Positions 1 through 64,000 of a stretch of 64,000 nt of DNA are shown here, piece after piece. Within the stretch, counting starts at the first letter, position 1, and every line of letters begins with the position of its first letter. Made by a program: the position numbers and the translations under genes. Location: positions 320,001-384,000 of the forward strand of contig OZ243913.1 of assembly GCA_965213705.1 (NCBI GenBank). Reading direction: 5' to 3'. The DNA is from Trueperaceae bacterium. Lineage in GTDB: Bacteria; Deinococcota; Deinococci; Deinococcales; Trueperaceae. The notes below the pieces were generated by a model, which was given only the letters and a program-made list of their open reading frames with translations, searched no databases and was not told the origin of the DNA.

Positions 1-169
1 GCTAGTTTTCACGTCTGGGACAGTTTATTTATCATCGTTTCACAGTGTCAGCCTACGCCCAGTTTGGAACCCGCGGCTTTCCTACAGTAGTGAGGTAGCG
101 GCAGAGCAAAGCACATTACCGCGCCGCTCGAGACACAAAAACATTACGAACTAGACATATTGGAGTTGA

Positions 170-577
170 TTGACAGTGACAACCATGACGAATGACCGCA
201 ACACTGACCGCAACACGACCGATTACCGCCGGACCCTGTCCGCGGGCACCTTGATAGGTGACAGCGTCAAAAACCCGCAAGGCGACAACTTGGGCAACCT
301 CAAGGAAATCATGCTCGACGTCCAAAGCGGGCGGGTTGCCTACGGCGTGCTCGAGTCCGGTTCTTTCCTCGGTATGGGCGGCAAGCTGTTCGCCATTCCG
401 TTCGAGGCGTTCGACGTGAACGAAAAAGACCACACGCTGGTCTTGAACGTCGACCAGGAAACCCTGAAAAACGCCGAAGGCTTCGACAAAAACAACTGGC
501 CGGACACGGCGAGCCGCGAGTGGGGCCGGAAAACGCACGACTACTACGGTTACAGCCCCTATTGGCAGCGTAAGTAA
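170..577 (+). CDS. PRC-barrel domain protein
   Basis: LIGDSVKNPQGDNLGNLKEIMLD...GRVAYGVL...GMGGKLFAIPF is a typical PRC-barrel pattern; GGAG RBS before the TTG start (ATG at 185 is an alternative). Confidence 0.85.
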   Translation: MTVTTMTNDRNTDRNTTDYRRTLSAGTLIGDSVKNPQGDNLGNLKEIMLDVQSGRVAYGVLESGSFLGMGGKLFAIPFEAFDVNEKDHTLVLNVDQETLKNAEGFDKNNWPDTASREWGRKTHDYYGYSPYWQRK

Positions 578-598
578 CAACCGCTTAAAGAGACAACA

Positions 599-629
599 AA
601 GGCCGAGCGCACGCTCGGCCTTCTCTCTT
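599..629 (+). terminator. Probable intrinsic terminator
   Basis: AAGGCCGAGCG-CA-CGCTCGGCCTT hairpin followed by a pyrimidine tail, just after the stop codon. Confidence 0.6.
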
Positions 630-646
630 ACTGCTAGCATAAACAC

Positions 647-2701
647 ATGACTCAAACCGCTGTTCTCCCCAGTTTCGTCGGCGGCGCTTGGCACGTCGGT
701 CAAGGTGACGGAATCCTCGTCCGCGACGCGGTTTACGGCAAACCCGTCGCCCGCGTCAGCGCCGACGGCCTCGACCTGCCCGGCGTGCTTCATTACGCCA
801 GAGAGGTCGGCGGCCCCGCGCTCCGCAAGCTGACTTTTCACGACCGCGCGCTGCGGCTCAAGGCGCTCGCGCAGCACCTCATGAGCAGAAAAGAGGCTTT
901 TTACGAACTGTCTTATGCGACCGGCACGACGCGCCGCGACGCCTGGATAGACGTCGAGGGCGGTATCGGCACGCTGTTCGCGTACTCGAGCCTGGTGCGC
1001 CGCTCGCTGCCGAACGAGACTTTTTTGATAGAGGACGACGCCATCCCGCTGTCCAAAAACGGCACCTTCGTCGCCCGGCACCTGCTTACGCCGAAAGAGG
1101 GCGTGGCGGTTCACATCAACGCCTTTAATTTCCCCTGTTGGGGGATGTTGGAAAAGCTCGCCCCGACGCTGCTGGCCGGGATGCCGGGCATCGTCAAACC
1201 CGCGCCGCAGACCGCCTACCTGACCGAAGCGATGTTCCGCGAAATGCTCGCCAGCGGCCTGTTGCCCGAGGGCGCGGTGCAACTCGTCAGCGGCGACGCG
1301 GTAGACTTTTTTCCGCACCTGTTAGAACAAGACGTGGTCACCTTTACGGGGTCCGCGTCGACCGGGAGAAAGCTCAGGGCGCACCCGAACATCATCGACA
1401 AGGCTGTACCCTTTACGCTCGAGGCCGACTCGCTCAACAGCGCCGTGCTCGGCCTAAGTGTCGAGCCGGGGGACGCGGAGTTCGAGCTGTTCGTCAAGGA
1501 AGTCGCGCGCGAGATGACTGCCAAAGCCGGACAAAAATGCACTGCCATCCGCCGCGCCATCGTGCCGCGCGAGTTGCTCGAGCCCGTCGCTGAAGCGCTG
1601 CGAGCCAGGCTTGCTCAGGTTACCGTGGGCGACCCACGTGACGAGAACGTGCGTATGGGGCCGCTGGTGAGCACCGCGCAGCGCGACGAGGTGAGCGCGC
1701 AGGTGGAGCGGTTGAAAAACTCGAGCACCGTCTTGTTCGGAGAAGATAGTTTTGAAATTGCTAGCGGCGACTTAGAGGCGGGCGGCTTTTTTCCGTCGAC
1801 CCTCCTCTACTGCGAAAAGCCTTTCGACGTGACCGAGCCCCACGAAGTCGAAGCCTTCGGCCCCGTCGCCACGCTGCTGCCCTATGACACACTCGACGAG
1901 GCCGTCGCCATCACCAAGCTCGGCAAGGGAAGTTTGGTAAGCACCTTTGTCACCCGCGACCCCGCGGAGGCTCGAGCCCTCGTTCTCGGCAGCGCCAGCC
2001 ATCACGGGCGGCTGCTCGTTCTCAACCGCGACAATGCCAAAGAGTCCACCGGCCACGGCTCTCCCCTGCCGCTGCTCGTCCACGGTGGCCCCGGCCGCGC
2101 GGGCGGCGGCGAAGAACTCGGCGGCACCCGCTCAATTCACCACTACATGCAGCGCACCGCCCTTCAAGCCGACCCCACTATCCTCATGCATGTGACAAAC
2201 GAATACGTGCGCGGCGCGCGAACGTTCGAGGACCGCGTTCACCCGTTCCGCAAAACTTTCGACGAACTTACCATCGGCGAGCGCTACACCACCCACCGCC
2301 GCACCGTGACCGAGGCCGACATTGTGAACTTTGCCAACGTCAGCGGCGACTATTTTTACGCCCACGTGGACGACATCGCCGCGAAGGACTCTATTTTTGA
2401 AAAGCGCGTGGCCCACGGCTATTTTCTGGTCTCCGCCGCCGCCGGCCTGTTCGTCGACCCGCGGCCCGGCCCGGTGCTCGCCAACTACGGCCTCGAGAAC
2501 CTCCGCTTTATAGAACCCGTCGGCATCGGCGACACCCTGGGCGCGCACCTGACGGTGAAGCAAAAAATCAAAAAGGAGAAGCGCGAGGACGACAAAAAAA
2601 CGACGGGCGTGGTCGCGTGGGACGTGGAGCTGTTCAACCAGGCTGCGGAGACAGTTGCGCTTTATACGATTTTGACGCTGGTCGAAAGAGAGGATGACTG
2701 A
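647..2701 (+). CDS. paaZ: Phenylacetate degradation bifunctional aldehyde dehydrogenase/oxepin-CoA hydrolase
   Basis: ALDH domain ([22 protein letters not shown]) fused to a C-terminal MaoC hot-dog domain ([26 protein letters not shown]). Confidence 0.95.
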
Positions 2702-2756
2702 GCCGCATCAGGCCCGCTTCTCGAACACGTTTGCTAGAATTGCGCGGGTGATAGAC

Positions 2757-2984
2757 ATGACGACACAAGCCGTAACCATAAAAATTTCTGACAAATTGGC
2801 CGACTTGTCGCTCGAGCAACAGCGTGAAGTCCTGGTCTTTGCCAGTTTTCTGAAGTCTCAGCTTGAAGGTGTCAAAGGGTCGTCTCTATTGAGCTTTGCC
2901 GGTAGCATCCCCGCTGCCGACCTGACGCGAATGCAACAAGCCATCGAAGAAGGCTGTGAACGTATTGACCCCGATGAGTGGTAG
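2757..2984 (+). CDS. Putative antitoxin of a VapBC-type pair
   Basis: Small ORF ending AIEEGCERIDPDEW that overlaps the start of a PIN gene; extended -10 TGCTAGAAT upstream. Confidence 0.6.
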   Translation: MTTQAVTIKISDKLADLSLEQQREVLVFASFLKSQLEGVKGSSLLSFAGSIPAADLTRMQQAIEEGCERIDPDEW

Positions 2985-3147
2985 AAGTCTGCTCGACACC
3001 AACATCGTCATTGCGCTTTTTGCTCGAGACCAAGCTGTTACCGAAGAACTCGCAGAAGCCGAAGAAGTGTTTGTTCCGAGCATCATCTTGGGTGAACTGT
3101 TGAATACAGTCGTATTCTATCTCGCTTTCGGAGTGGAGTTACTTTAG
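2974..3147 (+). pseudogene. Truncated PIN/VapC toxin
   Basis: LLDTNIVIALF...VPSIILGEL is a PIN N-terminus; the ORF stops after about 57 aa where the sequence turns AT-rich. Confidence 0.75.
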
Positions 3148-3153
3148 TTTCTA

Positions 3154-4455
3154 ATGGCTAAGCAAAAACGTAAGTATAAACGCCGTAAACAGTCGTGGGG
3201 CAGTCATCATCAGTCGAACCGTGATAAGGTTCGTGCAATTTATGGTGGTCTCGAACAAGATGTTCAATCTCTTTTCTTTAAATTAGACAACCACACATTG
3301 AGCCATGTACTTTGGGAGTACGAACAGAAGTACGGGCGTGGAGCGCGTGATTATGCAGCACGAACATTCACCAAGTGGCGTTCACGCAGGGTTGACATGA
3401 GTGGTTTGATACTTGAACGACTCATCCACATAGTTCCGCCCCACCTCTCTTTTGAACAGAAGTTTGAGATACTTATTAAAGCTGCGACACAAACTAAAAG
3501 TATTGTTATGGTCACATTGCCCGTTACATCAACCCTTGAAGAGTCGATTCAGGCTCTTTCCGATTCTGTAAGGAACGCTTTATGGAATGACCTTCCCTCT
3601 AACTTACAGACGCGACTTTCTTGGCTTGCTCAAGACGATTTTCAGATGGCAAAAATCTTGCTTAGGGAAGCTATACGGCACGAAGCTGTAACTGCGTCAG
3701 AATACTTGAAAGAAAACATAAACAATTTTTCTAAGGTTGCCAATAGTGTTAGCGACAGCTCTAATATATATGCCGAATTTGAAATCTATCTCCTGGGTAC
3801 CGATATTCAAGTAACACTGACTAATAGTAAGATAGAATCCAAGATAAACAACACTAGAAAGGACATAAAACCCATGAGTGAAAATGGAAACAATAATCCC
3901 AAAGGAAAGGAACTAGCAAAACCCGTTGAAAACCCAAATAACCTCTTAAATGAAGCTTTACAAAGAATGCCAGAAAGTAAAGCTCAAGAAATTATGGGCA
4001 AAGCGGCTGATGAAGCCTTGCGGTTACAAGTTAAACGTAGAGAAAGTGAAGACGATGTCAATATTATCAACGAAAAACTGCGGTCAGCAGCAAGATTTTC
4101 TGATGATATGGAGCACAATCAATCATCTGATTATAATGTCTCTCAAACTCACCATTCAGAACATGGTGACGCTCGCATCACTGTCAGTCGTAAAATCGAA
4201 GCAAAGTCCGAAAGCAGAAAGTTTTGTTTCGTTGCAACAGCCTGTTTTGGCAATGTTGACCATCCCGTCGTTTCTGACCTTAGAGTTTTTCGAGACGAGA
4301 AACTAGTGCAGTATTACTGGGGCAGGTCTTTTATTTCTTGGTATTACGAAAATGGTGAGGGATTAGCAAGCATTGTGTCAAAAACACCAGGTGCTCGTAG
4401 AGTCTTGAGACCCGTTCTATGGCTACTTGCTCGTATAACTCAATTAAGAAGCTAA
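3154..4455 (+). CDS. AT-rich hypothetical protein with C-terminal CFI-box-CTERM-like domain
   Basis: 433 aa ORF; C-terminus CFVATACFG...LRVFRDEKL...GRSFISWYY; composition unlike the flanks. Confidence 0.75.
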   Translation: MAKQKRKYKRRKQSWGSHHQSNRDKVRAIYGGLEQDVQSLFFKLDNHTLSHVLWEYEQKYGRGARDYAARTFTKWRSRRVDMSGLILERLIHIVPPHLSFEQKFEILIKAATQTKSIVMVTLPVTSTLEESIQALSDSVRNALWNDLPSNLQTRLSWLAQDDFQMAKILLREAIRHEAVTASEYLKENINNFSKVANSVSDSSNIYAEFEIYLLGTDIQVTLTNSKIESKINNTRKDIKPMSENGNNNPKGKELAKPVENPNNLLNEALQRMPESKAQEIMGKAADEALRLQVKRRESEDDVNIINEKLRSAARFSDDMEHNQSSDYNVSQTHHSEHGDARITVSRKIEAKSESRKFCFVATACFGNVDHPVVSDLRVFRDEKLVQYYWGRSFISWYYENGEGLASIVSKTPGARRVLRPVLWLLARITQLRS

Positions 4456-4477
4456 GACTACAAGGGCATAATTTAGG

Positions 4478-4951
4478 TCAAGCCAAGACTCGCATCATCT
4501 GCCGAATTGCCCCCAAGTGGTAAGCCGTGTGAACAACTAACGCCATGCTGTCACCCACCTCGTCGTCACCCCAAGACTCTATACTTTTGAGTTTGGCCGT
4601 GACGCTTTCATAAACGGCTTTCAGGTCTTGTTTCAAACCTTCCCAGGCTTCGGGCGTTACCTGTTCGAGTTGCCAACTCTCTTGCCAATCGACTTTTTCG
4701 GTTCTGCCGTTCATGAACTGCGTAATAGCGTCCAGATAAAAGCGCGTGTGCTCTACTTGCGCCGCGATGCTGGTGCCGCCCTCGGCAACGGGTCGTGAAG
4801 CTTGCTCGGCTGAAATGGCATTGAGCGTGTCGAACAAACCTGCTTTCTGGTCGAGGTAAGCACTTCCCGGTCTCGGTGGGCTTTCAAACGTTTCGACCAT
4901 AAGGGTGAGTAAGTTACCGACAAAGTCCTTGGTGGCAATGGTCTCAGACAT
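4478..4951 (-). CDS. DinB/YfiT-like four-helix bundle protein
   Basis: SIAAQVEH...HTAYHLGAIRQ histidine motifs; AGGAG RBS. Confidence 0.75.
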   Translation of the reverse strand: MSETIATKDFVGNLLTLMVETFESPPRPGSAYLDQKAGLFDTLNAISAEQASRPVAEGGTSIAAQVEHTRFYLDAITQFMNGRTEKVDWQESWQLEQVTPEAWEGLKQDLKAVYESVTAKLKSIESWGDDEVGDSMALVVHTAYHLGAIRQMMRVLA

Positions 4952-5103
4952 AAGCAACTCCTAAGCAGCGCGCTTTAAGCATCTTGTAAGGTTTGATTTT
5001 TTCGGAACTCGAGACCAGTGAGTGAAACGAGTGTACTTGTTTGGGTGAGGTTTGGCAAGCGTTGTCAGGCTGCTCGAGCCCCCGCCGGGTGTACCCTTAG
5101 AGC

Positions 5104-5865
5104 ATGGACAAGCTCTATCACATCGGTTTTGGTCGCGCCGACTTAGGTGATAATCCACCCACCAAGGCGCTCCTCTCCGGCGACCCCGAGCGGGCCAAGC
5201 TCATCGCCGAGACGCATTTTCGAGAGGTCAGAGAACTCTCTACCCACCGCGGGCTCAACAGCTACTTGGGGCTTTTAGAAGACGGCACGCCCGCTTTGTC
5301 CGCTACGAGCGGCATGGGCGCGCCGAGTTTGTCGATTATCGTCAACGAACTCGTGCAGGTGGGCGTCACGACGATTCTTCGGGTGGGCACTTGCGGCAGC
5401 ATTCAGCCGGGGGTCAAAGCGGGGAGCGTTGTCATCACTTCGGGGGCGCTGTGCCGCCAGGGGGCGGCAAACGACGTTGCGCCGCCTGAGTACCCGGCGG
5501 TAGCCGACCCCTTTTTGACGGTCAAACTTGCCGAGGCGGCTCGAGCACTGGGCGCGGACTATCACATCGGCATTACCGCCAGCGTCGATACTTTTTACGA
5601 GGGCCAGGGCCGCACCGGCGGCGCGAACCCGCACCTGCTCCGCTCTTTGCAGGGCCTGGTCGAAGAGCTTCAGCATTTGAACGTCCTCAACTTCGAGATG
5701 GAAGCGGGGACGCTGCTCAAGATGGGGAGTGTGTACGGCTTTCAGGCGGGCTGCATCTGCGCCGTCGTCGCGCAGCGCAGCGAGAGCGAAGAGGTGGTGC
5801 TCGAGGCCAAGGACGACGCGGTCAACCAAGCGATTCGCGTGGCAGTCGCGACTTTAAGCAGCTAG
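5104..5865 (+). CDS. Nucleoside (uridine-type) phosphorylase
   Basis: GDPERA, SGMGAPS, LRVGTCG, DTFYEGQ and NFEME motifs. Confidence 0.9.
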   Translation: MDKLYHIGFGRADLGDNPPTKALLSGDPERAKLIAETHFREVRELSTHRGLNSYLGLLEDGTPALSATSGMGAPSLSIIVNELVQVGVTTILRVGTCGSIQPGVKAGSVVITSGALCRQGAANDVAPPEYPAVADPFLTVKLAEAARALGADYHIGITASVDTFYEGQGRTGGANPHLLRSLQGLVEELQHLNVLNFEMEAGTLLKMGSVYGFQAGCICAVVAQRSESEEVVLEAKDDAVNQAIRVAVATLSS

Positions 5866-5871
5866 TCGAGG

Positions 5872-5948
5872 GGAGCAGGGGAGAAAAAGCTCTTGACTTC
5901 ACTTTCTCCTTTTTCCTTTCCACTTTTCACTCGGTACTCGGTACTTTC
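5872..5948. repeat. Intergenic degenerate 7-bp tandem repeat (ACTCGGT/ACTTTTC family)
   Basis: cactttctcctttttcctttccacttttcactcggtactcggtacttt between convergent genes. Confidence 0.7.
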
Positions 5949-6792
5949 AACTGTGCCGGTTCAAAAAGTTCACCACGTCCTCGAGCACCCGCGGCCCCAA
6001 AAACCTCGTCCCGCGGCCCAGTGCTCCGACGATGCCCACGTGGTCGAGCTTTTTGTACGTTTTCAGTTCGACCTCGCCCCCGCTCGCCTCGATGCGCTCG
6101 GCAAAGCGGAGGCTGTTTTTCGGGTTGACGGTGGTGTCGGCAAGGCCGGTGGCGATGAACGCGGGCGGTTCGTTGCCGCCGACAAAATTGACGGGCTGCG
6201 TCTGCGCCCAAGCGTCCTCTGGGCCGAGGGCGGCTTTCGAGCGCACGTCGTCCGGGGCCAGTGGCAAAAAGTCGTAGGCTCCGGCGAGGCCGACGAAACC
6301 TGCCAGCTTGGTCGTTGAGCCTAACGCCTCGAGATACCGCTCGTCAAAAGCGACCAGCGCCGCGATGTGCGCGCCCGCCGAGTGGCCCATCAAAAAGACC
6401 TTGGTCGGGTCGCCGCCGTAGTTGGCAACGTTGCCGAAAACCCAGTCAACCGCCAGCGCGACGTCCTCCGCGTAGCTCGGAAAGGTGACCTCGGGAACGA
6501 GGCGGTAGTTGACGATGACGGTGGTAAAACCCTGCGCGGTGAGGCTGTCGGCGACGAACGGATATTCGGACTTGTCGCCCGAATCCCAGTAGCCGCCGTG
6601 GACGAAGACGACGACGCCCTTCGCGGGCGCGGTGGCGGAGGTGTAAAGGTCGAGCTTTTGCCTGGGCAACGCCCCGTAAGTGAGGTCGCGGCGGACGAGG
6701 AGGTCTTGCGTGACGAACGAGTTGACGAACCCGAGCGGCGTGCAGCCGCCGAGGGCAAAAGCGAGCAGGCTGAGAATCCCTTTCCATTTCAT
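5947..6792 (-). CDS. Alpha/beta hydrolase (esterase), probable lipoprotein
   Basis: Signal peptide with LGGC lipobox-like motif; HGGYW and GHSAG nucleophile motifs. Confidence 0.9.
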   Translation of the reverse strand: MKWKGILSLLAFALGGCTPLGFVNSFVTQDLLVRRDLTYGALPRQKLDLYTSATAPAKGVVVFVHGGYWDSGDKSEYPFVADSLTAQGFTTVIVNYRLVPEVTFPSYAEDVALAVDWVFGNVANYGGDPTKVFLMGHSAGAHIAALVAFDERYLEALGSTTKLAGFVGLAGAYDFLPLAPDDVRSKAALGPEDAWAQTQPVNFVGGNEPPAFIATGLADTTVNPKNSLRFAERIEASGGEVELKTYKKLDHVGIVGALGRGTRFLGPRVLEDVVNFLNRHS

Positions 6793-6941
6793 GGCTCAAT
6801 GGTGGCACATTGTTTCTGCGACGATGGTGCGGGCGACCCGTTTTTCCTACCACCGCGCCCGTTGGGTCGGCAACCTCTCTTTGCGGCAGGGCTCGAGGCG
6901 CTATACTGCAAGAACTTGATACAAAGACTCAGGAGGTCGTC

Positions 6942-7145
6942 ATGCCAGGTGACGCAGACGAAGAGCAGAACGAAACACCGGAGGACAAACCCTTAAACGG
7001 CGAACCCGGCAAGCGCGACCTGGAGTACGGCCACGCCTTCGGCACTCAGCGCGACCGCAGCAAGGGCGGGCAACCGGAATATTTCGAGAACTACTCGGAC
7101 GACTGGCAGGACGCGGTGCCCGAGCGGGACGGGGAAGAGGAGTAA
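6942..7145 (+). CDS. Small acidic hypothetical protein (67 aa)
   Basis: Strong AGGAGG RBS before the ATG, TATACT -10 at 6902, host-like codon usage. Confidence 0.7.
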   Translation: MPGDADEEQNETPEDKPLNGEPGKRDLEYGHAFGTQRDRSKGGQPEYFENYSDDWQDAVPERDGEEE

Positions 7146-7193
7146 GGGGAAGTACCGAGTACCGAGTGGAAAGTAAAAAGTAAGGGCGAAAGT
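7146..7193. repeat. Intergenic 7-bp tandem repeat (ACCGAGT/GGAAAGT)
   Basis: agtaccgagtaccgagtggaaagtaaaaagt, the reverse complement of the 5.9 kb repeat type. Confidence 0.7.
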
Positions 7194-7210
7194 CGTCAGA
7201 AAGGTAAACT

Positions 7211-8896
7211 TTGAACCTCGAGTCCCCAACACACTACGACGTCGCCATCATCGGTTCAGGCATCGCGGGCTCGTCGCTGGCGGCGATTTTGGCGCGGCAT
7301 GGGCGCAAGGTGGTAGTGCTCGAGGCCGGGTCGCACCCGAAGTTCGCCATCGGCGAGTCGATGATTTTGGAAACCTCCGAGACGATGCGCGCGCTGGCCG
7401 AGTTTTACGAGGTGCACGAGCTTGCCTACTTCAGCTCGGAGAATTACTTATCCAAAATCGGCACCTCGCACGGAGTCAAGCGGCACTTCAGCTACCTGCA
7501 CCACGTGCCGGGGGAAACGCCGGACGCGTCCAAAGCCCTGCAAGCCGTCATCCCCAAAGAGCCGCACGGGCACGAACTGCACCTGTACCGGCAGGACGTG
7601 GACGCCTTTTTAACCGTCTGCGCGGTGAAATATGGCGCGACGGTCTTGCAAAACACGCTTGTCACAGGGCTCGAGCTTGACGACGACGGCGTCACCCTGA
7701 CGACGAAGACGGGCCGTATAGAGGCCGACTTTCTAGTTGACGCGGGCGGCTTCCGCTCGCTCGTCGCTGAAAAGTTCGAGCTGCGCGAGTTTGAGTTGCA
7801 GACGCACTCGAGGGCGCTCTTCACCCACATGGTCGGCGTGCCCGACTTTCACGCGGTCACGGGGGCCGACTACGGCCTGCCCTTCAGCGTTCACGAAGGC
7901 ACGTTGCACCACATCTTCGAGGGCGGCTGGCTGTGGGTAATTCCCTTCAATAACCACGCCAAGGCGACGAACCCGCTGTGCAGCGTCGGTCTGCTCCTCG
8001 ACCCACGCGTGCATCCGGAGCGAAAAGACCTCACGCCGGAGGAAGAGTTTTTTGCGTTCATCGCGCAGTTCCCGACTATCGCCAGACAGTTCGAAGGCGC
8101 GAAGGCGGTACGCGCTTGGACGCGCACCGGGCGCTTGCAGTACAGTTCACACCGCGTCGTCGGCGACCGCTGGGCGCTGCTCGGGCACGCGGCGGGTTTT
8201 GTCGACCCGCTCTACTCGAAAGGCCTCTACACGACCTACGCGAGCGTGTCGGTGCTGGCGGACTTGCTGCTGCGAGCCGCCGAGACCGGTGACTACTCCG
8301 CCGCCCATTTCCAACCTTTGGAAGACCTGACCCTCGCCTATGTCAAAGCCAACGACCGCCTCGTCGCCAACTCGTACAAGTCGTTCGCCCACCCCAAACT
8401 CTGGAATGTTTACAGCGTGATGTGGTTGTTGGGCGCGTACACCGAGTACGTGAAGCTCACCAGTATGCGGGCGCGGCGGCTAGGTCGCGACGCCTACTAC
8501 GCGGAGGCTTATGGCTTGCGCCTCGTCGGCGGCGGTTTCCCTGAGTTCAAAACGGTAGCGGACAAAGTAGACGCTTTGATAGAGGCCGTCGACCCGCACG
8601 ACGAGGCCGCGGTAGACGCGACCGTCGCCGAGATTAAAACCGTCTTCGGCGAGGTCGCCTGGTTGCCGAAGGCGTTTCAAGACCTGCTGGACGGCAAAAA
8701 CCACCTGCCGCGGCGCAAACTGCGCTTGGACTTACTGAGTTCCAACAAAGGTTTTCTGGGTACGGGCGCGTACCGCGAGCACTTCTTCGGGGACGTTTCG
8801 GTGGGCGGCATGGTCAAAACGTTCGTCGCCGAAAAGCTGCGTTACTCCGAAACGGGTCTCAGCCTGAAACGGCGCGGCGTACCAGGCACGAGTTGA
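7211..8896 (+). CDS. Flavin-dependent halogenase, PrnC-like
   Basis: GSGIAG FAD motif, FAIGES, GVKRHF lysine region, [22 protein letters not shown] (WxWxIP), [10 protein letters not shown]. Confidence 0.88.
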
Positions 8897-8909
8897 GACG
8901 TAGAGGGTT

Positions 8910-9028
8910 CGTCCGCTGCGAATGAATGTGAAGCAGGCCTATAAGAGAAGCAATCTCCAACCTTTGAAGTGCGCCGGTTCTGCTCTCACTCGAGGTTGCC
9001 TCGTCCGCTCACGCTCCCTCGCAACGAC
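8910..9028. repeat. Degenerate REP-like palindromic element
   Basis: GAAGCAATCTC...GAGGTTGCCTC...CTCGCAACGAC, related to the copy at 11027-11107. Confidence 0.55.
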
Positions 9029-9194
9029 TATTGCTTGTGAAATTTGACTTTGCGGTAGCCCCGCGCACCGGGCGCAGGCTGAAACGCAGACTGTCGAGAC
9101 AAAAGCCTCCGCGCGCTCGTTTTTCAACTCGTTTGTCGAGACGATACCCTCCAGGGCGACAAATGTCTGACCTGGGTTGGGTATAGAGTGCTTT

Positions 9195-10180
<986 letters not shown>

Positions 10181-10184
<4 letters not shown>

Positions 10185-10969
10185 GCACCCTGGCCCGCTT
10201 CGGCTGGACCTTGAGCGACATTTTTGTCCTCGTCAAGCGCAACCTGCTCCGCTACGTGCGCCTACCCCAACTCCTCGTTTTTTCGACGATTCAACCCATC
10301 ATGTTCGTGCTGCTGTTCGCCTTTGTCTTCGGCGGCGCGATTGCCACGCCGGGCGTGGACTACATCAACTACCTCATCCCCGGCATTTTGGTCCAGACCG
10401 TGCTGTTCGGCGCAAGCCAGACGACCGTGGGGCTGGCCGAAGACCTCTCGAAGGGCATCGTCGACCGCTTCCGCTCGCTGCCGATGGCGCGGAGCGCGGT
10501 GCTGGCGGGCCGCACCCTTGCCGACAGCATCCGCAACGTGTTCGTCGTGCTGCTCATGCTGTTGGTCGGCGCGCTCATCGGCTTTCGGTTTCAGGGGGGT
10601 TTGTGGGACTCGGTGCTTTCAGTCATCGTGGTAGTGCTGTTCGGCTTCGCGTTTTCGTGGATAAGCGCGCTCATCGGGCTCTTAACCAAGGACCCGGAGA
10701 CGGCGCAGGTGGCGGGTTTTATCTGGATTTTTCCGCTGGTCTTCGCCTCGTCGGCGTTCGTGCCGGTCCAGACGATGCCCGCGTGGCTGCAAACCTTCGC
10801 CGAGGTGCAACCGATTTCGGTCACGGTGAACGCGGTGCGCTACCTCACCTCGGGCGGCGCGGCCCCCGGCACCGAGAGCGCGGCGGTGTGGCAGTCGCTG
10901 CTGTGGATGGTGGCAATCCTGCTGGTGTTCGTGCCCCTGGCCGTGCGGCAGTACCGGCGCAGCGTTTGA
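10181..10969 (+). CDS. ABC-2 permease, DrrB family
   Basis: Six predicted TM segments, DRFRSLPMARSAVLAGR; 4-bp overlap with the ATPase gene. Confidence 0.92.
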
Positions 10970-11026
10970 GGCGAGCATGTGACTGATTTACTTTGTTTAA
11001 ATCCTGTTCCTGACGTTTTCTTCATT

Positions 11027-11107
11027 GTCTTTGCGAGAAGCGACGAAGCAATCTGCCTTGGCATGAGGCGCAAACGTTGGAGATTGCTTCGCTGCGCTCG
11101 CAATGAC
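11027..11107. repeat. REP-like palindromic element (CGTC-tagged type)
   Basis: GTCTTTGCGAG/CTCGCAATGAC outer arms and CGAAGCAATCT/AGATTGCTTCG inner arms. Confidence 0.75.
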
Positions 11108-11147
11108 GGCGGTGTGTCGGGTTAGCATTGATGCAGTTACGAGCGTG

Positions 11148-11993
11148 TTAAATAGCCAGCAGCGGGTCGTCGAAGACGAGGTCGCCCTCGAGCACGCCCT
11201 CACCTAAATTACTCAAGCCCGTAAAGTCGAACAGATTTCTGTCCAGCAAGTGCGACGGACTCGTGTTTTGCAGGGCGCGAAAAATACTGTCGACGCGCTC
11301 CGGCGGCCAACCGTCCAGCATCTGCCTCACTAATTTCCGCTGCAGGTTTTCCTGCGAGCCGCACAGGGTGCAGGGGATAATCGGAAACGCCCGCCCCCGC
11401 GCGTAGCGGGCGATTTCGTGTTCGTGGCAGTACACGAGCGGGCGAACGACCGTGTGCTGTCCGTCGTCGCTGACGAGTTTGGGCGACATCGCTTTTAAGC
11501 GGCCGCCGAAAAAGAGGTTTAAGAAAAACGTCTCCAAAATATCGTCGCGGTGATGCCCGAGCGCAATCTTCGTCGCGCCGAGTTCCCCGGCTACGCGATA
11601 GATGACGCCGCGGCGCAGCCTCGAGCAGAGCGAACACATCGTCTTGCCTGCGGGAATTTTCGCCTTGACGACGCTGTAGGTGTCTTGTTCGACGATTTTG
11701 AAGTCCACACCGAAGTCGCTCAAATAGTCGGGCAACACGTGTTCGGGAAAACCGGGCTGCTTCTGGTCCAGGTTCATGGCAATGAGTTTGAACGAGATGG
11801 GCGCTCGAGCTTGCAACGCACTCAGGGTGTCGAGCAGCGTGTACGAGTCTTTGCCGCCCGACAAACAGACCATCACCACGTCGCCGTCTTGAATCATGGC
11901 GTAGTCGGTGACGGCCCTCGCCGTCAAACGCTCCAAGCGCCGCCGGAGCTTGCTGAAGTTCGCAGAATGGTGTTGGTTTTCTAAGCGCGCCAT
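11148..11993 (-). CDS. ttcA: tRNA 2-thiocytidine(32) synthetase
   Basis: SGGKDS PP-loop, [30 protein letters not shown]. Confidence 0.95.
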
Positions 11994-12034
11994 AAACCTG
12001 GCGATTATACGCTGCCGGTTCAAGCTCGAGCGTT

Positions 12035-12982
12035 ATGCTGAGCGCTGTGATTCTGGGCGAACCCGTCAGCTATTTTCTTTTCGAAATGCTCGTGTTCGGT
12101 TTGTTCGCCGTTTGTTTTATTCATGGATGCCTCGTCCACGGACTTCGCAATAATAAGCTTCCTCGTGTAGCGGTGGGGCTCGAGCTGCTGGTCTTCGTCC
12201 TCTACGGCCTCGCGTTTGAAAGCATCGCGGTGGCGGCCGGGTTTTACACCTACGCTCCTTTCGCGTTTCGCATCTGGCACGCGCCGCTCGTCATCGGGGT
12301 GGGTTGGGCGATTATCGGCTACGCGGTGATGGGGTTCAGCGACAGCCTCAACTTACCGCAGTGGGCCAAGCCTTTTTTAGACGCGCTGCTCGCTCTCCTC
12401 ATCGACCTCGGCATGGACGTGGTGGCGATTCGGGACGTTTATAACTTTGGGGACACGGTCTCGGGCATGTGGAACTGGGGCATTCCTTTGAACGAGATGT
12501 GGTTCGGCGTGCCCTACGCCAACTTTATGGCCTGGTGGCTCGTCGTCTTCATCATGTCGGCGAGTTTGCGCGGTGGGCGCTACGTTTATGGGTGGTTTGG
12601 TAAAAAGTGGCTGGCTTGGGTTTATCCTGTGGCGGCTCTTCTCGTGGCACTCGGTGTTTTCTTGTTTTTACTGCTCACTTTCACCGAGGCGTTCACCCTC
12701 ACGACCTTGTTGCTGTTAGTCGGGCTCTCGTTGGTCGTGACCGCGGCAAGTTTGCGCGGTCGGCAAAGAAGGCTGAGTTGGCGCACTCACTATCCCGTTT
12801 TCCTCGTGCCGCTGGTGTTTCACCTGTTCTTTTTAGGTCTGCTGTTGGTGCGCGGGCTTTATGTGGGTTCGCCGGGCGTCCTTGTCGTGAGCGTTGCAGC
12901 GTTTGTCATAAACGAGGCTGTCTTGTTGCTGGCTGTACACTCGCCGTTCAGGGCGGGCTCGAGCCTTCCGAAGCATTTCTGA
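12035..12982 (+). CDS. Membrane protein of the carotenoid hydratase CruF/DUF422-like family
   Basis: Multi-TM; APLVIGVGW, DLGMDVVA, WNW, WFGVPYANFMAW motifs. Confidence 0.6.
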   Translation: MLSAVILGEPVSYFLFEMLVFGLFAVCFIHGCLVHGLRNNKLPRVAVGLELLVFVLYGLAFESIAVAAGFYTYAPFAFRIWHAPLVIGVGWAIIGYAVMGFSDSLNLPQWAKPFLDALLALLIDLGMDVVAIRDVYNFGDTVSGMWNWGIPLNEMWFGVPYANFMAWWLVVFIMSASLRGGRYVYGWFGKKWLAWVYPVAALLVALGVFLFLLLTFTEAFTLTTLLLLVGLSLVVTAASLRGRQRRLSWRTHYPVFLVPLVFHLFFLGLLLVRGLYVGSPGVLVVSVAAFVINEAVLLLAVHSPFRAGSSLPKHF

Positions 12983-13030
12983 CCTGAGTTTGGGAACCTT
13001 CGAAAACACAGCGCCGTGTATACTCGCACT

Positions 13031-13582
13031 ATGCCCCGCACCGCCGAGCCCGTCAAAACCGGGCTGACGTTCGAAGAGTATCTTGAGTTCGAACAAACGA
13101 GCCCCGACAAACACGAGTTTGCCCACGGACAGCTTTTTATGATGGCCGGGGGAACGGACAGACACAACCGGCTTACGCTCAAGTTGGCTGCACGTCTGTT
13201 GGCGGCAGAAGCTTCCCCCTGTCGTACCTTTATGGCCGACATGAAAGTGCGCACGCCCAACGGGAACGGCTATTATCCAGACGTACTCGTCACCTGCGAT
13301 GACAGCGACGACGACGCCTATGTCAAACGCAAACCGTGCCTCATCATCGAAGTGCTCTCCGACTCGACGGAAGCCGTCGACCGCGGCGCCAAGCTCCACG
13401 ACTACCGCAAGTTCGACACTCTCAGCGCTTACGTGTTGGTCAACCAGCATGAACGGCGGCTCGAGATTTACCGCCGCGCTGCAGACGGTTGGCGTTACGA
13501 CGCCAAGGAAGCGGGTGAAACCCTCGAGCTGCCCTGTATCAGTCTGGTGCTCGAGGTCGACGCGCTTTACGCGGGCACGTAG
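13031..13582 (+). CDS. Uma2 family endonuclease (DUF820)
   Basis: EEYLEFE...HE...MAGG, YYPDVLVTCD, IIEVLSDST, DRGAK. Confidence 0.92.
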   Translation: MPRTAEPVKTGLTFEEYLEFEQTSPDKHEFAHGQLFMMAGGTDRHNRLTLKLAARLLAAEASPCRTFMADMKVRTPNGNGYYPDVLVTCDDSDDDAYVKRKPCLIIEVLSDSTEAVDRGAKLHDYRKFDTLSAYVLVNQHERRLEIYRRAADGWRYDAKEAGETLELPCISLVLEVDALYAGT

Positions 13583-13602
13583 TCAGAGCTTCGGCTCGAG
13601 GG

Positions 13603-14787
13603 TTAAGCGGGCTCGAGCGTCTTGAGGTTGGCTTTGAATACCTCTCCCAACCGCCGCATACCCTCGTCGATTTGTTCCGGCGTCGCCACCGAATAGCTCA
13701 GGCGCAGGGTGTTCTCGCCGCCGCCGTTGGCGTAGAAAGACTTACCCGGCACATAGGCGACGTTTTGCTTAACGGCCTCAAAAGTGAGTTGGCCTGCGTC
13801 CATACCCTCGGGCAGCGTAACCCACAAAAACATGCCGCCTTTGGGGCGGGTCCAGGTTACTTCGGCGGGAAAATGGGTGTCCAGAGCTTTCAACATCAGC
13901 GCGCGCTGGTTTTTGTAGTAGTCGCGCACGCGGCCGATTTGCTCGTCCATGTAGCCGTCTTTGGAGGTTTCATAGGCAATCATTTGGGTGAAGCTCGAGG
14001 TGTGCAGGTCGGCCGCTTGCTTGGCGCGCACGACGAGCGTCAGCACTTCGGGCTGCGCGACGAGCCAAGCCAAGCGGAAACCGGGCACCATGATTTTTGA
14101 AAAGGTTCCTGCATGAACGACCATCTCCGGCGCGAGGTCGCGCAGGTGCGGCAACTCTTCGCCCTCGAAACGGAGTTCGCCGTAGGGGTTGTCCTCGAAG
14201 ATGGGCACGCCGTAGCGCCGCGCCAAGCCCACGAGCGCTTCCCGCCGCTCCAAGCTCATCGAAATGCCGCTCGGGTTGTCGAAGTTGGGGATGACGTAAA
14301 TCATTTTGGGGTTTTGTTCCAGGGCGGCGGTAAGCGAGTCCGGCAGCATCCCCTCGTCGTCGCACTCGACGGTTAGATAATCGACCTGGTAAGCGTCGAA
14401 AGCGCGCAGAGCGCCCATATAGGTCGGCGCGCCCACCACGATTTTGTCGCCGGGGTCGAAGAACACCTTGGCGACGAGGTCCAAACCCTGCTGCGAACCC
14501 GACACGATTTGGACGTTCTCGGTCTCCACGCCTTCAAACCGTGAGGCGACCCACTCGCGGAGCGGCAAGTAGCCTTCGGTGGGGCCGTACTGCAGGGCTT
14601 CGGCCCCCGTCTCGAGCAGCACCTTGGACGCCGCCTCGTGCAACTTTTCCACCGGGAACAAACCCGGCGCGGGCAAACCGCCGGCAAACGAGATCACTTC
14701 CGACTTCTGCGTGAGCTTCAAGATTTCGCGGATGCTCGAGGGTTTCATGGTGTGGGTGCGTTTTGCGAAACGTTCGGTCCAGTTCAT
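13603..14787 (-). CDS. PLP-dependent aminotransferase class I (2-aminoadipate transaminase LysN-like)
   Basis: SSIREILK, ISFAGGLP, EDNPYGELRF, GTFSKIMVPGFRL; GGAGG RBS. Confidence 0.9.
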   Translation of the reverse strand: MNWTERFAKRTHTMKPSSIREILKLTQKSEVISFAGGLPAPGLFPVEKLHEAASKVLLETGAEALQYGPTEGYLPLREWVASRFEGVETENVQIVSGSQQGLDLVAKVFFDPGDKIVVGAPTYMGALRAFDAYQVDYLTVECDDEGMLPDSLTAALEQNPKMIYVIPNFDNPSGISMSLERREALVGLARRYGVPIFEDNPYGELRFEGEELPHLRDLAPEMVVHAGTFSKIMVPGFRLAWLVAQPEVLTLVVRAKQAADLHTSSFTQMIAYETSKDGYMDEQIGRVRDYYKNQRALMLKALDTHFPAEVTWTRPKGGMFLWVTLPEGMDAGQLTFEAVKQNVAYVPGKSFYANGGGENTLRLSYSVATPEQIDEGMRRLGEVFKANLKTLEPA

Positions 14788-14904
14788 GCGGGTAACCTCC
14801 AAAAATTCGGGAACATGCTTTACAGGATAAGGCACAGGGGCGTTGTGGGTTGAAAGGTACAGGCTGAAAGTTGAATAACTTGCATTTTCAGCCCATACCG
14901 AGCC

Positions 14905-16355
14905 TCACCGTAGCGGCTCACTCGGCCCAGCTTCCATCTCGAAAAAGGCGTCGGCCAAGCGTTCGACACCTTGAAGAATGCGTTCCGGTTCGGTGCTCGA
15001 GTAGCACAGTCTCAACGCGCGCTTTCCGGAACCATCCGGGAAAAAAGCGTCTCCTACTGCAAAACTGACACCCTGCTTTGCCGCCGCTCGCAGCAAGCTA
15101 CGACTGTCGCCCGACCTCAGTTGCGCCCAGACATACAGCCCGCCCTCGGCAGGTCGCCACGCCAGCGACCCCGCTGGGAACTGCCCATGCAAAGCCTTGG
15201 TCATGACCAAGGCGCGTTCTCGGTGCTTTTTGCGCAGTAGGCGGATGTGGCTTTCGAACACGCCGTTGCTCAAAAGTTCCGCCATGACGAGTTGAGACAA
15301 ACCCGGACAAAACAAGTCGCTCTGGGCTTTGACCAGAGAGAGCTGGTCGATGATGCTCTCGTCGGCAAGGACGTAGCCCAAACGCAAACCGGGCGCGAAG
15401 GTTTTCGAAAAAGTGCGTAGATGCAGTACCAGACCGCTGCCCTCCAGCGAGAGCAGTGACGGGGGCGGCGGCGCGTCGAAATATAGGTCGCGGTAGACTT
15501 CGTCCTCCACGACGGGTACGCGGTAGGTTCTGGCTAGCTCCACGACGCCGCGCCGCACCTCCAAAGGGAGGGTGCGGCCGGTCGGGTTTTGGAAAGAGGG
15601 GTTGAGGTAAAGCAGTTTCGGGCGGCGTTTTAGGAACAGGTCCTCGAGTTCATCCAAGTCAGCCGTGACGATGTCCCAACCCGCCAACACCGCGCCCGCT
15701 AAACGAAAGGTTTGGATAGCCCCCAAAAACCCAGGCCAATCCATGACCACCGCGTCTTGAGGACACAGTAGACAGCGAGCGATGAGGTCTAGGGCCTGCT
15801 GCGTACCCGCGACCACGAGAACTTCTTCCGGCCGCACGCCTTCACGCTCGGCTATCATCTCACGTAACCGAGGATGCCCTTCCGTGGGCAAAAAAGTGAA
15901 GGCTTCCTTGGCCCCGGTCGTCAAGATGTGCTGCGTAGCGGCGGCGTAGGCGTCAACGGGGAAGGCTTCGGGGGCGGGCGCTCCGGCCCCGAAAGAAATC
16001 TCGCTCGTGCGCGGTAAGGCGACCAAACTTCTTATGTTCATGTTGAGGTGTTGCTGAACGCCGGGGCTCACCTTGCCGCGCCACGCGAAATGCGCGCCCA
16101 AACGTTCCGGGCGACCACTGACGAAGGTACCCCGGCCCATGTAGCTGCGCCCAAACCCCGCGCCTCGAGTTCATGATAAGCGTTGACCGCCGTCGTACGA
16201 CTTATCGACAACAGCTCTGCCAGTTTCCGCTCGGAAGGAAGCTGGTCACCGGGTTGGAGCAAGCCTGCGGCGATAGAGCCCGTCAGCGTGGTGCAAAGTT
16301 GCAGGTAGAGCGGGGTTTTCGCCGCCGCGTCAAGCTGAAGAGCCGACCAGTCCAT
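14905..16355 (-). pseudogene. MocR/GabR family regulator (GntR wHTH + aminotransferase-like domain), frameshifted
   Basis: wHTH LPSERKLAELLSISRTTAVNAYHELEARGL continues into RSYMGRGTFV only after a 1-bp frame change at about 16150. Confidence 0.8.
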
Positions 16356-16450
16356 GCGTCATTGTGACGCCGTAACCTACGCCAACGCAATAACCAATCC
16401 CGAATTGGCTCTTGTGAAGACCACGAAAACTCAACTAGGGTGGAGCCTAG

Positions 16451-17035
16451 ATGACCTACCTAATTCCCATCCTGTCTTTCGCTTTCGTCATGTCCATCAC
16501 GCCGGGACCCAACAACATTATGCTGTGGGCGTCGGGCGCAAACTACGGGCTGAAACGGACCCTCCCGCACCTGTTTGGCGTCAACATCGGCTTCGGCTCC
16601 CTCATTCTTTTGTGCGGGTTGGGGCTCGGCGTGCTGTTTGAAACGTTTCCGTTTTTCCAGACCTTTCTCACTGTCGCCGGCTCGCTGTATCTTTTGTATC
16701 TCGCCTACCGCATTGCCACGGCTTCGTTCGGCGCTGAGGCGCAAGCGGCGCAGCCTTTGGGGTTCTGGGAAGCCGCCGGGTTTCAGTATGCCAATCCCAA
16801 AGCCTGGGTCATGGGTCTGACGGTTATGAGCGCCTTCACCGTTCCGCAGCTGTCTCTCGTAACCAAGGCCGTCTTTGTCACCCTCGTCGTGATGATGGTG
16901 AATCTTCCTTGCATCGGCGTGTGGGCCGTGTTCGGCACAGCTCTTGGACGCTTTCTGACCAATAAGAGAGCGCTTATGGCGTTCAACTTCGTTATGGCAG
17001 GCCTTTTGGTGGGAACGATTGCACTCCTGATTTGA
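16451..17035 (+). CDS. LysE family amino acid exporter
   Basis: SITPGPNNIM, YLLYLAYRIA, FQYANPKAW; divergent from the MocR regulator. Confidence 0.92.
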   Translation: MTYLIPILSFAFVMSITPGPNNIMLWASGANYGLKRTLPHLFGVNIGFGSLILLCGLGLGVLFETFPFFQTFLTVAGSLYLLYLAYRIATASFGAEAQAAQPLGFWEAAGFQYANPKAWVMGLTVMSAFTVPQLSLVTKAVFVTLVVMMVNLPCIGVWAVFGTALGRFLTNKRALMAFNFVMAGLLVGTIALLI

Positions 17036-17080
17036 CACAGTCTCAAAAAGTAGCCTAAGGTTGCAAAGCGTCGTGAGCGT

Positions 17081-18115
17081 TCAAAAAACCTTCGCATTAC
17101 TGACTAAATGAATCGGCGGCGCGCAACTGCCCCGCTTGATGAGGGTGCCTTCGAAACGTCGCCGCGTCACCTTGGCGGCACCGTGCTCGAGCTGCCCCAA
17201 CACGATGTCCACGGCTGCCCGCCCCATCACCTCGACCGGCTGCGCGATAACGTCGACAGGCGGCTCGACGAGGCTCGTCCAGGGATAATCGTCGAAACTC
17301 AAAAGCGACACGTCCTGCGGGATGCGCACCCCGAGTTCGCGCAGCGCCCGAAACGCGCCGACAGCCAAGTTGCCCGTGGTTGCGAACAGGGCGGTGGGCG
17401 GCTCGGGAAGCCTCATCAGGTCCAGGGTCAGCGCGTAAGCCTCTTGCGGCGTCGGGCGAATCACGCGCTGATACGCTTCTGGCAGGCTCAAACCAGCCTC
17501 TTTCATGACTTGAGGGAAAACTTTGGTGCGCTCGTCGGGCAAAATCATTTCGTGGTAAGTGCCCAACGCCGCGACGCGCTCGTGGCCGAGTCCGGCTAAG
17601 TAGCCGACGCCCAGCCGCATACAGCCCTCGTTGTCGAGCATCACGTGGCTGAACGGGCTGTTCGGATAAACGTGGTCGATTTCGGCGATGACGGTGCCGC
17701 GTCCTTGCAGGCGCTGCAGGTAGTCCAGGTTCGGCTCGCCATAACCTGAGCGGATGATGAGCCCGCCTATTCGGTTGCCGTAAAAGGCTTTGAGTTGCTC
17801 CAACTCGATGCCCGCGTCGTACTCGCTGTCGGCGACGAGCAGCGTGTAGCCCCGCGCCCGCACCGCCATACCAATAGTACGGGTGAGCTGCGCGAAAAAC
17901 GGCTCGACGATGCTGCCGACGATTAAGCCGATGGTTTTGCTCTGCCCACGACGCAACGCCGCGGCGAGCCGGTCGGGCTCGTAGTGCAGGTCTCTAACCG
18001 CCCGCTGCACTTTTTCAAGTGTAGCCGGAGCGAGCAAGTCCGGCGTGCGGATGGCGCGTTTCGCCGTGGTGGGGGACACGCCCGCACGCTTGGCGACGTC
18101 GTTGATGTTGGCCAC
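17081..18115 (-). CDS. LacI family transcriptional regulator
   Basis: INDVAKRAGVSPTT HTH, IPQDVSLLSFDD; GTG start preceded by TACACT. Confidence 0.92.
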   Translation of the reverse strand: MANINDVAKRAGVSPTTAKRAIRTPDLLAPATLEKVQRAVRDLHYEPDRLAAALRRGQSKTIGLIVGSIVEPFFAQLTRTIGMAVRARGYTLLVADSEYDAGIELEQLKAFYGNRIGGLIIRSGYGEPNLDYLQRLQGRGTVIAEIDHVYPNSPFSHVMLDNEGCMRLGVGYLAGLGHERVAALGTYHEMILPDERTKVFPQVMKEAGLSLPEAYQRVIRPTPQEAYALTLDLMRLPEPPTALFATTGNLAVGAFRALRELGVRIPQDVSLLSFDDYPWTSLVEPPVDVIAQPVEVMGRAAVDIVLGQLEHGAAKVTRRRFEGTLIKRGSCAPPIHLVSNAKVF

Positions 18116-18220
18116 GAGGCCAGTGTAGCAGACTCCAAAGTGCCCAGCCCGTTCCGCGTACCGAACTTGACCTCTTGACAAGCCACAAAGGTGCGTACTA
18201 TGCTGATGGCCACGAGGCCA
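18109..18220. promoter_or_regulatory. Two identical operators TGGCCACGAGGCCA (18109-18122, 18207-18220) and a sigma70-type promoter TTGACA-N18-TATGCT (18175-18204)
   Basis: Exact 14-bp repeat with palindromic TGGCC/GGCCA arms; one copy overlaps the lacI start, the other lies just after the -10. Confidence 0.7.
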
Positions 18221-18350
18221 TAAAGATTGTGCGCTTGCCAAGCTCAAAAAGCTCGGTTGGCCAGGAGAGAACTGTAGGAAGGAGGGTACAGGGTCGAAAG
18301 TGGCCGCGTGGAAGCTTGGGCAAAGGACAACTTCACTAAGGGAGGACTAC

Positions 18351-19661
18351 ATGAGGAAACTTGTTTTAACGTTTGTATTAGCGGCGGCTGCCACCGTATG
18401 GGCGCAAACCACCGTCACCATCGCTTCGGTGAACAATCCCGACATGGTCACCATGCAAGAACTCAGCACTCAGTTCGAAGAGCAAAACCCCGACATCAAC
18501 TTAGAGTGGCTTTTCCTAGACGAGGGTACGCTCCGTTCACGCTTGACGACCGACGTAGCAACGGGCTCAGGCTCGTTCGACTTGGTCACAGTAGGCGCGT
18601 ACGAGACGCCGCTTTGGGCCGCGAACGACTGGCTCGTCTCGGTAGACGCGCTCGCCGACGAGTACCCCGAAGTCGCGGCTGACTACAACTTCGACGACAT
18701 CCTGCCCGCCATTCAGGGTGGCCTGAGCTACGAAGGTGAGCTGTTCGCCGTGCCCTTTTACGGCGAGTCGAGCTTTACGATGTACAACAAACGCTTGCTT
18801 GACGAGGCGGGCGTGACCATGCCCGACGCACCCACCTGGCAAGAAGTGCGCGACATCGCCTGCGAAGTTCACGACCCGGCCAACGGTGTCTACGGCATCG
18901 CGCTACGCGGCAAGCCCGGCTGGGGCGACAACATGGCCCCCATCACGACGGTCGTCAACACCTTCGGCGGTCAGTGGTTCGACGCGGAAGGCCGTCCCAC
19001 CATCGACACGCCCGAGTGGAACGAAGCACTTACTTTTTACCGCGACCTTGTCACCAACTGTGGCCCTCCCGGCGTGACGGGCATCAGCTTTCCCGAAGCG
19101 CTGCAACTCATGTCCGCCGGACAAGCCGCTATTTGGGTTGACGCCACCGTCGCGGCGGGCTTTTTAGCCAACTCCGAGGCGGGTCCCGACATGGCTTACG
19201 CGCTGGCCCCGATCGGCCCGGTCGAGAAGGGCAACGCCTGGCTGTGGAGCTGGAACTTGGGCATTCCTAGCTCGTCGGACGCCCAAGAAGCCGCTTTCAA
19301 ATTCATGACCTGGGCGACTTCACAAGAGTACATCGACCTGGTCGCCGAGCAAAAAGGTCCAGCGTCCGTGCCCCCCGGCACGCGCATTTCGACCTACGAG
19401 AACGCTGCTTACGCTGAGGCCGCGCCCTTCGCCCCCATCGTGCTTAACGCCATCCAAAACGCCGACCCCACCGACTCGACCGCGAACCCTACCATCGCCC
19501 CCGGCGTGCAGTTCGTGCAAATCCCCGAGTTTCAGGGCATCGGTAGTGACGTGGCGCAGATTGTCGCCGAAATCTTAGCGGGCGACATCAGCGTCGAGGA
19601 CGGCTTGGCCCGCGCCCAACGCGTCGCTGACGAAGCGATGCAAGACGCAGGCTACTACTAA
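18351..19661 (+). CDS. Sugar/polyol ABC transporter substrate-binding protein (SmoE-like)
   Basis: Signal peptide, TIASVNNPDM, PFYGESSF, LRGKPGWG, GVQFVQIPEFQGIG. Confidence 0.9.
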   Translation: MRKLVLTFVLAAAATVWAQTTVTIASVNNPDMVTMQELSTQFEEQNPDINLEWLFLDEGTLRSRLTTDVATGSGSFDLVTVGAYETPLWAANDWLVSVDALADEYPEVAADYNFDDILPAIQGGLSYEGELFAVPFYGESSFTMYNKRLLDEAGVTMPDAPTWQEVRDIACEVHDPANGVYGIALRGKPGWGDNMAPITTVVNTFGGQWFDAEGRPTIDTPEWNEALTFYRDLVTNCGPPGVTGISFPEALQLMSAGQAAIWVDATVAAGFLANSEAGPDMAYALAPIGPVEKGNAWLWSWNLGIPSSSDAQEAAFKFMTWATSQEYIDLVAEQKGPASVPPGTRISTYENAAYAEAAPFAPIVLNAIQNADPTDSTANPTIAPGVQFVQIPEFQGIGSDVAQIVAEILAGDISVEDGLARAQRVADEAMQDAGYY

Positions 19662-19667
19662 GCGAAA

Positions 19668-19699
19668 GAGGGGTGTGCAGGACGTCCTGCACACCCCTC
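19668..19699. other. Perfect 32-bp palindrome (intra-operon hairpin)
   Basis: GAGGGGTGTGCAGGAC/GTCCTGCACACCCCTC between the binding-protein and permease genes. Confidence 0.75.
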
Positions 19700-19823
19700 C
19701 ACGTCTGCAAATCCTCTTTTTACCCGAATCCTCAATTACCGACCGACGACAACCCCAAGGGCTTCTCGAGTCAGAAACCTGGTCATGGGTCGTTTTCGGC
19801 TGTTCACTCAAGGGAGGAGAGCT

Positions 19824-20753
19824 ATGGCTAGTACCAGTATGCCGCAAGCGCAATCCCAACAAGACACGCCGCTCCGCCGCGAGAACCGCAAGTTTTTGTC
19901 CGCTCCCGGCATCACTTTTCTTATCTTAGTCACGCAGGTGCCTTTTGTCCTCGCTATCTGGTATTCCTTTACAAACTGGAACCTACTACGCCCGGGTAGC
20001 CAGGGCTTTATCGGCTGGGACAGGGTGTGGCGCAACTACAGCCGTATCCTCACCAACCCGGACTTTTGGACCGTCTTATGGGTCACGATTTTCTTAACGG
20101 TCGCAGTCGTCGCCATCACTTTTGTCGTCGGACTCGGCTTTGCGATGCTGTTAAACCGACCCTTTCCGGGGCGGGCGCTGGCGAGAACGCTGCTCATCTC
20201 ACCCTTTTTGATGATGCCGGTGGCGGCGGCGGTACTGTGGAAAAATGTCTTGCTCGACCCCTCCTTCGGGTTATTCGCTTACTTTTTTAGGCTCTTCGGC
20301 ATCACCAATTTTTACGCCCTCGAGGCGTTCCCTTTGGCTACCGTCATAGGCATCATCTCCTGGCAGTGGATTCCCTTTGTGATGCTCATTCTTTTGGCAG
20401 GTTTGCAGAGCTTGCCCGAATCGACGGTGGAAGCGGCGCGGATTGACGGGGCCAGCGGCTTTTCGATGTTTCGCCACATCATCATCCCGCACTTGAAAAA
20501 GTTTATTGAAATCGCGCTGCTGTTAGAAACCATTTTTATCCTGAGCGCGTTCGGCGTCATTTTCGTCACGACCTCGGGCGGTCCGGGCATTCAGACGACG
20601 AACCTGCCCTATCAGATATTTTTGGAGGCGTTCTCGAGACAGAACGTGGGCCGCGCCAGCGCCTACGGCATCTTCGCGGTGATTTTGGCGAACATCGTCA
20701 TCGTGCTGTTCCTCAACGTGCTGCGCCGTAACTCGGAAGAGGTAGCCTTATGA
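19824..20753 (+). CDS. Sugar ABC transporter permease
   Basis: EAARIDGAS EAA motif, multiple TMs. Confidence 0.92.
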   Translation: MASTSMPQAQSQQDTPLRRENRKFLSAPGITFLILVTQVPFVLAIWYSFTNWNLLRPGSQGFIGWDRVWRNYSRILTNPDFWTVLWVTIFLTVAVVAITFVVGLGFAMLLNRPFPGRALARTLLISPFLMMPVAAAVLWKNVLLDPSFGLFAYFFRLFGITNFYALEAFPLATVIGIISWQWIPFVMLILLAGLQSLPESTVEAARIDGASGFSMFRHIIIPHLKKFIEIALLLETIFILSAFGVIFVTTSGGPGIQTTNLPYQIFLEAFSRQNVGRASAYGIFAVILANIVIVLFLNVLRRNSEEVAL

Positions 20754-21580
20754 GCTTGACACGGCAGAAAACTTGGGGACACCTGCTGTCCGCCCTGACC
20801 CTCCTGCTGGCCTTTTTGATGTTTTTTCCAATCCTGTGGATGGTCCTTACCTCGTTCAAAACCGAGGCGCTGGCAATTCAGTTCCCGCCGCGTGTCTTTT
20901 TCGAGCCGACGCTTGCCAACTGGCGCTTGGCCCTGTTCAACTCGCCCTTCCTGGAGTACCTGTGGAACACGGTCATCATCACTTTTTTCTCGATTGTGCT
21001 GGCCCTCCTGCTGGGTATCCCGAGTGCCTACGCGATGGCGTTTTACCAGACTAAGCGCACCGACGGCTCGCTGCTGTGGATGATGTCTACACGAATGCTG
21101 CCCCCCGCCGGCGTCATCGTGCCTCTTTATGTCATTTTTCTGCGCCTCAACCTGCTGGACACGCATTTGGGTCTCATCATCCTGTACGCCGGGATGAACT
21201 TCCCGCTGGTCGTGTGGATGCTGCGCTCGTTCATGCTGGAAGTTCCTTACGAAATCATTGAAGCCGCGCGACTGGACGGCGCGAACTTGTGGCAGGAATT
21301 CTCCAACGTCATCATGCCGCTGCTCGTCCCCGGTCTAGCAGCAACCGCCCTGCTCTGCATGATTTTCACCTGGAACGAATTTTTCTTGGCGGTCAACCTG
21401 ACCAGCCGAGACGCTTCGCCGGTCTCGGTTTACGTCTCGACCTTCAAGGCGGCACAGGGTGACCTGTTTATCGCCAAGATGTCGGCGGCGGCGACAGCGG
21501 CGGTTATTCCCGTATTGATAGCGGGCTGGGTCGCGCAGAAGCAACTCGTCACCGGCTTAACGATGGGGGCTATCAAGTGA
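20750..21580 (+). CDS. Sugar ABC transporter permease
   Basis: EAARLDGA, WNEFF, QLVTGLTMGAIK. Confidence 0.92.
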   Translation: MSLTRQKTWGHLLSALTLLLAFLMFFPILWMVLTSFKTEALAIQFPPRVFFEPTLANWRLALFNSPFLEYLWNTVIITFFSIVLALLLGIPSAYAMAFYQTKRTDGSLLWMMSTRMLPPAGVIVPLYVIFLRLNLLDTHLGLIILYAGMNFPLVVWMLRSFMLEVPYEIIEAARLDGANLWQEFSNVIMPLLVPGLAATALLCMIFTWNEFFLAVNLTSRDASPVSVYVSTFKAAQGDLFIAKMSAAATAAVIPVLIAGWVAQKQLVTGLTMGAIK

Positions 21581-22596
21581 TTGCCGCGCAAATCGACTCG
21601 CCCCTGGAAGCAAAAATCTTAGAAGCCACGCAGCCCGAAGTCGGCTTCGACGATGTCCTCATCGAGGTCAAAAACGCGGGCGTCTGCGGCACCGACCTCC
21701 ACATCTGGCACGGCTCCTACGCCCTTGCCAAGTACCCCATCGTCCCCGGCCACGAGTTCAGCGGCGTGGTGGCGGCGGTCGGCGAGCGTGTGACGGGCTT
21801 CAAAAAGGGCGACCGCGTCACCGCCGACCCGAACCTGCCCTGCTACCGGTGCGCGTTTTGCCAACGGCGGCAGTTCAACCAGTGTTTGAACCTGGAGGTT
21901 TTAGGCGTGACGCGCTCAGGCGCGTTCGCACGCTTTGTGGCCGCGCCGGAGAGCGCGGTCTACCCTATCGGCGATTTGCCTTTCGACGAGGCGGCGCTGC
22001 TCGAGCCCCTGGCCTGCGTCGTCTGGGGCCTGAAACAAGTGCAGTTGGAGGCGGGCGACCGGATGCTCATTTTCGGCGCGGGGCCGATGGGCATTCTCAT
22101 GATGCAGGCCGTGATGCGGGCTGGGGCCGCGTCGGTGGTGATGGTGGACAAGGAGCCTTGGCGTCTAAAAATTGCCGAAGACCTCGGCGCGAGCGCCGTC
22201 GTCCAAGCGGACAGTCTGAACCCGCAAACCTTTAAAAACCTCGCCCCGCACGGTTTCGAGGTCGTGGCGGACGCGACCGGCGTTGGAAGCGTTATCGGAC
22301 AAACCTTCCAGTACGTGCGGCCCGGCGGCAAAGTGTGGGTCTTCGGCGTGGCCGCGGCGGACGCACGTGTGCCGTTCGCACCCTTCGACGTGTTCCGCAA
22401 GGACCTCAAAATCATCGGCTCGTTCGCGCTCAACAAGACGTTTCACGAGGCTATCTCCTTGGTCCAGGGCGGCGGGGTGAAACTGGCCCCGCTCATCTCC
22501 CACGCGCTGCCGCTGAGCGACTTCGCGGCGGGCATGAACGTCGCCGAGCGCGACCCCAAGCGCATGAAAATCCAGTTCGCGCTGGACGCGGCGTGA
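21577..22596 (+). CDS. Zinc-dependent polyol/alcohol dehydrogenase
   Basis: CGTDLH, GHEFSG, CxxCxxC...C zinc site, GAGPMG. Confidence 0.92.
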   Translation: MIAAQIDSPLEAKILEATQPEVGFDDVLIEVKNAGVCGTDLHIWHGSYALAKYPIVPGHEFSGVVAAVGERVTGFKKGDRVTADPNLPCYRCAFCQRRQFNQCLNLEVLGVTRSGAFARFVAAPESAVYPIGDLPFDEAALLEPLACVVWGLKQVQLEAGDRMLIFGAGPMGILMMQAVMRAGAASVVMVDKEPWRLKIAEDLGASAVVQADSLNPQTFKNLAPHGFEVVADATGVGSVIGQTFQYVRPGGKVWVFGVAAADARVPFAPFDVFRKDLKIIGSFALNKTFHEAISLVQGGGVKLAPLISHALPLSDFAAGMNVAERDPKRMKIQFALDAA

Positions 22597-23351
22597 GCGG
22601 GGAGAGTTCAAAAACCAAAAAAGCGCTCGTCACGGGTGCCAGCAAGGGCATCGGGCGAGCCATCGCCGTAGCGTTGGCGAAAAACGACATAGACGTGGCG
22701 ATTGTCGCCCGGAGCAGGTCGGAGTTACAGACGTTGGAAAACGACATTCGGGCCTCGGGGCGCGACTGCCTGAGGCTCGAGGCCGACCTCTCTCACCACA
22801 GCGAGGTCGTGGGCGTCGCCGAGCGCGCCCTTGCCACCTGGCCCACTATCGACATCCTCGTCAACAACGCCGGGGTCAGCCACCCTGAAAGCGCGCTCGA
22901 GACGCGAGAGGCGAGCTGGGACCACACCTTTGCAGTGAATGCCAAAGCGCTCTTTTTCCTGTCGCAAGCCCTAGTAAAGCCGATGCTCGAGCAGCGCTGG
23001 GGCCGCATCGTCAATATCTCGTCACAGGCCGGACTCGTCGCGCTCGAAGACCACGCGGCTTACTGCGCCAGCAAGGGCGCGGTCGAAATGGTGAGCAAGG
23101 TGCTGGCGCTCGAGTGGGCACCCCACGGGGTTACCGTCAACTGCATCGCCCCCACCGTGGTCAACACGCCGATGGCCGAAATGGCTTTCCCCACGCCGGA
23201 GGCCAAACAAAAGATGCTCAGCCGCATCCCGGTCGGGCGCTTCGGTGAAACCGACGAGGTGGCAGCAACTGTGTTGTTCCTCGTTTCCAGCGGCGCGGCA
23301 ATGATTACGGGCGACACGATTAAGCTCGACGGGGGTTGGACGGTACAGTAA
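22593..23351 (+). CDS. Short-chain dehydrogenase/reductase
   Basis: TGASKGIG, NNAG, YCASK; GTG start overlaps the upstream TGA. Confidence 0.92.
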   Translation: MSGESSKTKKALVTGASKGIGRAIAVALAKNDIDVAIVARSRSELQTLENDIRASGRDCLRLEADLSHHSEVVGVAERALATWPTIDILVNNAGVSHPESALETREASWDHTFAVNAKALFFLSQALVKPMLEQRWGRIVNISSQAGLVALEDHAAYCASKGAVEMVSKVLALEWAPHGVTVNCIAPTVVNTPMAEMAFPTPEAKQKMLSRIPVGRFGETDEVAATVLFLVSSGAAMITGDTIKLDGGWTVQ

Positions 23352-23440
23352 GAAATTTTCTCACCTGAAAACATTCAAACACACCTTGGTCGGCTTCGCA
23401 TTCGTGCCTGTACAAACCTCGAGCCGACTTCCAACAACCC

Positions 23441-23481
23441 ACCCGGTACTTTTCACTCGGTACTTTGACTCGGTACTTTCC
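23441..23481. repeat. Intergenic 7-bp repeat (ACTCGGT/ACTTTTC)
   Basis: acccggtacttttcactcggtactttgactcggtactttc. Confidence 0.7.
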
Positions 23482-23501
23482 CGTAAAATGCTGACACGCC
23501 C

Positions 23502-24788
23502 ATGCCCAAACTCTACCGCGCCCAGATTTTCCACACGCCCCGCAACCCGTTTCGGGACGAGGGCGCGCTCGAGCACTACGCCGACGGCGCGCTCGTCGTC
23601 GACGAAGACAAAATAGTGGCGGTCGGAGCTTACAGCGACCTCGCCCCGAAGTATCCCGACGCCGAGACGCTGGACCACCGGGACGCGTTCTTGTTTCCGG
23701 GTTTTATCGACACCCACGTCCACTACCCGCAAATCCCGGTCATCGGCGCGATGGGCTTGCGGCTCTTGGAGTGGCTGGAAACCCGCACCCTGCCCGAAGA
23801 GGCTCGCTTCGCCGACGCTGAATACGCTAGAAGTCAAGCTCAAATTTTCTTGCGGCAGCTCGCCCTGAACGGAACTACCACCGCACTCGTTTTCGGCGCA
23901 CATTTCAAAGAGGCGATGGACGTTTTTTTCGAGGCCGCCGACAGAAGCGGTTTACGCGTCACCTCGGGCCTCGTCCTCGGTGACCGGAACTTGTTGGCCG
24001 CGCTCCACACGACACCTGACAGGGCGTACCGCGAAAGTCGCAACCTCATCGACACCTGGCACAATCAAGGGCGGCTGCGTTACGCGGTCACGCCGCGCTT
24101 TTCGATTGCTGCGAGCGACGCGCTGCTGGCGGTATGTGGCCGCTTGTTGGAAGAAACGCCCGACCTCTTTTTTACGACCCACCTCAACGAACAAACCGAA
24201 GAGGTCAGCGCGGTGCTCAGGCTGTTCGAAGGCGCGCGGGACTACCTGGAAACCTACGAACACCACGGCCTCGTCACCCCGCGCTCGGTGTTCGCGCACA
24301 ACGTCCATGTGTACGACCGCGAGTTGGCGCGGCTGGGCGAGGTGGGTGCGAGCGTGGCCCACTGCCCGAGCAGCAACATGTTTATCGGCTCGGGCCTGTT
24401 CTCGCTGCGGCGACACCTGCGCTACGGCGTGAGCTTCGCCCTCGGCTCGGACGTGGGCGGCGGCACCGGCTTCAGCTTGTTCAAAGAAGGTTTGATGGCC
24501 TACCAGGTGCAGATGCTGTTTGATGACGGCTACCCGCTTACCTCGGCGCACCTGCTTTACTTGGCGACGCGGGCCGGGGCGAGGGCCCTGCGCTTAGACG
24601 ACGAGGTAGGCGACCTGACAAGGGGCAAACAGGCGGACTTTATCCTGGTAAAGCCCCCGCCGGGCAGCACGCTCGAGGTTACCTTGAAAAGCAGCCCCAC
24701 GCCCGAAGCCACGCTCGCCTCGGTGTTTACGCTGGCTCGAGAAGACTGTATCCGCGACGTGTTCGTCGGCGGGCGAACGGTTTTGTAG
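23502..24788 (+). CDS. guaD: Guanine deaminase
   Basis: PGFIDTHVHYPQ, YAVTPRF, THLNE, HCPSSN, GSDVGGGT. Confidence 0.93.
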   Translation: MPKLYRAQIFHTPRNPFRDEGALEHYADGALVVDEDKIVAVGAYSDLAPKYPDAETLDHRDAFLFPGFIDTHVHYPQIPVIGAMGLRLLEWLETRTLPEEARFADAEYARSQAQIFLRQLALNGTTTALVFGAHFKEAMDVFFEAADRSGLRVTSGLVLGDRNLLAALHTTPDRAYRESRNLIDTWHNQGRLRYAVTPRFSIAASDALLAVCGRLLEETPDLFFTTHLNEQTEEVSAVLRLFEGARDYLETYEHHGLVTPRSVFAHNVHVYDRELARLGEVGASVAHCPSSNMFIGSGLFSLRRHLRYGVSFALGSDVGGGTGFSLFKEGLMAYQVQMLFDDGYPLTSAHLLYLATRAGARALRLDDEVGDLTRGKQADFILVKPPPGSTLEVTLKSSPTPEATLASVFTLAREDCIRDVFVGGRTVL

Positions 24789-24861
24789 GGTTTATCGAGG
24801 ACCCAGGTTTGTTAAGCTCTAGCAGGTGCGCCTGACCTACAGGGGCGCGCCCAGGAGACCC

Positions 24862-25671
24862 ATGCTGCTTCACCTCATTGCCGACTTCGGCCCGAACGAC
24901 CTCGCCTTTGCCGAAGTCGCGCAACGCCTCAAACTGCACTTGCCCGAGGCCGAAACAGTGCTCACCACCGTCCCGCCGTTTGCGACGCTGGCGGCGGGTT
25001 TGTGCGCGGCGCAACTCGGTCTGAACGACGCGCCGCCCGGCACGCTTTTGTTTCACAACGTCGCGCCGCGCCGCGACGACCGGGCGGCCAGAACCGACAA
25101 CGACGGCGAACGCCTCGCCTACGCGCGGCTGCCGAACGGCGTGCAGGTCGTCGGGGTCAACGCCGGTTACGCGTTTTCGTTTTTGAAAGACGTTGCTTTT
25201 GGGGACGGCGTGACCGAGCTGCGCTTCGTCAACGCGCCCTCGGCGGGCTCACAGTTCCGCTCGCGCGACCTGTTTCCGCAAGCGTTCGCGGCGGTTGTTC
25301 GAGGCGAGGACGGCGCGCTGGCCGAGGCTGTGCAGCCCCAGCAGGTGCCGGACGTGCCCGACAACCGCCTCGCCTACATCGACGGCTTCGGCAACCTCAA
25401 AACGACCTGCCGCTTCGGAGAGCGCTCGCCCGGGACCCGTCTTCAAATTACCCTGAACGGGGTCGAACGTCACGCCGTCTGCACGGACGGCAGTTTTTCC
25501 GTTCCGCAAGGAGAGCTGGCCTTTTCAAAAGGCAGCAGCGGTTGGGCGACCTCGCGGGGCGAGGTGCGTTTTATGGAGCTGTTTTTGCGCGGCGGCAGCG
25601 CTTGGGAAACGTTCGGGCGACCCGCGGTCGGCGACAAGTTGCAGGTTGCGAACGAGCCTCGCAGCGCGTAA
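24862..25671 (+). CDS. SAM hydroxide adenosyltransferase / SAM-dependent halogenase-like protein (DUF62)
   Basis: LIADFG, FRSRDLF, YIDGFGNLKT motifs; AGGAG RBS. Confidence 0.75.
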   Translation: MLLHLIADFGPNDLAFAEVAQRLKLHLPEAETVLTTVPPFATLAAGLCAAQLGLNDAPPGTLLFHNVAPRRDDRAARTDNDGERLAYARLPNGVQVVGVNAGYAFSFLKDVAFGDGVTELRFVNAPSAGSQFRSRDLFPQAFAAVVRGEDGALAEAVQPQQVPDVPDNRLAYIDGFGNLKTTCRFGERSPGTRLQITLNGVERHAVCTDGSFSVPQGELAFSKGSSGWATSRGEVRFMELFLRGGSAWETFGRPAVGDKLQVANEPRSA

Positions 25672-25714
25672 AGGTTTACGGAAACTCTGAGGTGTCGAAA
25701 GTCGACCGCGGCTG

Positions 25715-26282
25715 TTACACCGAGTCAAGTATCTTGCCGAGGAGTACGCGCGCTCTCTCGGCCACCTCTTCCGGCGCTCGGAACAAGGCCATGACCGTGG
25801 CCCCGTCGAGCACGAGCAGGAGTTCGTGCGACACGCTTTCGGGCTGGCCGAGCCCGGCGTCACGTGCCAAACCTTCAAAGTAGCTCCTGACCGCCTCTTT
25901 TTGCCGCCACGTCACCTCTCTGACGTCGGCCGCGTCGCGGCCGAGTTCGACGACGGCGTTCAAAAAAGAGCAGCCCCGGTAAGCGTCGCCCTGCGGCCAC
26001 CCAAGGCACATTTCCAGCGCCCTGACAAGACGTGCCTTCGGGTCGTCGCTGTGGGCTTCGGCGCTGCGCAACCACTCGAGCCTCTTTTTCAACCTTTGCT
26101 CCAGCACGGCGCGGGAGGTCGGTCTTCGAGCCGAAGTTGTAGTAGAGCGTGCCGCGCGACACGCCCACGTGTTCGAAAATCTCGTCGATACCCACGTTGG
26201 TAAAACCGCGTTCGCAAAGAAGGTCGGAGGCGGCCGCGACGAGCCGGTCTCGAGCTTTTGAGGAAGCAGGAACGTTTGACAC
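25715..26282 (-). pseudogene. TetR family regulator (NemR-like), frameshifted
   Basis: HTH ...GVSRGTLYYNFGSKTDL and C-terminal RAVLE...YRGCSFLNAVVE lie in different frames, break at about 26114. Confidence 0.8.
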
Positions 26283-26291
26283 CTCGTTACA

Positions 26292-26334
26292 TAGACTAAG
26301 CTGTCTAAAGATGTTTTAGACAAGCTTGTCTAAA
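26292..26334. promoter_or_regulatory. Tandem TAGAC-N6-GTCTA operators
   Basis: TAGACtaagctGTCTA (26292-26307) and the perfect palindrome TTTAGACAAGCTTGTCTAAA (26315-26334) between divergent tetR and ahpD-like genes. Confidence 0.8.
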
Positions 26335-26381
26335 TCAAAAAGCCAGCTCGGAGTGAAGGATTGACGAAGAAAGGAATTACG

Positions 26382-26909
26382 ATGGGGCACTTGCCCGGTT
26401 TTGAGAACGCTACCCTGCTAGACGTTTACAAGCGCTACCCGCCGCTGGCAAAACACGTGCTCGGCTTGGCCGAAACGGCCTTCACGCTGACGAGTGAGGT
26501 CACTCGGGCCGAGGGTGAGCTGCTGGGCGTGTTCGTGTCCGGGCTCAACGGCTGTGACTACTGCCGCGGCGTCCACGGTTCGGCGGCAACCGCCTGCGGC
26601 CTTACGCCCCCCAAAGCAAACGAACCCGCGTACGGCGGCGCGCGCTGGCAACCTGTGTTCGACTACGTCCGCACGCTCACGCTGGCACCGGGCAGCGTTA
26701 CGCCGGAACACGTCTCAGCACTTTTGAAGCAGGGTTGGTCCGAGGTCGCCGTAACGCAGTTCGCCCTGCTGACCTGCACCTTCAACACGCTGAACCGCTT
26801 GGTGGACGGCCTGGGTTTGAGCGCGACGGAGGACTTTTTCACCGCGGCGGGCGCGCGTTTGGCGGACGTTGGCTACGCGGGCACCGCCGAGTTGTTGGGG
26901 GTGGGCTGA
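26382..26909 (+). CDS. AhpD/carboxymuconolactone decarboxylase family peroxidase-related protein
   Basis: ELLGVFVSGLNGCDYCRGVH CxxC motif, FNTLNRLVDGLG. Confidence 0.85.
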   Translation: MGHLPGFENATLLDVYKRYPPLAKHVLGLAETAFTLTSEVTRAEGELLGVFVSGLNGCDYCRGVHGSAATACGLTPPKANEPAYGGARWQPVFDYVRTLTLAPGSVTPEHVSALLKQGWSEVAVTQFALLTCTFNTLNRLVDGLGLSATEDFFTAAGARLADVGYAGTAELLGVG

Positions 26910-26939
26910 CGGGGCTCGAGCGCTCGAGCCCCGTCAGCC
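26904..26939. other. Perfect 36-bp palindrome containing two CTCGAG sites
   Basis: GGCTGACGGGGCTCGAGC/GCTCGAGCCCCGTCAGCC overlapping the stop codon. Confidence 0.8.
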
Positions 26940-26946
26940 TGTGCGC

Positions 26947-27134
26947 CGCCCTCGTGGTGACGCTCGGCATGAGCGTCAGACAGGCGTTCAGGATTTTTCT
27001 CGTCCCGGCGACTTTCTCATCCCGGTGACAGACAAGTTTGGACGTGAGCCGTCAGGCTTTCGGCCTGGCGGTCGCGCTGCAAAGCCTCGGGTGGCGTTTG
27101 GGTAACGGTTGTCGTAGAGAGGGGCTCGAGGGCG
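26947..27134 (+). ncRNA. Candidate structured non-coding RNA (family not identified)
   Basis: Nested complementary segments with several G-U pairs, folded by eye. Confidence 0.3.
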
Positions 27135-27171
27135 CTTCATTTGATGACAGTCAATGAACCGACGGGCGGTG

Positions 27172-27591
27172 TCAAACTGCCTTTGCAACCGCCTCGACCA
27201 GCTTGGTCAACGAACTGCGCGCGGCGAACTCGGCTGGGATGAGCCAAGCGTAATCATCGTGTTCGCCACTCATGACGACTTCGCCCGACACGTAGCGCGC
27301 CCGGTAAACGACGACGACCATCGGTAAACTTTTTCGTTCGGCTGTGTAGACGGTGAGGGGCCGCGGCTCGACAGCGACCTCTAAACCGCACTCCTCGAAA
27401 ATCTCTCGCTTCACCGCCGCCAGCGGGTCTTCGCCCGCGTCCAAACGGCCCGAAAGCGTTTCCCACAAGCCGGGTCCGGCGTCTTTGTCGGCAGCGCGGC
27501 GCATGGCGAGCACTTTACCGTTCCGAACAACCACGGCGGTGACCGCCACGACGAACAGCTGCGTGCCATCCGACTGCTCGACCCCGCTCAA
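27172..27591 (-). CDS. NUDIX hydrolase
   Basis: GRLDAGEDPLAAVKREIFEECGL Nudix box. Confidence 0.9.
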   Translation of the reverse strand: MSGVEQSDGTQLFVVAVTAVVVRNGKVLAMRRAADKDAGPGLWETLSGRLDAGEDPLAAVKREIFEECGLEVAVEPRPLTVYTAERKSLPMVVVVYRARYVSGEVVMSGEHDDYAWLIPAEFAARSSLTKLVEAVAKAV

Positions 27592-27601
27592 ACCGGCTCG
27601 C

Positions 27602-28459
27602 TCAAACCTGCGGCTTCGTGTGCATGTACATCCCGAAGGTGCCCGGCCCCACGTGGGTGGCGATGACCGCGCCGATTTCGTAGACGCCGCCGTCCTCGAA
27701 CACGACGCCCGCGTCTTGCACGGCGCGCTGCAGCGTTTTAGCCGCCTCTACGTCCTGGATGTGTAAGAAGCTGATTTTGAGGGGGCCGCTGTGCTTCTGA
27801 GCGTAGCTGACCGTTTGGTCGACGAGTTCTTTGATAGCCTTTTTCGTACCGCGCACCCGACCCGCCGGCTCGACCTTGCCGCCTTTCACGGTGAGCAGCG
27901 GTTTGATGTTGAGGAGGCTGCCGAGCAGCGCCTGCGCCCCGCCGATGCGGCCATTTTTTTGTAAAAAGTCCAAAGTGGCGACGGTAAACAAGATAAAGTT
28001 GGTGTCGCGGATGTGCTCGAGCGCCTGCATAATCTTGTTCATGCTCGCGCCCTCGTCGCGCAGCCGCGCCGCCGCTTTGACCATGTCGCCCAAGCCGATG
28101 CTCGCCGCGCGGCTGTCGAAGACGGTGACCGGCACGTCGACCTCCGCTTTCGCCAGGTTCGCCGACTGCACGGTGCCGGACAGCTCGCCGCTGATGGTCA
28201 GGCACAAAACCTGCTCGGCCCCTCGCGCCGCCGCGGCCTGAAAAGCGTTCTCAAAGTCTTGCGGGCTCGGCTGACTCGTCGAGGGCAGCGCCGCCCCCTC
28301 GGAAACGCCCTTGACGATGGCGGCGGGACTGATTTCGACCCAGTCCTTGAACACCTCGCCCTTAAAGTTGACGTAGAGCGGCACGCGTTGCACGTTCAGG
28401 GCGGCGAGTTCGGCTTCTTTTAGGTCACAGGTCGAATCGGTGATGATGGCAAGGTTCAT
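27602..28459 (-). CDS. DegV family fatty acid-binding protein
   Basis: IITDSTCDL, PSTSQPSP, LSGT, GRIG, HVGPG. Confidence 0.95.
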   Translation of the reverse strand: MNLAIITDSTCDLKEAELAALNVQRVPLYVNFKGEVFKDWVEISPAAIVKGVSEGAALPSTSQPSPQDFENAFQAAAARGAEQVLCLTISGELSGTVQSANLAKAEVDVPVTVFDSRAASIGLGDMVKAAARLRDEGASMNKIMQALEHIRDTNFILFTVATLDFLQKNGRIGGAQALLGSLLNIKPLLTVKGGKVEPAGRVRGTKKAIKELVDQTVSYAQKHSGPLKISFLHIQDVEAAKTLQRAVQDAGVVFEDGGVYEIGAVIATHVGPGTFGMYMHTKPQV

Positions 28460-28619
28460 AAGCCTCCTTTGTCGGTAACGGCAAGGCGTGGGCTAAAAAC
28501 GTTCACAAACGCCCCTCAACCTCTTACGCAGGTGTCGTTACCGAGTATACGTGAGAAAACGCCGCAACAAAAGAACCGGACACAAGAAATGGCACAAGCT
28601 CGAGGGACATTTTCGCGTT

Positions 28620-29429
28620 ATGGTTGAGTTTATGTTGACACCCACCGACACCCTTTGGGCGCTGCTCACGCCGGGCAACCTCGTCGTGCTCCTTTTCTTG
28701 GCGGGCTTTGCGGCGCTGAGCTTGCGCTGGCACGCGTTCGGGCGGCGGCTCGTCGGCTTCGCCCTGCTGCTGGCGCTGCTGCCCGCGCTGCTGCCTGTCA
28801 CCGACCTGCTGGCGCAACCGCTCGAGACCCGCGTGTTCGTGCCGAACCCGCTGCCGGAGCGCGTCGACGGTATCGTCGTGCTGGGCGGCTCGGTCGACTG
28901 GCGGACGAGCCAAGCCTGGGGACAACTCAACACCAACAGCGCGGGCGAGCGCATGATGGCCGGGGCCGCCCTCGCCGAACGCTACCCCGACGCCAGGTTT
29001 ATCCTGACCGGGTTAGTCAGCAGGTACATACCCGAGGAGTTTCAAGCCTTGGGGACGGCCAAGACTTTCTTTGCCAGCCCCGCTTTCGAGGGACGTAAAA
29101 TTCACTACCTGTACCAGGCGCGCAGCACCTACGAAGAAGCGCTTTTGAGCTTGCAGCGCGCGCAACCCCAGCGGGGCGAAACCTGGCTGCTGGTGACGAG
29201 CGCCTGGCACATGCCGCGGGCGCTGGAAACGTTCAAGGCACAGGGTTGGACCCTTGTCCCTTATCCGGTCGACTACCAGAGTAAAGGCCGCGTCGTCTTC
29301 GACCCTTCGCTGGACGTCATAGGACGTCTGGAAGACCTGAACAAAATCGCGCGCGAGTGGGGGGCGCTGTTTGTGTACCGGGCACTGGGGCGTACCCAGG
29401 AATTGTTACCCGAGCGGTTCGGGTCGTAG
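28620..29429 (+). CDS. YdcF/DUF218 family protein
   Basis: GIVVLGG, ARSTYEEA, LLVTSAWHMPRA, PYPVDY; start uncertain (28620 or 28632). Confidence 0.88.
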   Translation: MVEFMLTPTDTLWALLTPGNLVVLLFLAGFAALSLRWHAFGRRLVGFALLLALLPALLPVTDLLAQPLETRVFVPNPLPERVDGIVVLGGSVDWRTSQAWGQLNTNSAGERMMAGAALAERYPDARFILTGLVSRYIPEEFQALGTAKTFFASPAFEGRKIHYLYQARSTYEEALLSLQRAQPQRGETWLLVTSAWHMPRALETFKAQGWTLVPYPVDYQSKGRVVFDPSLDVIGRLEDLNKIAREWGALFVYRALGRTQELLPERFGS

Positions 29430-29432
29430 CGA

Positions 29433-29493
29433 AAAGCCAGTAGTTCGTAGCCAGTAGCCTGTGGATTTTCCTACAAGCCACTTGCCACAAGCT
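29433..29493. repeat. Intergenic degenerate 7-bp repeats in an inverted arrangement
   Basis: gccagta gttcgta gccagta gcctgtg ... ctacaag ccacttg ccacaag between convergent genes. Confidence 0.5.
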
Positions 29494-29515
29494 TCACCGT
29501 GCTTAAACGCAAACT

Positions 29516-30760
29516 TTAAGTTACTTTGCTCGCCTCTTCGCTTCCCTCTTTGTACGCGCCCGTGTCCAGCAAGTCCCGCAGTGTTTTTACCGTCGTCTCG
29601 AGTTCCGCTTCGGTGTTGTAGAGCGCGACGGGGGCGAGGCGGAGTAGGTCGGGTTGGCGGTAGTCGGGGACAATATCGCGTTCGCGCAGGGCGAGGCTTA
29701 AACTTTTGGCGTGCGCGTGCTCGAGAACCACGTGGCCGCCACGTTCCTCCGGGTCGCGCGGCGTCCGCACCGGCATCTCGGGCAAGTGTTCGTCGGCCAG
29801 GGCGATGAGGTGTTCGGTCAGTTCCAGTGAGCGCGCCCGCACCTCTTGAATGGTGACCTCTTCGAAGATGGCTAACGCGCCCTCGAGGCCCGCCAAGGCC
29901 AAAATGCTCGGCGTGCTGATCTGGTACGCGCCCGCGCCCGCAGCGGGGGTAAAGTCTTGACTCATGTCGAACTGCGTCGTCTTGTCGTGGCCCCACCAGC
30001 CCGGCAAGCCCGGCGTCTTGTCGAAGTGCCGCTCGTGGACGAACAAACCGCCCGGCGCGCCGGGGCCGGCGTTCAGGTACTTGTAGGTACACCAGACCGC
30101 AAAGTCGACCCCGTCCTCGTGAAACGCGTGCGGCAGCGCGCCGACGGAGTGCGCCGCGTCCCAGCCAATCGTCACGCCGCGCTCGTGCGCCTGCCGGGTG
30201 ATGGTGGCGACGTCCAGGAGTTGCCCGCTCCGGTACAGCACCGTCGGCAGCACGGCCAGCGTCACGCCGCCGCCGAGCGCGTCCCAGACGTCGTCGGGGT
30301 GCAAGGTATGGCCGTCGCGCGACCCTATGAGTTTCAGGTCGCCGCCGTAGCGCTCGGTCCAGGCTTTAAGAGCGTACAAGTCGCTCGGAAAGTCGAGGGC
30401 GGTCGCCAGGATGTTCCTGCGCACGCCTTCGGGCTGGTAAAAGGTGGCGAGGAGCGCGTGCAGGTTCGTCGTGATGCTGCCGGTCGTAATGACCTCGCTC
30501 GGCTGCGCCCCGACGAGCTTGCCGAGGGCGGGCGACAGCCGCTCGGCGAGTTCGAACCACTCGTCCCAGGCGTTCACCGCCTTGTACTGCCACTGCTTCA
30601 AACGGCGTTCAATGGCTGCCTGCGCGGCGTAGCTCAAGGGGCCGAGCGAGTTGCCGTCTAAATAGATGCCTTTGGGCAGGATGAAAGCGTCACGTTTCAA
30701 CGTGAAACCACGAGTAAACGATTCGGCGAGGGTTGCAAAGACCTTGTCATTGCCCGCCAT
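29516..30760 (-). CDS. kynU: Kynureninase
   Basis: YLDGNSLG, FPSDLY, WDAAHSVG, WCTYKYLNAGPG, GWWGH. Confidence 0.95.
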   Translation of the reverse strand: MAGNDKVFATLAESFTRGFTLKRDAFILPKGIYLDGNSLGPLSYAAQAAIERRLKQWQYKAVNAWDEWFELAERLSPALGKLVGAQPSEVITTGSITTNLHALLATFYQPEGVRRNILATALDFPSDLYALKAWTERYGGDLKLIGSRDGHTLHPDDVWDALGGGVTLAVLPTVLYRSGQLLDVATITRQAHERGVTIGWDAAHSVGALPHAFHEDGVDFAVWCTYKYLNAGPGAPGGLFVHERHFDKTPGLPGWWGHDKTTQFDMSQDFTPAAGAGAYQISTPSILALAGLEGALAIFEEVTIQEVRARSLELTEHLIALADEHLPEMPVRTPRDPEERGGHVVLEHAHAKSLSLALRERDIVPDYRQPDLLRLAPVALYNTEAELETTVKTLRDLLDTGAYKEGSEEASKVT

Positions 30761-30972
30761 AATACCTCAGACAAAGTCTCGAGTCCTGGACCGAAAAAGG
30801 CCACGTCTTCCGCCTCTTACCCAAGACACGAAACCTCGAGAACTTCACTTCGTCCACTAGGCTGCAAACTTGTACAAAGCCTGCACTGCGACACTAAATC
30901 CCCCCTGACAAGGTGCTAGAATAAACCAAGAAATGCGGAACCTGTCAGGTTTTAGCCCCCTAGGAGGTTTGT

Positions 30973-31332
30973 ATGTACAGAGGTCGTGAAGGCCAGTGGG
31001 CCTTCGTGCTCCACCGCTTGTCGGGCGTGGCGTTGGCGCTTTATTTGTTTTTACACGTCATCGACATCAGCTTGGTGATGTACGGCCCCGAGGGTCCGTT
31101 CAACGCGTTTCTGGCGTTTTATCACCAGTGGCCGTTCCGCATCGGGCTGGTTTTGGTTATTGCCGGCGTCGTGTACCATGCGTTCAACGGTTTGCGCATC
31201 ATCTTGATGGACTTTACGTCCTGGGCGGTTAAGTTCCAGCGCGTGCTGTGGTATGGGGTCGTCGGCATCACGGCGATTATCGGCGTGCCGGTGCTGTGGA
31301 AAATCGTTCCTGAAATCTTCGGAGGAGCTTAA
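30973..31332 (+). CDS. sdhC: Succinate dehydrogenase cytochrome b subunit
   Basis: MYRGREGQW...LHRLSG, YHAFNGLRI; first gene of the sdh operon; AGGAGG RBS. Confidence 0.92.
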   Translation: MYRGREGQWAFVLHRLSGVALALYLFLHVIDISLVMYGPEGPFNAFLAFYHQWPFRIGLVLVIAGVVYHAFNGLRIILMDFTSWAVKFQRVLWYGVVGITAIIGVPVLWKIVPEIFGGA

Positions 31333-31757
31333 TGGCGGTCAAGGCTAAAAGCCTGAGTCAGGCGCGGGGCGTCTACGCGACCAACACCGAACTTGCCTGG
31401 TGGGTCTTTATGCGGGTATCGGGTTTGGCGCTCGTTTTCTTGGTGTTTGGGCACGTGTGGTTCAACAACATCAACATCAACGTCGCCGACGTCGACTACA
31501 ACTACGTCGCCATGCGCTTTTCCAAGGGTTGGGTCAAGGTTTACGACTCGTTCTTGCTCGGCTTCGCGCTGCTCCACGGCACCAACGGCCTGCGCTACAG
31601 CGTCGAGGACTACTTCCAGAACCCCAACCGGCGCTTTTGGGCCAAAACCGTGCTTTACAGCGTGGCGGGCGTCGTCTTCGTGCTCGGTGTGATGACGCTG
31701 TGGGCGTTCTCTTATACCGAAATGGGCGACGCGGTTCGCGCCCTCCCCCACAACTAG
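31332..31757 (+). CDS. sdhD: Succinate dehydrogenase membrane anchor
   Basis: WVFMRVSG, LHGTNGLR; operon position. Confidence 0.9.
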   Translation: MAVKAKSLSQARGVYATNTELAWWVFMRVSGLALVFLVFGHVWFNNININVADVDYNYVAMRFSKGWVKVYDSFLLGFALLHGTNGLRYSVEDYFQNPNRRFWAKTVLYSVAGVVFVLGVMTLWAFSYTEMGDAVRALPHN

Positions 31758-31779
31758 GTGAAAACCAGCGAGGTTTTAA

Positions 31780-33519
31780 GTGAATAGAGCACATAAATAC
31801 GACGTGATCATCGTGGGGGCGGGCGGCTCGGGGCTGATGGCGGCGCGTTACGCGGCGCAGAACCCGAATGTGTCGGTGGCGGTCGTGTCCAAACTCTACC
31901 CGACTAGATCGCACACGGGCGCGGCGCAGGGCGGCGTCGGCGCGGCGCTCGGCAACGTGTCGGAAGACCACCCCGAGTGGCACGCCTTCGACACCATCAA
32001 GGGCGGCGACTATCTCACCGACCAGAACGTCGCGGAGATGTTCGCCTACGACGTCATCGAGTCTGTTTATGAGCTCGAGCACATGGGCTTGCCCTTCTCC
32101 CGCACCCCCGAGGGCAAAATCGCCCAGCGCAAGTTTGGCGGACACACACGTGAATTCGGCAAGTCGGCCGTCGAACGCGCCTGCTACGCCGCCGACCGCA
32201 CCGGGCACATGATCCTGCAGACCCTGTACCAACAGTCGATCAAAAACAACGTGACCTTTTTCAACGAGTATCACGTCCTCGACCTCGTCATGGTCGACGG
32301 CGAGTGCCGCGGCGTGGTCGCCTACGACCTCGCCACCGGCGAACTGCACACCTTTCACGCCAAGTCGACCGTCATCGCTACCGGCGGGTTCGGCCGGATG
32401 TTCAAGGTCACCTCGAACGCGCACGCGCTCACCGGCGACTTGACCAGCATCGCCTACCGGCGCGGAATTCCCATCGAAGACCCCGAATTTTTCCAGTTTC
32501 ACCCGACGGGCCTGTACAAAATCGGCGTGCTTTTAACCGAGGGCGCGCGGGGCGAGGGCGGGATTTTACGCAACAGCGAGGGCGAGCGCTTTATGGAGCG
32601 CTACGCGCCGAGCATCAAGGACTTGGCCCCCCGCGACATGGTCTCGCGTTCGATGTACTTGGAAGTCCGTGAGGGCCGCGGCGTCGGGCCGGAGAACGAC
32701 TACATCCTCTTAGACCTGACCCACATTGACGCCGATATCATCGAGAAGCGCCTGCCCGACATCACCGAGTTCTCGAGAATTTACCTGGGCGTCGACCCTA
32801 TCAAAGAACCCGTGCCGGTCCAGCCGACCGCGCACTACGCGATGGGCGGCATCCCGACGACTGTCGACACCGAAGTCATCCTCGACGGCGACAACACCAT
32901 CGTTCCCGGCCTGTACGCGGCGGGCGAGTGCTCCTGCGCTTCGCTCCACGGCGCGAACCGCCTCGGCACCAACAGTCTGGGCGACTTGATCGTCTTCGGC
33001 CGCCGGGCTGGTCGCTTTGCCGCGAAACATGCCGCGAAAGAAGACTACCGTGACCTCCCCGCCGACGCGCAGGACTTCTCGCGCGAACTCCTCGACAAGG
33101 CCTTGAACGGCCCCGGTAAGGAGCGCGTCTCGCACATCCGCAAAGAGATGCGCAACACGATGATGGACAACGCCTCCGTGTTCCGCACCGACGAGACGCT
33201 CGGCAACCAAAAAGAGATTCTCAAAGAACTCAAGGAACGCGCCAAGCTCATCGGCGTCGACGACCAGGGCAAGCAGTACAACACCGAATTGATGGAGGCG
33301 CTGGAACTCGGCTTCCTGCTCGACAACGCCGAACAGCTCGTCCACGCCGCCCACAACCGCAAAGAGTCTCGAGGCGCGCACTCCCGCGAAGACTACAGAG
33401 AGCGCGACGACGACAACTGGCTGAAACACACCCTTATTTACAAAGACGGCGAGGGTACCCGCATCGAATACAAAGAAGTCACGCTCGGCAAGTACGAGCC
33501 GAAGCCGAGGGTTTACTAA
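31780..33519 (+). CDS. sdhA: Succinate dehydrogenase flavoprotein
   Basis: [29 protein letters not shown]. Confidence 0.97.
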
Positions 33520-33584
33520 AGGAGGAAAAAGGAGAAAGTGAAAAGTGGAAAGTCTTTTTCCTTTTTCCTTTCCATTTTCTCCTG
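33520..33584. repeat. Purine/pyrimidine 7-bp repeats forming an imperfect inverted repeat
   Basis: ggaaaaaggagaaagtgaaaagtggaaag followed by ctttttcctttttcctttccattttctcc; shares blocks with the 5.9 kb repeat. Confidence 0.65.
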
Positions 33585-33590
33585 ATTATC

Positions 33591-34289
<699 letters not shown>

Positions 34290-34314
34290 AGTTTTACTGC
34301 TCGAGTAGTTTTTT

Positions 34315-34342
34315 GCGCCCCCGACGTCGGGGGCGCTGTTTT
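34315..34342 (+). terminator. Intrinsic terminator of the sdh operon
   Basis: GCGCCCCCGACGTCGGGGGCGC palindrome followed by TGTTTT. Confidence 0.75.
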
Positions 34343-34358
34343 ATAGTCGGAAGCGTTG

Positions 34359-35144
34359 ATGGATTCGGCTTCCGTTTTTGGCAACCTTACGAGCTACGCC
34401 CTAGTTTGGGGAGGGTTCGTTTTTGTCGTTCTCGCCGTGTCAATTGGTGTCAGGACGGCCTGGTTCAAAGGCGTTTTGGGCGAATTCAAGGTAAGGTTTA
34501 CGCTGCGCCGTCGCTTAGACAAAAAGCAGTACCACACCTTTCACAACCTGATGTTGGCGACACCCGACGGCACCACGCAAATCGACCATGTAGTCGTTTC
34601 GCAGTTCGGCCTGTTCGTGCTCGAGACGAAAAACATGAAGGGCTGGATTTTCGGCAGTTCCGAGCAAGCGACTTGGACACAGCAAATCTACCGATACAAG
34701 TATAAGTTTCAGAACCCGCTTCGTCAAAACTACAAACACGTAAAAGCGCTCGAGGCGCTGCTAGACCTTTCTCCCGATGTCATCTATTCAGTCGTGGTGT
34801 TCGTGGGCAACAGCCGCTTCAAAACGGCCATGCCTGAAAACGTCACCCGTCTGGCTAGTTTCGTCACCTGTATAAAAGCCAAGACGCAGCCGATGTTGAC
34901 AGACGCTCAGGTACAAGCCGTCGTCACAAGGCTTCAAACGGGCAAGCTCGAGGCTACACCTCAGCTACGGCGTGAGCATGTGCGCCGTCTGCGCTCGAGG
35001 AGTGACCCAAAATCGGTTCAGCTTTGCCCGAAATGTGGCAGTACGATGATGCTCAAAACGACCAAACAGGGTGCAAACGCAGGCAGCCGGTTTTGGGGCT
35101 GCTCTAACTTTCCACAGTGTCGCGGCACGCGGCAGCTCGCCTAA
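34359..35144 (+). CDS. NERD domain protein with C-terminal topoisomerase-type C4 zinc ribbon
   Basis: N-terminal TM, GE..V, TQIDHVVVS...LETKN, QNPLRQNYKH, CPKCG...FWGCSNFPQC. Confidence 0.9.
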   Translation: MDSASVFGNLTSYALVWGGFVFVVLAVSIGVRTAWFKGVLGEFKVRFTLRRRLDKKQYHTFHNLMLATPDGTTQIDHVVVSQFGLFVLETKNMKGWIFGSSEQATWTQQIYRYKYKFQNPLRQNYKHVKALEALLDLSPDVIYSVVVFVGNSRFKTAMPENVTRLASFVTCIKAKTQPMLTDAQVQAVVTRLQTGKLEATPQLRREHVRRLRSRSDPKSVQLCPKCGSTMMLKTTKQGANAGSRFWGCSNFPQCRGTRQLA

Positions 35145-35295
35145 AAAGGTTGAAGTTCATCTCAAAGCGAATTTTGGTTTGGTTACACCTTAGCAGTTGC
35201 CAGACTAGCGTCAATGACGATTTCTCGAGCGGGCAACTCACCTTCTAGGTTTCGCACAGCGACGACTAAAAGGTACTCGAGCTTAATTACCTCCC

Positions 35296-35324
35296 CACAT
35301 AACTGTGTGTATGTGTTGTACGCT
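35296..35324 (+). promoter_or_regulatory. Inverted repeat CACATA-N8-TATGTG with adjacent -10 TACGCT (probable TA autoregulatory operator)
   Basis: Directly upstream of the antitoxin ATG. Confidence 0.5.
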
Positions 35325-35329
35325 TTCTT

Positions 35330-35581
35330 ATGACAAAATCCCTTCCCCTCGAGGTCAACATGAGCGAGTTCCGGAATAACCTGTCCACTTATCTCGACGC
35401 TGTGGAAAAGGGCAAGACAGTTAGAATCATCCGCCGAGGCAAACCCAGTGCCATCCTGATACGCGCTGAGGAATCTGTTGAAGCCATCGACCCAGAGGCC
35501 CTGAGAACCTTCAGAAACGGTTTGAACGTGGAAACCGGTAGCAGCGTCATCGTAGACTTGCGGCGGAATGAACGCTATTAG
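35330..35581 (+). CDS. Phd/YefM family antitoxin
   Basis: VNMSEFRNNLSTYLDAVEKGKTVRIIRRGKP. Confidence 0.88.
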   Translation: MTKSLPLEVNMSEFRNNLSTYLDAVEKGKTVRIIRRGKPSAILIRAEESVEAIDPEALRTFRNGLNVETGSSVIVDLRRNERY

Positions 35582-36017
35582 GTATTACGACACGAGCGCC
35601 GTTCTGCCGCTTTATCTAAACGAGCCCGCTTCCGAAGTTGCGCAGCGGGCGCTCGAGCGAGACAGCGGCCAGCTCGCCACCTCCGTCCTCACCACCGTCG
35701 AACTGCGCGCAGGCTTGGCGCGGCTCGAGCACGAAGGCGTCCTGAGCGCCGCGCAGGCCGACGCCGTTTTCGAGCGCGCCCGCCGAGACCTGGACCGGAC
35801 GCCGCGCAGGCTCAAGCTTTCCGGGGATGTTCTCGAAGAGGCTGTACGGCTCCTGAAAATCAAGGGGGATACACCCCTCAAAACGCTGAACACGCTGCAC
35901 GTCGCTACCTGTTTGCGCTACGGAACCGGCGGCTTTGTCACGAATGACAAACAGCAAGCACGTTTTGCGCAGCAAGTGGGGCTGCGGGTTTCTTATTTGG
36001 CCGGAGAACTTACTTGA
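35568..36017 (+). CDS. PIN/VapC family toxin (possibly inactive)
   Basis: YYDTSA...E...TVE; LKTLNTLHVAT in place of the usual L.TLDA.H; FVTNDKQQ. Confidence 0.85.
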   Translation: MNAIRYYDTSAVLPLYLNEPASEVAQRALERDSGQLATSVLTTVELRAGLARLEHEGVLSAAQADAVFERARRDLDRTPRRLKLSGDVLEEAVRLLKIKGDTPLKTLNTLHVATCLRYGTGGFVTNDKQQARFAQQVGLRVSYLAGELT

Positions 36018-36112
36018 ATTTCTGACGTCGAAGGTTGTTTGTGTTTGTAGAGAATAGCCGGAAGCGGGAACTGTGATTCTGCTCGCCACCGAAGTTTGCT
36101 AAGCTAAAGCCT

Positions 36113-36463
36113 ATGGCGTCTGTAACCCTGAACCTGTCAGACCAGCTCAAGGCGCGCGTTGAATCCTTCAGCCGCTGGCTGCCCGCCATCCTCGAAACAA
36201 GTTTGCTCGCCCTCAAAACGCCTGCTTACGAGGCGGCGAGTGAATTTATCGAGTTTTTGGCGTCCAATCCCTTACCCCAAGCGGTTCACAATTACCGACT
36301 TTCTGAGGTCGTGCAAAAACGGGTGGAGGGCTTGCTCGAGCACAACCGCGAAGGCATCTTAAGTGATGTCGAAGAGAAAGAGTTAGACGAGTATCTCAGG
36401 CTCGAGCACGTGGTCAGGATGGTCAAAGCCAAACTCGCTACTGACGAGTTAGCCGGAGTGTGA
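36113..36463 (+). CDS. Hypothetical protein, putative antitoxin partner of an HNH nuclease
   Basis: RVEGLLEHNREGILSDVEEKELDEY motif; overlaps the HNH start (GTGTGA). Confidence 0.7.
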   Translation: MASVTLNLSDQLKARVESFSRWLPAILETSLLALKTPAYEAASEFIEFLASNPLPQAVHNYRLSEVVQKRVEGLLEHNREGILSDVEEKELDEYLRLEHVVRMVKAKLATDELAGV

Positions 36464-36858
36464 GCGAAACCGCTCGAGAGCGCGTCGCACGAGCGCGGGG
36501 GCGTTGCGAATACTGCCTTTATCCCGAGACCGAGTCTCTACTTCCTCATCAACTCGACCATGTTGTTGCCAGGCAGCACGGCGGGTCGGACAGAGAGGAC
36601 AATTTGGCTTTTTGCTGTGCGGTCTGCAATCGCTACAAAGGCCCGAATTTGACCTCTGTCGACCCACAAACGAACGAAGTGACCCGGCTCTTCAATCCAC
36701 GCGCGCAGCAGTGGAAGGCTCACTTCTCTTTCGACGACGGTCGCGTTGTTGGGCTGACAGCTGAACGCCGGGCGACAGTCTTTTTGCTCCGCCTCAACGA
36801 TGAAGAACGTCTTGCAGAACGCCGCACTCCGCTTGTATCAAAACGCTATGGGCTATAG
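36460..36858 (+). CDS. HNH endonuclease
   Basis: RCEYC, DHVVARQHGG, NLAFCCAVCNRYKG, LFNPR. Confidence 0.9.
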   Translation: MSETARERVARARGRCEYCLYPETESLLPHQLDHVVARQHGGSDREDNLAFCCAVCNRYKGPNLTSVDPQTNEVTRLFNPRAQQWKAHFSFDDGRVVGLTAERRATVFLLRLNDEERLAERRTPLVSKRYGL

Positions 36859-36887
36859 AATCTCGAGACGCAAGCCGACCTGTTTTC

Positions 36888-37535
36888 ATGACCCTGACTC
36901 CCCAAATCCTTCTCAACGCCTACTGCCAAGGCCTGTTCCCGATGGCCGACCCGGACGAGGGCGGCGCGGTGTACTGGTACGACCCCGACCCGCGTACCCT
37001 TATTCCGTTAGAGGCCTTTCACGTACCGCGCCGTTTGGCTCGCACAGTGCGCCAGGGAAAGTTCGAGGTGCGCGTGGACAGCGCTTTCCGCCGCGTGATT
37101 GAGGCTTGCGCCGAGCCGCGGGAAGCGGACGCGAAGACCTGGATAAGCCCGGAACTCGTCAACCTCTACACCGCCCTCCACGAACGAGGTTTCGCGCACA
37201 GCGTCGAGACCTACCTGGACGGCGAACTCGTCGGCGGCGTTTACGGCGTGAGCGTGCGTGGGCTGTTCGCGGGCGAGAGCATGTTCAGCCGCGTGACGGA
37301 TGCCAGCAAGGTCGCGCTGGTGCATCTTTTAAGAGGTTTGAGGGCGAGCGGCTACACCTTGTTCGACGTGCAGTTTACGACCGCCCACTTGCAGCGCTTC
37401 GGGGCGGTGGAAGTCCCGCGCGCGGAGTACAAGCGGAGGCTGGCCCAGGCCCTCACGGTGAGTCCTCGAGCCCTCACCGAACAGGCGCGTCGGGAACCTC
37501 GGGGTCGGGGTTCGAGCGCTGGTGATAGACCTTGA
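36888..37535 (+). CDS. aat: Leucyl/phenylalanyl-tRNA--protein transferase
   Basis: AYCQGLFPM, TWIS, AHSVE, FAGESMFS, DASKVAL. Confidence 0.95.
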   Translation: MTLTPQILLNAYCQGLFPMADPDEGGAVYWYDPDPRTLIPLEAFHVPRRLARTVRQGKFEVRVDSAFRRVIEACAEPREADAKTWISPELVNLYTALHERGFAHSVETYLDGELVGGVYGVSVRGLFAGESMFSRVTDASKVALVHLLRGLRASGYTLFDVQFTTAHLQRFGAVEVPRAEYKRRLAQALTVSPRALTEQARREPRGRGSSAGDRP

Positions 37536-38346
37536 CGACCTCGGCCCCGAAGAAAAAAAGCTGCGCCGCGAAAAACACCCACAGCAAAAAGACGATTAAC
37601 GACCCCGCCGCCCCGTAGGCCGAGGCGATAAAGCTGTTGCCGATGAACACGCCGATGGTCCACTTGCCCGCCGTAAACAACACGGCCGTAAGGAGCGCCC
37701 CCGCCCCCACCTCGCGCCAGCGCAACTTGACGTGCGGCAGGTATTTGTAAACGAGCCCGAACAGCAGCGTCAGCAGCACGATGTTGAAAACGATGTCGAG
37801 CAGCCCCAACACGCCCGGCGGCAAACCCAGCCGCCGACTCATTGACCCCGTAAACGCGGTCAGGCTGGCGCTGAAGAGGAGCGACACCGCCAGCAAAAAC
37901 CCGAAGCTGAACACGAGCGCGACCGAAACGAAGCGTTGCAGAGCCAAGCGCAACAATCCTTGTTTCGGAGCCGGGGCCGCCCGAAAAATCAGGTTGAGCG
38001 CGTCGCGCAGTTCGTGGAGCACCGCCGACGCCGCGAACAGCAACACCACCACGCCGATGCTCGTCGCGTAGATGCCTGAACGTTCCCCGTAGGCCGTGAG
38101 CGCCGTACTGAACAGCATCTCGGTAATCTGGATACCGGGCGCGCCCACGAGCGAGCCGACCTGGTTCAACACCTCGGCCCGAATTTGGTCACGCTCGAGC
38201 AGCAGCCCCGCAATCGTCACCGAGAAGATAAAAAACGGAGCCAGCGACAGCGCCGTGAAAAAGGCCAGCGCCGCCCCGAGCCGCCCGGCCTGGTCGCGCT
38301 GCCAGGCGGCCAACGCCGCTTTGAGCACCTGGTATGTGGTTATCAC
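37474..38346 (-). CDS. YihY/BrkB family membrane protein
   Basis: GAALAFFTALSLAP, YKYLP, YGAAGSLIVFLLWVFF. Confidence 0.92.
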   Translation of the reverse strand: MITTYQVLKAALAAWQRDQAGRLGAALAFFTALSLAPFFIFSVTIAGLLLERDQIRAEVLNQVGSLVGAPGIQITEMLFSTALTAYGERSGIYATSIGVVVLLFAASAVLHELRDALNLIFRAAPAPKQGLLRLALQRFVSVALVFSFGFLLAVSLLFSASLTAFTGSMSRRLGLPPGVLGLLDIVFNIVLLTLLFGLVYKYLPHVKLRWREVGAGALLTAVLFTAGKWTIGVFIGNSFIASAYGAAGSLIVFLLWVFFAAQLFFFGAEVVKVYHQRSNPDPEVPDAPVR

Positions 38347-38462
38347 CTGAGAAGAGTGTACCAGGATACTTGGGAGGTTAGTTTGAAGTGCTGGCGCTCG
38401 GCGTTATCAAAGTGTCGACGCTGTATCAGAGTTGAAGTCGCAAAGAAATTAGACCAAGAGAA

Positions 38463-40055
38463 CTATAGCTTTTGCTGGCATTCCGAAATTATTTTTTCTT
38501 TGATTTTGTCAACAGGATAAGGAAGTGCTTCCCCAACCTTTATGCAATATTTCCGCATCAACCTCACGTCTTTCGTATCCAGCTGATATTTTTTGTTGCC
38601 GTTCGAGTCTGTCTCTATTAAAACTGGCTTTCCGACTAAAGCAACACCACATACAAATCTATAATCATCTAAAACAACCTCGAAAATTTCGGCTTTACAC
38701 TGAACTTGAGTTTCTGATTCTTCGCTCGTCCAAAATAATCTGGAGACCATTGCTTCAGACCTTAGCAGAGACGCGAAAGTCTCGAGCTGCTTTCTCTGAC
38801 CGTATAAATGAGGTAACTCGACCTTCAAATCGCTCGACGTAGGGAAGTGACGTGAAATCTCCCAAGTATCCCGTATCAAGCGTGCAGTGTCAACACATTT
38901 TTGGTCAAAGTCAAAGCTAACTTGACCGCTTAGAAATAGAGCTGAATTCAACGTAATTTCAACTTCAAGTATATTTTTAGAGTTATCATTGCTCGAAAAC
39001 AGAAGTACAAAGTCCGAGTACAGTTTTAGATTATCCAAACGGTGAGTTTCGCTTGGCTTCGGATGAGACACCCGCCAATCAGGTTGTTCCTTGTACCGGG
39101 AAACAAGCACTTGTATGAAAGGTGCCTCAAATAGAATTTTCAAATACTTCTGGTATTCCTCCCCAAGTAGATGAGCGGTAGCTTGTGGAATACGAGATAC
39201 TACTCTCAGTTGCAAGAACTTTTCAGTACCAGGCATCCTGAGTCTGATTGTTTCCTCAGAAAAATCTGGCTCTCTAAACTGCATCACACCACCACTTGCA
39301 GTTCTCCGAGATTTCGGGTCTACTATGTCAAACCTTTTTTCATAGATTTCTGTTTCGATAACATCGACATGAGATATCCAACCAAGGGCAAAATCAACTA
39401 GAACCTCTTTTGAATCCTGAATGTACTCTTGTTTGCGGAACTGCTCTGGAATTAAAACTTCGTAGTTATGGATTGACTCACCTTCTTCATAGCCTACAGT
39501 ATCGTACAAGTGACTTTTGTGCCGACTGTAGGCATCAGGGTCGTCGCCAACGTAGCTTTTAATTGCCTCGAGCAACCCATCACCGTCCGGACTTGAGAGC
39601 ATTTCTGATTCGCCATACTCGAAAGACATCCATCTTTTATGCAGTTCGACCGTCGTATCTTCACTTAACTTTCTCAGCCGCTTCAATGTTCTTCGGATAC
39701 AGGCTTCGCTGATATGCACAAGATAAGCCCGTTGACAGTCCTTTTTGCCGTCAAACTCTAAAGCTAAGAAGAAAGTAGGATACAAATTTTTTACAAGTAA
39801 AAACCAATTTTTTAGATTGACTTTTCTATTGCCTTTTGGTTTATCTGTAGACTTAACCTGCACCAGACTCCGAGTCGCCGAAGGATTTTTGTCAAGGGGA
39901 AAAATAACTGCATCTGTTTCTGTCGGAAGCTCAAGAAAAAAGTCCCATCCGGTTTTATCCACATCGGATTTGTTTGCCACAATACCTACTTGGTCACACC
40001 ACTTCTGCAGTTCCGACTCGCCCAAGCTTCCCAAATCTCTTTCTGATTTAAACAT
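38463..40055 (-). CDS. AT-rich protein with N-terminal PD-(D/E)xK nuclease-like domain (DUF4365-like)
   Basis: GSLGES...DKTGWDF...VQVKST; long unrecognised C-terminus. Confidence 0.65.
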   Translation of the reverse strand: MFKSERDLGSLGESELQKWCDQVGIVANKSDVDKTGWDFFLELPTETDAVIFPLDKNPSATRSLVQVKSTDKPKGNRKVNLKNWFLLVKNLYPTFFLALEFDGKKDCQRAYLVHISEACIRRTLKRLRKLSEDTTVELHKRWMSFEYGESEMLSSPDGDGLLEAIKSYVGDDPDAYSRHKSHLYDTVGYEEGESIHNYEVLIPEQFRKQEYIQDSKEVLVDFALGWISHVDVIETEIYEKRFDIVDPKSRRTASGGVMQFREPDFSEETIRLRMPGTEKFLQLRVVSRIPQATAHLLGEEYQKYLKILFEAPFIQVLVSRYKEQPDWRVSHPKPSETHRLDNLKLYSDFVLLFSSNDNSKNILEVEITLNSALFLSGQVSFDFDQKCVDTARLIRDTWEISRHFPTSSDLKVELPHLYGQRKQLETFASLLRSEAMVSRLFWTSEESETQVQCKAEIFEVVLDDYRFVCGVALVGKPVLIETDSNGNKKYQLDTKDVRLMRKYCIKVGEALPYPVDKIKEKIISECQQKL

Positions 40056-40188
40056 GGCTTTAATGTATCTGAAATAGTGTGTCAAAGCGTGTTGTGCAGG
40101 CGTTGCGCCTTAAAGTTGCTCACCAACAGCCGGATACCCGCCTCGCTCATCGAGGACGTTGGCATTCGGGTCGCCACCCCACTCGAGC

Positions 40189-40410
40189 CTACCCCTCCAA
40201 ATCAAGCGCCTTTTCCACCTTGTCAGCCTCGGCCAGCTCAACGCGTATAAACGACTCGCCCGCGGTAATGTCGATATTCACCACGAGTTCGGCACCTTTT
40301 TTGGCCCGCTCGGGCAGCCAGGCAATCGGTAGGGTCAGGGTACTGCCGTCGTCGCGTTTTAAGTAAGCGCTGCCTTGGACGTAACCGTGGATTCGGAAGA
40401 GGTCAACCAT
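40189..40410 (-). CDS. Small hypothetical protein (DUF3006-like)
   Basis: TLPIAWLPERAKKGAEL pattern. Confidence 0.5.
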   Translation of the reverse strand: MVDLFRIHGYVQGSAYLKRDDGSTLTLPIAWLPERAKKGAELVVNIDITAGESFIRVELAEADKVEKALDLEG

Positions 40411-40508
40411 GCGCTATACCTTTCTCATCACTTTGGACAGTCTATCTCAAACCCAACCTCATCCTAAAGAGCAGGCGCAGGGATACTGTGAACTGTTACA
40501 GTGTGAGC

Positions 40509-40748
40509 GTGGTCGCGAACGACAAACTTCATCAGCTAAAAGACGCCGTTCACCTCTCCCTGGACGAACTAGCCGAAGACGCCGAGCGGTATCTCGAGCT
40601 TTTCAAACAGTTCAAACGAGAAGGCGGCAAGGTTGACGAAGACCTCAGTGCCGAACTCGAGGTTCAAGTAACCGTTTTGCAAGCCCACGCCACAAGCCTC
40701 GGTGAGTTGATAGACGAACTCGACAGTATTCTTGTTACCGACAAATAA
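40509..40748 (+). CDS. Small helical acidic hypothetical protein
   Basis: Amphipathic helical sequence; TACAGT -10 six nt before GTG. Confidence 0.6.
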   Translation: MVANDKLHQLKDAVHLSLDELAEDAERYLELFKQFKREGGKVDEDLSAELEVQVTVLQAHATSLGELIDELDSILVTDK

Positions 40749-40841
40749 ACCGCAGCCTCGAGCCGACAAGAAAGCCCGACGCCGCCGTTTATACTTGGGT
40801 GAATGGTTCTAGTCCGATTGAAAGCCGATGTAGGTTAAAGC

Positions 40842-42305
40842 GTGGCGCGACCCTCCACCCTCACCTACGACCGCGGGACGCTGCTGCTCCACCCGCCGCC
40901 GAAGGGCAAAAGCTGGCTCGAGTTCGTCACCTGGGACGACCGGGTCGAGAAGTTCCGGCTGCCCGCGCGCGACTACCGCCGCTTCGTCGAGGTCACGCGG
41001 GCGGAGGGCGTCGAGGTTGTCGACAAGGCTCGAGACTTCAAAGAGCTTATCTTGACTTCCGGTGCGGACAAAGAGCCGTATAAACACCAGCTCGAGGCGC
41101 TGAACGCCTGGAAAAGCCAGGGGCGGCAAGGGGTTGTGGTGCTGCCGACCGGGGCGGGCAAGACGTATGTGGCGCAGTTGGCGATGCTCGAGACGCCCCG
41201 CAGCACCCTCGTCGTGGTGCCGACGCTCGACCTCATGCACCAGTGGTACGCGAACCTGTCGGCGGCTTTTCCGGAAGCCGAGGTCGGGCTGTTGGGCGGC
41301 GGCTCGAAGGACGAGACGCCCGTGCTCATCGCCACCTACGACAGCGCCGCCATTTTTGCCGAAAAGCTCGGCAACCGCTACGGTTTACTGATTTTCGACG
41401 AGTGTCACCACCTGCCCGGCGACTTCGTGCGCACCGTCGCCGAGTATTCGCTCGCGCCCTACCGTTTAGGCCTTACCGCCACGCCCGAGCGGAGCGACGA
41501 GCGTCATCACGATTTGGACACGCTTATCGGCAAAATCGTCTACCGCAAAGCCCCCGAAGACCTGGCGGGCGGCGCGCTGTCCGAGCACCGGATAGAACAG
41601 ATTCGGGTGACGCTGACCGAAGACGAACGGGCCGAGTACGACAAGCTTATCGAGCAGCGCAACGCCTTTTTGAGCCGAAGCGGCATCTTTTTCGGAAGTT
41701 TAGACGGCTGGCAGCGCTTCGTGCAGGCGAGCGCGCGCTCGACCGAGGGCCGCGCCGCCATGCTCGCGCACCGCGCGGCGCGGCAAATCGCCTTTGGAAC
41801 GGAAGCGAAAATTCGCGTGCTGGCTGAGTTGCTGACCGAACACTACAGCGACCGCGTGCTGATTTTTACCGACGACAACGCGACCGTCTACCGTATCTCG
41901 CAAACCTTTTTGATTCCCGCCATCACCCACCAGACGAAAGTGAAAGAGCGCCACGCGACGTTGCAAGCTTTTCGGGACGGCTCGTACCCGCGCGTGGTGA
42001 CCTCGAGGGTCCTCAACGAAGGCGTCGACGTGCCCGAGGCGAACGTCGCCGTCGTCCTGTCCGGCACCGGCTCGACCAGGGAGTACATCCAGCGCTTGGG
42101 ACGGATTTTGCGCAAAGGCGAGGGCAAGCTGGCACTTCTCTACGAGGTTGTCGCCGAAGACACGAGCGAAGAAGGTGTCTCGAAGCGGCGGCGCGGGGAG
42201 CGGTTCGGCAAGGACTCGAGCAAGGCTGAAACGAGCAACGAGCAACCGAGTTTGAATTTTGAGCAAATCAAGCCGGGTGACGCCGCGAGTTTCGAGGACT
42301 TGTGA
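40842..42305 (+). CDS. SF2 helicase, archaeal-type XPB/Rad25-like
   Basis: N-terminal LTYDRGTLLL...WDDRV domain, LPTGAGKT, DECHH, GLTATPER, LNEGVDVP, QRLGRILR. Confidence 0.88.
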   Translation: MARPSTLTYDRGTLLLHPPPKGKSWLEFVTWDDRVEKFRLPARDYRRFVEVTRAEGVEVVDKARDFKELILTSGADKEPYKHQLEALNAWKSQGRQGVVVLPTGAGKTYVAQLAMLETPRSTLVVVPTLDLMHQWYANLSAAFPEAEVGLLGGGSKDETPVLIATYDSAAIFAEKLGNRYGLLIFDECHHLPGDFVRTVAEYSLAPYRLGLTATPERSDERHHDLDTLIGKIVYRKAPEDLAGGALSEHRIEQIRVTLTEDERAEYDKLIEQRNAFLSRSGIFFGSLDGWQRFVQASARSTEGRAAMLAHRAARQIAFGTEAKIRVLAELLTEHYSDRVLIFTDDNATVYRISQTFLIPAITHQTKVKERHATLQAFRDGSYPRVVTSRVLNEGVDVPEANVAVVLSGTGSTREYIQRLGRILRKGEGKLALLYEVVAEDTSEEGVSKRRRGERFGKDSSKAETSNEQPSLNFEQIKPGDAASFEDL

Positions 42306-42346
42306 CAGCCCCCATCTATTTGGCTTTGAGAGGGTAGGCTGGCGTG

Positions 42347-42745
42347 ATGTTGGTGCTGAGATTTCTTTGGGAACTGCCCCAAAACCTGTTGGGAGCGGTC
42401 GTCTGGCTGGTCGTGCGGCGCACCGTCAGCGAGACCACCGTGGAGCACGAACGGCTTTTCTTCCACGTGCCCAACTTCGGCGTCAGCCTCGGCAGCTTCG
42501 TCTTTTGGTCGAGCACCGACAACGCCGTCATCAAAATAAACCCGGACAACAAGGTTCATGAGTTCGGACACACCCTTCAGTCGCTTTATTTCGGGCCGCT
42601 GTACCTCCTGGTCATCGGCTTGCCGTCTATTTCTCGAGTGCTCTACGGAACGCTTTATTACGCCCTCACGAAAAAGAGGTGGCAAGGCTACTACGCGGGC
42701 TATCCAGAGCGGTGGGCGGACGAGTTGGGGCGAAAGTTTTACTGA
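42347..42745 (+). CDS. Hypothetical protein with HExxH motif
   Basis: WELPQNLLG, VHEFGHTLQS...GPLYLLVIGLPS, E.WAD. Confidence 0.7.
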   Translation: MLVLRFLWELPQNLLGAVVWLVVRRTVSETTVEHERLFFHVPNFGVSLGSFVFWSSTDNAVIKINPDNKVHEFGHTLQSLYFGPLYLLVIGLPSISRVLYGTLYYALTKKRWQGYYAGYPERWADELGRKFY

Positions 42746-42863
42746 GCGTATGTTTCCGCCGAGGCTCGAGCTTGACTATAAAATCCCCCAAGACGTTTCT
42801 CAAAAACGCTAAGTGACTTTTGGCGTTCATACAAGTTGTAAGATAACGTGTAATACTCATTTT

Positions 42864-43097
42864 ATGAGCACAAGATTCAGCATCAGCGTTTCGCGAGAAA
42901 TCGCCCGGTTTGTCGAGACTTACCAGCAAAAAAACGATGTCAAAAGTCGTAGCGAAGTCATCGAGCGCGCCTTAAAGCTCCTGCGCGAAAAAGAGTTGCA
43001 GCAGGCTTACTACGAAGCGGGGCAGGAATGGCTAGCCGGCGAAGACGCCGACCTGTGGGAAAGCACAAGTGCCGATGGAATTGCCGAAACAAGGTGA
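42864..43097 (+). CDS. Ribbon-helix-helix antitoxin (MazE-type partner)
   Basis: RFSISVS...SRSEVIERALKLLREKELQQAY...W...ADG. Confidence 0.85.
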   Translation: MSTRFSISVSREIARFVETYQQKNDVKSRSEVIERALKLLREKELQQAYYEAGQEWLAGEDADLWESTSADGIAETR

Positions 43098-43419
43098 TAT
43101 TTTTCTTGTCGATTTGGAGCCCGCCCTCTCCGGCGAAGCGAACAAGACACGTCCCGTCGTCATTCTGAGCAACGACGCCAGCAACAAGTTCGCCCCTACC
43201 GTTACGGTGGTGCCACTGACGAGCAACACGCGCAAGCTGTATCCTTTTTAAGTTTTTCTGGACAGGAACAAGATGGGACTGGATTTTCACAGCAAAGCTC
43301 AGGCCGAGCAGGTACGGACGGTGAGCAAGCGCAGGCTCGAGCGACGGCTTGGAAGTATCGGTCAAGACGACGTTTCTTTGATTCACGAAGCGTTACGCCT
43401 CCATTTCGGTATGGATTAG
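43075..43419 (+). pseudogene. MazF/PemK toxin with an in-frame TAA at 43249-43251
   Basis: GDIFLVDLEP..GEANKTRPVVILSND...YPF*VFL...SKAQAEQVRTVSKRRL...ALRLH. Confidence 0.88.
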
Positions 43420-43510
43420 CTCGAGCTGCAGCGCCGGTTCGACCCAATCAACCGAAAACACAAAAGTGTGAAAAACTTAATCTTTTGAGTGAGCGCGGCA
43501 TAATAAACCT

Positions 43511-44725
43511 ATGCTGCCCAGCACCCTCCTCATGCACCGCTACAGCGGTGAGGAAATTGTGCCGAAGCGCCTCGAGCTGTCCCAAAAGAACCTCGGCCTC
43601 GCCGCGGACATTACCGGGATTTTCGGCGAGTACCAGGGCCGACGCCGCGCCGACTTGGACGAGCGTTTGGCAGTTCTGGAGGGCGAGGCAACCGACTACC
43701 GCGTCAAGCGGGGCTTGGCGCACCTGCTCACCAACGGTTTCAGCACCTTCGAGACGGTGAGCCCCTTGGAGCCCGAGGCGTTGCGCGCGCGGCTGTTCGC
43801 GCTGTCGGCGAAGCACCCGCCGAGTTCGGAAACGACCGAGAGCCTGCTGTCCGGTTTAGCGGCGGTCTTAAGTGATGAACTTAATAAAGAAGTCGGCGCG
43901 GCGCAGGTGGCGGCGGGACTCTACGCCGACCTCAAGGAAAACGCGATTCTGACCGATTTCACGCCGCCCGACGCGGCGGCGCTGCTCCACCGCTACAACC
44001 TGTCGCAAGTCCAGGGCGTGCTCTACCGGGCGCAAGACCTCGTCATCAGCGCGCACCGCAACGTGCCGGGCGAATACAAGCAACTGTTTCGCTACCTCAA
44101 GCTGTTCGGACTCATGGCCTACATCGAGGGCGACGTGGAGCACGGGTTTACGGTGACGATTGACGGCCCCGCAAGCTTGTTCGGCTCGAGCACGCGCTAC
44201 GGCACCGACCTCGCCAAGTTTCTGCCCGCCCTCCTCAACGTGACCAAGTGGAGCATGACCGCGACGCTGAACCCCAAAGAGCGCTACGACGGCACGCCCG
44301 CGGTGGCACGCTTTACGTTGGATTCGGACTGCGGGCTCGTATCGCACTACAAAAAGGGCAAGGCTTACGACAGCATGATTGAAAGCGCCTTTGCGAAGCG
44401 CTGGGAGGCGACCGACACCGAGTGGGTCTTGGAGCGCGAGGTCGACCTGCTCCCCATCCCCGGCAGCGTGATGGTGCCGGACTTCCGACTCGTCCACCCC
44501 GACGGCCGCGACTTCGTCTTTGAAATCGTCGGCTACTGGCGGCCCGAATACCTGAAGAAGAAGTTCGCGCAAATTCGCAAGTCGGGCGTCAGCAACATGG
44601 TCTTGGCGGTGTCAGAACGCCTGAACCTGGGCGAGGTCGGCATCAAACTCGACAAAGTCCTTGCCAAGGTGATTTGGTTCAAGGAAAAAATCTTACCGAA
44701 GGACGTACTGGCGGTGCTCGAGTAA
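43511..44725 (+). CDS. DUF790 family nuclease (Bax1-like)
   Basis: LYADL, YNLSQVQGVLY, DGPASLF...YG, YDSMIE..F, VPDF...EIVGYWRPEYLKKK. Confidence 0.88.
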   Translation: MLPSTLLMHRYSGEEIVPKRLELSQKNLGLAADITGIFGEYQGRRRADLDERLAVLEGEATDYRVKRGLAHLLTNGFSTFETVSPLEPEALRARLFALSAKHPPSSETTESLLSGLAAVLSDELNKEVGAAQVAAGLYADLKENAILTDFTPPDAAALLHRYNLSQVQGVLYRAQDLVISAHRNVPGEYKQLFRYLKLFGLMAYIEGDVEHGFTVTIDGPASLFGSSTRYGTDLAKFLPALLNVTKWSMTATLNPKERYDGTPAVARFTLDSDCGLVSHYKKGKAYDSMIESAFAKRWEATDTEWVLEREVDLLPIPGSVMVPDFRLVHPDGRDFVFEIVGYWRPEYLKKKFAQIRKSGVSNMVLAVSERLNLGEVGIKLDKVLAKVIWFKEKILPKDVLAVLE

Positions 44726-44740
44726 CCCCGCCATCACGCC

Positions 44741-44774
44741 CTACTTTCTACTCGGTACTCAGCACTCGGTACTG
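44741..44774. repeat. Intergenic 7-bp repeat (ACTCGGT)
   Basis: ctactttctactcggtactcagcactcggtact between convergent genes. Confidence 0.7.
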
Positions 44775-44778
44775 TTTC

Positions 44779-45453
44779 TCAAGGCCCGAGCCGTCCCGCC
44801 ACGACACCGTACTCGAAGGCGGGCTCGTCCGGCGCGACGTAGATGTTGACGGTGCGCACGTTTGACGGGTTCATGGTGTCGCCGACGACGGCGCGAAAGC
44901 TGCTGCGCCCAGCTACGGGCTCGGCCAAGCCTACCGTAACTTCGCTACCGCACGGGTACTCCGCCAGGATGTCGCGGCTCACCGCCACGTGCCGCCAGGC
45001 TTCCAACGGGACGCTGCACGCGCCCACAGCGCCCGCGAAGCTGAAGCCGACGCGCTCCAAGTCGAACGCGCCCGCGGGCAAGGGTTGAGCGGCCTCGGCA
45101 GCGGGCGTCGCTTCGGATTCGCCGGCGATTGTCGCCCCGGTAGTTGTTTCTGCCCTCACTTCTGCAGTCGTCCCGCTCGCGTTCGTCGTTGCCGGTCCTG
45201 TGCCGGTTGCCGCCGTTTCAGCGAGAGGAACCTCCGGCGTCGCCGTTTGACCTGCGGAGGAAACGACGGGTACCCCGCCTGTTTCACCCGACACGGCTTC
45301 GGCCTGGGTCGTCTCGAGCGTGGTCGGCGCGGTGGTCGGCGTGACGGCGGTTTGACGGTTGCGCCGTCCGGGAAAGAAAAGCGTGACGACGATGATGGCG
45401 CAAACCACCACCAGGGCTATCAAAAGTGCGGAGTCGATAAGCTTTTCGCGCAT
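44779..45453 (-). CDS. Membrane-anchored protein with Thr/Ala-rich linker and 3D/double-psi beta-barrel-like domain
   Basis: N-terminal TM; HVAVSRDIL..YPCGS...VVGDTM...VNIYV. Confidence 0.6.
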   Translation of the reverse strand: MREKLIDSALLIALVVVCAIIVVTLFFPGRRNRQTAVTPTTAPTTLETTQAEAVSGETGGVPVVSSAGQTATPEVPLAETAATGTGPATTNASGTTAEVRAETTTGATIAGESEATPAAEAAQPLPAGAFDLERVGFSFAGAVGACSVPLEAWRHVAVSRDILAEYPCGSEVTVGLAEPVAGRSSFRAVVGDTMNPSNVRTVNIYVAPDEPAFEYGVVAGRLGP

Positions 45454-45471
45454 GGTTCGAGCATACCAAAG

Positions 45472-46308
45472 TCAAGCGCGAGGTGCCTGGGCGGCTCGAG
45501 CGAACGTTCTCAAGTCTTCGTTGAAGCGTTCGCGCACTTCTACAAAAGGTAGGTGCCCGACGCCCCGATACGTTTTTAGAGAGGCGTTCGGCGCACTTTG
45601 GACCGTGTGCTCGCTCGAGCTTACCCTCACGACCGTGTCCGCGTCGCCGTGCAGGCACAAAACGGGTAGATTGAGGGCGCTCAAAGTCTCGCCGTGGTCG
45701 ACTTTTCTGGCCGCCAGGTTATAGCGAACTTGCGGCGGCGTCATCATCATCGCGGCGAGTTGGCGGCGCAGTGCGTCTTCACTCAAAGATGCGGCCGTCA
45801 TCGTTTGAGCGAACCGGAGCGTGGCCGCGTAGTTCGTGCCGAAGTCCTTTGAAAACATGTCTTTGAGGTGCGTGGTAGCTTCGCCCAAGTGCGCGTACCC
45901 CGCCTTGACCGCGTTTTGGCTCAGCGCCGCGACCATCGCCAAACCGGCGACCTCGGTCTCACCAAAGGTTTTCAAGTAGTCCAGCGCGACGACGCCGCCG
46001 TAGGACCAGGCGACCAGGACAGGGCGATTCAGCTCGAGGCCCTCAATCACCGCTGAAACGTCCTCGGCCCACAGTGTAGGGTCGTGATATGCCGCAGCTT
46101 CGAGTGATTTTTCCGAGGCCCCGTGTCCGCGCAGGTCGAAGGCGGCTAGGTGAAACTCGTCGGCCAAGCCACTCGCCAACTGCCCCGCCCACACGTCGTA
46201 ACTCTGCGAAATGCCGTGCAGAAACAACAAAGCCGGTGCGCCGCGCGTGCCCGCCTCGACTGCGTTGAGCTTTAGACCGCCTCCGCCAGCGATGGTGTGA
46301 AGGTTCAC
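45472..46308 (-). CDS. Alpha/beta hydrolase
   Basis: FLHG, DLRGHGAS, AWSYGG, HGDAD, GHLPF. Confidence 0.9.
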   Translation of the reverse strand: MNLHTIAGGGGLKLNAVEAGTRGAPALLFLHGISQSYDVWAGQLASGLADEFHLAAFDLRGHGASEKSLEAAAYHDPTLWAEDVSAVIEGLELNRPVLVAWSYGGVVALDYLKTFGETEVAGLAMVAALSQNAVKAGYAHLGEATTHLKDMFSKDFGTNYAATLRFAQTMTAASLSEDALRRQLAAMMMTPPQVRYNLAARKVDHGETLSALNLPVLCLHGDADTVVRVSSSEHTVQSAPNASLKTYRGVGHLPFVEVRERFNEDLRTFARAAQAPRA

Positions 46309-46378
46309 GGATTTCTCTTGTCAACGAAAGGCATGGCTCGAGCTTAACCCTTAAAAGGGGAAACGGGTTCAAAACACC

Positions 46379-47377
<999 letters not shown>

Positions 47378-47450
47378 ACACCAAGTTTAAGGGTGAACTT
47401 TGTGGACGCGTGTCACGTCGGGTTTTTCACATTTGAGCTAAGCTTGTGGG

Positions 47451-47750
47451 GTGAACACCGAACAGCATCTTTGGCATTACTTCACGGAAATCAAAACGGC
47501 TGTCGACGCTGGCAACCGTGGCGATACGGTTCAACCTTACGTCGGCGGCACCTTTATGGTGACGGCTTTGTCCGGCGAAATTGAGTTCACAGTGTCCGAC
47601 ATTACCGAGGAAGACGCGGTTTTGATAGCGGGCGAACTCAAAGAAATGGGCATCCGCGCGCTTGTTCGCGGCACCCAACCCTGTCCGCGTTGCGGCAAGC
47701 GCGTTCCGGCTCAAGACCACTGCGTCCACTGTCGGGGCAAACTCGGCTAG
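47451..47750 (+). CDS. Small protein with C-terminal zinc ribbon
   Basis: CPRCG...CVHC; TAAGCT -10 six nt before GTG. Confidence 0.7.
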   Translation: MNTEQHLWHYFTEIKTAVDAGNRGDTVQPYVGGTFMVTALSGEIEFTVSDITEEDAVLIAGELKEMGIRALVRGTQPCPRCGKRVPAQDHCVHCRGKLG

Positions 47751-48024
47751 CTCGTTAAAAACGTGACCATAAACAGCAGGTAAGCGAAGAGCGCCGTCAA
47801 GGCTACTCTGTCGGCGGCAAGCACTCCGCTGTCTAAGCCGCGCAGCCAAAACGACAGGGCCAACAGCAACCACACCAGCGCGTGACAGTAGCGAAGGATG
47901 ACGTAGCGCAACCCCCCGTGTCCGGCGTAACTTTCTGTTGCGGCCAGAAAAACGTGTAGAGGACGGCGACCGTCAGGCACAAGCCCACCCAAACGATGGC
48001 GGGTAATCCCCACACTTTGGTCAT
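47747..48024 (-). pseudogene. Small membrane protein, frameshifted in a G6 run
   Basis: MTKVWGLPAIVWVGLCL...DTG and LRYVILRYCHALVWLLLALSF lie in different frames, joined at C6 47912-47917. Confidence 0.6.
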
Positions 48025-48192
48025 GGTTTTACAACACACCTCCTGCACAAGTCCAGTTGGATAACGATGCTTAGCGGCCCTGCTGTTGCCAGGTTGATAC
48101 TTTCGCAAGAAGTCCAATGAACCGCTGCCCCGCGCCCGCCTACACCTTTTGGTTGAAGAAGCTCCGAGCCGCCGAGTGCTAGACTGCCTCAC

Positions 48193-48384
48193 ATGAACAA
48201 ACAACTGCAACGCTCCACCCAAAACAAGGTCATCGGCGGCGTTTGCGCCGGGCTTGGCAACTACTTCGGCGTCGACCCGGTGTTGGTGCGGGTCGGCTTT
48301 CTCATCGCGCTGTTCGCGTTCGGCTTCGGACCGCTTCTGTACCTCGTTCTCTGGGTCGTGATGCCCGCGGCAAGCACGTCCTAA
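48193..48384 (+). CDS. PspC domain protein
   Basis: LQRSTQNKVIGGVCAGLGNYFGVDPVLVR...YLVLWVVMP. Confidence 0.92.
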   Translation: MNKQLQRSTQNKVIGGVCAGLGNYFGVDPVLVRVGFLIALFAFGFGPLLYLVLWVVMPAASTS

Positions 48385-49019
48385 CCCTCGAGCAGTTCGG
48401 CACTCCGCCCGAACTCGCCCGAAAAAACGAGCTCGCTCAACGGTTTGCGCTTGCGTTCGCCGCGCTCTTTGGCCTGCAGGTCTTCGGGTAACTGCGCGGG
48501 GTCGCCCGCATAGCCCAGGGCAAGCCCGGCCACAACTTCGAAGTCATCGGGAATGCTGAAAGTTTCACGGGCTTTGTCGGGCAAAATGCCCGCCATTTGG
48601 TGAACGCGCAGGCCCAGGGCGGTCGCCTGCAAGCTGAGCTGCGCGACCGCCGCACCCGTGTCGTAGAGGGCGTGTTTGTTCGTGTTGCTGCCGGGTTTCG
48701 AACCGCCGGAAAAAGTCTTCTTTGCCAAAACGAGCATAATCACGGGGGCAGCCCCGGCCCAACTGCTGTTGCCCTCCCTAAAACACGTCAGCACCTGCTC
48801 GAACTCGGTAGAGCCGTCCTTGCCGGGGTCGTTCTCGGTGGCAACGATAAAACGCCACGGCTGCTCGTTGTAGCTCGAGGCCGCCCAGCGCGCCGCTTCT
48901 AAAACGCTCAAGAGTTTTTCGCGCTCGACGGGTTTGGACGAAAAAGCCCTGGGGCTCCAGCGCTCGGCAATCGGCACAATGACTTCGTGCTCGACCGGGT
49001 TTCGTTTCTCCGCAACCAT
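48381..49019 (-). CDS. Nitroreductase family protein
   Basis: RWSPRAF, AASSYNEQPWRF, HQMAG. Confidence 0.92.
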   Translation of the reverse strand: MVAEKRNPVEHEVIVPIAERWSPRAFSSKPVEREKLLSVLEAARWAASSYNEQPWRFIVATENDPGKDGSTEFEQVLTCFREGNSSWAGAAPVIMLVLAKKTFSGGSKPGSNTNKHALYDTGAAVAQLSLQATALGLRVHQMAGILPDKARETFSIPDDFEVVAGLALGYAGDPAQLPEDLQAKERGERKRKPLSELVFSGEFGRSAELLEG

Positions 49020-49918
49020 CAGGCCACCACCACTTTTGCAAAAGGGTTTTCGGCGTCGCTCAGGTTGGTCAGCTCCTCACTCAAACGCCACAGCCGCGTT
49101 TGCGCCGCCGTGTTTTGGGCGGCTTTGGAGGCCGCGATGGGCTCTTTGTCTTTGAAGTATTTGCCGGTGACACCCGCCACCGCCGGAGAAGAGGCCAGAA
49201 AGATCGCCGTCTCCGCGCCTTTTTCGGGCGAGCGCAGCAGCGGACGGAACAAGCCGAAGGCTTTAGAAATCAGGCCCGGCGCACCCTGGCCGAAGCCGGT
49301 CGCCACCGCGCCGGGGTGCAGCGCGTTAACCGTCACGCCCGTTCCCGCCAAACGCTTGGCAAGTTCGAAGGTGAACAGCAAGTTGGCAAGTTTGGACTGG
49401 CCGTAAGCCTTCCAACCGTTGTAATTTGCGCTCAGCATCGGGTCGTCGAAATGAATTTTGCCAAAGCGCTCGGCCTCGGACGACACGTTGACGATGCGCG
49501 CGGGCGCGCTGTCCAGCAGGCGCTCCAACAGCAAATTCGTCAGCAAAAAGTAAGCGAGGTGGTTCAGGGCAAAGGTGAGTTCATAGCCGTCGGCGGTCGT
49601 CTTGCGCTCCGGGGCGAACAGCCCGGCGTTGTTGACGAGAACGTCCAGGGTTTCGAACTGCGCCTTGAACTCCTCCGCCAGGCGGCGGATGTCCTGCAGC
49701 GAGGACAGGTCGGCGGGTACAAAGGTGACCGCGTCGCTCCCCGTTTCACGCCGGACTTGCTCGGCTTTTTGCGCGCCGTCGCCGCCGCCCCTGGATACCG
49801 TCACCACGGTCGCGCCCTGCTGCGCCAAGCTTTTGGCCGTCTCGAAGCCGATACCCGAACTCGCGCCGGTCACAAGACACACTCTTCCGGTCATTTTGGA
49901 AGTCGTTTCAGGGGTCAT
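49019..49918 (-). CDS. Short-chain dehydrogenase (retinol dehydrogenase-like)
   Basis: TGASSGIG, NNAG, YGQSK, HPGAVAT. Confidence 0.92.
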   Translation of the reverse strand: MTPETTSKMTGRVCLVTGASSGIGFETAKSLAQQGATVVTVSRGGGDGAQKAEQVRRETGSDAVTFVPADLSSLQDIRRLAEEFKAQFETLDVLVNNAGLFAPERKTTADGYELTFALNHLAYFLLTNLLLERLLDSAPARIVNVSSEAERFGKIHFDDPMLSANYNGWKAYGQSKLANLLFTFELAKRLAGTGVTVNALHPGAVATGFGQGAPGLISKAFGLFRPLLRSPEKGAETAIFLASSPAVAGVTGKYFKDKEPIAASKAAQNTAAQTRLWRLSEELTNLSDAENPFAKVVVA

Positions 49919-49990
49919 ACACGCTCCTTCGCACGCTGTCCAGCTTAGGGACCTGGGCGAAAAAACACAGTCCCGCAGCGTACAAGCGGA

Positions 49991-50019
49991 GTAACGGGAG
50001 GCGTTGCGCCTCCCGTTAC
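49991..50019. terminator. Stem-loop downstream of tal
   Basis: GTAACGGGAGGCG-TTG-CGCCTCCCGTTAC, 13-bp stem without a clear U tail. Confidence 0.5.
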
Positions 50020-50088
50020 GGTTCTCAACACATCCTCAGAGGTATTTTCTCAAGAGGAGTGTCGGAAGTAAATTTTTTGTCTGAAATG

Positions 50089-51207
50089 TCAGGCGGGCGT
50101 TTTTTCGGCCGCCTCGCGCAGGGTGTTCATCAGGCTCTCGAACGGTTTGATGAACTTTTCCACGCCTTCGGCCTCGAGCTTTTCCGTTACCTCGTCTAAG
50201 TCTATGCCGAGGTCGCGCAAGCTCTCGAGCTGCTGCGCGGCCTCGTCGACGCCGTCTTCCAAGCGCGCCGCGGGCTCGCCGTGGTCGCGGTAGGCGTCTA
50301 GGGTGTCAACCGGCAGCGTGTTGACGGTGTCGGGTCCGATTAACGCTTCGACGTACATCACGTCACTGTAGGTTGGGTCTTTGGTGCTGGTCGAGGCCCA
50401 CAGCACGCGCTGCGGGCGCGCGCCCTGCGCTTCTAAAGCCTTGAAGCGTTCCGAAGTGAACACTTCTTTGTAAATTTGGTAGGCCTGCTTGGCGCTGGCG
50501 ATGGCGATTTTGCCCTTGAGCTGCGCGGCTTGCTCGGCTCCGTCGCCGTCTTCCACGAGCGCGTCCAACTTCTTGTCCACCATCACGTCGATGCGGCTCA
50601 AGAAAAAGCTGGCGACCGAGGCGACGTTTTTGAGCGGTTCGCCCGCTTCGGCACGTTTTTCCAAGCCTTTGACGTAGGCCTCGGCCACGTCGCGGTAGCG
50701 TCCCAGGCCGAACAGCAAGGTCACGTTGATGTTGACGCCTTCGGCAATGAGTGTCGTGATAACCGGCAAACCCTCTTCCGTGCCCGGCACTTTGATAAAC
50801 ACGTTGGGGCGGCCGAGCCGCTGCCACAGGTGGCGCGCTTCGGTAAGGGTGCCTTCGGTATCATAGGCGAGCTTGGGCGAGACTTCCAGGCTCACGAAGC
50901 CGTACTTGCCGTCGTTCGCGTCGTACAAGGGTCGAAACAGGTCGGCGGCGTTTTGGATGTCCTCGATGACGATGTCTTCGTACATCTGGTCGACGCTCGT
51001 GCCCTTGCCGTGCGCCGCCCGAATGGCCTCGTCGTAGTCGTCGCTGTCGGCGATGGCTTTTTGAAAAATGGCGGGGTTCGAGGTGACGCCGCGCAGTCCG
51101 TCGCGCTCGATGAGTTCCTGCAAATAGCCGTCCGTCATCATGCTGCGGCGAATTTCGTCCATGTACACAGATTGGCCGAAGTCTTGAAGTTTTTTGAGTG
51201 GGTTCAT
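50089..51207 (-). CDS. tal: Transaldolase
   Basis: GVTSNPAIF, VSLEVSP, FIKVP, NVTLLF, ASFFLSRID, LWASTSTK; AGGAGG RBS. Confidence 0.95.
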   Translation of the reverse strand: MNPLKKLQDFGQSVYMDEIRRSMMTDGYLQELIERDGLRGVTSNPAIFQKAIADSDDYDEAIRAAHGKGTSVDQMYEDIVIEDIQNAADLFRPLYDANDGKYGFVSLEVSPKLAYDTEGTLTEARHLWQRLGRPNVFIKVPGTEEGLPVITTLIAEGVNINVTLLFGLGRYRDVAEAYVKGLEKRAEAGEPLKNVASVASFFLSRIDVMVDKKLDALVEDGDGAEQAAQLKGKIAIASAKQAYQIYKEVFTSERFKALEAQGARPQRVLWASTSTKDPTYSDVMYVEALIGPDTVNTLPVDTLDAYRDHGEPAARLEDGVDEAAQQLESLRDLGIDLDEVTEKLEAEGVEKFIKPFESLMNTLREAAEKTPA

Positions 51208-51445
51208 GGCTTCCTCCTTGGGGTGCATCCAGCATAGAGCGGGGCCGGCCGGCGGGTTGTACGGCTCCTTACGGAGTTTTCTAGAGAGGTGTTTGACGAT
51301 TTGTTGCACAGTAAAGCTCTTGAAAACAATGAGATTTTTGAAAACGTCGTTGAAGACGACCCTAAAACGACCCTCGAGCGGAACCAACCTCCAAGCCGAC
51401 TTCCAACCGCAAAGACCCGCTGAGTTCTGCGTGCCCTACTTCGGG

Positions 51446-52369
51446 TCAGACCAGGCTCGGCTCCCAAACCACGACGGTGTGCCGACGCCCGCCTTGCCGC
51501 GCTTTGGCCGCGTACATAGCTTTGTCGGCCCGCTTTAGGAGGTCGTCTACGCTGGCCTCCTCGCTCAGCATCGTCGCCACCCCGATGCTGACGCCGACCG
51601 TGTGGTGGTGGCCGTCCAGTTCGAAGGGTTCCAACAGCTCGGCGGCGACGCGCTCGGCGGTCGCCAGGGCGGCTTTGGAAGTAGCGTTGGGCAAAAACAG
51701 GGCGAACTCGTCACCTCCGGAACGAAAGAAAATATCGCCGTCGCGCTTGACCGCGCCGAGCCGCTGCGCGACCCCTCGCAGGACGCGGTCGCCTACATGG
51801 TGTCCGTAGCGGTCGTTGACGCCCTTAAAACCGTTCAAGTCAAAGTAAAGAAGCGCGCAGGTCCAAGCCTCGCGCCGCGCCAGAGACAGCAGTTCGGGTG
51901 TTCTTGCCAGAAAATAGCGCCGGTTGTGGACGCCCGTCAGCTCGTCTCGGTAGACGAGCTGTTTGATAGTCGCCTCGGCACGTTTTTGTCGGGTGATGTC
52001 TTCAAAAGTCACCAGGACGCTTTTTTCGTAGGGCGTCGTGTGGATGTTGTACCAGCAGTCCTTACCGGTAACAGAAGCGGCGCCGCTGAAAAACTGCTCG
52101 AGCCGCCCCGGTTTTTTCTCCTCGGCGGCACCCTGTAAAGCCTTGAAAAGCGGCGTCTGCGCCAGCTCGGGCGCGACCTGTAACAGCCTTTGCCCCAGCC
52201 GGTCACCGCTACCGACCAAACCGAGCTGGACCGCCGAACGGTTCATGAACCGCCATTCGAAGTCGACCGCGTTGCCGGCTTCGTAAACGGGCTCAAAGAC
52301 CACGACGCCCAAAGGCAGGGCGTCCAAAACGCCCATGACCAGGTCGGATGCAGAGTCTGCGACAACCAT
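51446..52369 (-). CDS. PAS-GGDEF diguanylate cyclase
   Basis: DELTGVHNRR, FKGVNDRYGHHVGD, RSGGDEF. Confidence 0.92.
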   Translation of the reverse strand: MVVADSASDLVMGVLDALPLGVVVFEPVYEAGNAVDFEWRFMNRSAVQLGLVGSGDRLGQRLLQVAPELAQTPLFKALQGAAEEKKPGRLEQFFSGAASVTGKDCWYNIHTTPYEKSVLVTFEDITRQKRAEATIKQLVYRDELTGVHNRRYFLARTPELLSLARREAWTCALLYFDLNGFKGVNDRYGHHVGDRVLRGVAQRLGAVKRDGDIFFRSGGDEFALFLPNATSKAALATAERVAAELLEPFELDGHHHTVGVSIGVATMLSEEASVDDLLKRADKAMYAAKARQGGRRHTVVVWEPSLV

Positions 52370-52384
52370 ACTTGTAAAACCCCC

Positions 52385-52978
52385 TTACAGCTTAGCACGA
52401 GCGCGGGCCAAGCCGAGTCGGGCCGCGTCTGCGGGGGTGTCGACGTCGAACGCTTCTTCAAGGTTTACGACGGCAACCCGCGCCCGGTCTTGCAGGGCGC
52501 GCGCGCCTGTGTCGCCGGTCAGCGTTTGAACGGCGCCGAACAGCGCCGCGTCTATCAGGGTCGGCGCGCCGCGCACGCCGTCGTACAAGGAGAAAACCAG
52601 GGCCGCAGCCTCGGCGCGGTAGACGGCGAGCATTTTCTCGAAGTGTTTGACCGGCACGAGCGGCTGGTCGCCAAGCAGGACGAGCGCCGCCGCAGTATTT
52701 TCGGGCAAGGCGGCGATCCCCGCGCGCAACGACGAGGCCAAACCCTCTTGCCAGTCGGGATTGACGACGACCTCGGCCCCGGCCGCTTTCGCCAAGGGCG
52801 CGTAAAGCTCCGCATAAGTCCCGACGACCACGACGACGTGAGGGACGACCTGTAAAGCCGTCTCGACAGCTCGAGCCAGCAGGGTTTTTCCCCCGAACTC
52901 CAGGGCCAACTTCGGCTCACCCATCCTGCGGCTTTCACCTCCGGCGAGGACGACGGCTGCGACGACGGAAGGGGTCAC
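52385..52978 (-). CDS. MocA/MobA-like nucleotidyltransferase
   Basis: LAGGESRRMGEPKL, LGDQP, GDTGAR, DVDTP; GTGA overlap with the upstream gene. Confidence 0.88.
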   Translation of the reverse strand: MTPSVVAAVVLAGGESRRMGEPKLALEFGGKTLLARAVETALQVVPHVVVVVGTYAELYAPLAKAAGAEVVVNPDWQEGLASSLRAGIAALPENTAAALVLLGDQPLVPVKHFEKMLAVYRAEAAALVFSLYDGVRGAPTLIDAALFGAVQTLTGDTGARALQDRARVAVVNLEEAFDVDTPADAARLGLARARAKL

Positions 52979-54099
52979 AGCTTGCCCAAACGGCGCTCCA
53001 AAGCCACAAGGCTGCTCAAGTTGTGCGAGGGCGCGAACACGTCTACAAAGGGCAGCGCGGTCCGCATCCCACTGGCGGTGGGTTCGTAGCCGGGGCTCGC
53101 CGCCAGCGGGTTGAGCCAGATGATGTGCCGGGTGCGCTCTTTTAAGCCCCGCATGGCTCTTGCCAACACGTCCAGCTCGCCCGTGTCCCAACCGTCGCTG
53201 TTGACAATCAAAATCGTTTTGTCGTCGAGGAGCTGACCGTAGCGCTCCAACAGGGCGGTCAGCGACGCGCCGATTTTGGTGCCGCCGCTGCGCCCCGGCA
53301 TGGCGAGCCGCGCCGCCCGCAACGCCTCGGCGACGCCGCCCCGCTGCAAGTGTGCGGTGAGTGGGTACAGCTCGGTGCTGAAGCCGAATACTTCGGTCCG
53401 GCTCGAGCGCCGCTCGCGCACGAAGGCGTAGGCGAGTTGCAGCAGCAACCCGCTGTGAACCATCATCGACCCCGACACGTCGAACACGAACACCACGCGC
53501 GTTTTGCCGGTCGCGCGGGTTTTATAGCGCAACTCCACGGGCACGCCGCCGAAGGCCAGACTGCGCCGTAAGGTCCGGCGCAGGTCGACGTGTCCACGGC
53601 GCTGCGCGGCGACCGTCCACCGTCTCGAGGGCCGGGTCGCCAAACGCTTGACGAGTCGCCGAACGAGTTTGGAAAGCACCTCGACCTCGCTCGTTTGCAC
53701 CGCGGCGTCGCCTTGCGCGACGACCTCCGCGGCGCTGTAGGCTTGCGTGTCCACCGTTTCGTCGCTGCCCTCGCCCGCCTGCCAGTCGAGGAGCGACACG
53801 CCCTGCAAACGGGGCGGTTTAGGCGGCGGGTTTTGTCTGGGCGCGGGGTCGGTGTCGTCTAATAAACCACCCCGCCAGTAATGCTCGAACAGCCACTCGA
53901 ACAGCCGCTGCTCGGCGGGCGAGGTCGCGAACAAACCGCGCAGCGCCAGGCGCACCTCGTCCCGGTCGGCCAAATCGACCGCGCCCAGCGCGGAGTGCGC
54001 CAGCGCCACCTCCTGCGGCGATACGAGCAGGTCGGCCGCCCGCAACCTGTGGGCGAAACTGAGGAGGTTGGCCTCGAGGGTGGCGGGATACGGCGTCAT
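52975..54099 (-). CDS. CoxE-like VWA domain protein
   Basis: DVSGSM MIDAS, GGTKIG, SDGWD, WLNPL. Confidence 0.9.
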   Translation of the reverse strand: MTPYPATLEANLLSFAHRLRAADLLVSPQEVALAHSALGAVDLADRDEVRLALRGLFATSPAEQRLFEWLFEHYWRGGLLDDTDPAPRQNPPPKPPRLQGVSLLDWQAGEGSDETVDTQAYSAAEVVAQGDAAVQTSEVEVLSKLVRRLVKRLATRPSRRWTVAAQRRGHVDLRRTLRRSLAFGGVPVELRYKTRATGKTRVVFVFDVSGSMMVHSGLLLQLAYAFVRERRSSRTEVFGFSTELYPLTAHLQRGGVAEALRAARLAMPGRSGGTKIGASLTALLERYGQLLDDKTILIVNSDGWDTGELDVLARAMRGLKERTRHIIWLNPLAASPGYEPTASGMRTALPFVDVFAPSHNLSSLVALERRLGKL

Positions 54100-54153
54100 A
54101 GCGTCATTCGTTCTTCGTGATTCGTAAAACTAACAACGAAAAGAACAATCCCC

Positions 54154-55098
54154 TTACCCCTGCCGGGCGCTCAACCGCTGCCAGGCCCGCTCGAGGCCCA
54201 CCTCTTCTTGACCCGGCTCGACGTTTTTGAGCGCGTCTAAAAGCGCGGGCAGCCACACCGAGCGAAAGCGCCGCTGGTCCTCGGCGTGTTTCAGCAGCAC
54301 GCTGACGGTGGTTTGCAGGGTTTCGGCGTCGAGCCGTTCGCGGTCGAACAGGGCCAAGGCCGCGGCCCAGTCCAGGCTTTCGGCGACGCCGGGCGTTTTC
54401 TCCAGCGGCAACCGGCGCAGCAGTTGCACCATCGCGACGACGCGCGCGCTCAAGGCCTCGCTCACGCCCGGCACCTTGGCGCGGACGATTTGCAGTTCTT
54501 TGTCGAACGGCGGGTAGTCCAGCCACAGGTACAAACAGCGCCGCCGCAGCGCGTCGGACAGTTCGCGGGTGCGGTTGCTTGTCAATACGGTAAAGGGGAC
54601 GTGTTCGGCGCGCACCGTGCCGAGTTCGGGCACGGACACTTGCCAGTCGGACAAGAGTTCGAGCAAAAACGCCTCGAACGCCTCGTCGGCGCGGTCGATT
54701 TCGTCGATGAGGAGGACCGGCGACCGGTCCCGCGTAATCGCCTTGAGGAGCGGCCGCTCGAGCAAAAAGTCGGGGCCGAAGATGGCGGCTTCGCGGGCCT
54801 CGAGGGTTTTGCTCGAGCCCTCTTCCATGCGGATATGGAGAAGCTGTTTTTGGTAATTCCACTCGTAAAGCGCGGTCGAGGCGTCCAGCCCTTCGTAACA
54901 CTGCAAGCGGATGAGTTCGGTCTCTTGCACCTCTGCCATCGCCTTGGCGATTTCGGTTTTGCCGACGCCCGCCGGGCCTTCGACCAGCAAAGGTCGCTGT
55001 AGGCGCTCGGCCAAGTGGACGGCCGTCGCAATCTCGCGTCCAGCGATGTAGCCGCGCGCTTCTAAGGTGGTTTGAATGGTCTCGATGTCGGCGTGCAT
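54154..55098 (-). CDS. CoxD/MoxR-type AAA+ ATPase
   Basis: EGPAGVGKTE, RLQCYEGLD, LIDEIDRAD, DALRRRC. Confidence 0.92.
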   Translation of the reverse strand: MHADIETIQTTLEARGYIAGREIATAVHLAERLQRPLLVEGPAGVGKTEIAKAMAEVQETELIRLQCYEGLDASTALYEWNYQKQLLHIRMEEGSSKTLEAREAAIFGPDFLLERPLLKAITRDRSPVLLIDEIDRADEAFEAFLLELLSDWQVSVPELGTVRAEHVPFTVLTSNRTRELSDALRRRCLYLWLDYPPFDKELQIVRAKVPGVSEALSARVVAMVQLLRRLPLEKTPGVAESLDWAAALALFDRERLDAETLQTTVSVLLKHAEDQRRFRSVWLPALLDALKNVEPGQEEVGLERAWQRLSARQG

Positions 55099-55144
55099 GG
55101 CTAGGCACCGTTATACCGCACGGAGCGCGGGAGGTGTTGTCTCG

Positions 55145-55222
55145 AGTAGGGAAGTAGGGGGTAGAGAGTAGGGGAGTAAAGGCTTTTGACCTTACCTCCT
55201 ACTCCCTCCCCCACCTCTCTAC
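55145..55222. repeat. G-rich/C-rich short repeats in an inverted arrangement
   Basis: gtagggaagtagggggtagagagtaggggag ... ttacctcctactccctcccccacctctctac; similar element at 61748-61800. Confidence 0.55.
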
Positions 55223-55264
55223 AAAACTCCTCGTATAATCCTCCCAACTGGAAAGGGGAAAACA

Positions 55265-56886
<1,622 letters not shown>

Positions 56887-56890
<4 letters not shown>

Positions 56891-58290
56891 GAAGTGGGTG
56901 TTTTTAGCTGCTCGAGTTCTTGTAAAAGAAGTTCATAATTTTCGGCAACCATGTGTGTATTTACGTGGCCCTCACCTAATCTATCGGTAACGATAGCTAA
57001 CGCTTCACGGTAGAGTGATTCGGCCTCATCATAACGTCCCGTGTTTTTAAGTAAGTTCGCTAGGTTGTTGAGGTCTCTCGCATAATTTGGATGTGCCTCT
57101 CCCAGAGTTTTTTTGTCAATCTCCACCGCTTTAAGAAAGAGCGATTCGGCTTCATCGTAGCGACCTGTATTCTCGAGCAAATACGCTAGATTGTTGAGAT
57201 TGGTAGCGTATCCTGGATGCCCATCTCCAAACACCTCTTTACTAATTTTTAATGCTTCACGGTAAAGTGATTCAGCCTCATCGTAGCAGCCTGTGCTTTC
57301 GAGCAAATTTGCTAAGTTGCTCAGGTCGATTGCATAGTTGGGATGTGTCTTTCCAAATATTTCCCTATCAATTTCCACCGCTTTGCGGAACAGCGACTCT
57401 GCTTCTCGATAGCGGCCTGTCTGTTCAAGCAAACCCCCTAAGTTATTTAAGTTAGCAGCGTAGTCTACATTTCTATTGCCTTTCTCTTTTGAGCTAATTT
57501 CGATTGCTTTACGGAGTAATGGCTCAGCTTCGTCATAGCGGCTCATGTTCATGTAGGCTAAAGCTAAATCGTTAAGCGCGTTGTTTAGTAGTTTGTCATG
57601 CTCCAAAACTCTTGCCAGTTCTAAATTGTGCTGCGCTTCATCTGCCATCATCTCGTAAAGGCCGAGTCCATAAAGAGCCTTCGTCAAACGTAGCCGCGTC
57701 CGAGCAACGTAAGCCAAATCCGGTTCATCCCGCTCCAACTGCCCCTTCAAAATCTCCCGGTACAGCGCAACTTGTTCTTCTAAATCGCCTCTTTCAAAGG
57801 CGTCGGCCTCCTCAAGTGCTCGGTAACTCGGCGCACCCGGCTCCAACTCACCCCGAACATCAAACACCCCACTCCGCCACGCCCAAAAGTCCGGCGCACG
57901 CTTCATCAGGCGTACAAGTTGCTCCTCGCGCAGCCACAGCACGACCGCGTGGGGCGCGTCTTCAAAAGCTTCACGCTGAATGTTCACGTAGCCTGCGAAC
58001 TTGTCGAAGTCGCTCTTGCCCTCCGGTAGGCTGCTGCCCAAAAAGGTGTAAAAGATGGCTTGGCGGGGTTCTTTGGGCAAGTCCAGAAACGTCCTGACCG
58101 GATTCAGGTTGTCGCCTTTGAGCGCGACTTCGGTCACGGGCAGGCTAATCAGGTTTTTTAGCTTAGTGGCGTTCTCGCGTTGTTCTTTGGCGTCGCGGTA
58201 GAGGACGAAGGTGATGACGGAGTTGTCGGTGGCCTCGAGCAGAACCTTTAGCTTTCTATAACTATGGTCTATGTCAGCTTGAGTGGGCAT
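56887..58290 (-). CDS. TPR protein with N-terminal degenerate NTPase-like domain
   Basis: VVLWL...APDFWAWRSGVF followed by about five 42-aa TPRs (HPNYA..LNNLA.LL..TGRYDEAESL). Confidence 0.88.
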
Positions 58291-58291
58291 G

Positions 58292-59542
58292 TCATTTTTT
58301 CAACAAGTCGTCGACTAAGGGGTTGACATCATACCAAATCTCATCGTTTTCGTATTCCAGGACGCTTAGGGTATGGAGAAGTTCTTGACTATGCTCGTCC
58401 TGATTTATGTCACGGCGCGTCTTGACTATTTTTAGTCGCGCAAGCTGTTCGTCGCTCAGCATACGTTTGAAACTCTTTCGTTCTCCGGCTATGGCAGCCT
58501 CTACATGGGCAACCCGTACGATGTTGCTGTCGGAAACCTCAGCTTCTAAACAGGCATCCCTAGCAAGCTTGAGAAGCTGGCGCGGCAACCCACCGCTGTA
58601 AGTTACAAGCAATTCGAGGGCTTCGTCTTCAAGAAGATGTGCCTCGAGACGGTTTAACAGAATGGTACTCAGCGCGGCTTTACCGGAAATACTGGGTCTG
58701 CCATTTTTGTTTTCGACCTTAAAGTTCGGCAAAGTGTAGGTAGCGCTGAAATAGTTGGAAATGTGCACAAAGTTGTCACTCCGGCTCAGCGCGACAGGGA
58801 AGGTATAAATAATAGCCAACTCGGGCGCGCTTATAGACTCGCCGTTGTCGTAAAAAATATTTTTGGCTTTGCTAAGGTCTGTTTTGTCGAGGTCTTCCAC
58901 AACGCATAGAACACGTTTCTGGGTCAGCTTTTCTATCTCTCTAGCAAGCGTGTCCAAACCCTCGAGCAGCTCAGAGACGCGGTGCTGAACTTTTTGGCGC
59001 ATGATGTCGCGGGTACTATGTTCACTCTTCATCTTGACACCCAACTGCGCGAACGTTGCTAACACACCACCGGCACCCACACTAACTTCTCCACTTCTGG
59101 ATGAACCACTTTCGCTTTGCACTTCGGCTTCTTTTCCAAACGACCACAGGGTCTCGAGTTGGGCGAGCGTCTTTTTCGACAAAGACAGTTTTTCGGTTTT
59201 TACCTTTTCAGCGAGTTGAACCGCCATCGACAGCAGAACGTCGATGTACTCTAGGTCGAACAGATTAAGGACATCTCTGAGCGGATAGCGCACGATGAAA
59301 AACTCGTCTTGTAAGTGCGCTTCGAGCTTGGCGAGTTCCGTACTTTTGCCGTTGCCCCGGTGACCCGTGAGCAGAAATTTCTGAGGATAGGCAACGCTGA
59401 GCATTTTTGCAACCCGTCTGATGGGGCTGTGCTCTCGTGAAACATAATAGTCTGCCAACTCTTTAAGCTCAAGTGAGTGAATGGGCTCGAGATTCTTAAT
59501 CGCCTCGTCCAAGTTTCGCGCTTTGTGCTCGAGCAGGGCCAC
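58292..59542 (-). CDS. P-loop ATPase (STAND-like)
   Basis: Walker A GHRGNGKST, Walker B CVVEDLDK, SGGLPR, C-terminal LEYEN..WYDVNPLV. Confidence 0.82.
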   Translation of the reverse strand: MALLEHKARNLDEAIKNLEPIHSLELKELADYYVSREHSPIRRVAKMLSVAYPQKFLLTGHRGNGKSTELAKLEAHLQDEFFIVRYPLRDVLNLFDLEYIDVLLSMAVQLAEKVKTEKLSLSKKTLAQLETLWSFGKEAEVQSESGSSRSGEVSVGAGGVLATFAQLGVKMKSEHSTRDIMRQKVQHRVSELLEGLDTLAREIEKLTQKRVLCVVEDLDKTDLSKAKNIFYDNGESISAPELAIIYTFPVALSRSDNFVHISNYFSATYTLPNFKVENKNGRPSISGKAALSTILLNRLEAHLLEDEALELLVTYSGGLPRQLLKLARDACLEAEVSDSNIVRVAHVEAAIAGERKSFKRMLSDEQLARLKIVKTRRDINQDEHSQELLHTLSVLEYENDEIWYDVNPLVDDLLKK

Positions 59543-59677
59543 ACCCCTAATCTAGCACGCTTCTTTTAAGACTCCGGCCCTTTACAAGGCGAAAACGAAA
59601 CTTCCTTAAACTGACGAGAACCCCACTTCACGCCGTCGCCGACGTTTGTTCAGAAGGAATCTGCTACCCTGTAACCA

Positions 59678-61744
59678 ATGTCCGACATCGACCTACGCGA
59701 CCCGCAGTATTATTTCAACCGCGAACTGTCCTGGCTGCGCTTTAACGAGCGCGTGCTGGCCGAGGCCGTCGACCCCGACAACCCGCTCTTGGAACAGCTC
59801 AAGTTTTTGGCGATTTTCAGCACCAACTTGGACGAGTTCATGATGATTCGCTACGCGGGCCTCAAAGAGCAAGCCGCCGCGGGCATCGACAAGCGCAGCG
59901 CCGACGGCCTGACGCCGGTCGAACAGCTCGACGCCATTGCCAGCACGCTGCACCCGCTCGTCGCCGAGCACCGCCGTTTGTTGGGTAAGGTCGTGCTGCC
60001 CGCGCTGGAAAAACACGGCGTCGCCGTGGTGCCTGTCGCCGAGTTGCAAGAGCGCGACCAGGCGGCGGTCGAAACCTTTTTCGAGGACGAACTGTTCCCG
60101 GTGCTGACGCCGCTCGCGGTCGACGCGACGCATCCGTTTCCGCGGTTACCGAATTTAAGTTTTTCGATCATGCTGGACGTGTTCGACCCCGAAACGCAGA
60201 CGACCAAAATGGCGGTCGTGCAAGTACCAGGCGTGCTGCCGCGCTTTTTGAAACTACCTGGCAAAGGCTACCGCTTCGCGATGTTGGAAGACATCATCAA
60301 AAGCCGGGTTGACGCGCTGTTTCCGGGTTACGAGGTCAAGCGCGCCCACGCCTTTAGGCTCACCCGCAACGCCGACATTGAAATTGCCGAGGACGAGGCC
60401 GACGACCTACTGCAGGTTATCGAGGACGAGGTGCGCCGCCGCCGCTGGGGCGACGCGGTGCGCTTAGAAGTCAGCGCGGACATGCCCAAAGCCTGGCGAC
60501 ACTACCTGCGCGACACCCACCGGCTCACCAAGGACGACGTCTACGACATCGACAACCACCTCAACGTCGGGGACTTTATGGAGTTGGCGCTCTTAGACAT
60601 TCCGCACCTGCGCTACCCGCCGTTTGTGACCCGGCTGCCGACTGAATACCGGTTCGAGGACAACATCTTCGACGCGGTGCGGCAGGGGGACATCCTCATC
60701 CATCACCCGTTTCACGACTTCGACGCGGTGTTGAACATGATAGAGCAAGCCGCCGACGACCCCAAGGTGCTCGCCATCAAACAGACGCTCTACCGCGTCG
60801 GCAACCGCTCGCCGGTGGTGGCGGCGCTCGCGCGGGCGGCGGGCAACGGCAAGCTCGTCACGGCGTTGGTCGAACTCAAGGCGCGCTTCGACGAGGAGAA
60901 CAACATCGTCTGGGCCAAAGAGTTGGAGCGCGCGGGCGTCCACGTCGTCTACGGCTTCGCCGGGCTCAAGACGCACTGCAAAGCCCTCCTCGTCGTGCGG
61001 CGCGAGGGCAAAGACATCCGGCGTTACGTCCACTTAGGCACCGGCAACTACAACCCCGGCACGAGCACGATTTACACCGACTTCGCGCTGCTCAGTTGCG
61101 ACGAGGACTTGGGCGCGGACACGTCCGAGCTGTTCAACTACCTCACCGGCTTTTCGAAACAGAACAGTTGGCGCAAACTCTGGATCGCGCCTGAAAACTT
61201 GCGTGACAAAATCATCGAGGCCATTGACCGGGAAACCGCCCACGCCGAGGCGGGTGAGGGTGGACACATCGTCGCGAAAATGAACGCCCTCGTCGACCCT
61301 GAGGTGATTCGGGCTCTATACCGGGCTTCACAAGCGGGCGTCAACATCGAACTCGTCGTGCGCGGCATCTGCTGTTTGCGGCCGGGCGTCAAGGGCGTGA
61401 GCGAGACGATAAGCGTGCGCAGCGTGGTCGGGCGATTTTTGGAGCACTCGAGGGCCTTTTACTTTCAGCACGGCGGCGCGGACAGCCTCTACATCGGCTC
61501 GGCCGACTGGATGCAGCGCAACTTAAACCGCCGCGTCGAGGCCCTGGTGCCGGTCGAGGACGAGCACCTGAAGCGAAAAATCATGCAAGTCTTCGACCTG
61601 ATGCTGCGCGACAACGAAAAAGCTCGAGTGCTGCGAAGCGACGGCAGCTACGTCTGCGTCAAGCGCAAACCCGGCCAAAAACGCCTGAACTCGCAAGAGC
61701 GGCTGTTAGAACTCTCGGCCAAGCGCCTGGCGCAGGTGGCGTGA
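59678..61744 (+). CDS. ppk1: Polyphosphate kinase 1
   Basis: FNRELSWLRFNERVL, HPFP, KQTLYR, ELKARFDEENNI, KTHCK, GRFLEHSR. Confidence 0.97.
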   Translation: MSDIDLRDPQYYFNRELSWLRFNERVLAEAVDPDNPLLEQLKFLAIFSTNLDEFMMIRYAGLKEQAAAGIDKRSADGLTPVEQLDAIASTLHPLVAEHRRLLGKVVLPALEKHGVAVVPVAELQERDQAAVETFFEDELFPVLTPLAVDATHPFPRLPNLSFSIMLDVFDPETQTTKMAVVQVPGVLPRFLKLPGKGYRFAMLEDIIKSRVDALFPGYEVKRAHAFRLTRNADIEIAEDEADDLLQVIEDEVRRRRWGDAVRLEVSADMPKAWRHYLRDTHRLTKDDVYDIDNHLNVGDFMELALLDIPHLRYPPFVTRLPTEYRFEDNIFDAVRQGDILIHHPFHDFDAVLNMIEQAADDPKVLAIKQTLYRVGNRSPVVAALARAAGNGKLVTALVELKARFDEENNIVWAKELERAGVHVVYGFAGLKTHCKALLVVRREGKDIRRYVHLGTGNYNPGTSTIYTDFALLSCDEDLGADTSELFNYLTGFSKQNSWRKLWIAPENLRDKIIEAIDRETAHAEAGEGGHIVAKMNALVDPEVIRALYRASQAGVNIELVVRGICCLRPGVKGVSETISVRSVVGRFLEHSRAFYFQHGGADSLYIGSADWMQRNLNRRVEALVPVEDEHLKRKIMQVFDLMLRDNEKARVLRSDGSYVCVKRKPGQKRLNSQERLLELSAKRLAQVA

Positions 61745-61747
61745 TTT

Positions 61748-61800
61748 GGGTAGGAGGTAAAACCGAAAGCTTTTACCCCCTACTTCCTACCCCCCACACC
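61748..61800. repeat. Intergenic inverted short-repeat element
   Basis: gggtaggaggtaaaa...ttttaccccctacttcctaccccccac between convergent genes. Confidence 0.5.
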
Positions 61801-61805
61801 CTGAC

Positions 61806-62759
61806 TCACCCCTTCCACACCTCGGGGTTGACCAGGTGCGCCGGGCGTTCGCCCTGCAACACCTGAACGACCTGCTCAAGCGCGCCGACGAACATCCGCG
61901 TTTTGCCTTCGGGCGTAGCCGAAGCGACGTGCGGCGTCACGACGACGTTTTCCAAGTGGAGCAGCGGGTTGTCCAACTCTGCGGGTTCGGGGTCGGTCAC
62001 GTCGAGGCCCGCCCCGAACAGGTGGCCGCTCTTGAGAGCTTTCAACAACGCCGCCTCGTCCACCAGACCGCCACGGCCTGCGTTGATAAAAATGCTGCCG
62101 CGCTTCATCGTGGCAAAAGTTGCCGTGTTCATGAGGTGCCGCGTTTCGGGCAGCAGCGGCGTGTGGAGGCTTAGGACGTCGGCTCGAGCCAACAGCTCGT
62201 CGAAACTCTGCACGCGCCCAACTCCGGCCCGTTGCATAACCTCGGCGGGAACGTAAGGGTCGAAGGTGACGACCTCCATCGCAAAGCCCTGCGCCATCCG
62301 CGCCACCAACCGGGCGATGCGCCCGAAGCCGGCCAGACCCAAGGTTTTGCGGGCGAGTTCCAGCGCGTGGTGCCGCGCGTGAAAGTCGCGCTCGCCCCCG
62401 CGCAGGCGCAGTTCGGACTGTTTGAGGTGTTTGGCAACCGCCAAGAGCAGCATGAAAGTTTGCTCTGCGGTAGGCACGCTCGGCGCGTCGGGGGTGTTCA
62501 CCACGGCGACGCCGCGCGCCGTCGCGGCGGCGATGTCCACCGTGTCCACCCCGATGCCGGTGCGGGCGATGACTTTGAGGTTGGGTGCCCTGTCCATCGT
62601 TTCGGCGGTGTAGCGAACGCCTCCGGCGACGACGCCGTCCGCCGCTTCGATACCGCGCAGCGGCTCGGCCTCGGTGCCGGGACCTATCGCCTCGGCGACA
62701 CCGGCGAAGAGGCTGTCGTGGCCCGCCAGGCGCTCGCGTTCGAACCAGATTTTTTTCAT
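61806..62759 (-). CDS. D-isomer-specific 2-hydroxyacid dehydrogenase (SerA-like)
   Basis: RTGIGVD, GFGRIA, INAGRG, GLDV..PEP, TPHVAS. Confidence 0.9.
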   Translation of the reverse strand: MKKIWFERERLAGHDSLFAGVAEAIGPGTEAEPLRGIEAADGVVAGGVRYTAETMDRAPNLKVIARTGIGVDTVDIAAATARGVAVVNTPDAPSVPTAEQTFMLLLAVAKHLKQSELRLRGGERDFHARHHALELARKTLGLAGFGRIARLVARMAQGFAMEVVTFDPYVPAEVMQRAGVGRVQSFDELLARADVLSLHTPLLPETRHLMNTATFATMKRGSIFINAGRGGLVDEAALLKALKSGHLFGAGLDVTDPEPAELDNPLLHLENVVVTPHVASATPEGKTRMFVGALEQVVQVLQGERPAHLVNPEVWKG

Positions 62760-62772
62760 CGCCCCGTCCGTC

Positions 62773-64000
62773 CTAAACCGCCGTCAGGTTCGCAAACTTT
62801 ACCAGCAGCCGCTTCGCCCCGGCCTCTTTGAACACGACGGTGAGTTCGGTGCCCGCGCCCTCGCCGCTCACGCCGACGACGGTACCCTCGCCGAAGCGGG
62901 GGTGTTTGACCCGCTCGCCGCCGCGGTAGGAGGTGCCCTTGTCGGTCTTGGCAGCGCCGTTGCTGCTGGACACGACCGGCGGTTGCCAGGTGGTTCTCGA
63001 GTACTTGTTCAAACTCCTGGGGTCGGTGAGTTCTTGCCCGAACACGTCCACATCGCTCAGCATCCCTTTGGGTACGTCTTCCAAAAAGCGGCTCGGCCGG
63101 GCGATTTCGGTGCGCCCGAAGCTCATGCGCGACTCGCAGTTGACCAAAAACAAGTCGTCCTGCGCCCGCGTGATGCCGACATAGAGCAAGCGCCGCTCTT
63201 CTTCCAAGTCCTGCAAGCTGCTCGTCGAGTTGCGGTGCGGGATGAGGTTTTCTTCGAGGCCGACGAGAAAAACGACGCCGAACTCCAAACCCTTCGCGTT
63301 GTGCAGCGTCATGAGGGTGACGGCCTCGTCCGGGACTTCTTCGTTGACGGCCTTCACGGCGCGGTCGTCCACGCTCGCCATCAGCGCGGCCTCGTCCAAA
63401 AACTCGGCAATCGAGCCGCCGCCCTCTTCGTCCCATTCTGTAACGGCGTTGAGGAGTTCTTCTAAGTTCTCGAGCCTGGCCTGCGCCTCGAACGAGGCCT
63501 CGTCCTTGAGCATCTGCATGTAGCCCGACGCGTCCATGACGAGTTTGAGAAACTGCGCCGCGGGCAGCGTTTCGGCGGCTTCGCTCAGGTCGTCCATGAG
63601 TTCTAAAAACCCGGCGATGCGCGCCACCGCGGGCGTGCCTTTCAAAATATCGTCAGCGGCGCGCAGAGCGTCTAAAAAGCGGACGCGCTTCTTTGTTGCG
63701 AACGCGACGAGCTTGTCCTCGCTCGTCTTGCCGATGCCGCGTTTGGGCCGGTTCATGACGCGCCGGTAGGCCATGTCGTCGGCGGGGTTGAGGGCGGCTC
63801 GAGCATAACTCAGGATGTCCTTGACCTCGCGCCGCTCGTAAAAGCCGACGCCGCCGACGATTTTCGCCGGAATCCCGGCGCGGCGCAAGGACTCTTCCAG
63901 CACGCGCGACTGCGAGTTCGTCCGGTAGAGGATTGCAAAGTCGTTGTAGCTGTAGGGTTTCTCGGCCATGAGTCGCTCGAGCTGCCGCGCCACGAAGTCG
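62773..64000 (-). CDS. uvrD: UvrD/PcrA helicase, 3' part (5' end outside the window)
   Basis: AILYRTNSQSR, TLHNAKGLEF, EEERRLLYVGITRA, C-terminal Tudor-like VKHPRFGEG. Confidence 0.93.
   Translation of the reverse strand, partial: DFVARQLERLMAEKPYSYNDFAILYRTNSQSRVLEESLRRAGIPAKIVGGVGFYERREVKDILSYARAALNPADDMAYRRVMNRPKRGIGKTSEDKLVAFATKKRVRFLDALRAADDILKGTPAVARIAGFLELMDDLSEAAETLPAAQFLKLVMDASGYMQMLKDEASFEAQARLENLEELLNAVTEWDEEGGGSIAEFLDEAALMASVDDRAVKAVNEEVPDEAVTLMTLHNAKGLEFGVVFLVGLEENLIPHRNSTSSLQDLEEERRLLYVGITRAQDDLFLVNCESRMSFGRTEIARPSRFLEDVPKGMLSDVDVFGQELTDPRSLNKYSRTTWQPPVVSSSNGAAKTDKGTSYRGGERVKHPRFGEGTVVGVSGEGAGTELTVVFKEAGAKRLLVKFANLTAV

Follow-up and report, generated by a model that had tools for sequence, protein, structure and literature searches.

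A widespread gene pair of a Cdc6-like AAA+ ATPase and an N-domain–TPR partner: a candidate sensor-triggered immune module

What is the role of a small two-gene operon that sits between an amidohydrolase gene and ppk1 and whose products fall below the cut-offs of the profile libraries? The operon is located in the window (the whole stretch of 64,000 nucleotides that was analysed) and comprises two minus-strand genes separated by a single nucleotide: gene 1 (58292-59542) encodes 416 aa from a GTG start, and gene 2 (56887-58290) encodes 467 aa consisting of an N-domain and an array of TPRs. Both flanking genes lie on the plus strand, the amidohydrolase (Amidohydro_3) at 55265-56890 and ppk1 at 59678-61744. 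An earlier note on this DNA had described an AT-richer operon with this gap, these flanks and a -10 element of its own, and proposed it as a candidate defence or sensing system; the described features are all present. The stops of gene 2 and of the convergent amidohydrolase overlap by 4 nt (56887-56890), and no intrinsic terminator was found at this convergent end. Beyond the amidohydrolase the window contains a coxD/coxE-like MoxR-vWA pair with a nucleotidyltransferase-like gene (52385-55098, minus strand); in relatives the ATPase–TPR pair is found directly upstream of coxD, while in the window the amidohydrolase intervenes.

The pair is compositionally foreign to its genome. Its GC-content is 49.3%, compared to 60.9% for the genome, and is equalled in 20 of 1599 genomic segments of the same size; GC3 is 0.53-0.56 in the pair and 0.80-0.83 in both flanking genes. 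It is present in single copy, with no paralogue elsewhere in its own genome, and over both genes the long pieces listed for contigs of run X1, which probably comes from the source sample, show no differences.

An extended -10 sequence, TGcTAGATT (59549..59557, minus strand), lies 6 nt 5' of the GTG of gene 1 and is likely, judging from its sequence and position, to be a leaderless-type promoter. The TAGATT element is credible because TAnnnT has a modal spacing of 6 nt in the genome (113 of 1000 long ORFs, against 3-29 at spacings outside 5-7) and because the extended motif CGTGCTA(G/A)ATT is kept 5-6 nt upstream of the start at five of five orthologous loci. A sigma-70 scan did not list the element, since the scan demands a -35. 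In genome G000, TAnnnT stands 5-7 nt before ATG in 205 of 1000 long ORFs, a pattern pointing to frequent leaderless transcripts. No RNA holder is listed for the locus; leaderless -10 promoters are described from the phylum of the source genome in the available text of PMC4007540 and PMC12340547.

On the evidence of its predicted structure, gene 1 encodes an ORC/Cdc6-clade AAA+ ATPase with intact Walker A and B motifs. The AlphaFold2 model (pLDDT 93; 58292..59542, minus strand, as are all features of the pair) comprises an AAA+ core, a helical insert, a lid and a winged-helix-like tail. The Walker A motif GHRGNGKST (residues 60-68; 59339..59365) contains K66, kept in 204 of 206 homologues; Walker B, VVEDLDK (214-220; 58883..58903), is acidic at two positions, 216 (205 of 206) and 219 (all 206). 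Between the two the model places the helical insert (residues ~118-190; 58973..59191). The lid motif GGLPR (317-321; 58580..58594) ends in the sensor-2-type R321, which is conserved in 71/71 sequences of one alignment and in 171/206 of a larger one, and R298 is kept in 205/206. Insert and lid form the most variable part of the ATPase among alleles of the same family (48% mean identity). The C-terminal domain (346-416; 58295..58507) is assigned from secondary structure and from similarity to Cdc6/Orc1, and retains Y397, W403 and P408 in 200, 204 and 205 of 206 homologues, respectively. Its three predicted helices and beta-hairpin fit the winged-helix tail that the earlier note had thought probable, the fold itself being modelled. 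All of the first ten Foldseek matches are Cdc6/Orc proteins (TM 0.34-0.43), the best being the Cdc6/Orc1 structures 2qby and 1fnn (E 1e-8 to 1e-7, TM ~0.4).

The same note had called gene 1 STAND-like. That it is an ATPase with intact Walker motifs stands, but it is nearer to Cdc6/Orc1 than to classical STAND proteins, because its top Foldseek matches are of that kind, the sensor-2 arginine is retained and the GxP proline is not conserved (G318 is invariant, while P320 occurs in 10 of 71 sequences). The GxP motif is what we take to be the mark of classical STAND ATPases (NACHT, AP-ATPase, nSTAND1). Gene 1 has no Pfam match to NACHT, NB-ARC or nSTAND at E≤1, and on the missing clade profile, the proline and the sensor-2 arginine together we rejected it as a classical STAND. 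The arginine-finger column, which in AAA+ proteins precedes strand 5 and which was assigned on the predicted structure, holds arginine in 34 of 206 ATPases and tyrosine in gene 1; on this alignment the family is without a conserved arginine finger.

The first 148 residues of gene 2 (57847..58290) form, in the predicted model, an alpha/beta N-domain of five strands without a Walker A. TPR-type helices follow directly, with no lid or wHTH between, and after several helical pairs culminate in five 42-aa TPRs of the kinesin-light-chain type (residues 233-442; 56965..57594), a hypervariable array and putative sensor. This bears out the arrangement first read from the letters, and the motifs named there (GHRGNGKST, VVEDLDK, GGLPR, VVLWL, APDFWAWRSGVF and the 42-aa repeats) were all recovered. 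The proposal that the N-domain is a degenerate NTPase fares less simply. In its favor, the predicted strands are spaced as in an AAA+ core and in matching order, and hhalign brings strand 1 with its helix, Walker B (GLE in the N-domain, DLD in the ATPase) and the sensor-1 strand into register with the ATPase; against it, the alignment of the two profiles falls short of significance (best P=0.02, probability 2.4%). No significant sequence link from the N-domain to any NTPase was found, and PDB sequence searches with it returned nothing meaningful. Fold searches, which the note had suggested for both N-termini, led from gene 1 to Cdc6/Orc, while the match lists for full-length gene 2 were filled by its TPRs. 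None of 168 N-domains has a Walker A. R106 is present in 168/168, D134 in 167/168 and W138 in 160/168; R106 comes after the Walker-B helix, and the canonical finger position holds R or K in 118/168. We consider the N-domain likely, from its predicted topology and motif register, to be a dead AAA+-like NTPase.

Searches of Pfam, NCBIfam and PADLOC gave no family above cut-off for gene 1 or for the N-domain, in keeping with the original impression that the pair matches no characterised system. Weak matches to DS-41 (16 of 102 members), mad8, IetA and PDC-M71B were judged to be generic P-loop or TPR similarity. In the ESM Atlas the ATPase falls into clusters labelled KAP/AAA_16 at 0.97-0.99, and the N-domain into unlabelled clusters below 0.9.

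If the two genes form a functional unit, then their homologues should occur together. In a metagenome set that was not used to build the partner profile (80 loci, some of them near duplicates, of which 19 were too short and 61 evaluable), a partner lies beside 58 of 62 evaluable ATPase genes. Among genome loci, hand-picked in favor of complete multi-copy genomes and themselves the source of the partner profile, 65 of 69 ATPases have a partner within 3 kb downstream, one of these partners having been added by hand. Of the 33 strong partner matches in five whole genomes, 28 adjoin an ATPase, and of the 29 ATPase matches 27 adjoin a partner. Co-occurrence is the rule; an ATPase fused to a vWA protein and two orphan intact ATPases (L078 and L105) lack a nearby partner, which implies that a partner in cis is not always needed. 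In a recurrent layout of cyanobacterial type (L070, L096, L128, L106) the ATPase is preceded by a full partner (~525 aa); three of the four loci also have, on its downstream side, a short partner of 190-210 aa that carries almost no TPRs. G101 carries a second, broken copy of the pair, with ATPase and partner in pieces (L024:8818-10846), and the ATPases in L133 and L150 are likewise broken.

The ATPase is patchily distributed, and is not part of the core genome of the relatives: it is found in 11 of 128 genomes of the family and 13 of 265 of the phylum, both counts including the source genome and the unpublished G089. In a sample of 151 genomes from a phylum that we take to be cyanobacteria, at least 45 carry it, with at least 1-7 matches each. 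The ATPase family comprises 2307 clusters at 50% identity (E≤1e-30). Five plasmid records with relatives were found, all from Nostoc; phage collections yielded no relative and no phage-borne copy. No match to a known housekeeping function was found for the pair.

The pattern of divergence within the module is uneven. In two congeneric pairs that carry the module at the same site upstream of coxD, the CoxD proteins are 95-96% and the N-domains 88-91% identical, compared to 52-59% for the ATPases and 39-53% for the TPRs. Values of pS for the N-domain follow those for coxD (0.46 against 0.49 and 0.23 against 0.24), while those for the ATPase (0.78 and 0.74) and the TPRs (0.78 and 0.63) are at or near saturation. 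Because dS is saturated, dN/dS is uninformative for positive selection, and we read the divergence as replacement of alleles, not as measured adaptive evolution. From 18 pairs, 13 of them paired only by the equal size of their contigs, at least three supported ATPase allele clades were recovered, ~50-60% apart beside N-domains that are 78-97% alike; the clades cut across N-domain similarity, the N-domain tree being poorly resolved. Contigs of a second sample, the joints of which are of equal depth and which were read as one contig, match the promoter side and the start of the partner but, inside the ATPase, only residues 56-74 and 211-222, and minor contigs of the same mosaic kind are present in the first sample. 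At the level of sequence, alleles of the ATPase and of the TPRs are exchanged, whereas the N-domain stays in step with the flanking genes; this mosaic around a conserved anchor clearly illustrates how cassettes can be exchanged within a single operon. The alleles of ATPase and TPRs do not covary (Spearman 0.14, p=0.14, 120 non-independent pairs).

The slot itself is also subject to replacement. In the congener G027 the place between amidohydrolase and ppk1 is taken by a 597-aa SIR2_2+TPR gene of 45% GC (L131:3131-4924 = G027:C7, minus strand) that matches PADLOC SIR2 models; this is one event in one congener. The gene resembles PADLOC PDC-S65 and the N-termini of SIR2-Argonaute systems, and is a candidate stand-alone defence gene. 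Neighboring genes differ widely between loci. In three genera the pair is kept upstream of coxD, an unusual stability for a mobile defence gene. At one locus (L101:8025-9759) a complete HEC-01A/B candidate defence system lies between an ATPase and its nSTAND1-bearing partner. The enrichment in defence islands that the earlier note had suggested as a check is not significant: PADLOC matches, many of them generic, account for 14 of 126 adjacent and 5 of 96 farther genes (p=0.15). The suggestion of a defence system is favored by allele exchange, patchiness and the SIR2-TPR swap; the neighborhood, with no significant enrichment, speaks against it. On balance a role of some kind in biological conflict appears quite probable from these comparisons.

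If the pair acts in conflict, then something must serve as its effector. In 97 of 97 further homologues the N-domain begins within the first 30 residues. Most partners consist of N-domain and TPRs; 21 of 71 have an nSTAND1-type Walker A (confirmed by Pfam in 4), the longer of them bearing WD40 repeats as well, and the N-domain also heads NACHT and NB-ARC proteins. One partner combines it with AAA_16 and STAS (L173:6253-8073) and another with a CHAT peptidase (P0319). Nuclease, TIR, SIR2, HEPN and GT4 domains are absent from the families listed, at most 25 for each, in the 36 partners scanned. In NLR-like proteins, according to the available text of PMC12803255, the N-terminal place is the effector slot. 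An ATPase of the gene 1 family is itself fused in the effector position of a VMAP-MoxR-vWA ternary system (L129:5078-10251, on the Nostoc sp. C057 plasmid NZ_CP040291.1): the vWA protein carries an intact member of the ATPase family at its C-terminal end, and no partner domain was found within the 19 kb covered. The N-terminal slot, the VMAP fusion and the SIR2 swap together suggest, at the level of domain architecture, that N-domain and ATPase jointly fill the role of an effector domain. The earlier note had pictured a split switch with no recognisable effector; no fused effector is indeed found, but the architectures put N-domain and ATPase in the effector slot.

Our proposal, made by analogy and with a probability of roughly 0.42, is that the pair forms an immune module triggered by its sensor, with the ATPase as effector. 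An invader protein, from a phage or otherwise, would be caught by the TPR array; the N-domain would then become exposed or clustered and dock on the nucleotide face of the ATPase, lending it the arginine that it lacks, with R106 as first candidate and R/K139 as second. Once active, the ATPase would be toxic in its own right and arrest the cell, whether by binding DNA through its winged helix, by remodelling a host target or by draining ATP. The AAA+ fold of the N-domain, its physical binding, activation by an arginine in trans, the invader trigger and the effector role of the ATPase are all steps that we infer. The arginine proposal follows from the contrast between 34 of 206 ATPases with arginine at the finger column and 168 of 168 partners with R106, and has a parallel in BREX, where BrxB inserts its R182 into the ATP pocket of BrxC, an ATPase that BrxB stimulates 2-6 fold (available text of PMC13326643).

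Prediction of the complex of gene 1 and gene 2 scored 0.58 against 0.00 for the best control, with contacts agreeing in at least 82% and partner pLDDT of at least 77; the tool's benchmark rates scores of up to 0.60 as weak: in that range 18 of 157 solved complexes passed, as did two of 215 mismatches, the only two of these to pass. The pass may reflect the likeness of the model to solved AAA+ pairs. Against the proposal count the place of R106 after the Walker-B helix, outside the canonical finger position, and the fact that ATPase alleles 50-60% alike under a constant N-domain would require a very conserved interface; no precedent for an ORC/Cdc6-type ATPase as a lethal effector was found in the literature examined. 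Doubtful as a whole is a broader model in which a dead AAA+ plug-in heads TPR arrays and three NLR-type receptors and, upon sensing, completes the active site of a separate Cdc6-like ATPase that executes the response, the docking domain staying fixed in populations while ATPase and sensor alleles are shuffled and the DNA of the N-domain serves as recombination anchor.

The N-domain could also act in the opposite sense, capping a toxic ATPase and blocking its oligomerisation until binding of an invader by the TPRs frees it, as in a guard or toxin-antitoxin system. BrxB occupies the face needed for self-assembly of BrxC and precludes that assembly, as far as the available text of PMC13326643 goes; the tight operon with the ATPase gene first and the partner-free ATPase fused in the VMAP system would fit as well. 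The ATPase has no conserved finger of its own, however, such that release alone may not activate it; intact orphan ATPases exist (L078, L105); and an N-terminal place on oligomerising STAND proteins suits recruitment better than capping. We regard such a guard as unlikely.

Distinctly unlikely is a signal-transduction or transcription switch, a non-lethal regulator or loader whose TPRs would sense a cue, be it peptide or protein, and whose ATPase would use the winged helix to act on DNA. The saturation of allele exchange, the low GC and the SIR2-TPR gene found at the same site suit conflict genes better, and neighbors that vary from locus to locus leave no shared regulated gene apparent, even though the Cdc6/Orc1-like fold with its conserved wing, the multiple copies in large genomes of cyanobacterial type, the non-significant defence-island enrichment and the existence of non-immune STANDs (reported in the available text of PMC12803255) could all be accommodated.

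Several deep alleles at one locus, some together in one sample, recall fungal het loci or exclusion determinants, and the polymorphic ATPase and TPR alleles might then serve recognition of kin or non-self, an idea raised for related systems in the accessible part of PMC10907252. Expansion alongside nSTAND1-WD40 proteins in cyanobacterial-type genomes would be in line with this; yet neither a signal peptide nor a membrane segment is evident in the sequences, and the absence of covariation between ATPase and TPR alleles reported above speaks against it, making this reading very unlikely. A housekeeping role as accessory of the CoxD/CoxE (MoxR-vWA) cluster in molybdo-enzyme maturation, to which the position of the pair immediately upstream of coxD and in the same orientation in four relatives (and one gene away in the window) might point, is highly improbable and any functional link to coxD/coxE was rejected, because congeners G027 and G023 retain coxD/coxE without the pair, the other listed loci of the ATPase family have no cox link, and the ATPase is 52-59% identical where CoxD is 95-96%.

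Should a sensor-triggered module with the ATPase as effector prove correct, a receptor whose output is an ATPase activated in trans would constitute a new effector class: the bacterial NLR-like receptors known so far pass their signal on to nucleases, NADases, peptidases or pores. It would also explain why many large nSTAND1-WD40, NACHT and NB-ARC proteins begin with a region that lacks annotation. None of the libraries scanned has a profile dedicated to the ATPase family, large as it is, and the 2.7-kb pair is a minimal form with its own promoter and a natural series of alleles, easy to clone.

How, then, does the pair relate to systems already in print? No description of the ATPase and N-domain family was found in the literature, most subscription papers lying outside the scope of the search. 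What seems new is the widespread ATPase/N-domain–TPR pair; its kind, a two-gene operon of an active and an inactive NTPase, is known from nSTAND2. That system, a mobile two-gene operon with a predicted counter-invader role (Kaur et al. 2021, PMC8195603, available text), shares with ours an active NTPase gene with wHTH in first place, followed by a gene for an inactive NTPase with TPRs, the NTPase origin of the N-domain being inferred in our case. The view that the arrangement matches no system thus stands for the family, which is distinct, but not for the active/inactive STAND operon with TPRs. The dead module of nSTAND2 measures ~320 aa and includes a wHTH, HEPN or GT4 effectors occur, and both proteins have an arginine finger (PMC8195603, same portion); in our pair the presumed dead domain spans ~150 aa and has neither lid nor wHTH, there is no HEPN or GT4, and the ATPase has no conserved finger. 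The nSTAND2 profile PF20702 has no match in the genome (E≤10) and none among 71 N-domains (E≤0.1). On profile, module size, effectors and finger, membership of nSTAND2 was ruled out.

KAP NTPases and the Sll1717 family share with gene 1 the long insert between Walker A and B. Gene 1 matches KAP at E 0.0011, and 59 of 102 members of its family match the Sll1717 profile at E≤0.001; its scores remain below the cut-offs (18.8 against 20 bits for KAP, 24.3 against 75 for Sll1717), it has no transmembrane insert, and unlike these families its best fold matches are Cdc6/Orc1. Of the iSTAND/VMAP MoxR-vWA ternary systems, the available text of PMC7159879 describes the use of inactive STAND-like domains, and one ATPase of the gene 1 family is fused to a VMAP vWA protein; in contrast, the MoxR-vWA neighbors in the window are CoxD/CoxE-like and separable, no iSTAND Pfam match was obtained, and the dead domain is N-terminal to sensors, not C-terminal to effectors.

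In the Avs and NLR-like STAND proteins TPR arrays are likely sensors, as in gene 2 (PMC12803255; bioRxiv 10.1101/2022.07.19.500537; available text). An Avs is one chain of effector, NTPase and sensor, whereas in the window no active STAND stands between N-domain and TPRs, and the ATPase is a separate gene; homologues of gene 2 in other genomes are complete NLR-like proteins with the N-domain at their N-terminus. In BrxB-BrxC, a compact inactive AAA+ protein without Walker motifs or helical bundle partners an ORC/Cdc6-clade ATPase and gives it an arginine (PMC13326643, PMC12839542, available text). The differences are clear: no PglZ, PglX, BrxA or BrxL and no BrxB Pfam match were found here, gene 1 has 416 aa where BrxC has ~1200 and fingers of its own, and BrxB carries a beta-cap insert and evolves fast, while the N-domain evolves more slowly than the rest of our pair and is joined to sensors. 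We also rejected membership of BREX on the flanks of the locus, which are the amidohydrolase, the coxD/coxE-like genes and ppk1, with no genes for PglZ, BrxC or a methyltransferase. By analogy, the pair would work like a BrxB-BrxC couple wired to an NLR-type sensor, while being a member of neither system.
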